Under the pieces are notes generated by a model. That model saw nothing but the letters and a program-made list of their open reading frames with translations. It ran no database searches and was not told the DNA's origin. Of a stretch of DNA of 64,000 bases, positions 1 to 64,000 are shown piece after piece. Position 1 is the stretch's first letter, and the number at the start of each line of letters is the position of its first letter. Made by a program: the position numbers and the translations under genes. The stretch comes from Camelus dromedarius (lineage: Eukaryota), in NCBI RefSeq assembly GCF_036321535.1, contig NC_087436.1, forward strand, positions 61,630,001 through 61,694,000, in the 5' to 3' direction.

Positions 1-1269
1 TACAGAAGACATTATTAAATAGTTAAGGAAATTTGCCCAAAAAGTTTCAACTACTGAGCTGAGATGCTAAAAGGTGAACTTGGGAAATGGACAGAGAATA
101 AATGAAAGAACTGAGTTGATTGTAGAAGACAAAGAGAGGATAAAACAATGCAAAGCGATTAGCAAATACATTTGTAAGTATTGACAAAGAGAACATTGGA
201 AAATGTCAAGTGCTTCATAAAATATGATGGAACAAAGTTACAGTTCTCCTAGGAGCATATAATCAGGATATTTATAGATTCAAAACAAATTGAAACAATG
301 CCAAGAGATACAGGGAAGTCCACAGAAATGCAAATGGGAGATGCAGGTAGGTGACAAGAGTTTGTGCAATGGAGGCTAATAAATAGCAACGATGAAACAA
401 GGAAAGAAGTAATTTAGCACATTTCAGACATGAAACACATAGAATGCTCCTGAATCTGGAACAATTGTGACCAGTGAGGCAACTTGAGGACAAATTTGTT
501 AATATCTCATCCTTTCAGACTTCACCAAAAATGTGTGGAATCCATTATCCAGTTATTTTATAGGATTCTATAGACTGCTAAATGTTTTACAAGTTCTTTT
601 GGACTTTTTGTCTATGGCCAGAACGCTTAGTTGAGAATAGGTTTAGGTGTGGGTGAAAAACAGACAGCAGAGCCTCTGAGTTACTCACTTTGTTCCATTT
701 CCTTCATCTGTGATCAGCTTCCTGGTTTTTCTAGTGTTCTGCTAATTTAGTGTCAGCTCTTAGATATATAAATGGTATCTTTCTCATCTTCATTTGGGGG
801 AATTAGGGACATACAGAGAAAAATAAATTGGACACATCCAAATGCTGACAAACACATCATTTTTAGGGCTTTTATCAAATATCTTACTTAGTTCTTGAAA
901 CATTCATTGGATAGTTAGTCTACATGAATCAGATTCTCCCTTTTCTAGCCTCTAGCATATCTACATTATAGCAGCATTAAAATCTGAAAATATAACATTA
1001 ACAGTCTTAACGAGAGCTGGCTGGGAAGCATGTGCATGTGGAAAAAATCTCCAACTAACTGATATGAAAATGTAAGAATCTGTGCTGCAATGGCCTTGGC
1101 ACAACGATTAATTTAAATTAATTTCCTTATATATAAGCACATACAAGCTTAACTTGAGTGTAATTACAGTGTAGATTACAAAGTTTTCTTCTTTCAACAT
1201 GCTTTGTAATAATCATGATAATGCTGTATAATATTTTTAAATTGCTTCTTAATGTTTGCTTAACATTTC

Positions 1270-1795
1270 ATTGAATATTAGGAAATGCTCAAAATAATTA
1301 ATCTCTGGAAAAATTAAAACCCCATTGAGATAATACTGCATAACCACAAGAATAACTAAAATGAAAAAGACTGGCAATATTATACTTTAGTGAGGTTGAG
1401 GAACAAATGTAACTTTTATGTATTGCTAGAAGAAATGTAAAATGCCACAGGCCAAGTTAAAAAATCACTTAGAAATATATCGTAGAATTTACAGTACACT
1501 TACTACATGACCCAGAAATCCCACTTATAGATATTTACCCATGAACAATAATCATATATGTTGACACAAAGAGTTTTATATTTGTAAGACTATAATCCAA
1601 AACTGGAAACATCCCAGATATCCATCAACTGATAAATGGGTGAACACATCTTGGTATAGCTATATGAAAGAATGCTACTCAGCAAAATAGGGAACAAATT
1701 ACTGATAAAGGCAACAACATATATGAAGCTCCAAAGAATTATGGTGAGCACAAGAAGCCAGACATAAGACTAGGTAATATTATTCCATTTTTATG
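1270..1795 (+). mobile_element. Old LINE-1 (L1MC/ME-like), ORF2 3' end fragment
   Basis: Degenerate L1 ORF2 C-terminal motifs: catgacccagaaatcccactt, aaactggaaacatcccagatatccatcaactgataaatggg, tactcagcaaaa, aagaagccagaca. Confidence 0.8.
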
Positions 1796-1939
1796 GAATT
1801 TATGAATGGTATTATTTTATTCATTTCAAGCTCCAATTTTTAGATGCTAAAAAATGTAAATGCAATCACTTTTAGTGTAATGACAAGTTCTACAACCTTG
1901 GTACACACATTTGTAAGTTTTCATAGTTACCGTATATGT

Positions 1940-4900
1940 TCCTTAGGATGTCCAATACAGGCATAATCATATCATCTGAGAATGAGGAAATTTTACTTTG
2001 TTTCCAATCTGTATGGGCTTGGAACTTTTTTTTTTAATTTTTCTTATTCTTCTGGGGAAATTTTACATTTATAAATTCAATTTTTATAATACATATAGAG
2101 CCATATATTGTATATAGACCTATTTAATACATGTAAATTGAGCTTTGAAAATTTTTGTCTTTAGAAGGATTTGTCCATTTTATTTAAATTGTCAGATCTA
2201 TTGAAATATAGTTGTTTATAATATCCTCTTTTTTTTTTTTTCAGTGTTTGTATCTGCAGTGATGTCTCTTCTTTCATTCTGGATAGTGATAACTTTTCTT
2301 TTTTTCTTGACCTGACCTTGATCTGAGATAAATGGTTATGCATTGTTTTTTCCAATTTTAAAGAACCATTGTTTGACTTTATTTTCTCTATTGCTTGTCT
2401 ATTTTTTGTTTTTTTGTTTCATTAGTTTCCACTTTAATCTTCCTTGTATTTTTCCATCTGCTTACTGTAGGCTTAATTTTCTTCACTAGTTTCTTAAAGT
2501 TGAAAATGAGATTTTTAATTTGAGAACTTTCCTCCTTTTTAGTGTTGGTGCTAAGTACTATGATTTTCCTCTAAGCAATGCTTTAGCCACATCTCCAAAT
2601 TTTTATACATTTTGTTTAACTTCCCTTCAGTTAAAAAAATTTCTATTTTCTTCTGTGATTTTTTCTTTTACTTATAAATTATTTATTTGTTTATTTCTCA
2701 TTTTCAAATATTTGAAGATTTTCCAGATACCCTTTTTTGTTGTTGATGATGATTATTTAATTCTGTTATAGTTAGAAAACAAAACTTTGCATGATTTTGT
2801 CATGGGAGAATAGGTTCTTGCCTTGCACAGGAAAGAATTCAAGAGCTAGAAATAGTAAAGTGAAAGCAAGTTTATTTAGAAAGATACACACTTCACAGAG
2901 AGTGGGGTCTATCTCACTCAGGTGGAAAAATGGCTCAGGAGATACACACTCCATAAGGCAGAATGTGGGCAATCTCAGAAGGATGCGAGGGAGAGAGACT
3001 GTGAGTTGTGGGGGTATTTAGTTTAAAGTAAAACCAGATACTCACTCCATAGACAGAGTATGGGCCATCTCAGAAGGCGAGAGAGAGCGACCATGAGGTG
3101 CAGAGTTGTTAAATTTTATGGGCTCGGTAATTTTATATGCTAATGAGTAGAAGGATATTCGAACTACTTTGGGGAAAGGGTGAGAATTTCCAGGAAATGC
3201 ACCCCCTACCTGCTTTTTGACCTTTTATGGTCAGCCTAGGAGCTGTCATGGCACCTGTGGGTATGCCTGACGCTCAAGGCCTACTGGAAGTCGAATCTTC
3301 TGCCGTCTTGATTCTAACCAGTTTTTCCTGTCCTCAATTACTGTGTCATTCCTTCAATCATTGTGCCCTGCCCCCTTTCCTCCCACTTCAATTTCATCTC
3401 TTCTAAATTTATAGATACTTTTTAATTGGAAGTAGGTTATCAGTCTTGGGGAGTATTTTATATACACTTAAAAAAATCAAATCATAGTCAACTCTTTTGG
3501 TGTGGAACGTTCTACAAATGCTAACTATGTCAAATTCCTTGATGCTGTTATTAAAATCTTCCTGTGTTCTTACTAGGTTTTTTTTTTTTTTTTTTTTTTG
3601 TAGGGGGGTTACTTGTTTTACTGATTGCAAAGAGAGGGATACTGAAGTTCTTAGGTCTAAGTATGTATTTGTTTAATTTTCTTCAACTTCCAGCAGTATT
3701 TGTTTTATGAATTTTGATATTCCAATACTAGATACATAGACACTTAGGATTGTTATGATTTCTTAATGAACTGTACCTTTTTTTCCTATAGAATGTATAT
3801 TTTTATCCCTAGTAATATTCTTTGTTCTGAAATCTACTTTGTCTGGTATTAATATAGCTACTCTAGCTTTCTGTTGATTAGTATTTGCATGGTTTTTATA
3901 TATACATATTTTTAAATCTTTTTACATTTAACCAATTTGAGTCTCTATAGTCATTGTAGCTTTCTTGTGTAGTATAGAGTTGGGTCATGCTTTTTATTTA
4001 CGCTGATACTCCCTTCTCTTTTACTTTGTGTAGTTAGATCATTTCAATTTAATACAGTTTTGTGTAAATCCACAATCTTGATATTTGTTTTCTAGTTTTC
4101 CACCTTCTGTTTGTTCTCTTTTTTCTTGTTTCCTGTCTTGTTTCAAGTTAATTGAATATTTATTATGGTTCTATTTTATCTCTACTGTTGGCTTATTTGA
4201 CATATATGTATATATGTTTAATAGTTTCTCTCAGGTTTGCAATATATCTTTAACTTATCATAGTTTATATTCAAATGATACCAAACTAGTTCATATATAC
4301 TGTAAGAACCTCCCAATTACTCCCTCTTGGCTTTTGTGATAATGTTGTCATATGCTTTACTTCTACCCATGTTATAATATTGACTACATAATTTTTGCTA
4401 CATATCATCAATTATTATCATAAAAGATTAAAAATTGAGGAAAAATGGCTTCAGTATTTACTCATGTAGTTAGCATTTCTGGCGCTCATCATTTCTTTTT
4501 GTAGCTCCAAATTTATCTCTGGTATCATTTTTGTTTTACTTAAAGGACTTTTTTTAATATTTCTTTTAGTGCAATTCTGCTAATGATAAATTTTGCCAGC
4601 TCATTTTTTGTGTATGTAAAAATTATTATTTTGCCTTTATCTTTAAAACATATTTTCTTTGGGCATGAAATTATCAGATAGCTTTTCTCCTTTTAGTAGT
4701 TTATAGATGTAAATTAATTTTCTTGTGGCTTACCTAAACTCTGACAAGAAGGTAACTATCATTCTTAGCTTTTAAAAAAATATAATTCATTTTTCCTCCC
4801 TTGCAACCCCTTTCAAGGTTTTTGCTGTGTCACTGATGTTTAGTGATTTCATTATGATGTTCCTCTGCATTTCTTAGGGTTTTTGAGCATCTTCAATCTG

Positions 4901-5990
4901 TAAAATTAGAGTTTTCATTGAGTTTGATACTATGCTAGTCATTTCTTTAATTTTTTCTTTACTTACACATATTTTTCCTGAGACTCCAATTAAACATATT
5001 TTTAGCAGTTTAATATTGCCGGGTTGGACACAGATCACTGATGTGCTGTTCAGTTTTTTTAGACTTTTTTCTGTGAGCTTTATTTTGAGTCACTGTATTA
5101 CTATTCCTTCAAGTTCACCGATCTTTTCTTCTAAAGTGTCTAATCTGAGATTACTCTCATAATTTTTCAATTAAAATGTATTTTTCATCTCTAGAAGTTC
5201 CACTTGACTCTTTATTATAAGCTTCTTTTTCTTTTCTTATCATGTTCATGTTTTCTTTACATCCCTGATCATGTTCATGATATTTATAATATATGTTTTA
5301 AAGTTTAATCTCTATAATTTGTGGATTTGCTTTTATTAATTAATTGTCCTCCTGGTTATGGGTCATATTTTCCTGTTACTTTGTATACCACAGAAGTTTT
5401 TATTGGATGATGGATTTTATAAATTTTACCATATTGGATGTGGATACAGAATAGCCTTTAGTTAGGCCTTATTTAGATGCGCATCTGAGATGATACCCTT
5501 CAAAGAACTTGAAATTGTCCTAAATTTGATGTCACTTCAATCTAGATAGTAGAATGTGACCTGTTCTATCCCTGTAAGTGCTCCAGGTATTATTGGACCT
5601 ACTAACTACTTTCCAATGTTTTATTCCTTGGTCCCATGGAATTTCAGCCTATGTTTATCCAGATCAGTATTCAACAAGGACTTTGGTATCTGGGGCTCTT
5701 TCCCTAAGTAACTCTGCCCCACAAGTTCTAGCTGCCTTGACCTTGCTTAACTCCTTTCACTGTCTCCTATCTCCTGCAAGTCTGTGAGGCCTCTAGGCTC
5801 TTTGTTCACTTGTGTGATCTGCAGCCTGGAAACTGCCACCATGGGGTAAGCTTGGGCAATCACAGAGCCCATCTCATTAGCTGCTCTTCTCATAGGGATC
5901 ACAGTCCTCTGCTGACTATTTTCCAATGTATGCAAACAGAAGTTTCATGTATTTTCTGATTATCTAGTTTTTAATGGTGGGAGAGAAATG
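1940..5990 (-). mobile_element. Old LINE-1 (L1M-type) spanning 5' region/ORF1/ORF2 N-terminal half, interrupted by a solo LTR
   Basis: T-rich strand. Minus ORF 2161-2355 (GYYKQLYFNRSDNLNKMDK) resembles L1 ORF2 EYYEQLYANKLDNLEEMDK; minus ORF 3409-3630 (DFNNSIKEFDIVSICRTFH) resembles the L1 endonuclease DLNNTINQLDLTDIYRTLH. Confidence 0.85.
2798..3390 (-). mobile_element. Solo LTR, ERV1 class (593 bp)
   Basis: TG...CA ends; 4-bp TSD ATTT (2794-2797 and 3391-3394); minus-strand AATAAA at 2871-2876 and TATA-like tract near 3131-3137; the host L1 resumes when it is removed. Confidence 0.9.
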
Positions 5991-6051
5991 GCAGTTAATT
6001 TTTCATATGTGGAAATTTCTTTTCCAGAAATTTCATAAGCATCTAATTCTT

Positions 6052-7630
6052 TGTGTTCTGGTTACTACTTCTGAGTAAAAATTACCCCTAAGTATGGCAG
6101 TTTTTTTTTTTTTTAACATTTTTTATTGATTTATAATCATTTTACAATGTTGTGTTAAATTCCAGTGTTCAGCACAATTTTTCAGTTATTCATGGACATA
6201 TACACACTCATTGTCACATTTTTTTCTCTGTGAGTTATCATAACATTTTGTGTATATTTCCCTGTGCTATACAGTGTAGTCTATTCTACAGTTTTGAAAT
6301 CCCAGTCTATCCCTTCCCACCCTCCACCCCCCTGGTAACCACAAGTCTGTATTCTCTGTCTGTGAGTCTATTTCTGTCCTTTATTTACGCTTTGTTTTTG
6401 TTTGTTTGTTTGTTTTTGTTTTTGTTTTTTAGATTCCACATATGAGCGATCTCATATGGTATTTTTCTTTCTCTTTCTGGCTTACTTCACTTAGAATGAC
6501 ATTCTCCAGGAGCATCCATGTTGCTGCAAATGGCATTATGTTGTCTGTTTTTATGGCTGAGTAGTACTCCATTGTATAAATATACCACATCTTCTTTATC
6601 CAGTCACCTGTTGATGGACATTTAGGCTGTTTCCATGTTTTGGCTATTGTAAATAGTGCTGCTATGAACATTGGGGTGCAGGTGTCATCCTGAAGTAGAT
6701 TTCCTTCTGGATACAAGCCCAGGAGTGGGATTCCTGGGTCATATGGTAAGTCTATTCCTAGTCTTTTGAGGAATCTCCACACTGTTTTCCATAGTGGCTG
6801 CACCAAACTGCCTTCCCACGAGCAGTGTAGGAGGGTTCCCCTTTCTCCACAGCCTCTCCAGCATTTGTCATTTGTGGATTTTTGAATGACGGCCATTCTG
6901 ACTGGTGTGAGGTGATATCTCATAGTAGTTTTGATTTGCATTTCTCATGTGCTTTTTGATCATTTGTATGTCTTCCTTGGAGAATTGCTTGTTTAGGTCT
7001 TCTGCCCATTTTTGGATTGGGTTGTTTATTTTTTTCTTATTGAGTCGTATGAGCTGCTTATATATTCTGGAGATCAAGCCTTTGTTGGTTTCACTTGCAA
7101 AAATTTTCTCCCATTCCGTAGGTTTTCTTCTTGTTTTATTTCTGGTTTCCTTTGCTGTGCAGAAGCTTGTAAGTTTCATTAGGCAGCTTTTTAAAATAGC
7201 CGTTTTACTTTTCGCAGTTTTCTGTGTCAGAAATTTGGGGATGTATGTCTGGAAAGCTCTGCTGAGGGACTCTTATATGGTTGCAGTTAGATGTGGAAGC
7301 TGAAATAGATGTAATCCCAATAAGGCTTATTTGATGTCCTGCAGTTGATTTGGTGGTCTGACTGTCCACTGGCCTCTCCAGCATAGTACTCTTGGCAAGT
7401 TAGTCTTCTTACATGGCATCTGGCTTCCCTCATAATGACTGCAAGGAAGACTGGGCATAAGCTTAATGGATTTTTATGATCTAGATTTGGAAGTTATATG
7501 GGGTCACTGGTTTTGTACCCTATTGTTGAAGGAGATACAAGCTGATCCAGGTTCTGGTGAGAAGACACTGCTCCCATCTGGCAGTGGGAATAATGTTAAA
7601 GAATTTGTGGTAATTTGTAAAACTGCCACA
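6052..7630 (-). mobile_element. MaLR/ERVL LTR (MLT1G/H or MER21-like), split by a young L1
   Basis: Starts tgtgttctggttact...aaattacccc, resumes after the L1 at 7182 (cagttttctgtgtcagaaatttggg) and ends aaagaatttgtgg...ctgccaca, the typical reverse-strand MLT1/MER21 layout. Confidence 0.7.
6101..7181 (-). mobile_element. Young lineage-specific LINE-1, 5'-truncated (ORF2 C-terminus, 3'UTR, poly-A)
   Basis: Poly-T at 6101-6114; ORF 6429-6941 gives the L1 ORF2 C-terminus ([17 protein letters not shown]...CWRGC...HC...[10 protein letters not shown]); TSD ggcag(c)ttttt at 6096 and 7182, followed by a TTTT/AA endonuclease site. Confidence 0.97.
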
Positions 7631-7694
7631 TCTTTATTAAGTTTCTTCCTGCTTGAAATATCTGCAGTGATTAATTTCCCTGACTAAATTCAGA

Positions 7695-8925
7695 AGTTGG
7701 TGTCATAATTTGGATGCTGCTGTAACAACAGAACTAAAATAGGTGGAGTTTATTTAGCAAAAAAGTGATAGGCAGCAATGAAAAATCTATAACTGCCAGC
7801 ACTATGGCAAGACAAATGATAAAATGATTCTTGTTATAACTTAGAATCCTTTTAGAGGAAAGTTTGAAAGAGAGTGATAGTGTGTGTTGGCTACTATTAG
7901 TGTGACATTTTGCCAGATATTATAAGAAAGAGATTAACCCAAGCAATAATTAACTTGTTTTCAAGTAGAGATCAAAGGTAACAGAGAAAGTTCAGAGCTC
8001 AAGTGCCTTACAAGATTGGAAAAGTTGACTGTTTCTTGAAACCAAATACTAAGAGTATTTGATTGTAAAGTTGTAAAAGGTTCTAGTAACCAAGATACAT
8101 AGTAAGACTCTTTATTAAAGAGTGAATCATTTGTGTGGTAATTATCAGATTAAACATATTTTTTTCTTATAAGACCCTATTGTTTCAGGTAGTGCCAATA
8201 ATGTCTCCAGTACTTTGAGAAAGAATGAACTAGGCAAGCTTTAAGACATAGTTTAAGAAACAACTTTGTGTATAGTTGCTGGGAACACAGAATTAACTAG
8301 AAGCAAATAGGAAAGAACTACCAGCTTAAGTGGACAGATCTATTAATATTTAGTGATCTTTAAAAAAAATAAAATCAAAAAAGCCCTGGGACCAAAAGTC
8401 AATGCAAAATTTGTTTAGCTTCTAAAGAAGACAGACATTTCTCATACTTTAGTGGATAATAATGGATATTCAACAAGGAAATACTTGAAAGAGGGCAAAA
8501 TATAGGATTCTCAGAAAACAATTCTTCCTAGAAAGAAGATTTGGGATATTAAGAATATCTCCCTATTCCTAGATATGGGGCCTTCACTATGCCTGCCCAG
8601 TGGAATGTCATACTTTCTGTGGGCCAGTGACTGCTTGTGTCATCCACTCCCTTCATTTCCAAACAAGAGATTCTGTTGGAGTCTTTCTTTCCTGCTTCAC
8701 CATTGAGGGTTTTATGGGTGGGGAGAAGACAACGTGTTAGTTTGGTTTCCAAGTTGCTGGATCATGGGAAGATGCGTCTGAACCTGATGACAAGAAATGT
8801 GCATCATCTGCAGTTTCTGGACATTCAACTGAATTCATGAATGAATGAGACTTTGGGGAAAGGGTGAATGAGCATTATGTGTGATAATAGAATGATATTT
8901 ATATGAGAATAAGAGGATGGAAAGT
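7695..8925 (+). mobile_element. MaLR internal region (MLT-int), degenerate
   Basis: Begins with a sequence like the MLT-int 5' end (ggatgctgctgtaacaacagaactaaaataggtggag) and ends in a purine tract just before an MLT1 LTR. Confidence 0.6.
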
Positions 8926-9340
8926 AGTATTAAGTTTGTGTATTATCAAAATGAGTTCCTCCTGGATACGCAGCTAGACTAAGTTCTTCAGTCTTCCTTG
9001 CAGTTACATGTGACCATATGACTAAATTCTGGTTCATGGAATGGGGCCCAAGTGATCTAAGCTATTTCCTGGGATAAGAATTTCCTGTAGAGATCCCATA
9101 GAAATCTGCATATATCTTCTTACTTTTTCTTTTCCAGTCTGCTGGTTGAATTATTAGAATTATTAGAGAATTTCAAGGGATACATAAGAGAAGGGATTGA
9201 ATCAATTGAATGACTACATGGAATACTCTCAACTGTAAACCTTCATAGGACTTAGATATGGGAAGAAAATTACTTTCATATTTTAAGCCCCTGAGAATTG
9301 GGAGGTATTTCTATTATAGGAACTAGAGTTACATAACACG
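8925..9340 (+). mobile_element. MLT1H/I/J-type MaLR LTR
   Basis: tccttgcagttacatgtgaccatatgactaaattctgg and the 3' motif ttttaagcccctgagaattgggaggtatttctattatag. Confidence 0.7.
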
Positions 9341-9349
9341 CACACATTG

Positions 9350-9538
9350 CTATGCGTAAAATAAACAAGGACCTACTGTATAGCACGGGGAACTATATTC
9401 AATTTCTTGTAATGAGCTATAATGAAAAAGAATCTGAAAATATATGTATATGTAGTTTGTATATGTGTAACTGAATTGCTTTGCTATACACCTTAAAGTA
9501 ATAATGTAAATAAACTATACTTTAATTTAAAAAAAAAG
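9350..9538 (+). mobile_element. LINE-1 3'UTR fragment, cetartiodactyl type
   Basis: aacaaggacctactgtatagcacggggaactatattcaat...tgtaaataaactatact followed by an A tail. Confidence 0.85.
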
Positions 9539-9559
9539 TCAAAACAAACATTATATAGG

Positions 9560-12500
9560 AAGTGCGGAGAAACGGCAGCTTTTAACTAAAGCAGAGAATC
9601 TACAAAAAAGAAAGGGGAAATTTAAGACTTTAGATCCTCAACTCATAGCACAGTTAGAGAACCAGAAAGTCCTTATGAATAACTTAAAATAATTTCTTAT
9701 TTTTATAACCATAGGGCCAATGGGGCCTATAATCTGACTCAAACTTATCCTGTGGGAAGCAGAATTATAATGCAGTTAAATTCACTTGACTAGCCAAGTC
9801 TCATATGTTAGGGAATTGATTGAAAAAGGGAGGGAACTCAAATATCAGAATAGGAATATATGTATATGTTCAGATAACCTTGACTGCTCTAATTTCATTG
9901 AACCTCTCTTGTCACCAGAAATTACCTGTAATAATCTTACCTAAGGCAAACAACTTTCAAAAGGAAGTTAATATTCCTTAAGATACCCAATCAATCCTCT
10001 TGGCTTCCATATTTATAACAAAGGGTCCCAGCACACCTAAATGGAGGACTAGTATATAATAAGTGATTTGGAGGGGTGTAATTCTCAAACTTAAATGATT
10101 AAAAATTTTTGTTCATTTATATCAATGAATCTTGAGAGCACAAGTGGGGGAAGGATCATACAGATATTTAACAAAAGAGCATAACATTGGATTGGGCTGA
10201 ACTAATTTATATGGGTTTATTTTTCACAGATTTTGATTCAAGGTTTTAGATGAAGAAACCTGTTGCTTTCTTGGTTGGTTGACTGCAATGTGGACTAAAT
10301 GATGACCTACATTAAATTAAGTTGAGTTTTTAGAATTTTCTTGATAAAAATAAAGAAGGGAATCCAAGGACTCATATGCAACCCAGTCAATGTCTCCCTC
10401 CCTCATTTATTCCACAAGAGTTCAGAAAATACTCCTTTTATGACAGCACTAAGAAATATATTTGTGAGGAAGTAGCAGCATTCTTTGAAATCTCTGTAGT
10501 AGCTTTTTCAGCAAGCTGGGGATGACCAGTAGGGCTATATACTACCATTGAAATGAGCTACAGGGGCTTGATGGGATCCTGGAGTGGCAGTACTCAATCA
10601 TGTGAAAAATGGGTATGGTTACCAAATGGGTAGCAAGGCTGAGGAAACAACAGAATTGTCTGGCTGATTCTGTCGGAATGGTCTAACTAATTAATCATGG
10701 TGTTCTTCTAGTGCTGAAATAGATGGGATATCTACTAAAATTACTTGATCCATATAACTGAAAAATGAAAAAGAAACGTAGGTTGAGTGAACAAGGACCT
10801 GACTTAAAACCACTATTTTGATTTGCCTTCCACATAGCCCATGTGGCTGCTGATTTTGAATGGAACTCAGATAAAAAATTTCTTCAACTGAGCATTAACT
10901 GATTCAGTGGCACCTCAGGTGTCCATGGAAGGTACAGATGCTCTATAAACCTCTGACAAGCCCAAGTAGGAGCATTATAGCATAGAATCCTAGAGTTTTG
11001 GAGCAACACCATGCACTTTGAAGATGTAATTAAGGTTATTAATCAGGTGACCTTGAAATAGGAAAACTATTCTCAATGATCCTGGTAAGCCTAATCTAAT
11101 TAATGGAGCCACTTAAAAACAGGAAGTTTTCTCTAGCTAGCATAGAGGAGGGAATCAGAGGTGTTTAAAGCATGACAGGATATGATGCACTGCTTCTGGC
11201 TTGACGACGAAAAGGGCCACATGTCAAAGAAACAGTGGCCTCAGTCCTATAACCTAAAGAAACTGAATTCTGCCAAAAACCTGAATGTACTTGGAAGTAG
11301 ATTCTTACCCAGGGCCTCCGGAAAGAAACACAGCACCACTCACACCTTGATTTAAACCTTATGGGACCTAAAGAAGAGAATCCATTCATATGATATCAGG
11401 CTTCTGACCTACCAGACTGTGAACTAATCAGTGAGTGTTATTTTAAGCCACTGAATTTGTGGTATTTTGTACATAGCAAGAGAAGATGAATACATTATTT
11501 GGTTCATTAAGTTCTAATATCAAGCATATACAGTGGTAGTCTATCAACAAATAGAAATGTGTCCTGTTGGCATAAATGTGAGCAAGTCTCTCTAACTTTT
11601 AAGACAATTGCTACTGCTACATTGCAACTTCTCTCTTTCAATTCCACCTATGGCCTCATGGAAAGTTATCTATGGTTAGCTGACTAAAAAAGTACATTGG
11701 GATATTATCTATAGAAGTTTCAAGTCTTATGTTGGTACCAATCTGAAATACAGGCATCACTATCCCACTCAGGAATGGCCATGCAATACATGGAAATAGG
11801 AAGAATGGAAATATTCCTAATGGGGTGAAAATCTGTATGTTCAGTTTGTGTAGAAGGAACAATGGCCAGATGTATGGATTTACATCTGTTTATGGGCAAG
11901 GGCTGATTTGGCTGAATGGCCAGGGACCTGGAAAAACATGATTGGAGAATTTTTGCCAAAACAAGTATGGAGAAGAGATACATGGACGGAACTCTCAGAG
12001 TGTAAAGATACTGCTGTTACATACAAATGCCCACCAGAGGATAGCTGCTCAATAGAGGCTTCCAGATTTAAGAAACAAGATGACTCATTCTGTGAATGTC
12101 AAACAGCCTCTCTCCTCCACCATCCTTGTGCTTGCTCAGTGGGCTCATTAACAAAATTTCCATGATGACAGGAAGAGGGGTATGCTACAGGTAAATAAAA
12201 TGCATATCCACTCACCAAGTGCTATAACCACTTGCCAAAGGTAGAGACTAATGTTGAGCTCCTGATATGACACCCACTTCCTGAGGTCCAACCAGCAAGA
12301 TGATAAACTGATTATATTTGATCTCTTCTATTTTGAAAGATGCAATGGTTTGTCCTCTTTGGAATAACACATAGTCTGAAAATGGATTTGCCCTTCTTAT
12401 CCACACCCTAGCTTCTGCTAGCACCACTTGTAGACTTTCCAAATACTATGTCTACTGCCATGTTTGACCAAGTGACATTTTTATAGCAAAAGTAATGATG

Positions 12501-12900
12501 AATGGGCTTAATCCAGAGGATTTACTAGTTTTATCATGTGCCAAATCAGCCATTGTAATGGAAGGATGGCTTAGTGGAAACATAGAGTAACCTACTAAAA
12601 ACACTAGTAACAGTCTTAGTTGGGTGATAACAAATTGCAGTATTGGAGAACAGTTCAAAAGATTCAAAGTGATAGCCCACTCACAAGCTTTTTGTGTTCT
12701 GTTCCCATGACTTCGGGCTCTACTGCCTTAAACATGAAGTGGAATGTTTCCACTAGAAGATGTAACCACAGTCCCATTAAAAGAGAAGTTGTGATTGCCA
12801 TGTGGCCACTTCTGTCTTCTCATATCATTGACTGAACAGTCAAACAAAGAACTTACAGTGCAGGGCAGGATGATTAAATCTGATTATAAATATAAAATAT
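9560..12900 (+). mobile_element. Degenerate ERVL internal sequence (HERV16/ERVL-E-like gag-pol relic)
   Basis: Segments resemble ERVL gag DNA (9760-9860, 10175-10330) and pol RNaseH/integrase DNA (11700-12750); many stops and deletions, no intact ORF. Confidence 0.7.
11015..11494 (+). mobile_element. MLT1D/E MaLR LTR nested in the ERVL relic
   Basis: ctttgaagatgtaattaagg...aaggaactgaattctgcc-like core; end ttttaagccactgaatttgtggtattttgt...gaataca. Confidence 0.85.
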
Positions 12901-12906
12901 GTTTAT

Positions 12907-13081
12907 TGGGGTTACGAATGCTAGATAAAAATATAGGATATCCAGTTAAAATTGAATTTCAGAAAAACAATACAGGCAATTTTAGGGGTATACTTAAAAT
13001 TAAATAACTTTTGTTATTTTATCTGAAGTTCAAATTTAACTGTATTTGCTATGTTTTTATTTTCTAAATCTGGCAACTCTA
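12907..13081. mobile_element. MER53 hAT MITE (palindromic)
   Basis: Arms cagttaaaattgaatttcaga / tctgaagttcaaatttaactg are inverted repeats; terminal aaatctggcaactcta matches the recalled MER53 end. Confidence 0.85.
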
Positions 13082-13149
13082 ATTGGGTGTAAGGTGATGT
13101 ATTTCTGGAAACCAAGGGATTCTCAGATACTGTTGATCTTTCTTTTCTT

Positions 13150-13540
13150 TCCATTTCTAACCATTTTAGTTCTAATCCTCATCACCATACAAACTATTGC
13201 TACAGCTGTGATAAGCCTGCTTGCTTTGGTGTTTCCTCTACAGTCAATCCTGTATACCAAGATAGAAAAGTCAACCTAAAACTGCTAGCATACCATATCA
13301 TTCCTCTGCTTGAAAAGCATCAAGGACTCTTCTTTGTTACAGAGATAAAGTTCAAACCCCAGAGCATCAAATTCAGAGCCTTTTATGCATCATGCTCTTT
13401 CCCGACAACATCCTTAGGTGAACTTCCTAATCCAACCAGAGATGTTTTCTTCACTGATGCGTGTTTTCTCATGTAAACTTATCTAAATCTGAGATTTAAA
13501 AGTCCCGCATCTTCTGTTAAAGTTTCTCTTATCATTCCAA
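13150..13540 (+). mobile_element. L2 LINE fragment
   Basis: catatcattcctctgcttgaaaagcatcaaggact...gataaagttcaaacccc resembles the L2 3' region. Confidence 0.6.
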
Positions 13541-13729
13541 CAGTAAAAGGTAACTCCCTCTGAAATAATACAATGGAAATACAGATTTATGTTTACTGTT
13601 CTGCATGTATTTCCCAAAATTGATAGTAATCTTTTTCTTTGGAGTCACATTGAACTTTTAAAATATTTTAAATTACACAAGTTATAAGAATTAACATTAC
13701 TATATATCAGGGTTGGTGCAACAATCTTG

Positions 13730-13808
13730 ATACACATACACAAGTACATACATATTCATCTATATATATACACATACAGTCACACACACACACACACATA
13801 TATATATA
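13730..13808. repeat. Compound (CA)n/(TA)n microsatellite
   Basis: Read directly. Confidence 0.9.
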
Positions 13809-13849
13809 AAACATTAATTCGATCATCAAATGTATCCAAAATGATGTAT

Positions 13850-14012
13850 AAGTAGGTTTAATTTTTATATTCATTTTACAAATTAAAAAAGCAGAAGAAC
13901 AAATAACCTAAGTAACTTGCCCAAGGTCGTGCATGTGTAAATCACTGACTTGGAATTTAAAACCAGGCAGTCTGGCTCTAGAGTCTGTACTTCTAACTAC
14001 TGTATTATACTG
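13850..14012 (-). mobile_element. MIR SINE
   Basis: MIR core in reverse: cattttaca...aagtaacttgcccaaggtc...accaggcagtctggctctagagtc. Confidence 0.85.
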
Positions 14013-14049
14013 TGTCTGTGAGGAATGCATTTTCCTGATTTAAAACATT

Positions 14050-14745
14050 AAAACAATGAGATATGATTAAATTCTCCTTCGATTTACCAATTTTCTAAGT
14101 CCAATAATTCACTCAGAGATAACTATTAGAATCAGTTTGGTCTATATTTTTAAGATTTTAAAAAAATATTTCTATGCTGATGGATATGTACCTATAGAAA
14201 GCACAGACTGTTCGAATGTTTTAATATATATAACATATGTACTATATAAAAATATTAACAGAATAGTGAACATCATATATTTGGGAATATATTCTGTAGG
14301 ATAGGTACAGAACAAGTGAATTATCATTTTTAAAATATTTATATCTAGTCACATCCCTAATAGCAGTATTTCATAGTATCTATTTCATCTCTCTCTTATT
14401 AACACTTAATTTTATAAAACTTTTTAAAAAATTTGATAGATGAAAGCTTAAAACTCATTGCTTATGTCTTCTCAAATGCTGGTAAAGTTGAACCTGTTTT
14501 CATAGGTAATCGACCATTTTTGTACCTGTGAATTGCTTATTTATATTTCTTATATCCGTTAAATTGTTCATCTTGTTCTTATTGATTTTTTGGCTTTTAT
14601 ATATATCAGCATACTAAATGATTGTATTATTTATGCTTTCAATATATTCCTCCAGTCTTCTGCTAACTTTTAACTTTGTTTACTATGTCTTCTTTGGTTA
14701 TTTATAGTATTGTTTTGTTTAACAAGTTTTTCCTATATTAAAATT
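14050..14745 (-). mobile_element. Old L1 (L1ME-like) 3' fragment
   Basis: T-rich; gtgaattgcttatttatattt, ttcttattgatttt, aatatattcctccagtct resemble the reverse of L1 ORF2 3' DNA. Confidence 0.6.
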
Positions 14746-14749
14746 TTTA

Positions 14750-15065
14750 TTACCCCACCCCTTGCAATCCATTCAACACCTAGCACCTGGAGTGATCTTT
14801 TAAAATTAGAAATTAGATCGTGTCACTTTCCTTCTTGAAACACATGAGTGTTTTCCCATTGCAAACACCTTACTCTGACTGTCATTGCCCTACAATGCTC
14901 TCCCCTGGGCAATCTCCCTCTGCACCGCTCTTCTCAGTCTCTTCTCCAGTCTCATGAGAGCGTGTTTTCTGGTCTTTAAACAATGCTTTCTTTTCAGAGT
15001 CAGGTGACTTATACTTGTTGTGCCCTGTGCACGGAATGCTCTCTCCTTCATCTCCATTTGGCTGG
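14750..15065 (+). mobile_element. L2 LINE fragment
   Basis: gagtgatcttttaaaattagaaattagatcgtgtcactttcc...ggaatgctctctcc. Confidence 0.7.
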
Positions 15066-16509
15066 TTTATGGGTTGAATAGTGTTTCCCCATAAAGTTAT
15101 GTTGAAATCCTAGTCCCCAGTTAGCGTGTATGGGGCATGGAAATCAGTATTCAGATGTATAGTCTAGCTAATACTGACACTAACACTGAAATCAGTGAGA
15201 AGGCCCCAGAGGCATAGTCAACCAGTAGGATTATTTTGTAACCAAGGTTATAGATTATGAGAATTTTTTAAGGCAGACAACTGAAGTGTGGAGAATTTCT
15301 TTTCAGGATGAAAGGGAAAACATTTACTAAAGAGGAAAAATATTTATGAAAGGTTGGATTTTGTCTTTTTCTTAGAGCATTTAACAATTTGGCTAAAGAA
15401 TTTATACAAAAGAATTGCAGAAGCAGTTGGAAATAGAAAAATATTAGATTATCTAATTCTACTAAGTTAGTATATTTTGGCTTTATTTTGCATATATTTA
15501 TAGTACAAAAAGTTATTACCATCATATTAGGGATATAACTGATGCATTAGTTTTTAAAAAATAATTTAGGACAGAATTAGAAGTTGTACTTGGTTGCATT
15601 CCTGTTTGCTGAGGCAGTACACCAGGTAGAATTCAGTCACAGAGTCAGAACCACTACAAGTGAAGTGAAAAAAGGATTTACTGCATCATTAAGATTACCA
15701 CAAACTGGTGAAGAATCTCTGGTAGGCTGTTGTCTCTTCCTGGAGGTGGGCCTAAAGTTACCTGTAGATCAGCAGGGCTGAGTGTGAAGTGGGGAGAAAG
15801 AAGACAGAGAACATGTGTCAGAACTCTTTAAGGCAGTTCACTGAAGTAAACAATTTCTTTTGGGGATGAAATTCTTTTCAACATTGACTTTTCTGGTGCC
15901 TTTTATTTCATTTTGTAAAAAATGCTGTACACAGAAAAAAGTGGTTCATACACATACACACCGTTCTTTCTGGGCACTACCATAATGCTGCACATCTAGA
16001 ATATGTGTGTATACCCCCGTTAGAAACACTGCCTTTTTCTTATCTCGAGCCTGACACTGCCTCTGCCTTATTCAAAATGCTGTCCAATAGGCTTCCATGC
16101 GGGACCTGATGGAATGCAGACTAACTTCATTCTCCCTTGTACCTTATCCTAACAAACTTATTTTACTTATCTGAGTTGTTAATGCCACTTTTTACTATTT
16201 CCATCCCTATCATCCTCTTTTACTGTGTTCCCTCAGTCATGCACCTCTAAGTCTTCTCAGAGTCTTCCTGGGTTCTTAACATTTCTTGTAGGAGAATAGG
16301 CTGTCCCTCACTCTAAAATGCATTGATAATCATCAGAAAGACCAGAAGGGTTTTATTTCTATGTAAAGGTGTTTTCATCCCAAGTCCCTGATACTGCCCT
16401 ACTCCAAATCTTTCCTTTTCAATCCTGCGTTTAGCCTGTTTCTGTAATTGTTTCCACTTAATTCAATATCACTGTCTCCATGTCAGTGTAATATTTCTGA
16501 TAATAGATT

Positions 16510-16772
16510 ACACTTACTATTTATTTAGCAAACACAATAGTGATCACTGTGCTACTGTAGGCACTTTCAAAAGTGACTTGCAAGGATGACTCATGTAAAA
16601 CTAATAAAAACTGTCTGAGAATGCTATTATTATCCTCATTTTAGAGATGAGGAAACTGAAGCCCAGAAGGCTTACGTTGTTTACTCGTTATACTCATTAA
16701 GTGGCAAAGCCAGTACTCAGACCTGAGAACTCTGGCTCTAGAGACCAAACTCTTAACTGCTGCGCTGTGCTA
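16510..16772 (-). mobile_element. MIR SINE
   Basis: ctattattatcctcattttagagatgaggaaactgaagcccaga core. Confidence 0.9.
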
Positions 16773-18178
16773 TCTGCCATGACAGCAGAAAGAAAAAGAG
16801 GAAATAGAAGGGAAAAAGAAATCAGCTATAGGAAGTGACAGAAACTGAAAGCCAGATTAAGAAAAAGACTTGCAAAGATGAACAATGACACAGATTGACA
16901 GTAATCAGTAAAGAAAATGAGAAAGATAGGAATGGAGAATGATAGACAGAAGTACATACACCCAGAGAGTCAGAAATAGAGAGGGAAAAGTTGTCAAAAA
17001 GACAGCAGCACAGAAGCCAAGATATTTGAGTTTAAAAGAAAGTATCTTAAATATCCTGCCTATTTGTGAGGTCTACGGTTATTTTTTTCCTGAACTACAA
17101 ATCATCAGGAGTTAAAAGTTGAAATATTTTAAACATATTAAAAGCTTAATATGTTCCTAGAAACAATAATTAGTACATATATGTAAACTAAAAAAAATGC
17201 AGTATACTTTATAATGTATTTACATGCAATATAATGTATATGTGCAATCGAACTGTAATAATTCTACCTAATAAAACTTAAAAATAAAAAAAGGTAAAAA
17301 AAAAAAGAACATAAGCAAAAATAAATTGGTTAAGCTATTCCTGAAAAAATAAACAAACAGAAAACAACTAAACAACTAAAACAACTGTTAGGTGAAAACA
17401 GCAAAAACACAGATAAAAGAGTTTACATTTAGACCAATATGATTTACAAGTAAGAGTGATGAGGAATAATTTAAAATGAAATGTGGAGTAAGAATGTTAA
17501 AATGAGTAGCTTAGCAACAGGAGGACAGTGACACATTTGAGAAATAGTGGCAATATTGGTTGTTTTTAGGGAGAGCCTAGATTTTTTTTTAAGTTACTTG
17601 GTGTGTATGCTAACTAAACTGGGAAAGAGACATGATTTAGAATGGGGTGAGCTGTAGTCTCTAAATTGTCTGCACAAAAATCATTCCAGTGATACCTTCA
17701 ATGTGCTAATTTAAACCAGAAAAAATATACAGACTTCTTTCAGGTCACAGTGGCTGTTAGTAACTTTGGAATGAGTAGACCTGTGAGAAAAAAAAACGTT
17801 ATGGTGTCCTCTTCAGAGCAGGGAACACCTGTATAAACTGTGTTGGAGGACGGTCTGCGATCATCTCCATTTTTTCCACATGCTTTGTTCCTTAAGTATG
17901 GATGTGACTAAAGTAAAGTATCAGTGTCACCAAGCTGGCAGCTTGTGTTACAATCAGTTGTCAGGTGTTCCTGGTTTTGTTCTGCAGATGGCACAGAAGG
18001 AATGGGCAGAGATTACTGCAAAATTCCCAAGAGTCTCAGACTGGCTGCTGTACACGTGCATATCTGAAGGCTTTGTTCTGCACAGTTACTTGAGTTCCTT
18101 CATTCATTCATTTGGACATGCACCAACAATTTTCTTCATAGATCTTTGACGTATCATTGAAGTACAGCAATCTATACA

Positions 18179-20114
18179 CAGTTGACTCTTATTTGCACAT
18201 CTCGTATTTGTGAATTTGCCTACTTGCTAAAATTTATTTGTCATCCCAAAATCAATACTCATGGTGCTTTTTGAGTCCCTCATGGACATGTGCAAAACAG
18301 AAAAACACTGAAAATTTGCCTTGCCTTCATGCTTTGGTTCTCAGATTGTAAACAAGTGCTTTTTTGGTGATGCATTCAGTACCACATTATTCACATTTTT
18401 TGTGCTTTTTGTTGATTTTGCTGTTGAAAAAAATAATCTCCCAAGCATGGTGCTGAAGTGCTATCTGGTGTTCCTAAGTATAAGAAGGCTGTGATGTGCC
18501 AAGGAAGTATGTGGCTTAGGTCAGTTTCTGTCAGGCATAAGTTCTAGTGCTTCTGGCTCTGAGTTCAGTGTTAATGAGTCAACAATATGGCGCATCCAGA
18601 AAAGGAAGAGAAAATCTGTCAGTCTGTATGTTAGGCTGCTCTGGAAAGTGCTAAAGTAACATTTATACATGAAGCTATGGAAAATATGGAAAAGTGGCTA
18701 AATTTGTGATTCATGAGATGACTGATTTTTTAAAAAGCATAATGGATAGTATTATAAGGAGGCTGAAAGCCAAAGGAATGTACATGTATGTTATGCAAGG
18801 TCAGGAAAATGTTAAACCCTCTTTGACTACTACTGGCTGGCTTCCATGTTTCAAAAGGTAATATGTGTTAAAATGATTAAAGAAGACAATTTAGGTGATA
18901 CAAACAAACTTTATTTAACGCTTCATGAAGCCGCAGTTCCCACTCTCAAGAGTTCAGAGAACTGTGAAGTAAGGGGAGAGGGCTGCAAGCTTTTATAGAA
19001 AGAGGCAAGTGTTACCCAGAAAGAGTTTACAGCCTGCTGACATGTATAGAAACCAACACAATGGTGCTGGTGTTTGAGAAAAGAGTTTTTTCTTGAGCGG
19101 TGGACCTGCAAGGAGACAGGAGGCACAGCTCAAATCTCCCTGATCTGGTGTTTGGTCAAGCTTTTTAGAGTTAGAGATAGAGGGTTGGTATGTGGAAACA
19201 CTGGTGAGGGTGGATTTCAATTGGAGGGCTTTGGAATTTGGCCATCTTTGGTAAGGGATAGTAACTGGGCTTCCACACCAGATCTTCCTGGACAAAGGAC
19301 CCTTTGCTTAGGAAAGGGTTCTGGTGTTCAGGTTCCAGTCATGTCCCGGTCTGTTGATTCCATGGTGGGGAGAAACTTTGGTTCTGGGTGTTTGTCAAAA
19401 TTTTCTCCTCTGCCCAAGCTTCGGCTGCATAACTTGTGGTTTTGTTCTGTTGTCTCTGAAAAACAACTCTGTATCTTGTTAGAAACAGGATAGAGCCAGG
19501 TTTAGACTGTTCTGGGGTCACACAAGCAGAAAACAATGAAGTACTGGACTTCAGTTGATTGGTTAGGGTTTCATACCGTATTTACATAGATCAAGGAAAA
19601 AGGAAGTAAGTATAGAGCCTACAGTTGGCTTGGCATTTGGGGAATCGACTGACTGGATATATTGGGTTTCTGACCTAATGAAGAAGCATTAACAGGCAAA
19701 TGAAATATCTAACTTTCAGTTTGCTGATGTGGCACCCTGGAAAGGAGCGGCTCCATCTTGGAGATAGAAATTTATTTTAACACATGGGAAAAATGTTGAA
19801 CTTGTGTGTGAAGCTAAGTTTGTAGTTCAGGAGGCTGCAGAAAAATTTTTTAAGTGCTTGCTAAGTTTTACACAAGAAGAGGATATGTGGGAGAACAGAT
19901 ACTCAGTGCTGATGAGAAAGGCTTGTTTTACAAGGATGCTGGTAAACAAATATTTACAAAGCAAGTGGCATTTTGGTTGATGGAAATGTTGTTGACAAGA
20001 GAGGCTCACAGGAACCTAACTCTGTGTTTCCCTAGGAGCAATAGTTGCACATTCTCTAATTCAGTATTTGAAACAACTTTATAGAACATAGCTATCATGA
20101 ATAAGAATTGACTA
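18179..20114 (+). mobile_element. TcMar-Tigger DNA transposon (MER6/Tigger17-like) with transposase relic, split by an LTR
   Basis: Ends cagttgactc...gaattgacta + TA; the right end matches the reverse of the recalled MER6 terminus; + strand pogo transposase motifs MEKWLNL, GWLPCFKR, GYVGEQILSADEKGLFYK (compare EQIFNxDETGLFWK). Strand given is the transposase strand. Confidence 0.85.
18866..19782 (-). mobile_element. Long solo LTR, ERV1 class (917 bp)
   Basis: Perfect 9-bp terminal inverted repeat TGTTAAAAT/ATTTTAACA; 4-bp TSD TATG/CATG; minus-strand TATAAAA near 18991-18997 and AATAAA near 18909-18914. Confidence 0.88.
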
Positions 20115-20115
20115 T

Positions 20116-21481
20116 ATATTTAAAGTATACAAATTGATCAACTTATATACGTACGCATATCATAGTCACAAGATAATGAGCATTTTAGTTACAACATAAA
20201 GTTTACTTGTGCCCCTTGGCAAACCACCCCATCCCCCACCACATGCTCCAGACAATCACTGAATTGTTTTTAGAATCTATAAATTACTTTTAGAATTTTA
20301 TACAAATGTAATACATTCTTTTAAAAAATCTGACTCCTTTTACTCAGCATAATGATTTAGAGATTTTTCCATGTTGTTGTGTGTATCAATACAATTCATT
20401 CCTTTTTACTGCTGAGTAGTGTTCAGTAGAATGGGTATTACCATTCCTCCATTCATGGACATAGATACTAATGTCAGTTTTTTGGTTATTGCAACTGAAG
20501 CTGCTGTAAACATTTTGTACAAGTGTTGTGTGGATGTATGTGTTTTGTATCTTTTTGTTAAATATAGGGGTTTAATGTTTGGGTCTGGTAGAGATAAAAG
20601 TTTAATTTTTAAAAAGTAACTTTGGCCATTGGTATCTCACTGTGGCTTTAATTTGCATTTCCATTATAACCAATAATGGTGAACATCTTTTCATGAACTT
20701 TTCGTCATATATACTCTTTTCTAAAGTGAATATTTGCATGTTTATTTTTGAATTGCACTGTTTGTCTTTTTATTATTAAAGTTTAAGAGTTCTTTATATA
20801 TTCCAGTTATAATTCTTTTGTCTGACACATGTGTTGTGAATATTTTCTTTCAGTCTGTAGCTTATCTTCTTGTTTTTGAAATAGTGTCTTACAATGTGAA
20901 AAAGCTTTAAATTTTGATGGAATCTAATTTCTCTATTTTCTTTTATGCTTTGAATTTTTAAGTGTTCTTTAAGAAATCTTCACCTACCCCAAGGTGGCAA
21001 AGATTTTTTCCTAGAACTTTTTCTAGAATTTTGTAGTTTGTTTTACATTTAGTTTTATAATCCATTTCAAGTTAAATTTCATGGTTGGTATGAGGCAAGG
21101 ATCAATGTTCACTTTTTTCCATGTGGATATCCAATTTATCCAACATTATTTGTTAAAAAGACATTCCTTTCCCCACTGAATTGCCATCTTTGTCGAAAAA
21201 TCAAGTGGCTATATTTTTATATGTCTATTTCTAGACAATATCTATTCTGTTCCATTGATTTGGTTATCTTGTTTTTAATACTGTACTATCTTGATTATCA
21301 TAACTTTATAGTTTAAGTCTTGATATCAGTTAAGTCCTGTAATGTTATTTATTTACTCCTTTATTTTTGATCATTCTAGATCATTTGCATTTTCCTATAC
21401 ATTTTAGAATCTCCTTTTCTATTTCTGCAAAAAAGAAAGTATGTTGGAGTTTTAATTGGAAATATATTGAATGCACAGAGC
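20116..21481 (-). mobile_element. Old L1 (L1MB/MC-like) 3' end and ORF2 3' part
   Basis: Reverse L1 motifs: cctttttactgctgagtagt, gctttaatttgcatttcc, ggatatccaatttatccaacattatttgttaaaaagac, ctattctgttccattgat. Confidence 0.85.
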
Positions 21482-21486
21482 AAATG

Positions 21487-21872
21487 TATGTTAGTTTGCT
21501 GGGGCAGCCATAACAAAGTACCACAGACTGGGAGGCTTAAATAAAATGACTTATTTTCTCACAATTCTGGAGGCTAGATTTTGAGATCAAGGTGTCTGCA
21601 GAGTTGGTTTCTTCTGAGACCACTCTCCTTGGCTTGTGGATGGCCATCTTCTCCCTGTGTCTTCACATGGTCTTCTCTCTACATGTCTACGTCCAAATTT
21701 CCTCTTCTTATAAGGATACCAGTCATGTTTGATTAGGACTCACATCAATGACCTTGCTTTATCTTAATTACCTCTTTAAAGACCCTAGGTCCAAATACAG
21801 TCACATTCTGAGGTCCTAGAGGTTAGGACTTAAACATATAGATGTTAGGAGAGCATAATTCAGCTTATAACA
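21487..21872 (-). mobile_element. MLT1A/B MaLR solo LTR
   Basis: gccataacaaagtaccacagactggg...aattcagcttataaca; 5-bp TSD AAATG (21482-21486 and 21873-21877). Confidence 0.92.
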
Positions 21873-21879
21873 AAATGTA

Positions 21880-21942
21880 TCATATTTTCTGGTTGTTTCT
21901 TAATTTTTTCCATTTATCTTTTATTTCAGCAATTTGGTTATG

Positions 21943-21983
<41 letters not shown>

Positions 21984-23035
21984 TTTTATTTCATTCTGTT
22001 TAGTATTTACTTAGCTATACATATATCTTTCATCACATTTGAGAAATTTTTGGTCATTATTTCTTCAAATATTTTTCTCTGCCAAATCTCTTTCTCCTCT
22101 CCTAATACTTCAATTTTCCTAGGTTAGACCTTTTGATCTTTGAGGCTCTGTTAATTTTTTTTCTCTTTCCTTCAGACTGAATAATTTCTGTTGACTATCT
22201 TCAAGTTCATTGATTTCTTTTTTCTCCTTTCTGTTCAGCCCATCCAATAAGGTTGGTTTTGTTTTTTTGGTTGTTGTTTTACTTTAGATATTGCATTTTT
22301 CACTTCTTACATTACCATTTGGGTTTTTGCTATAAGATCTATTTATCTGCTGAGAATTTTTATCTAGTCATTGAATTCAACACCTTTTACTTATCTCAGG
22401 AGCATAGTAAAATTGCTGCTTTAAAATATGTGTCACATAATTGTTCTGAGTTATCTCAGGGCTGGCATTTACTGATAATCTTTTTCCTTGAGAATTTTTC
22501 ACATTCCTGATTTTTGATACATTGAGTAATTCTGAATTATGTTCTGAACATTGTGAATATTAATTTCTATCGATTCTGGGTCTTGTTACGATTCTCTAGA
22601 GAATGTTGATGTGTTTGTTTTAGCAGCATTCAATCCAGGTAATTTCAGACCTTAAGTTCTGTTGCCTTCTGTAGGTGGTGTTTCAAATCACAGTCCAGTT
22701 CTGTAAGCCTTTGCTACACTGATTTGGTTCTGTCCCACACAGGCATAGCTTAGGGGTGAATCTGAAGCTTGTGATGATTCATGCTCACAATCAGTGGCCT
22801 GTCTTCTTCAGCTCTATTTTCTCTGTGATTCCTCCACCCCTCCAACCTACAGAGGCTACTTTGCTGGGCTAGGAAGATGGAGTTTCTATAGAATTTTAGC
22901 TGTTCACTTAGGTTACTTTTCAAAGTTTTAGTTTTCCTTCATAATCTGCCCAATTTCCTTTATTTTTCTAGATTCTTTAGGTAGTTATTTTGCCTTTCAT
23001 CTAGAGTTTTTAGTTGTAATCAGTGTGAAGAAAGA
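21880..23035 (-). mobile_element. Old L1/HAL1-like 5' (ORF1-region) fragment
   Basis: gagaaatttttggtcattatttcttcaaatattttt, tatcttcaagttcattgatt, typical reverse ORF1 DNA. Confidence 0.6.
21945..21980. repeat. (GT)n microsatellite, ~18 units
   Basis: Read directly. Confidence 0.95.
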
Positions 23036-23899
23036 GTTATAGTGGGCTAAGCCACCATGCCTTAACAGGAGCTCCAGTTCAACAGTTTTGAGAAAATATT
23101 AAGGCACTAAGCCTCTAGCATTCTGGATCACCCTTTATTTATCCAAGTAAGATATCCAAGTAAGATAATTTGAGATTCCATCCATCCCATGTATTGTAGA
23201 ATTGCCTCTATAACATTTCTGTAGATTTCGAGGGTCCTGCATTCCTGGGTCTACTTCATCCAGTCATCTGATCCTAGCTTTCCTCTTGAAACGTGAGTCT
23301 ATTGTCATCACACTGGCTGGGTTCCCTTCCTTTTGGCTCACAACTACCACTCTCTCCTCCTGTATCTCTGCTTTACTCAGATTTCTCATGTTTATGCTCG
23401 CTTTGCCAGTCCTTCACATCTCTTACTACTTTTACATTCTTGTATACAACCATTATGTCTCTACCTCTGCTTCTGAAGCATGCATTCAAATATTCATTAA
23501 TATATTTTCCTATGCAAGGGGCTATCTACTTTTGGTCTTTACCCCTGGCAAAGAACTAGGGAACAAGTTTTAAAATTGTATGTTTTTTCTTTAACCAATT
23601 TGAGATCAACTCTAAGGCAAGGGTCCTAAACAAAACAACCAGAGAAAATTCTGTGATGTGATACCGTGTGGTGTGGTGATTTTCCATTGTTCTGTATTCT
23701 AATCACTAAGGCAAGCATGGCTCTAGGTTTCGGGAGGTAGGGAAAGAAAGGATGCATATGACCAACTTATTTGTTCCCTTACCCTTCCTTCCTCAACCAA
23801 ATTGTTTCCTCAGTGAGATAGTTACACACTGTCAATTGTGATATGACATGTTAAATCTCACAATAGAACTCTAGAAAAAGTGCTATAAGTTGAAACATT

Positions 23900-24150
23900 T
23901 GTGAGCTTTGAGGGACTTGGGAAGCTTTCACAAAGGAGAATGTTGATGGATGCAGACTTTCACAGAATCTTGATGGATGTAAAGCAATTTACCAGATGGA
24001 TAGGGAAGGAAAATAAGTAGAAGGCAAGTAGTCTGGAGGTGACTGCAGTGAAAGGAGTGGAATGAGATAAAGATGGGAAGATAGGTTAGGTTCAAATCGC
24101 TCATGGCTTTGCATGCCATACTATGGAGTTTCCACTTTATTATGTAGGCA
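23900..24150 (-). mobile_element. L2 fragment
   Basis: Purine-rich reverse L2 pattern: atcttgatggatgtaaagcaatttaccagatgg, ggctttgcatgccatactatggagttt. Confidence 0.55.
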
Positions 24151-24965
24151 AAATGTTCAATTTCGGTTACCTATTCAAGTCTATTCTTTGTATGCTCTTG
24201 TACGAATCTCTACACAACAACAACAATCACATAAAACAAAGACCATAACCACTAACTATCCTGATTTTCAGAATTGCATATATACCTATATCAGAAATGT
24301 CCTTAGCACAAATTGTCAAACTTAAATGATTAGGTAGAAATCTGACACTGTTTCTTCACTAATTAGTCTAGGAAACTGGCAAGATAAAATTGGTAACAAT
24401 GAATCTGAAAGATGATACATAAAACTGGAAGGAAAAATGATAAGATATATTTTGGGTTTTTAGAATCTTAGTAAGAAAAAATTTTAACCAAAAATGAAAA
24501 TTGTAGAGGTTATCCAAGGCAGTGCTCTAACTGCTTGTTGTGGAACCTACTGTCTAATAGGAAGTCTGTACCTTTGACCACCTGTACCTATCTTCTCATT
24601 GTTCTCTAACAAATATAATTTTGATATGGCATTTGTATGCTCAAGTTCAAAGTCAAATCTTTCTCTCTTTTTTACTTCGATAACTTTTCTTAGAGATTTC
24701 AAAGACTGCAGCCTGCCTTGTGTCAGGCAATGCCTCTTTTCTGTTGGGAGCTGTATGACACCCCTCAGCTTTCCCCTCCAATAGTATACCTCCAGTGCCT
24801 CTTAGCTGCGGAGTCTCTTTGACAGTGTCATTTTGAAAAGGTGACCCTAACGGCAGCTTCCACTTACATGATCACATCTGGACCATGGAAAACTCTCCTT
24901 CACTTTATCAGCAGTGGACATACAGCTTGTTTGATCCAGTAAGATCATCTCTTGACAGTTTTAGC

Positions 24966-25047
24966 TATACTAGTCAGGGTTCTCCAGAGAAACAGACCAA
25001 CAGGAAGTCTATATATTTCTTATAATAAATCTATTATATGTATAAGT

Positions 25048-25083
<36 letters not shown>

Positions 25084-25617
25084 ATATATAGATACAGATG
25101 GCATATATATATATATATATAAAATAGATTAATTATAAGGACTTGCCTCACATGAATATGGAGGCTGAGAAGCCCCAAGGCCTGTAGTCAGCACGCTGCA
25201 GACTCAGGATAGCTGATGGGTTAGTTCTAGCTGAAATCCAAAGGCCTGAAAGTCAGAAGAGCTGATGGTAAACTTTCCAAGTCTGAAAGCCAGCAGCCTC
25301 AAAACCCATGAAGAGCCAAAGTTTTAGTTTAAGTCTGAAAGCAGGAAAAAAGCAAACAAACAAACAATGCTTTTGTTCAAGACATCAGACAGGAAGAGGT
25401 CTCTCTTACTCGCAGGAAGATCAGCCATTTTGTTCTGTTCAGGCCCTCAACTGACTGAACGATGGCACCCGTGCTAGGGAGGGCTCTACTCATTCTACCT
25501 ACTCAAATGGTAATTTCATCCAAAAACACCCTCACAGATAGACCTAGAATAATGTTTGACCAAATATCTGGGCATCCTGTGGCTCAGTCAAGTTGACACA
25601 TAAAATTAACCTTCACA
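24966..25617 (-). mobile_element. MLT2 (ERVL) solo LTR with internal (CA)n/(TA)n expansion
   Basis: tagtcagggttctccagagaaacaga...cagtcaagttgacacataaaattaaccttcaca; TSD TTAGC/TTACC. Confidence 0.92.
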
Positions 25618-25910
25618 TTACCTGTATCTTTTCACATTAAATTTCTCAAGCATAAGCAAAAACTGGTCTTTTATATTCCCCTAAACTTCCTGAAATGTAT
25701 GTAAAACTGTATAATCTGTTCTTTTAAAGCCCTTTTCACTTGACATGGAGTGAGGGTGAAGTATCTACCTTTCCTCCTGCATAAGATGGGTAGGGGAAAA
25801 TGCCACAGAACCGCAATCATTTTCTCTGGGAAAAAAACTTCTTTTGGCACAATTATTGTATATTCTTGAGATTCTGTTCAGCTTCAGGTCACAAGGTTTT
25901 GATTATCTCT

Positions 25911-26304
25911 TTCCATGGGCTGAGTTGTATCCTTCCCAAATTTATATGTTGAAATTCTAACACTCCCACCCACCCCAATATCTTAGAATGTGACTCTATT
26001 TAAGGGTAGCATCTTTAAAGAGGTAAAATAAGGTCATTATGGTGGACCTTAATCCAGCATGACTGATGTCCTTATATGCGGAGGAAATTTGGACACAGAC
26101 GGGTGTAGAGGGAAGCCCGTGTGAAGATAAGGGAGAAACTGGCAATAAACTAGTCAAGGAGAATGGCCTTGGAAGAAACCAGTCCTGCCAACACCCTGAT
26201 CTTGGAAGCTGGCCTCCAGAATTATGAGAAAATAAGTTTCTATTTATTGTTTGAGCCACGCCGTCTGTGGTACTTTGTCATAACAGCCCAAGCAAACCAA
26301 TATA
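25911..26304 (+). mobile_element. MLT1B-type MaLR solo LTR
   Basis: agaatgtgact...gaagaaaccagtcctgccaacaccctgatc...tgtggtactttgtcataacagccc; TSD TCTCT/TCTCC. Confidence 0.9.
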
Positions 26305-29300
26305 TCTCCTTTTCAAGTCTTGCTTTGATAGTCTACCAATTCAGTTTGAACTATTGCCTCCTGTTATTTTGTTCTTGGCCTTTGGGGGCTTTAGAAGAAA
26401 CTGAGAGAGGAAGAATCTCATTTTAAAATTGTTACTGTATGTTTCATATCCTCTTGTGTTTCCTATGTCTATATCCTATTTCTAAAAATCTATGAACTTC
26501 TTTCAACTAACCCAGTCTTATAAAATTTTAGATTTATGAACATACATTTTAAGAAGCCCGCACTATTTGGAGAGCAACATAACTTTAAATGTTGCTCTTT
26601 ACTTAGAAAACATTGAAGTTTGATAGAATGTCAATGGACAAAGTATTTTTAAATGGCTTCTTAAAGTACAAGTGTGATCCTGTCTTACTCCAAAAAGGAA
26701 TTAAATGAATGAATCAATGCTTTGATGACTGTCATTCAAAATGGAACCCATATTTTCTTCCATGTCCTAAGTGGAACTTGCTTGGATAAATGAGTCTGAT
26801 TGCCATAAGGCAGACATAGCAGAATCTGGAAGACATTTCTGTTACCTTTTACATCTACCAGATAGTGTTTAGAGACATCAGATATTTCTGTAAGTACAGA
26901 AGTCTGGGAGTTAAAAGCTTAAGCAGAACAAATAAAATGAGGGAATAGTGAGTAAAATATTCTTGTGGTGCAACATTAAATCAACATTCTATCTGAACTT
27001 TGTTAGCACCTAATTCATTTATCCTCAGTTGTAAAAAATAACAATGCTTTTAGGAATATGTAGCTGTGTGGTGCCTCACATTTGGTCTCATAGTGCCATA
27101 CAATGGGATATGGTCAGTGAATAGTTACAACATGGAAATTTAGGTATACCTCTGTATAGTAAAGTAAATAAATTCATTGATAATACATACTTTGGCAGAT
27201 AGCCTATATAGTTCTTAAGGAAAACTAATAAGCTGGAAACATAAACACTATTTAAGAATTAACATTGCACCTAGAATAATTCTTCATCAGTGTTCCTAAA
27301 TTTACGTTCCTTGTTGCATTCTTGCTTTATTCAGGAAGCTCAGTGAAATCCAGTGTGTAGAACACGTTCAGAAGGTCTGCAGTTTGTCAGATACTCTCAT
27401 ATTTTTCTCCTCACAGTGCACAGACTTCTGTAAACATGCAGTCTTCATAGATTCTTTTTGTCAAGAGCTTATTGGAAACAGAAATCTATTCTGTCTGCTA
27501 AACGTGAGGAACTGAGTTTCAAGTTCTGGCACAGCTATGCTGTCAACAAAATGTAATGACTGGGCTGATGTCCAGTGTTCTAATATTGACCTGGTTCTTT
27601 GAAATCCTAATAAAGTCAAGTAGCAATGACAGCTACAGCAAAAGGCATGCTTTGGACACCTTTATGTTTTGTGGGGACCCATATCAGTTTTCTGTGGCAA
27701 CATGTAATATGTACTTTATTGCCTGTGACATGTTAGCGCCAGGTTCCTGACAACTAACAGGCACTCAAACCTGAGGCATTGCATCGCCTTGGAAATCAGG
27801 CACTCAGACTCTGGTGCTCGGAGCTCACATTTCCCACTTGCATGAAAAGTTTAAATGCTGTGGGACCTGTGAAATGATTCAAATGATATTCGTAATAAAA
27901 CCTTTCTGATTTGAGTTGGAAACAGCTGAATTTTCTGTTAGAAGCTTGGGTTTGGGAAAGGATAGCAAGCGGTTTCTAGTTAACTCTCTCCCTTCAGGGA
28001 AGACTGACTTTAAAGAACATGTAGGTGTTTCAAACTACATCTCCGTGTTTCTTTTAAACTTTACATCCCCTCTGTTTAGAAGGTAATTCTTTAGTTTTTT
28101 TGTAAACTGGATGTCAGCTGAATTCATTCAGTTGGTTGAGATTTAATCAGGAATACTCATCCCACATACTCTGCAGACTGTCTCTAAGTTTCTGTGGGGT
28201 TCTAGGAGGTTACAGCCTTGTGGTTCCTTCTGTTTCTGAGTTCCTTCTGCTGACCTCTTATTATCATTTCTGTTTCCTTCTGTTTATAATACACTGAACT
28301 ATCCCCATACTTAATCTGCTACTCATACAAATCATTCCTACATGTAGTAGGTTTTACTGAGATTTTAGGGCAGCAGAAGGAATTCTATGTTGCATTTCTG
28401 TAAATTGTCTTATCCTAAAAAATCCTTTGTCCATTTAGCTACGGGGATTTTTCACTGGCTGTGTTCTACTTGTAGACAGTTGTAAAACAGCCCTTCACCA
28501 TGCAGCCTTCCCCTGTTCCCTTTTCTAGCTTTAGGAGTTTACCTTTTGCAAGATTGCTTAAAACTAGGTTTCTCCCCTTCAGTCTAGTTTTCCTCACCCT
28601 ATTTAGCTCACTTTCCCTAATTTTTCTTTGGGACTGTATTTTCATATCCAAAGACCTATCAGTGTTTCTGATAAAACAAAATGTCACCACTCTCTGTCTT
28701 GCCCCTTAGCAGACCCAAATGGTGGACAGTCTTTATTCCTCATTCCCCTTTAGTCAAGTTAGCAGAAATACAGACACTATTTTTGGACATTAATTTAAAA
28801 GTATATTTAGAAATATTTTAAACAATAATTTAGAAATATATTTTAGAAATATAGATAATATATACCCCCAAAGATGGACATGGCTATATTCTGTCAGTTT
28901 TGGGTTAAAATTGTCAAAGATCATGCATGTTACATTTGAAACTTAGTTTGAATTTTCTCTCCTGGTGAAAAATTAATACCTGCTACCATTTTTTTGGATT
29001 GAATTTAACCAATGTGAGCATTTGATTTTTGCATGGACCAGACTTGTAGAAAAGGAAAGATTAGAAATAGCTTTCTTAAATCTTTTCTTAATAATTATAC
29101 GTTAGATATATTAGTCTTTTAGGTTTGAATGAGAGCGCAGTTAAACACTACTGAATTATTTTCCAATTTCTGGGCCAAAGAATTGCCAATGCAAGAATAG
29201 TTTCAATGAATATTTCAAAACAAGCTAAAACATATGCTGCTATGGTGCTAGTCATCTTTTGAGATGTTCTGAGAGCTGTCTTTTTAACTATGCTTATTTC

Positions 29301-30869
29301 CAAGAAAAAGACAAGAGATATACTATTACATAGAAAAGTATTGCACAGATTCAGTCCTCCAGATTCTCAATAAATTTTCAATGAATCTGACAGGAAAGGC
29401 ATGAAACTTCTTTACGTTGCTTCACATTTGGTTATTTCAGTTGTGATTTGTTTTTGTTTATTCATTTATTATTTATTTCCCTTTTTGTTCCTAAAGACAT
29501 TATATTGCAAGATAATGTAAATTAGACACAAGAAAGAAGGGACAAAGAACAAAGCATATATGAGGCAAATAAAGAAATAAAGGATGAAGAACAAAGAAAA
29601 TAGAGGCAGGGAACAAAAAAACACATACAATGAAGCTAAGGGTAAGATTTGAACAAAATATCATACTTCAAAGTCTTAAAGGTATGTATACAAAGAAGTT
29701 GGTAAAAATGGTAATTTGAGGTAGTTCATTTGACTTTTTTCACATGGGGATAGGGGCATAGTTTGCAGATTTAATCCCAACTAGGTGCTCACAAATTTGT
29801 TGTTTGTTATATTAGTGTCACCTTGACATTAATTTAGAGAGACTTTTTTTTGATAGTGGCATAAGCAGAAGCTTAGAGAGGAGAAAGGAAAGAAAACTTC
29901 CAAATATTCTGTCTTTCTGGAATGTCTTCATTGTGTTCACATTTATCTGTAAAGAGTACTAGCAATGCTTTCTTTAGGAAAGCACGAGACATCACATGAT
30001 AAAACTTTGAGTGGTAAGAAGTCTTTGCAAACTCTCTTAAATTCAGTGACTCCTGGGTAGAAATACACTTTGAGTCATATGAAAAGAAAGTTACTTTGCT
30101 CTCTGAAGTCTGTTGGTATCTTTGAAGTGATTTTATGATTTTTTTTTTCTCTGAATCCCACTTACATCAGCTTTCTAGGGTTTCGGAGCCAAAGAGAAGC
30201 TGTCATTCAAATTAAAGGGGTAAACAAATTGAGAGAAAAAATAAATTAAATGTTTTTGATATATGCACTTGGCTGATTGATATAGCAGCAAAATTAAAGA
30301 CGTGTTATATTAACTATTAATAGTTTAGGACTCATTGATAATATAACATGAAAAAACAGGATGTGTATGTGGTTGTGTGTGTATGTGTGAGTCTGTATTT
30401 GATTAATTAAAAGCTCTGTTTACATACTATAGGATGGATGTGCATGGATATGTATATGATAAATTATCCTTTTAATTGTTATAGAAATGATTAGTTTCAT
30501 AGGGAACCACTCCAGAAAAAAATTAGTATAATTTAAAATTTAATGCACATATTTTAAATATAATATAATTAGTTTCTGATTTTAGATAAAAGTCTATCAT
30601 ATATACAAAATGCAATTAAGTCTTTTCTCTTTGTGTTTAAAATACTGCTTCTTAAAGGGACTATAGCAATTAAGAATGTGTGGGGATTCAGGACAAGTGT
30701 GTTTATATCCCTTATTTTTTTAAAGGGCAAGACTAAGAATGGCCTAAATCTGTAATATTCTCTTATCTACTAACTTTAATAAATTATTAAAATCCAGTTT
30801 TGGTTTTTCATTTTAAGAAATTTTCTGCATATACCAGTCAAAGCTTGTCTCCTTTAATAGCTAATATTA

Positions 30870-31018
30870 TAAACTTGGCCAACTTATATGACCTCTATGT
30901 ATATTGACTCAACTGTAACATAAAGATGAAAATAGTGCCTATTTGATGAGGTTACAGTGGAGATTAATGGGAATACTTGAAAGAGTACCAGCTACATGCA
31001 CATTAGTTACTATTATTG
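30870..31018 (+). mobile_element. MIR fragment
   Basis: ctcaactgtaacataaagatgaaaatagtgcctatttgatgaggtt...gattaatg...ttagttactattatt. Confidence 0.6.
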
Positions 31019-32944
31019 CTTTGTTACTTAATAAATAGAGATGAATTCATATGATGATTTAGGTATTTTCTTGGGAAACATTCTATGAGACAATTGGGTC
31101 TTCCTATGGTGCATGGTGTAACCCAGCTCTAGAGGAAACATCTTTGGTGCCTATGTGATGCACCTTACCTTGTAAGACTGAAGAGTAATTAAAGTTTATT
31201 TCTTGGGCTGAGAGTTTTCTAAGACTGTTGACCATTTACCTGCTCTAAATTTGCATTCTTCCTATGAATGTAACCAAACCCGCACCACGTGGAATGACTT
31301 TGCTTTGTATATCACAGACTAGTGATTAACTATTGACCCTGTCTATCAATATCATTCCTAAAATCTTTCCTCTGCCCTGCTGTCCTTCACTTTGAATACA
31401 AACGGTGCATTTCATGTAATACATTCTTCTGTTTCTTATTTTGTGGGCTGCTGCTTACATGGGGGTTTGGTTTACATATTTTTGTGTGAGTGTTTTGTAA
31501 AATTCACTGGTACTTCAGTTTTAGACGTTTAAAACAAACAATTAACTTGCAAAAGTTATATATACTGGCATGCCTTAGACTCTGCTGTGGGGATTATATT
31601 GCAGGCAGAGATAAGAATTTCACTGGAATTCTGTTTTACATGATAACGTAGCACTGTCTCAGTGGTAGGAAGAGCAGCAAAGGAAAAAATATATTGTATT
31701 CAATTTCAACTTGTATAGACTTCAGTTTAAATCAGCTAATGTGGAAAATTTTTGGTGAACTTGCTTTGAATCCTTATTTGTTTGATTATTTACTTACTTT
31801 TATATACGCAACAAGAAGCCTGTATTTAGTATATACTATTAAAAATATTGATTCAAACTAGGAATCAATGGAAATCTTAAAACTCTTCATAAATTATTTA
31901 TTACAATAAAATTTAGAGCCAATAAATAAATAAATAAATAATAAATAATTTAATACCATATTACAAAGGTAATATTTTTTACCATTCACAAAATACCATA
32001 ATTAGAGTTTCTTTAAACTGAATACATTCACTTGTACATAGATGAGAAATGCAATTACTTTTTTAATCCTCATAGGGATAAAATATGCTGGGCAGATTTT
32101 GCTTTTTAATTACAAAGGAAAAGATTATTTCTAAGCAGTTTTCTAGATTCTAGTCCTGGACAACTTTTTGCTTAATTCTTTTTGTAGAAGGACAAATAAC
32201 TTCACAAGTAGGCCCCTTAGAAATGTGTTGTTATAGTCAATTTTAAAAACACAGAATGTTTCCTTCAGACAGCCTTTTAAAAGGTACTATCATAAATCAC
32301 ATGACCTTTATTTTCATATCCATATAAAATTCCAAGAAACCATTGTGATACTGAGAAGCACATCGATAAGGCAGTGTTAAAAATAACAATGAGAGAAGTT
32401 TAGTAAATGATAGAGGGAAATCAAAAGATAGCCTTTACAATGTTTCTGATATACAAGGGGAAAAACAGAATATAATATGCAAATACTGTCCAATAATATT
32501 AGATGGTAGTGTATAGTTTTGTAATTTCCACAGGTAACATGATGAAACTTTCTGTTTTAGTTTAAGAAAGTCATTTTCTCTGTCTCTCTGCTTCACATGC
32601 ACACACACACATACACACACACCTCGAAGTATTTTTCCATTGCTTCTGTTGTTCAGTGCTGCAGTGTCTGCTCTTGGTCTGTCTAACTCCTTTATCTTCC
32701 TTTGACTTGTTGACCTCAGCTCTAACTTGTCTAAAGTCCCTTCTAGGAGTAAAATTCTTTGATTCTGTGATCCTGTTTCCGTTTATCACACATCAGCTGT
32801 GTTTATATATTCCCAGCCAATGGAGGTAGAGATAATTTTAGATTCCATTTTTATTTCTTTTTCTAGTCTACTGATTTTTCAAGAACATATAGTGTGACAG
32901 AAAAATCATAGGATATACATGGTGAAAAACAGAATAGATGCATT

Positions 32945-33370
32945 TTATTCACTTATTCATTTCCAAGTCATTGCTTTCTATGTGCCAAGCATTGCATTGG
33001 ATACTAGAGACACAGACAAGACTTAGTTGAAATTCAGGCCACCAGAAAGCTCTCAGTGAAGCAGGGTCAGGTAGACACATAAACAAGTATAAATGCAATA
33101 ATATTATAAGTGGCTTCATCTTGAAAGATGAGTGGACTTTTGTCATGTGCTGAGAAAGTCATTCCTGGCACAGGAAGATATGTGAGCAATAAACATAGGT
33201 GTGAAGCTGCTGAGTGTATTAAAATAATTCAGTTCAGCTGGAATGTTAGAGAGGGCCTCCCATGTGGAGGAGTCAGGCGTTGATCATATAAAATATTGGT
33301 CTCTTATGTGTGATGAATGCAGATGTTTGCTTAATATATTCCTTCAGAGTATAGAACTTCTATATAACAT
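32945..33370 (-). mobile_element. L2 3' end
   Basis: ttattcacttattcatt tail followed by ctatgtgccaagcattgcattggatactagagacacag. Confidence 0.7.
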
Positions 33371-33741
33371 TATATCATTCTTTAATTTTTATTTTAAAGT
33401 ATGCTGCATCATATATATGTATCTAACTTGTAAGTAAATAAATATACCATGTTGGGAGTATGCTTAAAAGTTGTTAAGGAGCAGATGGATGTGCAACCAA
33501 AATGTTTGGAGATGACTACTCTAGGATTTAGAGCCTTTGAAGAGTTTTAAACTACAGTGATCTGTTTGGCATTGTAGAAGGGGCCAATTAAATTGTTAGG
33601 AATTACTGAAATCATACATTTAAAAACTAAGCACTATGTATTATATAGCAAGTGGTCAGTAAAGTTTATTTGTTGTTGTTGTTGTTGTTGTTATTATTAT
33701 TGTTATTATTAGCATCATCCATGGTAGTGGTAGGTATAAAG

Positions 33742-33969
33742 AAAGTGTAGCTTAGAGGAGCTAATACTGGCTTTGGCATCCGGCAGGCTTGAAATCTGGC
33801 TCTGTCAACTATGAGTTTTTGGCAAGATACTTAATTAAGCTTTCAGAGGCACAGTTTCTTCATCAGCAACATAAAGATAATAATTTCCACCTTACTAGTT
33901 TGTGGTGAAGATTTCAGATAATGCGTTTGAAGGACCTGGCATAGGCCATGGTCAATACTCAATAAATAC
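33742..33969 (+). mobile_element. MIR SINE
   Basis: ggcaagatacttaa...cagtttcttcatcagcaac...gtggtgaagatttcagataatgcg...actcaataaata. Confidence 0.8.
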
Positions 33970-35426
33970 TTTTAAAAGAAACAAAGATATTGCAATCACA
34001 ACATAATTGCTGTCTTCTTATTCAGAAGACTTTGCTGCTTGTTTCTCTTTCCTTATTTATTTGAATTTGTATACATTTCCACTGCTCTTTCAAGTCCTTG
34101 ACTTTTACAGATGACAGTGGTAAGGGAAATGTGCTTCTGTTTCTCCTAAAAGAAATACATCCTAATGGTCTTATACTTCATTTGCAAAAAATATAAAATA
34201 ATATATTCACATGCAATATTTTACATAATGGAAAGAGATTTCAATCAACGTGATTCCTCTCTTGACAATGTTCACACTCTTAAACATATTATGAAGAAAA
34301 CTGCCTTCTTTGGCTTTTACTCAGACTTTGTAAATAAGAATCAGTTTGGCCTGCATTTCAGTAGCTTGGGTTAAGTCCTTGGTGACTGATGTCTGTATAG
34401 AATTGTGTCTTAATAATCTTATGACAGTAAGGATAAGTTAGAATATTTCCCTGATAAAGTGGATAATTTCAAAGAGTGTAAAACACAGCTGTGTTGAACC
34501 TCTCTTCCTTTCGTCTTTTATGTGAATATGTTGAAGTCATTTTGGCTCAACTGCATAATCTGCATATTTGGGCCATGATGTAGAAAGCAGACTTTTAAAA
34601 TTGTGAACTAGGCATGACTTTATTGAATAATTTATTATTCTGTGTAGGTGTTATCAAAAATAATCGGTAAAGATCAATTACCTGTTAAAAACTTAAGTAA
34701 TTATTTGTGGCTGACATCACATGGAATTTGAGTATAGTATATCCCATGATTCCATAAAGAATTTTAACTTGATATACTTTGAAAATAATTTATTTTGTCA
34801 AGATTACTAATATGTGGGGGAAAAGCAAATGTTTCAATTCAGCCTTAAGCAGAAGGTGTAGCAGAAGCAAAACCAGGCCTCAGTCACAATTGAAGGAGAG
34901 CCTTACTAGAAGGGGAATCTGTTAACACAGGTGTTTTCAGAAGCCAAACTTTGGGGATAATTTCATCTTGGTAAGTAGATAAATATTTTTACATAGCTGT
35001 AATTATAAAATGTAAGTCATCTTTATTTATTCTACTTCTTAGCATAAAGTTGAGTCTATCTCAAACTGTATGCTAAAAAGGACAAAGTTATTTTTCTGTT
35101 AAATTGAACATTTTGTATAACGGTTTCAAAAATCTTGCTTTGTAGATGTGAAATAAATAGGTTTTTTTTGTTTTCATTTTGCTTTTTGCTACAGACACCA
35201 CATTTGTTAAAATGTTTATTGTAGTAAACTGTTCTCTCAAAATTGTAAACTACAGTTATGATAGGAGATTGAATTCAACCATTTATCTGGTGATAATTAA
35301 CTATACATAACTAACATTTCTAACTAATCCAACATGTACAAAAGGCACATTTTCTTCTTTAAAATTGCCCTTAAAAGCCAAATAAAGTGACTAATACATT
35401 AACTTTAAAATGTAATACAGAATCCT

Positions 35427-35500
35427 TACACCAGAAACTAACACAATATTGTAAATCAACTATAATTCAATAAAAACAAAAACAAAAAATAACAAAAAAC
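35427..35500 (+). mobile_element. Very short L1 3' terminus with A-rich tail
   Basis: tacaccagaaactaacacaatattgtaaatcaactata + A tail; imperfect TSD aatacagaatcct / aatacaaaatctt. Confidence 0.8.
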
Positions 35501-35679
35501 CCCACAATACAAAATCTTAGTTTCTGATGAACGGGGAACTACTTTGTTCAATGCTAATTGTGGGGCTAATATTGCAATATTTAAAATTTGAGAACAACTC
35601 TAAAATTTCTTATTCTAAATTTAAAAATATTTTGGATATATTTTAGGATAAATAAAATAAGCAATTATGGGGATATTAT

Positions 35680-38600
35680 TTAGAAATCCTGCTAAATACT
35701 TTACTACTTCTAATAATTTACTTCTAGATTTTATGTACTGTATATACATTTATATCTTCCTTCACATACTGAAAGTCATGGTTACACCTTTTCATTCTCT
35801 AGACATTTTATTTGTCTTTCTTTTTTCACTGTACTGGCTAATAGCTTTGGAGCACTGTTGAGTAGAATTTGTGGTGGTGAGTATCATTATCTCTTTTTCT
35901 TATTTTAAAAAGAATGTTTCTAGCATTTCACTATTAAATATGATGATGATTTACATTTTTAAGATTTCCAGTAGATACCTTTCCTCATATTCTTAGTTTT
36001 CAAATTGTTTGGTTTTACCACAAACAAGTATTGAGTTTTTATTGAAACATATTCCTACTGTTTAGTGAGATCCAAGTATAGTTTTTCTCCTTCAGCCTGG
36101 AAATTAGGTGAATTTTCTTTAATAGATTTAAAAAATATTAAAGTAACATTTCATTTCTGTATAAGACCGAGGTGGGCATGACATATAATTTTTTTAAAAG
36201 TTTGCTTAGTATGGTTTGTCATTGCTTTTTTTTTTTTTTTTTCAGGATTTTATGTCTGTTATCACCATGTGATTTTCCTTTCCTGTACTGTTTTTGTTGG
36301 TTTTGCTATAAATGCTATATCATTATTTTATAAATAAGTTGGTGTATATTTTCTCTCTTCCCATAATATAGAAGTATTTGTATTAGATAGAAGTAATCTT
36401 ACCTTCAAAGTATAAAACAGCCAGAGTCTAGTGGTATCCTGGTGTAAGATTGTAATTACAGTTCTTTTTTTTTTTTTTTAACATTTTTTATTGATTTATA
36501 ATCATTTTACAATGTTGTGTCAAATTCCATTGTAGAACACAATTTTTCAGTTATACATGACCATATATATATTCATTGTCACATTTTTTTCTCTGTGAGC
36601 TACCATAAGATCTTGTGTATATTTCCCTGTGCTATACAGTATAATCTTGTTTATCTATTCTACAATTTTGAAATCCCAGTCTATCTCTTCCCACCCCCTG
36701 CCCCCTTGGCAACCACAAGTTTGTATTCTATGTCTGTGAGTCTATTTTTGTTTTGTATTTATGCTTTGGTTTTTTGGTTGTTGTTTTTTTGGGTTTTTTT
36801 TTTTGTTTGTTTTGTTTTTTTAGATTCCACATATGAGCAATCTCATATGGTATTTTTCTCTCTCTTTCTGGCTTACTTCACTTAGAATGACATTCTCCAG
36901 GAGCATCCATGTTGCTGCAAATGGCGTTATGTTGTCGGTTTTTATGGCTGAGTAGTATTCCATTGTATAAATATACCACCTCTTCTTTACCCAGTCATCT
37001 GTTGATGGACATTTAGGCTGTCTCCGTATCTTGGCTATTGTAAATAGTGCTGCTATGAACATTGGGTTGCAGGTGTCATTCTGAAGTAGGGTTCCTTCTG
37101 GATATATGCCCAGAAGTGGGATTCCTTGGTCATATGGTAAGTCTATTCCTAGTCTTTTGAGGAATCTCCATAGTGTTTTCCACAGTGGGTGCACCAAACT
37201 GCATTCCCACCATCAGTGTAGGAGGGTTCCATTTTCTCCACAGCCTCTCCAGCATTTGTCATTTGTGGATTTTTGAATGATGGCCGTTCTGACTGGTGTG
37301 AGGTGATACCTCATTGTAGTTTTGATTTGCATTTCTCTGATAATTAGTGATATTGAACATTTTTTCATGTGTCTATTGATCATTTGTATGTCTTCCTTGG
37401 AGAATTGCTTGTTTTGGTTTTTTACCCATTTTTGGATTGGGTTGTTTATTTTTTTCTTATTGAGCCGTATGAGCTGCTTATATATTCTGGAGATCAAGCC
37501 TTTGTCGGTTTCATCTGCAAAAATTTTTTCCCATTCTGTAGGTTGTCTTTTTGTTTTACTTATGGTTTCCTTTGTTGTGCAGAAGTGTGTACGTTTCATT
37601 GGGTCCCGTTTGTTTATTCTTTCTTTTATTTCTTCTAGGAGAAAATTTTTGAGATGTATGTCAGATAATGTTTTGCCTATATTTTCCTCTAGGAGGTTTA
37701 TTGTATCTTGTCTTATGTTTAAGTCTTTGATCCATTTTGAGTTGATTTTTGTATATGGTGTAAGGGAGTGTTCTAGCTTCATTGCTTTACATGCTGCTGT
37801 CCAGTTTTCCCAACACCTTTTGCTGAAGAGACTGTCTTTATTCCAATGTATATTCTTGCCTCCTTTGTCAAAGATAAGTTGACCAAAAGTTTGTGGGTTC
37901 ATTTCTGGGCTCTCTATTCTGTTCCATTGGTCTATATGTCTGTTTTTGTACCAATACCATGCTGTCTTGATTACTGCAGCTCTGTAGTATTGCCTGAAGT
38001 CTGGGAGGTTATTCCTCCAGCCTCTTTCTTTCTCTTCAGTAATGCTTTGGCAATTCTAGGTCTTTGATGGTTCCATACAAATTTTATTATGATTTGTTCT
38101 AGTTCTGTGAAATATGTCCTGGGTAATTGAATAGGGATTGCATTAAGTCTGTAGATTGCCTTGGGCAGTGTGACCATTTTGACAATATTGATTCTTCCAA
38201 TCCAAGAGCATTGGATATCTTTCCATTTTTAAAGTCTTCTTTAATTTCCTTCATCATTGGTTTATAGTTTTCTGTGTATAATTCTTTCACCTCCTTGGTT
38301 AGATTTATTCCTAAGTATTTTATATAATTACAATTCAATTTCTTTAATCATGATGCCTTAAGTCAATTGTTCCAAGCTGTACTAGGCTACCAGGACATTT
38401 GAAGGTAGTAGTATTTTGGCAATTGTGCAATATAGGACTACATAGACATTCTATTTTAAAATCTTTACTGTGGCTGTAGTCATTGACTCTTGTTTATGTG
38501 TGCTTTCTGTCCTTTTACTTAATCAGTGTCACTAGAAGTTTGCTTATTATTCATTTCAAAGAATCAATTTGTAGTTATTTTATCTTACCTGTACTATGTT

Positions 38601-39780
38601 TTGCTATTTAATTTATTCCATTGTTTTATTTGATGTCAGTTGTTTTCTTTGGATTTGTTCTATTCTCCTTACAACTAAACTTGGATGGCAGGCTCCTAAT
38701 TTTATGGCTTTCTTCTTTTCTACTATAAGAACACTTTAATGTTTTTTTAAGATATCTTCTTTGACCTATGAATTATTTGGAATTGTAATTTTAAATTTTC
38801 AAATTTAGTCATCAGTTGATTTAGTCAGATAATATGTTACTGATTCTTTGAAATTTTTTCAGATATCTTTGTGGCTTAATATACCAAATTATTAATCTAA
38901 TGTTCAATTTTTTAAAATGTTCCATGTGTTCTTGAGAGGGAAGGCTATAATCTGTGAGGTGCAATGTTCAGTGTATGTTGATTAGATCAAGATGATAATT
39001 ATATTGTCCCAATTTTCTACATTCATACTAATTTAATTCATACTTTTAAAGGATATTTTATTAGGTGCATATGTTTAAAATTTTTAAGATTATATTGTAA
39101 AATGAAGCTTAATCGTTAAAAACCCTATATAGCTTTAATAATGCTTTATGTTTAATTGTGTGATATTAAACTGATACTGACATAAATAGTCCAGTTATCT
39201 TTTGGTCCTTATTTTCTCAGTTTGCCTTATCTAGCCTTTTACTTTCAACCTTTTCAGGTTCTTATGTTTCACTTGTCTCTTCAAAGTCATATCTAGCTAT
39301 AGATATGCAATGCATAAATATTTTATCTAGAAATTAGATCTGAAAATCTTTGTATTTTAACTGGTGAATTTTGCTCATTTATATTTTGTATATGGCTTCA
39401 TTTTTAACATATTATTTCATTCTCTCTATGTACATCATTTGTCTATGTGTCTTTTCTTCCCTCTTTCTTTCTCTTTTTAGAATAGGTTATTCTTTAATAT
39501 TCTGATATGTTTCCCTCAACTGGATTTGAATTTCTGTACCTTCTTTTAGTAATTTTTATTACTACTCTTGAAATTTTACCATAAATACTTAATTACAAAG
39601 CTTAAAGTTAATGAATTTTTTCCTCACCACAAAATGAAGCAAGAACCTTATTATTATTTTTAATTCTTATAAACTCTTATTAAGCTTTACAAGTTATGAT
39701 TTTTCTAGGGTTTTACTTTTAGCCTTATGCTTTAGGTTTGTTTGCAGTCTTTGACTCTAATTGTCCTTGCTACTAATTTT
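35680..39780 (-). mobile_element. Old L1 (L1MC/ME-like) ORF2 relic hosting a young L1
   Basis: Reverse ORF2 motifs (ctagcatttcactattaaatatgatg, ttctttgacctatgaattattt, ttttactttcaacctttt) on both sides of the young insertion. Confidence 0.7.
36465..38322 (-). mobile_element. Young lineage-specific LINE-1, 5'-truncated (~1.86 kb), same family as 6101-7181
   Basis: Poly-T at 36465-36479; ORF2 pieces [39 protein letters not shown]...[15 protein letters not shown] broken by frameshifts/stops; TSD taattaca(g/a)ttc at 36453 and 38325. Confidence 0.97.
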
Positions 39781-40160
39781 TAATTTCTGATTCATAGACT
39801 GTATTAAATCTTTTTTTATCTGATACTTCGCTAAGCATTATGGATATGAGATTAAAAAGATGGGATCCATGCCATCAAGAAGTTTTACATTTGACTGAAA
39901 ACAGTGTGATAGAATCTTCATTAAAGAACTTCACTAAGAATGATGTGAGCACAGAGGATAATGTAACTAATTTACTAGGATTACATATTACATTTGATTA
40001 TTGTTGTTTTTACAAATAATGGTTTTAGATTTATTTATATTTTTATGGATATATTTTTACTCACAATTCCTTCTTATATATAAATTTTTTCCATGTGGTT
40101 AATTATATTGTAAATAGATAGTTTTATTCCCCCCTTTCTGTATGTTTTTTATTTTGTTTC

Positions 40161-40396
40161 TTTTTATTTATTTAACTATAGTTGATTTACAGTATTGTAT
40201 TAGTTTCATGTGTGCAGCTTCAGATTCTTTTCCATTATAGGTTATTATAAGATATTAAATGCAGTTCTATGTGCTATACAGTAAATCCTTGTTGTTTATC
40301 TATTTTATGTATAATGGTGTATATCTATTAATCCCATACTCCTAATTTATCCCTCCCCCTCCCCTTTCCCTTTGGTAACCATAAATTTGTTTTCCT
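40161..40396 (-). mobile_element. LINE-1 3'UTR fragment, cetartiodactyl type
   Basis: tatagttgatttacagtattgt...gtgctatacagtaaatccttgttgtttatc...ccctttggtaaccataaatttgttttc. Confidence 0.88.
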
Positions 40397-40399
40397 GTT

Positions 40400-41790
40400 T
40401 GTCTTTTAACAGTTTTATTGTTTTGTACCGGCTAAGGTCTACGGTCTTTGTTGAACAGGAGTGGTGAAAGTGGGCTTTCTGACTTTATTCCTGAACTTAA
40501 GGAGGAAGCATTCAGACTCTTACCACGTATAATATTACTGTAGGATCTCTTTGTACATACCTTTTAACAATTAAGAAAATTCTTTTCTAATCTTGATTTG
40601 CTGAGAATTATCCTGATTATAAGCTGAGTTTGGTTACACTTTTTCTTCTATATCATTTTTGTATGATCATATGATTTTCTTCTTATTCTGTTATATGGAA
40701 AAATATACTGGCTTTTTTTTTTAATGTAGGTTAGTTTACGGCCCAGATTATTGTTTATCTTGGTGAATGCTCCATGTGTATCTGAAAAGATTGTATATTC
40801 TATTCTTGTTATGTGGATTATTCTACAAATCTCAGTAAACATCAATTAGGAAAATAGGTTGATGATGTTGACCTGACCTTCTATATCTGTATTCATTTCC
40901 TATCTATTTGTTTTATTTCTCATTGAGAAATGAATATTAAAGTATCCAATTTTAATTGTAGATTTGTTCATTTTTTTTTAAGTTCCATCAGTTTTTGTTT
41001 TATGTATTTTGAATATCTGTTGTTATATACATATACATTTAGGATTATTATGGCTTTTTGGTATATTGACACTTTCACCACTAAAGAATGTCTCCTTTTA
41101 TTTCCAATAATTTTCTTTTCTTGAAGTTTACTTTGTCTGATGTTAATGTAGCCATTCAGGCTTCCTTTTGATTACTGTTTTCGTGATATCTTTTTTCATC
41201 CTTTTAATGTATTTATTGCCTTATTTTTTAAAATGAGATTCTTATGGAATCAAGACATATACTTGAGTCTTGCTTTTTATCCAGTCTTTCTGTCTTTAAT
41301 TGGCATGTTTAGATAATTTACATTTAATGTAAATATTGATATAGGAGGATTAAAGGCTACATTTTTTCTAGTTGCTTTTTACTTGTTTTGTTTGTTGTTT
41401 GTCCCTCTCACTTTAATTTTTTTTTCTGCTTGCTGTTGGATTATTTAAGTATTTTTTATGATCCCATTTTAGGTCTACCATTGTTTTTTAAAAAGTTATG
41501 TTTTGTTTTACTTTAGTAATTTCTATAAGATTTACAATAGAAATCTTTAGTTGATTGCAATCTAGCTTCAAATTATATTACACAGCTTCATATGTAGTCT
41601 AAACACCTTACAATCATGCTCCCTATTCCTTCATCTCACTTTTTGTGCTATTTTGTCTTACATTTTAGTGGTACATATACTTAAAATCTTCAATATATTC
41701 TTAGTATTTTTACATATACAGTCCATTACACTTTAGAGTGATTAAAAGTAAAAAATATGTATTTTATATTTAGCTTAATTTTAACTATTA
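40400..41790 (-). mobile_element. Old L1 endonuclease/inter-ORF relic
   Basis: ORF 40648-40845 EICRIIHITRIEYTIFSDTHGAFTKI resembles L1 EN DIYRTLHPTTAEYTFFSSAHGTFSKI. Confidence 0.8.
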
Positions 41791-42307
41791 ACCTTACAGA
41801 TTCCTTAAAACTGTCACGATGTCTCCAGGAACTCCAAGATCACACCTTGAGACCTGCTGAAACAGTCTATTAAGATTTATATAAGCCAAGTTGTTTTTTC
41901 TTATACTTTTCACTTTTTATTTATCTGAACTTTAAGACTGCTTTCTAACTCAGTACTCTACTTTTGGCAGCAGATGCAAAAAATGTTTTATTACAAAGCA
42001 TGATAGTTTGCCTTTGGAAGACTAACTCAAAATATGCTCATTAAGGAGACATACACCTACATATTCCTGAGAACTATTTTTAAGAACTAGTAATTTTATT
42101 ACTATTTAGTACTGTGAGCCCTTTGTCATAAATACTTAGTATTTTTGTCTGTTCTTTTATCTTTTAAGTCAAAAGAGATACCACTGTAGAGTGTGGTCCA
42201 GTTATTGAACCTTTTAAATATTTTGAGGGTAACTCAGTTTATCAAGAATTAATTAAACCATTTCACTGCATTATGAGGTGTCATATAACAGTTGGATGCA
42301 CTCAACT

Positions 42308-42971
42308 TGAGGAGTGACACAGCCTGTCAGTCATTTAAAGAGTCAAGATGATCAGCTTGTTCAGATCAGTCTACTTCTCAATTGCTCCCAAAACTGACAC
42401 TTCCAAATGGAAATAAAGAACACATGGAACATATCCTCCCCTGTGGAGCTGGCTGAGGCTCTCTGAAGTTCATAAAAACTCCCCACTCTTGGGCTTTCCA
42501 TGTGCCTGGAGCCTATTAACACCTATTAACCCCTCACTCCCCACTGCAGGACCCTTCACATACCCCCATTTCTGCAAGATAAAAATATCTTCTCTTAATG
42601 TATGTTTACCCTAACAAAGGTAAACTGCCCCAAGAAATAGCCCATCTCACAATGCCCTAGGTGGAGAAGCCTCACATCCTGCCCTTATCAGGGTTATAAT
42701 GCTATTATTGATACAAGCCCCTAACAGATCTTACAGTCAATCATGTATTTGTACACAAATTGATCATGCAACCCCCTATTCCTTGTGGTCACAGCTCCTT
42801 TCCCCCAATAAAAGACCCTGCACGTCCACCCTTGGTGCTCACACAGGCACCTCTCTGTTGCCTGTAGCAGTGTATCTATTAAACCTTCCTTTTGTTCTTA
42901 GATCCTCATTGTCTTTGGTCCTTGGTAAATTCTTTTAACCACAGGCGACTGTGGCATTGTGTCCCACAACA
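42308..42971 (+). mobile_element. Older LTR (MER73/MER74-like)
   Basis: TG start, C-rich U3, AATAAAA TATA-like at ~42807, ATTAAA at ~42878, U5 motif ggtaaattctttt, ends caaca. No TSD found, so the ends are uncertain. Confidence 0.6.
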
Positions 42972-43221
42972 TCCCCTCTGCGGATATGGGGCACAGTTCT
43001 TACCGATTATATTTCCTGCATATAGTAATGGGAATATACTTTGAAATATTTGAAATATTTAAGACTGTTAGGATATTATTTTATCTAAAGATTTTCTAAA
43101 AAGATATTTTGATTCTCCCCTTTTTGCTTCTAAAATATGTCGTCTTCTGTTCCCTATATTCTTTTTGATGTCTTTTAGTGTCAGTTCTTTATCATTTGGG
43201 GTATAAATTATAAAATGTCTC

Positions 43222-43792
43222 TGTTACAGAGAAGAAGGGTGGAGAAGTTACCTCGGTTCTTAGTTACTTGAAAAAAATGAACTTTTAATGAGAGACAGAA
43301 AGCGTGATATAAACAGAAGATTTTATTAGCGAAGTAAAAAGGTAATAAAATATAGTACACATCCGAGAACTGGGAGCGGGCCGATCCAAGAGAGGAAAAA
43401 TGGTACTGCTCCTTTGTTTTTCTGTGTCTTACATCCTGGCTTAGGGGATGTTTTTCGTGGTTGATTAATTCACGGCTCACTTTCCTTGTTCTCAGGCACG
43501 CCCATCCCTTTTGTGCGTGTTCTTACCCATGATGCACACAGAGAAACCTGCAGGAGGGGCTCAAACTGCAGTGTTAATTACATTATAATGAGCACTGGGT
43601 CAAGTTAAGCTGAGTCCTTCTGTCTATTGTGCAGCCACAGCGTTCAATCCTAGTCGACTTCTTCACTGGCCCTCATTTATAGAAAGTAAAAAATGTTGGA
43701 GCCCCTTATCCTGAGTGCAGGCATATTCTGGGTTGCTCCTTCCCCCTCCCTTTCCCCCTGCTCGGTGCTCAGTTCTATCTAAATGTCTAACA
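43222..43792 (-). mobile_element. Young solo LTR, ERV1 class (571 bp)
   Basis: TGTTA...TAACA inverted ends; perfect 4-bp TSD TCTC; minus-strand AATAAA near 43322-43327; about 13 CpGs retained. Confidence 0.92.
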
Positions 43793-43912
43793 TCTCTGTG
43801 CTGCATCTTTATTTGATGGAAACTTTTTTTTTTTTTTTGCTTTCATGAAGTTGCCACTTTTAATATGATTATGTACCATTAAATAGCTTACAGTTTTCAG
43901 GTTTCCAGAAAT

Positions 43913-44061
43913 TTTTTTTTTGAGTAAAGGTAGATTTATTCAGAGAGATACATTGAAAGGCAAGAGAAAGGCCACAAGATATGTGGGTTGGGTGCTTAGA
44001 TTAAAAGTAGGTACATGCTCCATAGACAGAGTGCGGGCTGTCTCCAACAGAGAGAGAGAGG
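43913..44061 (-). mobile_element. Polyadenylated retrocopy of an ERV1 LTR R region (L1-mobilised)
   Basis: Poly-T 43912-43921; AATAAA (minus) at 43935-43940; TSD tccagaaat at 43904-43912 and 44062-44070; body similar to LTR 2798-3390. Confidence 0.82.
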
Positions 44062-44772
44062 TCCAGAAATCTTGATATGAATTTGATTTTTGCACAAAAA
44101 TTTAGTAAAATGTAATTTTTTAAATCACGTATTAAAATAGCATAATTATAAACTACTGAAAATTTCCAGCATTGGTTAATAGACGTGAACTTAAAAGTAA
44201 GGCATTAGTCTAAGAATCATTACTTTCTAACCTCTAAAAAATAATCTATCATGAACAGCTTAAATACATATTTGACATAAGTTTCACATATATAAAATAG
44301 ATGGCTACATAAATACTATGTGTTTGCAAAGTCTTACTATTTTGTATTCTACATCAGGATAATAAAAAGAGCAATTTCAAGAGATTTACAAATTAAAATC
44401 AAAGTAATATTTTAAAAATTTGAAGGCATCTTTGCTTGATTTTCAGAGACATCATTGAGCTTCAAGTAATCCTATCAAATCTGATTAAAGTCTTAAGAGA
44501 TGTCATTTACTATTATAAGGATATAGTTTTTTATATTGTTACAAATCCTTTATGAAGTACTCTATAGTAGATGTTAACTAAATTAGAGATGAGTATTTTT
44601 ATGAATAATTATTTTCTAATTTAACCTGAATTTATTGTTATTTTTAAGGAAATTGCAAAATATATCTTATGTATTTTGGACAGTTTGATTTAGTTTAACA
44701 TTAAACTGAAATCAAACTTTAAATCTTGGGCCAAATGACAATCTTTTGCAAGTTATTAATTTTTTTTGTTGT

Positions 44773-45358
44773 TCTGTTAGTTATATGTTGTTGTATAACA
44801 TATTACCCCAAATTTAAAGGCTTAAGACAACAAATGATTATTATTTCACAATTTCTATGCAGATTCCTATCTGGGTAAAGCTTAGCTAGGTGCTTCTGGT
44901 TCATGGTCTCATAAGGTTACAAGCCAGGTATCTGCTGGGGCTATATTCTCATCTGAAAGCGTGGCTGAGGGACAGTTTATTTTTAAGCTCATTCATGTAG
45001 CAGTTGGCAGGATTTAGTTCTTCGTATGGAATTGTTTTACTAAGGGCCTCTACCCATGCTTGCCGTTGGCAAGAGGCCTCCAAAGTCCCTTGTTACATGG
45101 CCCTCCCATAGATGAGCTTATAATGTGACAACTAACTTCCATCAAAGCAAAAGAGCAAGGAAGCAAGAGAAGCATGCAGAATGGAAGCCACTATCATTTT
45201 TAAACCTTTCCTTGGAAGTGACATTCTATCACTTTGTTATATTCTGTTCATTAGACGAGAGTCACTAAATCTAGCTTACATTCAACAGGAGCGAATTATA
45301 TGAGTGTGAATACAAGGAGGTAGGACTCATTAGAGCATGTTAGAAGCTTTCTACCACA
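44773..45358 (-). mobile_element. MLT1F-type MaLR solo LTR
   Basis: tgttagttat...attaccccaaatttaaaggcttaagacaac...gtgtgaatacaaggaggtaggactcatt...ctaccaca; TSD GTTGT/CTTGT. Confidence 0.88.
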
Positions 45359-48300
45359 CTTGTTTAGGACTCTTTTGAATTTCTTACACATAGAAAGAAG
45401 AAACTTAAAATGAACCTACATTTGGTAAAATCACTTAATATTGTTAAAGAAGACGCAGTAAAGGGATAGTATTTTGTTTCTTTCAGAAAGTATATTGTTT
45501 TATTTGTTCAAAATAGATAACTCAGAAATTTCTCTATCTAAATCTTTTACTTATTTTTATTTTACCCGTTTATTTTGGGGGACATGGTTTCTTAGAGGGT
45601 TAAATTTTTGTTTCTAATGCCTGTGCCATTTTTTCTAAATGTAGTGCTGGATCTGCTTAAAGTCAATTGAACATTTATTTATAGGTCAGAAAGCCCTAGG
45701 GAAGTATTTCACTTCACCATGAATATACCTTTGAGATCATTAACTCAACATGAATACACCTTCAAGATTATGACTTGGAACTTCTCAGTGAACTGCTGAC
45801 TGTCTCTTAGATTTCTAACATGCAGAAGGTTGTAGTAACTAAACTGCATTTCAGGGTCAAGAGAGAAACATCTCTAACTGTGCTTAGTCTAAATTCCCTG
45901 TGATAGAGACTAGAAAAATCATTAATATGCTTACATTTTTTTCTCAATAATTCTTGATTTTCCATATGAACATTTTAAATTTGCACAAAAGGGAAGACTA
46001 TCAAGCTGGAGACCTAGTGATTTTATTTAAAAAGTGATATATGAATTCCTTTTAGCTTGACATGAGTTCTCCTGTGCTCCAAGTTCTCTTCAACAATCCA
46101 TTAAAATTTTCTCTGGCAGAGTCATATTAATAGCCTTTGTCCTGCCATTAATGTGACCTAATCACTATGGCAAGGAATCCCAGAACCAAACCAGTCAACT
46201 ATAAAATATGACTATCCAAACTGGAGCTTCATTAGATTTAGTGCTTGTCTCATGACACAGCTTCATAATTCGAATACAGAGGTTCCCAGACATTGCATTC
46301 TGTGACTTGATACCGCTAAATGCTCATCAGTGTGCCTTAATCTGTCTAAAATACTTGTAATGAGCCGAGATTTACATCCCTGGGAATTAACACTTAGGAA
46401 GGCCAATGACTTCTTTCATTATTCATCACTTCTTGCCTCCCATTAGCACAATTAAGAGCTATTCCACCCCAAATGATGAGAATAGTTTCAAACTATTCAA
46501 CAATGTGGATTGAACAAAAGAGTTGTTAATTTTATTTGACGTAGATTCAAAGGATTGTGAGGCTTGTATATCTATCACATTTTGGGTGATAATTTTAAAA
46601 GTAGATATAAATGGCCATAACTGCAAAAATTATTCTTTTGCTAACCAGAACAAATTGTAGTAGAATGATATTGATGGCTAAACTGCCCTGTATCTTAGTA
46701 TGAAACTGAAATTGAGGTAAACTCCACATATTTTATTAATTCTGCTCATTTTTTATTCATATAATCATATCTGTTCTATGTTTTTCCTTCACATCTTCCA
46801 TGATTATGTGTGAAAGTAATTTTCTCTTTTTTTAATGAGAGGTATATGAACAGAATTTCTTTGATGTTGTTCCAATGCTTTCAGAAGTATCCGTTAAGGA
46901 TTGTTATTCCCTGGAATGCAATTAAGAAGCATGTATTTTTTATATTCTCCCTCCCTCTCTCCTCTCTTGCCATTTAACTTGTTATTTCCTGGAATTTATA
47001 ACTTACAGTGAGTCCATTAGCCTGAACTTTATTACTCTTTCAACTCCTGACATTTAAAATTCTTCTCACTTGGTGAAAAAAAATGGTGAAATGGAGTGAA
47101 GTGGAGAGTCTGATAAGGCTAGCTTTGTGTGTGTGTGTCTGTGTGTTTGTGGTTGGATTAATACATTGGATAAACAGGGAGAAATGACTGGAGAATGAGA
47201 TGTTGAGTTCTTGGAACTGAGATTTCAAATAGTGTATTTGGTGGTGGTGGCAAGGGCTAGTTTACCAAGAAAGTGAGTATCTGAGATGATGGTGAGGATA
47301 TACAGAAATGGAAGAGTCAGAGATGTATCTATATTGATGTAAAAGAAAAAAGATGGAAAGCTAATACGAGTAAAAGAAGAGGGAAAACATCATGAAGTAA
47401 GTGTAAAAGGCATCAGTAAATTAAGAAGTTATTAAGTAATTAGGAGATGAGAGCAATATGCCAAGGGAGACATTGGTATATCTGGTGGTTTATAATGACT
47501 ATATATATAGTACAGAACATTTTTATTCCTACCACTCCTCTTATTAAAACAGAAATTACTGACTCTATTATTTCCTGTGTTGCTCTCACAGGCATTTCTT
47601 ATTGTGTTACACTGTCACATTTTGCTTTACAATTATTTTAGGCACATTTTAAGTATGGGCTAACACCAGAACTTCACAGAATGAAAAGTGGAGGACAATA
47701 AATTATTTATACAAAGGGTTTTACTGGGCTTTATTATTTTAGTAAGAAATCAAATCCTTTTGGTAATTGTGATTTTCATAACTAATTGGCCTTTGGATTC
47801 CCAAATCTTTGCATTTTACATTGCCTGTCTAGCCCCAAACTCACCAATCCAATTCAAGTCCTCTGTGGATATTAACCATGTAAGATTAATTACCTTAAAC
47901 CCCCCAAATGAAATGAATTCAATGACATTTACTGTACCATTCAGACATTTACTCCTTTTCATCAATCTTATATTGCTTCTTGAATCGCAATTAAAACCTG
48001 TAATAAATAAAGATGCTGAAAGTTTCAAGCAGGAATTCTTAATGATTTAACATTTATGTCTTTGTCAGTGCCTAAAAACAAGTTGGGAAATAAATTCTAC
48101 ACAATGAAAGAAGCTAGACAGAAGTCTTCGTATTTCTGTGGTCTGTAATTCTTTTACAACGGGTCTGAAGAATAGAGTTTAGAGAGATCAACGGTCTTTA
48201 TAAACAACACTGATCTTAATTAAGAAACATCAGTAGAAGAGTTCACTACTGAGGGAAAAAAGTGGAATGGTCTTATATGTTATTTCTGTATTTAAGGTTG

Positions 48301-49199
48301 TTAATGATCTGTTACTGGCATTTAGCACCTTATTATTCTCTTAAAAGAGCTTAACACCAGTGGGAAACTTGGAGGAAAAATCCAAGTAGACTAATTTAGC
48401 ACAATAATGCAATATAATTTTTTTGTTACTTTCCTCTTTTCTTGCTTCCCTGTTTCTTTTCATTATATTTAAATAAAAAATGGGAATTACCAAGAACCAG
48501 TATCTTTGCTTGACTGGTATAAGTTTAAATCCCGTTATCACAAGAAAAGTTTGTTAGTAACCCTAATGCTAACACACTTATTAGAAAATACTTTCCCCAT
48601 AGATTCTAGATTTTTAGAATTGTGTTTAATTTCAAATTCTACTCTTAAGAGTAAAAGCTAGCATTGACAACAATATGCCCAACTCCAGATTAGAGCAGAA
48701 AGAGGGAGCATCCAAGAAATTTATTTTGTAGTATTCATCCACCTATACTTTTCATTAAAAATCGATGGCATTATGAATGGAAAATTTTGACTTAATGTGA
48801 ACTTCAAAAATGACAGAAAAATGGAAAACAAGAGTCAGTGTAGGAAGAACATTAAATCATCTGATGGTCTGTTTCTCATAATCACTACTTAATGAATACA
48901 CAGAAGCAATGGTAAATATTGTAAAAGCTGAATTACTTGTTTCACAAGTTAGTCTCTGTAGCAATTAAAAATAAAGCTTATTTTACCTTAGATTAGCAAA
49001 ACTGTATGGAAGCCTAATGATTCAAAGAAGTCACATGATAGTCTTCTAACTTATTGGTACTTTTTCCAATTCTTTGGAATACTTGCATTGTTATAAAGTA
49101 ATGTGAAGTGTATGATTTATATCTTGCTAAGATAGAAATGATGAGCAGAAAAAGAAAGCTAAATGAATATGTATGATTTTATAGATTATTATTATTATT

Positions 49200-50960
49200 A
49201 AATCTATCTGATCTACTGTGTCTTCTAAGGCCAGTATTTCCCTATTGATTTTTTTGTCTAGATAATCTGTTCATTGATGTAAGTGGGGTGTTGAAGTCCT
49301 ATGCTATTTTTGTGTTACTGTCAATTTCTCTCTGTTAATATTTGCTTCATGTATTTAAGTGCTCCTTAAATATTGGATGCATGTGTATTTACAATTATTT
49401 TACCTCCTTCTTGGATTGATCCCCTTGATTATTATGTAATGTCTTTCTTTGTCTCTTACTACAGTTTTTTTTTAACACACTTATTGTGGTATGGTTCCTG
49501 TATAGTAAACTACACATATTTCAAATATACGATTTGATGAATTTTGATAGATGTTTACACCAGTGAAACCAACACCACATTCAAGATAGCTGACATTTCT
49601 ATCACTCCCCAAGAGGTACAGTCTTTGTTTTAAAGTCTTTTTCTTCTGATTATAAATATCACTAGCCTTGCTTTCTTTTGATTTTTTTTTTTTTGCATGG
49701 AATACGTTTTTCCATCCCTTCATGTTCAGTCTTTTTTTTCTGAGATCTGAATGAATCTCCTGTAGGCAGCATATGTACGGGTCTTGTCTTTGTATTCATT
49801 CAGCCACTCTATGTATTTTTGATTGGAGCATTTAGTCCATTTATATTTAAAATAATTATTGATATGTATGTTCTTATTGCCATTTTATTAGTTGTTTGGG
49901 GTTATTTTGTAGTTCTTTTCTGCTTTTTTTGCTCTTTTTCCCTTGTGATTTGATGGCTTTGTTTAGTGTTATATCTAGATTCCTTTCAATTTTTTTTGTG
50001 TGTGTATCTATTGCAGAGTTTCGGTTTATGGTTACCATGAGGTTTACATATAGCAATCTATGTATATACATGATTATTGTAAGTTGCTGATCTCTTAAGT
50101 TCAAACACATTTTAACAACCCTGCATTTTTTACTCTTCCTCCCCTCCCCAATATTTACTGCTTTTTACATCCAATTTTTTACCTCTTTTTGTTTTGTGTA
50201 TCCCTTAACTACATATTGTGGATATAGAAGATTTTAACACTTTTGTCTTTTAGCCTTCCTACTAGCTTTATATATGATTGATTTGTTACCTTTACTATAA
50301 TTTGCCTTTACCAGTGAGATTTTTCCTTTCGTAATTTTCATATTTCTAGTTGTGACCATTTTTTTTTTTTCTCTGAGAAGTCCCTTCAATATTTCTTATA
50401 AAGCTGGATGGAGGTGCTGAACTCTCTTAGCTTTTGTTTGTCTTTAAAATTTTTGATCTCTCCATTAAATCTGAATGAAATATTTGCCAGGTAGAGTATT
50501 CTTTATTGTAGATTTTCCCTTTTCATGACTTTAAATTATCATGCCTCTCCTTTATGGTCTGCAGGGTTTCTGCTGAAAAGTCAGCAGAAATTGCCTTATA
50601 GGAATTTCTTGTACATAACTTGTTCCTTTTTGTTTTTCCCTTGTTGCTTTTAGTATTCTCTCTTTATCTTTTTTTCCCCTTTCCTTTCCTTTTTTTTTTC
50701 TTTTGTCATTTTAATTACAGTGTCTCTTTCTGTGGTATTCTTTGGGTTGATCCTGTTTGGGACCTCCATTCTTCTAATACCTGGCCATCTGTTTCCTTTC
50801 CCAGTTTAGGGAAGTTTTTAGTTGGTGTCTTCAGATATTTTCTCTCCCCTTTCTCTCTCTCTTCTCCTTCAGGGACCTCTATAATGGGCATGTTAGTAGT
50901 CTTAATGTCCCAGAAATTTTCTAATCTGTCCTCATCTTCTAAAATTCTTTTTTCTGCATG
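49200..50960 (-). mobile_element. L1 (L1MA/MB-age) ORF1 3' half, inter-ORF and endonuclease fragment
   Basis: ORF 49481-49723 begins MKGWKNVFHA (L1 EN KGWKKIFHAN); reverse ORF1 DNA gggtttctgctgaaaagtcagc, tttagggaagttttt. Confidence 0.88.
49470..49616 (-). mobile_element. Short L1MB/MC-like 3' terminus inserted in the L1 above
   Basis: T tract then ttattgtggtat...gatgaattttgatagatgtttacacc...tcaagatagctgacatttctatcactccc; TSD tacagt(t/c)ttt at 49460 and 49617. Confidence 0.75.
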
Positions 50961-51544
50961 GATTTTTATTTTAGCTATAACAAATGCTTTTTAAAAATCT
51001 TTTTTCTGACTTTTTGATTTAAAGTCTATACATAGGAAGTTAAACCCGTATGTTAGAATAAATTGTTCTGTCACCTCGTTTCCCATATACATTCTCTGTT
51101 ATCTAGGTGAGGACTTTTGTTTTTAATAAAATCAAGTGTAAATGTAATTATCAATTTAGCATGATAAGTTCATCAAGTTCTTCTCCTAGTGGGGTGCAAT
51201 ATTAGCCTGTGAAGCCTTTGTTGTATTTAAAAGCCTTTCACTCCAAAAAGAGTGGAAATCTAAGAAATGTAAGAATTCATGTCACTATAAGTAAATGGAT
51301 GAAACCATAAAGATCTTTATAATCTTGATCTCAGGGAAAGAATCCAGGATGGATGGGACCAGGACAGTTGGATAGAAAACCAAAACAAAACCAAAATAAC
51401 TTTGTATTGTACCTGGAGAATGGAGAAGACAAAAAAAAAATTAGAGGGAGAGAAGAAAAGGGACACCCATCTGAATTCAACTGTGGAAGAACTTCATGAA
51501 AACAAGTTAAGAAATGTTTTGCGTGATCTGTACTCTAAGTTAAT

Positions 51545-51917
51545 ACTAGGGACTGAGTTGCGTCCCTCCCTCCCCCAAATTCACTTATTGAAGCCCTTAC
51601 TCACAAAGTGATGGTGTTTGGTGATGGTGCCTTTGGGGGACAATTAGGTTTAGTTGCAGTCAGGAGGGTCAGAAACTCCTGATGGTATAGGGGTACTTAT
51701 AAGTAGAGACACCAGAGAGCTTGTTGGTCTCTCTCCTTACAATGTGAGGATGCAGCAAGAGATCTGTCAGCTGGGAAGTTAGCTCTCACCAGAACCTGAT
51801 TATGCTGGCATCTTGATCTTGGATTTCTAACCTCTAGAACTGTGAGAAAATAAATTTCTGTTGTTTAAGTCACCCCATCTATGGTATTTTATTATGGAGC
51901 TTCAGCTGACTACAACA
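51545..51917 (+). mobile_element. MLT1A-type MaLR solo LTR
   Basis: ctctcaccagaacctgattatgctggcatcttgatcttgga...agaactgtgagaaaataaatttctgttgtttaag. Confidence 0.9.
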
Positions 51918-52132
51918 ATCCATGGCAAGTTAAGATTTTTTTTTGTAGAAATATATTACAGTCATTGTGGGCGCATACATAAAATAACTTACAGGGGCCA
52001 CCTGATAACTTTGACACTTCAGTGTTTGAAAGTCATCAGGCTCTGTGATTTTGATTTAGATTTGCAGGCCAGTTCAGCTTCTGTCTGGTAGGGTAAAAGT
52101 GAATTAAAAAAAGAATCCATGGGACTACTTCC

Positions 52133-52600
52133 AGTCATTTAATAGGACATGTTTATTGAGTGCCTGCAATGTACCAGACACTATCGTGGACACTGGAGAT
52201 CCAGGGAGCACAAACAACCCAAATCCCTGCCCTTACAGAGTTTACATTGTAGAAAGAGGATGTACACAATAAACTGAGCAACAAAATCTTCCAAGTATAA
52301 TAGATGTTGACATGTTATATTAAGAAAGATAAAACAGGAATTTGGATAGCTGAAGATGGTATTCAATTTTAAAGAGGATAGTCAGAGAAGTTATCAATGA
52401 AAAGGTACCATTAGAACAAAGATCTGAAAGAGCTTGAGGACAAGCCATAAAAAAATGGGAGAAGGGCCCAGACATAGGGAACCAGAAGGACAAACGTTTC
52501 AGGACAAATATATAGACATAGTAGTAATGTGTCTGTATATTTGAAAACAAGCAAGGAGCCCAGTGTTGCTGGAGCAGAGTGAGGAGGAGAGAATGAGAGA
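52133..52600 (-). mobile_element. L2a 3' end
   Basis: tttattgagtgcctgcaatgtaccagacact...atccctgcccttacagagtttacatt. Confidence 0.85.
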
Positions 52601-53389
52601 AAGGTTTCTGGGTATGTGCATGATGGGAGAGGGCAAGAGGTTAGAAAATTGGCTGTGTTAATATTTCTGTGTTGAATATTCAGAGGAATGCTAATGAACC
52701 TAACTCAAATATAATTACATATAGTCACAATCACCAGACTGTGAATTTCTAGAAAACTTTGCAAGAGAAACAGGGATTTTAACAGTTTTCTGCTGACAGT
52801 TTTTTAACAGATGGTTATTTGGTTAACCTGAAGCTCAGATTCCAGATGCTGCATTTTAAATAGACAAGAAGGCTGCTAATTGAGCAAAACCTTTAAGCTC
52901 CAATCTTTTTGACGAGGCAGAATAAGCCAGAGTTTACGTTTGAGGCCAAATCTATTCTCTTTGAGGCTCAGGATGGCATTCTCAATCTGTGCAATTTTCT
53001 GGCTGTGGTTGATATAAAATGAAGCAAGAATGCACTTTATACAACATAGTCAATATTCTGAATAAAATCAATGTTTTACGGTCACTATTAGATAAAGATT
53101 TATTTTTAGCTGTTGGTTATTTATTCTGACTTTTAATATGTATTCAGGGTGTTTCATTGCTAAAAATGATCACTTCTAATTAATATAATTGTTTCAAAAT
53201 CAAAGTCAGCTTTTTAAACAAGTGTCGGGTTATAGTTAAAATATTTTAAGCATTAAAACACCATTGAAGGAAAAAAGAAACTGGGGAGCTATCTCAGCTG
53301 TAAAACCGGAAGAAGATGGGAATATAGTGGAAATACTTTTGATAGGTCTATTCACATGGTTGTTTTAACATTTATCCCTAAAGATGATT

Positions 53390-53490
53390 TTATTTTTTAT
53401 CATTATTTTTAAATTTTTACTGAGGACTGAACCCAGGACCTCACACATACTAATAAGCATGTGCTCTACATCCAAACTATACCCACCCCC
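53390..53490 (-). mobile_element. tRNA-derived camelid SINE (Vic-1-like)
   Basis: Reverse strand ggggtgggtatag...gtagagcacatgc...gaggtcctgggttcagtcctcagt + A-rich tail; TSD ccctaaa(g/a)atgatt at 53376 and 53488. Confidence 0.85.
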
Positions 53491-54085
53491 TAAAAATGAT
53501 TAAATTGTGCTGTGCTTTATGGGGAGTATCTTACCCAAAATTTCATTCTGGATGATTTTGACTATTATAGGAGTGTGTTCAGCAGAAAATTGGAAAAAGC
53601 AGTGAGATCACACAGTAACTTGGCCATAGTAATATTTTCTGTGGTTTTGGAGAAAGGGGATGGAGACATGCACAGTGCCAGGACAAGGAAGCAGACAGTT
53701 AGCCCACTCTATGAACTGTGTCTCAGACTCCGCCTTCAGTGGTTTTATGTATCATTGAGCCTTAATTGTTTTTCATTGAGGCCATTTTAATAACATTCTA
53801 TCTGAACTCCTTGGCTTTTTCAGTCCATCTTTCACATCACCACAGCATTCTAATTATAGAATTTATCTTAAAAATACTGCAGACTTGTGAATGGTTCTAA
53901 AATAAATTCTGGAATGTGACACTAAAACCCAGACCCTTGTGATCTGGCACAGCCTCTCTTTGCAAACTTGGTTTCTCACTGATAGACTCCCACCACACCC
54001 CCATCTTCCAGTAATGTTGACAGGTTTTGTGACCCATTAACTTTTAATCCTGCCATGAGCTCAGGATAAGTTGCTCTCCCACACT

Positions 54086-54262
54086 CAAAACCAGGTAAAT
54101 AATTTGTGGGACCTAGTGCAAAATTAAAATGCAAGCTCCATTATTTAAAAATTATTATGTATTTCATGATCATTAAGTGGAACATCAAACCCAGTATGGA
54201 ACCCTTCCCAAGTCTGCCTTCTGTCATTGCACAAGTCACATGTCTATGAAGCTGTTGCTTTC
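54086..54262 (-). mobile_element. MER45A hAT-Tip100 MITE within L2 remnants
   Basis: ataatttgtgggacctagtgcaaaattaaaatgc...aaaaattatta...tgcacaagtcacatgtctatgaagc matches the reverse of the recalled MER45A consensus. Confidence 0.8.
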
Positions 54263-55413
54263 TGCACTTGTCATTGACCAAGATTTAATGTTTTAAGGTG
54301 TTAAATCATGTGTCTTTGTATGAGAAATCTTCCCCAGTCCTTTAAGTCAAAATGAACCATGTCTCCCAATTACTGTGCTCCAATAACCCATGTACGTAGT
54401 TTAATTTACCTAGTATTCATGTATATGTCAAGAATCTAAAGAAAGGGACTCAATCTTCATCCTCGATCTCTCTTCCTAACCTAGGTGTTTTATGCACAAC
54501 TGATGAGACAGAAATTATGTCTTAAAGTTTATGTGTCTTCATCAGGGGCCTCCAGAAAACCATGGAATTCATTGCACCAAAGCCTATTTATTTTCTGTGG
54601 TTTCCACAGCCTTGGGAATCTGTCCTGACAACAAATGAAATGCATCTATGTCAGTCAATAGGGAGCCTGTCATTTTCTGCCTTCCTTTCTCACAGTACCA
54701 TGGACTGGTTTGACACTATTTGTTTTTCTGGTGAGACAGTTGATGTTGTTAGAATGGTAGAAGGAGGAAACAAACATCAAGTCCTGTGGATAAATAAAAT
54801 AAATGTAGAAAACAAATATTGGATGGTTCTCAAAGGATGGATAAATCAGCAAATTAGCAGAAAGACTATTACTAATAATATTTATTTTAAAAACTATTTA
54901 TTTTCTATAAAATATATTTAATAGCATAATACATGCTGCAAAGGACAGTTTGCAAAATCTCAGATTTTATGTATACAATATTGGCATAGTTGGAAGTTTT
55001 GCCTAATTAAAATAAAAATAAATAAAATAAACTTCTTTTTTCTACAGAAGGGAATAATAACAATGAACACCAATGTGACCAAAATATTGAGGAGGCATTG
55101 ATTGGGACTTCCTTTCCCTTAAAATTTATTTCAAAAGATAAAGAGGACCTTTGACTTCAGTTGCTAAATTTCAAATTAAGTGGAAAATTATTAGAATTAT
55201 TATAATTATTAATTCCAGTTGCTGGATTATCATTTAGCCAGAGAATCTATATGAAGTTTATAATATTTGCCTTTTACAGTCCAGATTAATTACTCTTTAT
55301 TCTTTTTACATACCCCTTCGGATAGAGTTCTTTTGCTTCCATTCAGTGGTACATTTCTTTTGGTCATTTCTTCTACATTTAGCATAAGTTGCTGAGAAGA
55401 TGTTAAGGTGTCA

Positions 55414-55548
55414 AGGGTGACTATGCATCCTGGGCTCGTGCCTTTTCTTCTGTTGCTCTAACAGATTTATTAATAGTGTCCTCTTTCATTCTCATTTCAC
55501 AGAGCTTTACTCTTACCCAGTTTAGATGATAAACTATTTGGTCACTCT
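55414..55548 (-). mobile_element. MER94 hAT-Blackjack MITE
   Basis: TIRs agggtgacta / tggtcactct; internal ttattaatagtgtcctctttcattctca and ccagtttagatgataaa. Confidence 0.8.
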
Positions 55549-58500
55549 GGTATTACCTAATCCAAAAAGAAATTTATTTTCACCCTAAAGAGATGAAGAT
55601 TTAATGGTAAATTTTTAGATACCAAGCACTGGTTGGAAAGAATCAGGGATATAGCAGGTTGAGGGTGAGTGATGAGTGAGAGAGGGGGCTATACTCTTGT
55701 AGCCCTGAAATCATATAACTCAGTCTAATTTACTTTAAATTAATAACAAGTCCTCTAGGAAAACCTCTTAGATGTTGCACTGCTGTAGCAGACTAAAAAT
55801 CTCAGATGTCTAGGTATTTCATTGAAGGCAAAGATGTAAGGATTTGCAGCATGGGTGTCAGTGTGGATTCAAGGCTTAATGGACCACCGTTGGGTTTCTT
55901 AAGTAAAGTAAGTTTTTTATACATGCTAAAATGATACACATGCTAAAGATAAGGTACTCTAGATTCTTACTACTTAGAACAATGCCAATTTAAATTTTTA
56001 GTATTTTTTGTTATTAGGGTACATTATGTTACATAATACAGGATGTCTGGCTATTTGACTTCCTACGAGAATGATCCCAAATCTGTCTCACGATTTTGTT
56101 TGTGTTTTTTTTAAACAGGAATCTGATTTATAGAAAACTAACAGGAAGAAGGGAAACTCGAGAAAGAAGAATGAAATAGATACAGTGAGAGATAGAGGGT
56201 CTGCTAAAAAGGTGTGTCTGGGAATAACTTTCCTGGAAAGATTGGATATCAAAAGGCAATCCTTCCCTTCCCAGTGGCATTCTGATGGGCTTGCATGCTG
56301 AACACACAATGTGATTGTGTGTTGTTTTTTTTTTAAAGTAGCAGCTCCCACGATAACAACAACCCAAAGGAAAATATTTTGTAAATGTTTATGTAAAATT
56401 TTAGACTCCGATAGAAGAGTAGCAAACTCTATTTCAGGAACTTGGGTCCTGGATTCATTTTATAGAAGCAAATTTATTCACAGCTCTTCATCCTCAAGGG
56501 TAAAAAGGGAAATGTGACAGCTCTCTCTATTTTCTTCAGAAAGTTGTTTTATGGGTTAGTAAGGCAAAGTTATTGGAGTGTTTTGAGCATTTAATATGAG
56601 CTATATAAATGTAGATTATAATGAGGGTAGGAAGAAAAATTAGTTTACAGCATAGTGAGAAAGTTAATGAATTCAGCAGAAGCAACCCATTATGCAGAGA
56701 CATCTAGGAGGAGTCAAAAGAAACTGTTTACTCCTATTTGCAAAATGACCTTGAAAATTCATTACCTGACCTCACTATATGCATCGATAAATTTTGTGGT
56801 ATTTAGAAGAGTCTGAGGGAAATGAGGCATTACCAGGATGCTGGCAGTGTTTACAAGGTCTGCAACAGTAGGACAAATGTTTTCATTGTGTGTAGGGTCT
56901 GTGTTGTACCACAGTTTAATTAGGTTTGGTCTGATTTCATTTTCAATTAAAGTGATCGGCTTAATTCACTTTTCTTCCAGTTACTAACAAGGTAAATTTG
57001 ATAATATTTCAGCCTTATTAAGAGGGTGTCCTTGTTCCTTGTAACTTTTTAGGATATAATTTTATTTTTCCAGTTTACTAAATGTGAATATAATTCTTGC
57101 CTTGTTGTAGATAAGCAGCCAAGCTCAAGTTGGTCAGTCTTTACTGAGGGTCTGACGTGTGTCAGTATAAGGGAGAAAGCAAGAGGAAATACATGAAAGA
57201 ACTTGCTGGGTTTGGAGTAGGAAGTTCAGGATGACAAAATCATAAAGTGCTTGAGAGATACAGAAGTTGACGCTATGTAGGGTGGTTGGCAACGGATTGT
57301 AGAGGGCTGTGGATGTTACTTCCTGGAGTTCTTATTTTATCTTTAGATGATGGAAAAACAAGTACGAAAATAATCAGAAATATGATTTTAAAAAGTCAGT
57401 TTATTGGTAATATATAAGAGAATGTGCCTATCCCCATGTCTCTTCATGCTGAGATATGAATGGTTAAACAACATGTCTGTAATCTATTTACTGACTTTGA
57501 GGCAAATGGGCATAGGGGGTGAGCAGGACACATCTGAGGTGGAAAGGGGGAGGGACGGAGTGACTAGGCCTGATCTCCTTATGTACAAACTAATGACAGG
57601 CTGCCAAGCAAACTAAATCATCTTTTTTACCACATGTCACCTATCTATGGAATGTTTTTAATGAGATGTACCTCGTTGTCTGGGATTGTTCAGAGTAAAA
57701 CATACATGGAATCTATGGATTAATGGAGTTTGGCTCTTTGGAAATGTCACTTAAAGTGTGAAATTATTTTATTATAAAATGAAGCTGTTTTACAACCCAA
57801 ACATTGCCTTCTATGTAAGTGAGGCAACTACGTAGTTATTCAGAAACCTTGTCTGTTAAACTGGGCCACACCATGCTGGGGTGTGTGGTATGCTGGCACA
57901 GAGGACCTGGGTAGCTGTGGTGGGGGCCCCAGAACACTTACTGCTTGTATTCTTGAAACTATTAGTAAGAGTTGATACTGGCTAAAATCTCGATGCCTGT
58001 GAATCAATTTTGTAATGTTTTGTACTATCTCTGGTAATACAAAATACTCATGAATATTCAAAAAAGAAAGATTTTCAACAGTATTGGAGTTACACAATCA
58101 GAGAAAGAGTTTAATTGATCAAACCAGTCTGTCCTAAGTACTCTCCAGCCTTTCCCTTAGTTCTTTTCCTTTTATAGCTACATGAGGATAGCAGCATATC
58201 TAGGTAGGGGTGAGGAAAATAACAAGTACATTTCAAGATGTATGGCCAGCATGTGTTGTACCTGGCAGGGGAAGGGAGCAAGACAGAGATGGAGGGATTC
58301 CTATCAGCATTTTAAAGTGGGGGGCAGCTGTCTTTCAGGTGTTGTATCTGTCCAAAGGAAAAATATATCTGTTTCAGGTCAATCTAGGGAACATGATTGT
58401 TGGGATGCATCAGACAGATACATAGATGGATAGATATATAGTCAAGAACAGCCAGGATGTAGGAGAATGTGATATAATGATAGTCAAGAGATGGACATAC

Positions 58501-59199
58501 TGATTCTCTTAAGCAAATAAGTTCCGAGTAATTTTCATAAAGTTAATTTCAGTTGAAATTTTTCATGTATTTGTATGACTCTTTGATTACTATTTGTTTC
58601 AACCTCTGGACCCATGTCTTTTTTGTGTGCCTAATAAAATGTACAGTGAATGCTACACAGTAGAAACTCAATATATATTTGTTGAATGAAAAATGCATTT
58701 GTTGAATAAATTATTGGTCAACTTGGTCAAATGCAGTTTAAATGTGAAATAAGATAACAGAAAATGATTCAATGAATTTTGCAGTATGGAGGTAGCTGGT
58801 GATTCTAACTAGTGGTGAGTCTGAAATTCTGCAGTTTCCATATTTAATAAGAGGTGGGTGTGAGGATACTGCATATATAATCAATTTATTTGAGTAGTTT
58901 GACTGTGAACTGGCAGCAAATAAATGGAGGCAACAGATGGGGTCAAGTTAGAACTTAATAAACTAAGAATGATGAGACGAAAGAACAAAATTCTTAATCT
59001 TTCCCCCAAACCTTTATCAAACTCTAACATAGTTTTGCCTAGAATACTACAGAAGTTATTTTTAAGTGATCTTTCCATAATTCCTTCTGGAATATGGTCT
59101 GACATTTCTGATGGAGTGATTTTGCCACCTCCCTGTGTAAAACCCTCTGATAAGTTCTAATTAACCTTAGGATATATACAGATTTCCTAAACATGCCCA

Positions 59200-59647
59200 T
59201 AAAGTTTTGCATCCTCTAATTGCTTCCTACCTCTTAGCTCAGTTTCTCTGATTTTCCTCTTATTTTCCTTGCTCTAGTAAGATTGGCCATTTTTTAGCCT
59301 TAGAATATTTTTTTTCTTTTTTTTTCCTTTCTATAACTTATTTCTCTTTTCTCTTGGTCGAATTAATATACAGATACTCCATACATCAGCTGAAGTCTAC
59401 TTCATTAGGGACTTCTCCCCTGATTTCTTTGAAGAGCTCTCATTGCATTATTTGGTTATTCTATAGCAGTTAACACACTTATGAGTTAATGTTTACTAGT
59501 GTGATTGATTAATGTCTTGGTCTCCCAGCATTCTGGAAGCTCTCTGAGTGGAGAGATTATGTCTCTCTGTGGCCGCTGTAGTATTTCCTAGCATGGTATA
59601 TAGCAAAGAATAAGTGCTCAGTAAAGATATTTTGACTGAATAAATGA
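59200..59647 (+). mobile_element. L2 3' end
   Basis: cctagcatggtatatagcaaagaataagtgctcagtaaagatattttgactgaataaatga. Confidence 0.7.
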
Positions 59648-62041
59648 TCAGCATTCCTTTAAAAGCGAATGAGGGACAGATTCTAAAACACTTGTACAAG
59701 AATTGGACTTCCTCAAAAAAAGATTCACCTTGTCAGTTGTAAGAGGAGGAAAGAAAAATATGAAGGTAGATGAAAATTATTGTGTAGCTTTACGGTTGGA
59801 AGACAATGACATTCTTGTCTAATGATTTCTCTTAGTATAAGGCAGTCAAATGTACTAAACTCATGGGATGTGGGGAATTTCTGGAGAGAAAGTAATGTAT
59901 GAAACAATCATCTTATAAAAGGGAAAGGTTTAACTTCCTTGACACCTGAAGTAGGAGTGAAGATATAAACATTCTTCTTACCAGATTGGATGTTCTCTGT
60001 TTCAATCTTTTGCCCCCAGCCAGCTTTTCATCTACAGCATTTTAAATGGCTGATTAATCTTAACTTGGTTTCACTCCTGCCTTTCTTCCTTATTGCTTAT
60101 TTTCAGTATTCTTTCTTTAGATGTCAGGCATTTATGCAACTACCACTGTTTTGTTATATAGCTCTCATATCCCTGATCCCAAATCTAAATTTGGTTTTCT
60201 AACCGCTTTGTAGAAGAAACAAGCTTCATGTTTTCATCAGAAAAGAATCTGTTAAAATAACAGTTCCTTTTCATAAACAGGACTATAATGGGAAAACAAA
60301 GTCAAAAAGTCTTAAGGCTTTTTGATTACCAAACAGTGGAATTACAGACTAAATTTAGGTAGAGAACAGATAGTAAGTTAATTACCATATTGTTGGTGGG
60401 ATAGCAAATTCAAGTATGTAAATTTCATTTCCTATTAAGAATGTTTCTAACAAATTCAGTTTTCTATCAGAAAGGTAGTAAGTAAACAAATTTTCCCATA
60501 AAAACTTGTAAGAAAAATTGTAGCAAAAAGAAAAAAAACCTATAGGAAATTTAAAAATAAAGCAGAAATAAAAAGAGTAGAATATTACAGGTTTTTTTTT
60601 TTTCTTACAGCGAATAGCCCCCAATTCTGTTTCATTATGATGAGATAGAATTTGTATTAGTATAAAGGGGACCCGAACCCCACAAGATGTATGCAGTTTA
60701 TTCGTTGTGTCTTTATGGTAACTGGTATGTAAATGGTCTCCAGATAACTCCTTTATTTTCTTAACAAAGGATAATGAGTAGTTCAGTAGTTTGTATTTTC
60801 AACTGTGCTTATGAAAATAATCTTTCTTTCTTAATCTTCTTGATTATGAAAAATGTCAAGGTTTCTCATTAAATACTCTCTTTACTTTGGCTTACTGTTT
60901 TCAAAAACAATTTTAACTAACTTTGAAAAAAACATTTTGGGACATACACACATAATACATGTGCATTTTTTCTCCCCATATTGACACCATCTTAAAACCC
61001 TAAGAATTCCCATTATTTTTGTTTTCTCACTCTTCTCCAACTCTTGTTTCCAAATATATGTTGTGAATTTCTTTTCTGACATTCTGAGAGATGAACTTCT
61101 TTGCATTTGTTTGAAAAGTGTATCTTAAAGGGCATTTCCTCAGCATTATTGATACATGTAAACAAATTCTTATTGTCAGTATTGTTATGAAACCTCGCAT
61201 AATTTTATTTTCCAAGATTCCTATTACATTACAGCTGCAGAAGATTGTTCTCAATTTTTGTCTTGTTCTGCTCTGTTAGTTTCCTTTCTTTCCCTATGGC
61301 ATACATCCTCATCTTTCACTGGCTAGGATAAAAGTAGAAATCATATTGTTATATATAATCATTGCTCTAATAGCTACAATAGCCTATTGTAGTTAGGTCT
61401 AGAAAAATAGGTATATTCTTGCTGATTTATTTTAATATCTAAAACACATGTTTTATTTACTTAATAAATTTGGAAATCACATGCATTGAAAATATCATTG
61501 CCTCAGACTTAGTTTCAGGTATATCTTAGAGTTTGCATTATTTCCTTTGAGAAGCATCCAAGAAATGGCATGGCTGGAATATTGTATTTTCTGTATCAAG
61601 TGTTACAGAAACACCTTTATAGCCATGAATTAGCAGATACCCTACAAATAAAACAAGCCTCCTTATGATTCATCACACCTACTTTCATTAAGTTAATGGA
61701 TTACTAAGGACTTGAATGGTTTTGAGTGCAGAATAGGTACTTCAAAACACTTGTTAGTAATGTAGAAAAACTGTTATTAGCAGCACATATCAATCCAAAG
61801 ATAAAAATTGCTAATGGATACCTTTGCTAATGAGTTTTGGAGGATTTATAATATACGTTAATACACCCTGGAAAGAATAAATCTTGAATGCACTTCTCTC
61901 ACACATTATTCTAGGTGAAAGACCTAGATTTCCCAATTAGGTTCAATCTTAGTCCTAGTCCTAAAGGATGGGAAATCCTCTTTGGTCTAGAATGGCAAAT
62001 CTTCTTAATCTTACAGGTGAAGTTAAATGATGTACCACAAT

Positions 62042-62197
62042 GGGGAGGGTGTAGCTCAGTGGTAGAGTGCATGCCTAGCATGCACAAGGTCCTGGGTTTA
62101 ATTCCCAGTACCTTTGTTAAAAAAAAAATTGATAAATAAACCTAATTACTGCCCCCTCTTCAAAAAATTTAAAAAAAATAAGCAAAGTAACTTAAAA
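62042..62197 (+). mobile_element. tRNA-derived camelid SINE (Vic-1-like)
   Basis: ggggagggtgtagctcagtggtagag (A box)...ggtcctgggtttaattccc (B box), A tract, aataaacctaattac..cccc segment, second A tail; degenerate ~15-bp TSD preceded by TT/AAA. Confidence 0.92.
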
Positions 62198-64000
62198 AAA
62201 TGACATGCCATGGATTACAAAAGAAAATTGAAATTCCATGGCAACTTTTTATTGTTATGAATAGATGTCCTCAGTATCTTTTACTAGGTCTCATCTATGA
62301 AGGAGACTTACAAAATATTATACACTCACTCTTTATGCATTAATTAGTGTGCATTTATTGGTATCGTTTGGATATGATATTTGTATGATGGTAAATAAAT
62401 GATGTCTTTCTCTGGTAGAGAAGAGGGTACCAGTAATCATTTCATCTTGTTTCTTGACCTTTCATGTGATGGGGGATGACTAAGGCCTTACTTCTTCATA
62501 AGAACAATTACCCATATGCACTTGGAATGCACTTCTGTAAACAGTGCAGTCAGAAACATGCATAGTGAAAAGCAAAATCTTTTAATTGAAGAGAAGTGGG
62601 TTAGGAAAAGTCCTTTTCATGTGCCATCTATTGAAGAACCCATTTGAGAATGTCTTAGTGGTTTGGAAGCAATTTATAACACTTGAGGTATGTTGGGCCA
62701 ATATTTGGAGACTGACTGTTGGTTGCAATTAGATTCACAAGTGCGAAGTTCATGTGGAATCCAAGGGGATGGTGAAATAGGTAAGCTAATCTCTGTTTCT
62801 AATGTCAAGTATAAGAAATGGATAAACAATATAAAAAAAATTCAATAGTATCCCAATCAGCTATCAGTATTGAATTTGGAATGTCATTCAAGACTTTCCG
62901 TGGTTTGGAATCTATTTCCCTTTATACCTTGTCTTTTATCATTCTGATTAATTCCCTCTTGCTTTAACCTAACTGTGCAATCCCAAAATGTGCCCTGTAC
63001 TTTATATCTCTAATTCTTTTGTTGTTACTTTCCTCTTGAAAAACTTTCCCACATCTCTGCATGGCAGAATGCACCTTCTCCACAATTGGTTCCAAGAAGT
63101 CCCAACTTTAAAAATATCAGTTTGCCTTAGGTTAAAATTTGCAAATAGTCTTTTAAAAAATCTTGATTATGTGGACAGTATATTTCCTATTTGTGTTGCA
63201 CTATCTGATTTGACAGTAGTTTTAATGAAGATGCTAAAATGGAGAAGAATTGGCTTTTGGAATGACAGAGATAATTATCTTGTTTAAACAAACATATGCA
63301 CAATAACATCACAACTTCTGTGTTGTTGAATGCTTGGTTTGAAGATTAATTTTGTTGTCAAGGCATTAAACTTTTTTTGTAATTTAAGACAAGTTAGGTA
63401 CTGGCTTTTGAATCTGAAGTGTCTGTTGAAATTGTTACGTAGAAATAACCTCTAAATCCACCCCCCAACTTTTTTTTTACAAGTTGATGTTTCTTTGTTC
63501 TTTCTTTATTGTGTTTTAATTGGTTATTTCTTATGGCAAAGTAATTTCAGATATTTTGTAGTTGTTCCTCATATGCAACAGAATGTACCAACTGTGGAAA
63601 CAAATAGATCCAGCCCTTTTAGGATAGAACAGATATTGTGAAACCTCAGTGGTCAAAGACCTGATGACTAACTGTGCCAGTATTGGAATAATAACTGCTG
63701 TAATTTATTAAATCTATTTCAAAATATGTATATGAGTATATACAAAAGTCAACTTTACATTGTATAATGAATACATTAATATGAATGAGTGAAGAGATTA
63801 TTGGATAAAATCTCAATTTATCTATCCAAAATGTTTACCTTAAAAATGAGACTGGGAATTGTCATTGGACAAAGGGAATTGCTGATGTTGGCCAAAGTTC
63901 ATGTTATATTCAACAAGACTGCTTTCATGGAAAACAACTGAACCATCAATCAAAAATCATGTCAGAATGTGGGATACAGTATAAATTTAGACATACATGA

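What the first reader, a model, noticed from the sequence alone, without database searches (positions are those of the whole stretch)
43904..44073. LTR R-region copy with poly-A tail and L1-type TSD: an ERV transcript retroposed by LINE-1, possibly an LTR-derived SINE-like family
Seen: a ~150-bp minus-strand insert ends 13 nt after AATAAA in a 10-nt A tail and is flanked by tccagaaat (9 bp exact; 12 bp tccagaaat[t/c]tt with one mismatch), with TCTT/GA at the junction. Its body aligns by eye to the solo LTR at 2798-3390: gtaaaggtagatttattcagagagatac vs gtgaaagcaagtttatttagaaagatac, and ctccatagacagagtgcgggctgtctc..gagagagag vs ctccatagacagagtatgggccatctc..gagagagag. The solo LTR continues past this point into U5 and has TG..CA ends with a 4-bp TSD; this copy has no U5, no TG..CA and a long TSD. 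Established: poly-A, variable long TSDs and a TTTT/AA-like site mark L1 target-primed reverse transcription, and HERV-W processed pseudogenes are a precedent. Inference: either a 5'-truncated processed ERV/LTR transcript or, because it starts shortly downstream of where the relative's TATA-like box lies, a complete short R-only transcript behaving like a SINE. One LTR family would then spread by two mechanisms.
Basis: partly seen in the sequence, partly recalled or inferred. Interest (0 to 1): 0.75.

Follow-up and report, generated by a model that had tools for sequence, protein, structure and literature searches.

The report
Retroviral end-repeat fragment copied by LINE-1
A short piece of an old retroviral end-repeat was copied from its RNA and pasted into this mammal's genome by the LINE-1 machinery, as apparently happened at dozens of other sites, a route best known from one human retrovirus family; it looks like a dead retrocopy and not a self-spreading SINE.

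Summary
A 140-nt minus-strand insert (43922-44061) ends 13 nt after AATAAA in a 10-nt A tail. It has a 9-bp exact TSD (11 of 12 extended) and a TCTT/GA nick site, and it is homologous to the solo LTR at 2798-3390. Contigs of three DNA runs of the same organism show a high-copy LTR family in two forms. One continues into U5 with no A tract (40, 36, 35 contigs). The other carries poly-A plus unrelated flanks at this site (29, 37, 45 of 1442, 1488, 1719 contigs laid). So L1 retroposition of this LTR's RNA probably recurred, in a small minority of copies. The 5' end maps 32 nt from the LTR's last TATA-like box (chance about 1-4%), which fits an RNA that began and ended inside one LTR. The 5' ends of other copies could not be read, and no empty site was seen. 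No Pol III promoter or small-RNA head was found, so SINE membership fails. Best reading: an R-only LTR retrocopy (0.5), against a 5'-truncated longer RNA (0.38). It is a variant of HERV-W-type processed pseudogenes in a probably MER41-like, camelid-like family (labels untested).

The parts
43904..43912 (+). TSD copy at the poly-A side (9 bp exact; to 43915 with one mismatch)
43912..43921 (-). poly-A tail, 10 nt (first base shared with the TSD)
   Evidence: LTR-form contigs continue into U5-like sequence here instead (table 7)
43922..44061 (-). insert body, 140 nt, corresponding to the putative R region of an ERV1-type LTR
   Evidence: summed contig depth over most of it is thousands of times that of the flank
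43935..43940 (-). AATAAA polyadenylation signal, 13 nt before the tail
44049..44061 (-). 5' end of the insert: 13 pyrimidines (CT run); first base aligns to solo-LTR position 303 (window 3088)
44062..44070 (+). TSD copy at the 5' side (to 44073 in the 12-bp reading)
44070..44075 (+). L1-endonuclease-like site TCTT/GA (two transitions from TTTT/AA); inferred nick between 44073 and 44074
   Evidence: TTTT/AA preference from PMC2912911
2798..3390 (-). related solo LTR, 593 nt, TG...CA, 4-bp TSD at 2794-2797 and 3391-3394; a diverged relative, not the source
3114..3120 (-). last TATA-like box of the solo LTR, starting 32 nt before the position that matches the insert's first base
2871..2876 (-). 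AATAAA of the solo LTR, followed by U5

Best explanation
An LTR of this ERV family (a solo LTR or a 5' LTR) started Pol II transcription about 30 nt after its TATA-like box and was cleaved and polyadenylated at its own AATAAA, which gave a capped RNA of about 140 nt holding only R. L1 ORF2p nicked the target at TCTT/GA, primed on the poly-A tail and reverse transcribed the RNA to its 5' end, leaving a 9-12 bp TSD. The copy lacks the U3 promoter and the U5 downstream element, so it is a dead retrocopy. L1 capture of RNAs ending at this poly-A site happened at dozens of loci or more. Shown: anatomy, homology, two forms of the family, position of the 5' end relative to a TATA-like box. Inferred: L1 as the agent (about 0.93), recurrence at dozens of loci (about 0.85), the start site, and the R-only source.
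For: TSD, tail and nick site; chance of such a TSD is 0.13%. Loose ends at 43912 are poly-T with long, unlike flanks in 29, 37 and 45 contigs (median loose length 255, agreement about 0.5), while 40, 36, 35 and 20 contigs continue into U5-like sequence that shares 19 nt with window 2828-2846. X10 record 9 aligns 94 nt through the T run with 11 differences and has 2821 further letters that do not fit this locus. The insert's first 80 nt fit the LTR's first unit best (60 of 80 identities, against 48 and 41 for units 2 and 3), starting at LTR position 303, 32 nt from the last TATA-like box; 17 of 442-538 positions (3-4%) lie this far from any of 4 TATA-like boxes, 1% for the last alone. Precedents: RNAs that start and end in one solo LTR were 29 of 194 solo-LTR reads for HERV-K (PMC13238051); short RNAs polyadenylated at the 5' LTR arise when splice-donor protection is missing (PMC3694450). 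The window's solo LTR has no GT[AG]AG motif until 411 nt after its AATAAA.
Against: The start site is inferred from a motif in a 74%-identical relative, not measured. The family varies in tandem-unit content (joints skipping 48-75 nt), so the register could be an inner unit in the true source. No extra 5' G is present, and the TSD end shares a weak TGG(A/T)C likeness with the LTR just upstream, as truncated copies can. Most relatives stop aligning at 44044-44047, and only about 8-9 single-copy equivalents per run reach 44060-44061, so a shared 5' end is not shown. One other tailed piece (X1 record 1, X12 record 18) stops aligning at 44015 with 62-122 letters that do not fit. In the HERV-K data, solo LTRs more often ended upstream transcripts (100 of 194 reads). 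I saw only counts and 30-letter summaries of the poly-T contigs, not their sequences or TSDs. No empty site was seen.
Confidence: 0.5

Rival explanations
1. A 5'-truncated L1 retrocopy of a longer RNA that ended at this LTR's poly-A site: a proviral RNA (HERV-W-type processed pseudogene), a host or read-through transcript, or an orphan L1 3' transduction. The cut near the predicted start is a coincidence, perhaps helped by the CT run or by microhomology.
For: All 3' features and the other poly-A loci fit equally well. HERV-W gives the precedent (PMC5016936). Solo LTRs end upstream transcripts more often than they make self-contained ones (100 against 29 of 194 reads). No extra G and a weak microhomology at the 5' junction. 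One other tailed piece leaves the alignment at 44015.
Against: The 5' end falls within 1-2 nt of a TATA-predicted start, a 1-4% coincidence on a uniform model. The first 80 nt match the LTR's first unit and not inner units.
Confidence: 0.38
2. A true LTR-derived SINE: R-only copies, or a few master loci, are themselves transcribed and give rise to further copies, forming a lineage with its own diagnostic changes.
For: Short length, tail, TSD and recurrence at other loci. About 8-9 single-copy equivalents reach the same 5' boundary in each DNA run, and X10 record 15 stops at 44061.
Against: No A box, only a one-mismatch B-box-like string, and an internal T4. No Rfam match at the insert. No stable fold (z = 0.17). 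At six positions 94-99% of laid depth in X1 differs from this copy, so no large subfamily shares its letters. Partly fitting contigs number at most 425-503 per run, while summed depth at the AATAAA end is 6,100-9,800 times single-copy.
Confidence: 0.07
3. Not an L1 product: a decayed or deleted solo LTR, or a DNA-level insertion, beside a chance A run and a chance direct repeat.
For: The region is AT-rich, with another T16 run at 43824-43839. The 9-mer occurs 5 times in the window against 1.65 expected. No empty site was seen.
Against: The TSD sits exactly at both edges of the high-depth repeat, with chance 0.13%. The tail follows AATAAA by 13 nt where the LTR form has U5, and the same junction recurs in 29-45 other contigs.
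Confidence: 0.05

Closest known systems
HERV-W processed pseudogenes (PMC5016936, PMC5537654; passages read)
   Same: ERV RNA ending at the R/U5 border, poly-A tail, TT/AAAA-type site, 5-15 bp TSD, alongside ordinary proviruses and solo LTRs of the same family.
   Different: HERV-W copies are collinear with proviral mRNA (R-U5 ... U3-R) and make up 135 of 213 elements. This copy holds only an R-sized piece, the poly-A form is a small minority, and the family is non-primate. PMC5537654 calls HERV-W the sole HERV group mobilised by L1, and PMC6995185 found no such copies in New World monkeys.
MER41-like ERV1 LTRs of cetartiodactyls (MER41_Vpa, MER41_BT; bioRxiv 10.1101/2021.10.01.462810, passages)
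   Same: About 600-nt LTR, 4-bp TSD and a GAS motif. The likeness of its AATAAA region and unit core to human MER41 is recalled from memory.
   Different: No Dfam or Repbase comparison was possible, so the family name is a lead. The passages read do not mention poly-A copies.
Retro-DNAs and other L1 retrocopies of repeat-derived RNAs (PMC11195612, PMC11727581; passages)
   Same: Fragments of another transposon class copied by L1, with tail and long TSD, low in number, without their own promoter.
   Different: The source here is an LTR that supplies its own promoter and poly-A signal, so both ends could be fixed by the element itself.
SINEs (Pol III, small-RNA head; PMC7245038, passages) and SVA/SINE-R (recalled)
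   Same: Short, non-coding, poly-A, L1-type TSD. SVA also ends in an ERV LTR piece at its poly-A signal (recalled).
   Different: No small-RNA head or Pol III promoter, no composite structure, and no evidence that copies beget copies.

Membership tests
L1-made retrocopy (TPRT in trans) | poly-A tail downstream of a poly-A signal, not templated by the source | tested here: met
   A10 13 nt after AATAAA; LTR-form contigs continue into U5 here
L1-made retrocopy (TPRT in trans) | TSD of about 5-20 bp at both junctions | tested here: met
   9 bp exact, 11 of 12 extended; chance 0.13%
L1-made retrocopy (TPRT in trans) | endonuclease site like TTTT/AA | tested here: met
   TCTT/GA, two transitions from consensus; it depends on the 12-bp reading. 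One-substitution TSD extensions are common (PMC2912911)
L1-made retrocopy (TPRT in trans) | empty orthologous site with one TSD copy | tested here: inconclusive
   5' junction present with 0 differences in 3 of 3 DNA runs; no empty-site joint among 15 of 28 joints shown; all named DNA holders were one organism
HERV-W-type ERV processed pseudogene | 3' end at the R/U5 border, U5 missing | tested here: met
HERV-W-type ERV processed pseudogene | collinear with proviral mRNA (R-U5, internal sequence, U3-R) | tested here: not met
   the insert is 140 nt and aligns only to LTR positions 303-538; a truncated form is not excluded
SINE | head derived from tRNA, 7SL, 5S or snRNA | tested here: not met
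   Rfam scan of the window: 1 hit, at 62045-62116, none at the insert
SINE | internal Pol III promoter (A and B boxes) | tested here: not met
   no A box and no exact B box on the sense strand; one B-box-like string with a mismatch; internal T4 (motifs recalled)
SINE | many copies sharing both ends | tested here: inconclusive
   3' end shared by 29-45 contigs per run; 5' ends not readable; about 8-9 single-copy equivalents reach 44060-44061
SINE | copies give rise to copies (own lineage with diagnostic changes) | tested here: inconclusive
   no large group shares this copy's letters at six positions; sequences of other tailed copies were not available
MER41-like ERV1 LTR (parent family) | TG...CA ends and short TSD in the LTR form | tested here: met
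   solo LTR 2798-3390, 4-bp TSD
MER41-like ERV1 LTR (parent family) | sequence match to the MER41_Vpa or a related library entry | not testable with these tools
   no Dfam or Repbase here; the name is recalled; the entry's existence is

The most novel reading that the evidence does not exclude
This LTR family repeatedly made short RNAs that start and end inside one LTR, and L1 pasted them as a discrete set of tens to hundreds of R-only copies sharing both ends. That would be a SINE-like by-product of an ERV outside primates, and a fossil record of the start and poly-A sites of an extinct retrovirus family. A self-propagating lineage within that set is the far end of this reading (about 0.07).
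Probability: 0.35. Interest if true: 0.65.

Novelty: new variant of a known kind. Interest (0 to 1): 0.42.

Why it matters
Reviews describe L1 mobilisation of ERV RNA as peculiar to HERV-W and leave the reason open. A second family with recurrent poly-A copies, in another mammalian order, would give a comparison for what makes ERV RNA an L1 substrate. If the 5' ends cluster, the copies mark germline start and poly-A sites of an old LTR family and show a possible first step from LTR to SINE. Repeat annotation would file such copies as LTR fragments, which hides them. For this single locus no function is suggested: it is old, seemingly fixed, and no host gene was identified.

Tried and rejected
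The whole genome is not held, so copies could not be collected. Pattern scans for other copies found none: metagenome contigs 0 and 0, prokaryote genomes 0, viral contigs 0. One viral hit, L001, matches only the 19-nt pattern and is treated as chance. Pfam on 49 selected ORFs (40 of the 49 exon-like candidates plus 9 long ORFs) gave 0 hits, even for the L1 ORF2 piece, so host-gene context is undetermined. The RNA fold is no better than shuffles. RNA run X16 holds family contigs and low depth on the left flank, but contigs cannot show starts, ends or transcription, so nothing is concluded from it; 43760-43864 was uncovered in all 4 runs, probably a filter. No second poly-A copy of this family is in the window: 5 AATAAA-plus-A-run matches, 1 of them this insert. 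My TSD search on two L1 fragments and the SINE as controls gave no convincing TSD. APOBEC editing as a cause of this copy's differences was considered and dropped: too few sites. Look-ups of earlier findings gave one unrelated note in 5 calls. Pavlicek 2002 (PMC155283) is not held, and the supplements of PMC8605555 were unavailable; its repeat libraries could already list this form.

Full report
Observation. On the minus strand it runs from 44061 to 43922 (140 nt), has AATAAA at 43940-43935, then 13 nt, then ten A. TCCAGAAAT flanks it at 43904-43912 and 44062-44070; the repeat extends to 12 bp with one mismatch, and that reading places a TCTT/GA nick at 44073/44074. Only 4 of 3000 random positions show a 9-bp exact repeat at this spacing with 6 nt of slack. 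The body is homologous to the solo LTR at 2798-3390: E=4.6e-6 by blastn, local score 67.5 against a shuffle maximum of 48.5 in 500. That LTR has TG...CA ends, a 4-bp TSD, three tandem units, one AATAAA and a U5 beyond it. It is only about 74% identical to the insert and is not its source.

Related sequence. No genome is held for this window, and four pattern scans of metagenome, prokaryote and viral collections found no copy (the single hit is chance). Of 24 public runs listed, 14 hold 0.89-0.92 of the words of 43300-44700, all labelled organism A. I laid 4 of the 24 (X1, X12, X10 and the RNA run X16) on 43760-44209 at 80% likeness. The insert is part of a high-copy family: 1442, 1488, 1719 and 441 contigs were laid. 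Summed depth at 43925-43954 is 6,100-9,800 times that of the single-copy right flank in the three DNA runs (the tool warns that this is no copy number, so I take it as a scale only).

Two forms at the 3' end. In 40, 36, 35 and 20 contigs the sequence leaves the alignment at 43920 and continues into a conserved stretch (agreement about 0.8) that shares 19 nt with the solo LTR's U5 at 2828-2846. So the LTR form has no A tract here. In 29, 37 and 45 contigs of the three DNA runs the alignment runs through the T tract to 43912 and continues into more T and then long, mutually unlike sequence (median loose length 255, agreement about 0.5). Among the 32 pieces shown (5189 more were not), 6 reach into the T tract with 7-14 differences and appear to be three other loci. 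One (X10 record 9) carries 2821 letters of unrelated flank. These are what other poly-A retrocopies would look like. Limits: 24 of 400 loose-end rows were shown, I saw no full sequences or TSDs of these contigs, and contigs with long tails may be missed. All partly fitting contigs together number 425, 437 and 503, which bounds the tailed form among what was laid. It is a small share of the family.

The 5' end. The insert's first 80 nt fit the first tandem unit of the solo LTR best (60 identities, against 48 and 41), starting at LTR position 303, 32 nt from the start of the last of four TATA-like matches. A start about 30 nt after TATA is established knowledge; R runs from the start site to the poly-A site, and gamma-type LTRs have two TATA-like boxes, of which the second agrees with experiment (PMC2664473). 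On a uniform model the coincidence is 1-4%. Against it: the start is unmeasured, the family varies in unit content (joints skipping 48-75 nt), there is no extra G, and a weak microhomology with upstream LTR sequence is possible. The contigs do not settle it. Most relatives leave the alignment at 44044-44047, where this copy differs from them. Their loose ends are of middle length (65-117) and low agreement. About 8-9 single-copy equivalents per run reach 44060-44061, if each stops there. One record stops at 44061, and one other tailed locus stops at 44015.

Age and state. A contig of 2.7-5.3 kb spans 44018-44209 with no differences in all three DNA runs, and no empty-site joint is among the 15 of 28 joints shown, so the insertion is probably fixed in organism A. 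At 7 listed positions most laid depth differs from this copy (70% at one, 94-99% at six, in X1). That suggests an old copy or a diverged source, and no large subfamily sharing its letters. The camelid label rests on an earlier unchecked note and on my recollection of the window's SINE and L1; I did not test it.

Mechanism. Most likely an LTR fired its promoter and used its own poly-A signal, and L1 copied the short RNA by target-primed reverse transcription. Precedents for the RNA: HERV-K solo LTRs give reads that start and end inside the LTR (29 of 194, PMC13238051), and retroviral 5' LTRs give short polyadenylated RNAs when splice-donor protection is lost (PMC3694450). Mammalian L1 copies any poly-A RNA, ERV RNA included (PMC7245038). 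The main rival, 5' truncation of a longer RNA ending at the same site, explains everything but the position of the 5' end, and solo LTRs end upstream transcripts more often (100 of 194). I put these at 0.5 and 0.38. A true SINE fails on head and promoter, and an R-only copy has lost U3 and so has no evident way to be transcribed again.

Comparison with what is known. It works like a HERV-W processed pseudogene: tail, TT/AAAA-type site, 5-15 bp TSD, U5 lost (PMC5016936). It lacks the collinear proviral body. PMC5537654 calls HERV-W the sole HERV group so mobilised, and PMC6995185 found none in New World monkeys. A genome-wide tail-plus-TSD screen, however, maps some human insertions to ERVs (PMC11727581), and retro-DNAs show that L1 copies other repeat RNAs (PMC11195612), so the process may be common and under-reported. 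Ten literature searches showed no description of R-only LTR retrocopies or of such a family in camelids. A camelid repeat survey has no occurrence of 'MER41' or 'solo' in its main text (PMC8605555). The library lacks most subscription papers, Dfam and Repbase, and that survey's supplements were unreadable, so absence from print is not established.

What I read. Term-matched passages only for PMC13756887, PMC5016936, PMC8219666, bioRxiv 10.1101/2021.10.01.462810, PMC11195612, PMC7245038, PMC3747384, PMC11727581, PMC5537654, PMC3694450, PMC2664473, PMC13238051, PMC6995185 and PMC8605555; abstract and passages for PMC2912911; nothing of Pavlicek 2002. PMC13756887, PMC8219666 and PMC3747384 added nothing specific.

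Verdict. A real L1-type retrocopy of an LTR's R region, probably one of dozens or more, a new variant of a known kind. Interest 0.42; 0.65 if the 5' ends prove to cluster at the start site.

Noticed in passing
window 6101-7300 and 36466-38055 (minus): Two L1 3' fragments with poly-A ends, 91-93% identical over their long shared blocks; ORF2 C-terminal frames are visible.
   Followed up: partly
window 62045-62116 (+): tRNA-like head (Rfam RF00005, 48.7 bits) followed by A-rich sequence: a tRNA-derived SINE, resembling the camelid vic-1 type from memory.
   Followed up: partly
window 3188-3196: The solo LTR carries one GAS (STAT1-type) motif in U3, as reported for bovine MER41 elements.
   Followed up: partly
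window 43940-44026 (joints): Many family members lack 48-75 nt relative to this copy, or carry other letters there: the R region varies in tandem-unit content between subfamilies.
   Followed up: no
window 44049-44061 (minus): The insert starts with 13 pyrimidines, like a TCT-initiator or 5'TOP start (motif recalled). TOP mRNAs are frequent retrocopy sources (recalled), but any CT run fits the motif.
   Followed up: no
window 21487-21812 and 25982-26304: Two copies of an older repeat in opposite orientation, 74-80% complementary in four blocks, about 4.2-4.7 kb apart; not identified.
   Followed up: no
window 9361-9438, 35428-35496, 40145-40324: Short related pieces that look like older L1 3' ends.
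   Followed up: no
window 44084-44122 (approximate): A second single-copy contig matches about 39 nt of the right flank in all three DNA runs (depth step); unexplained.
   Followed up: no
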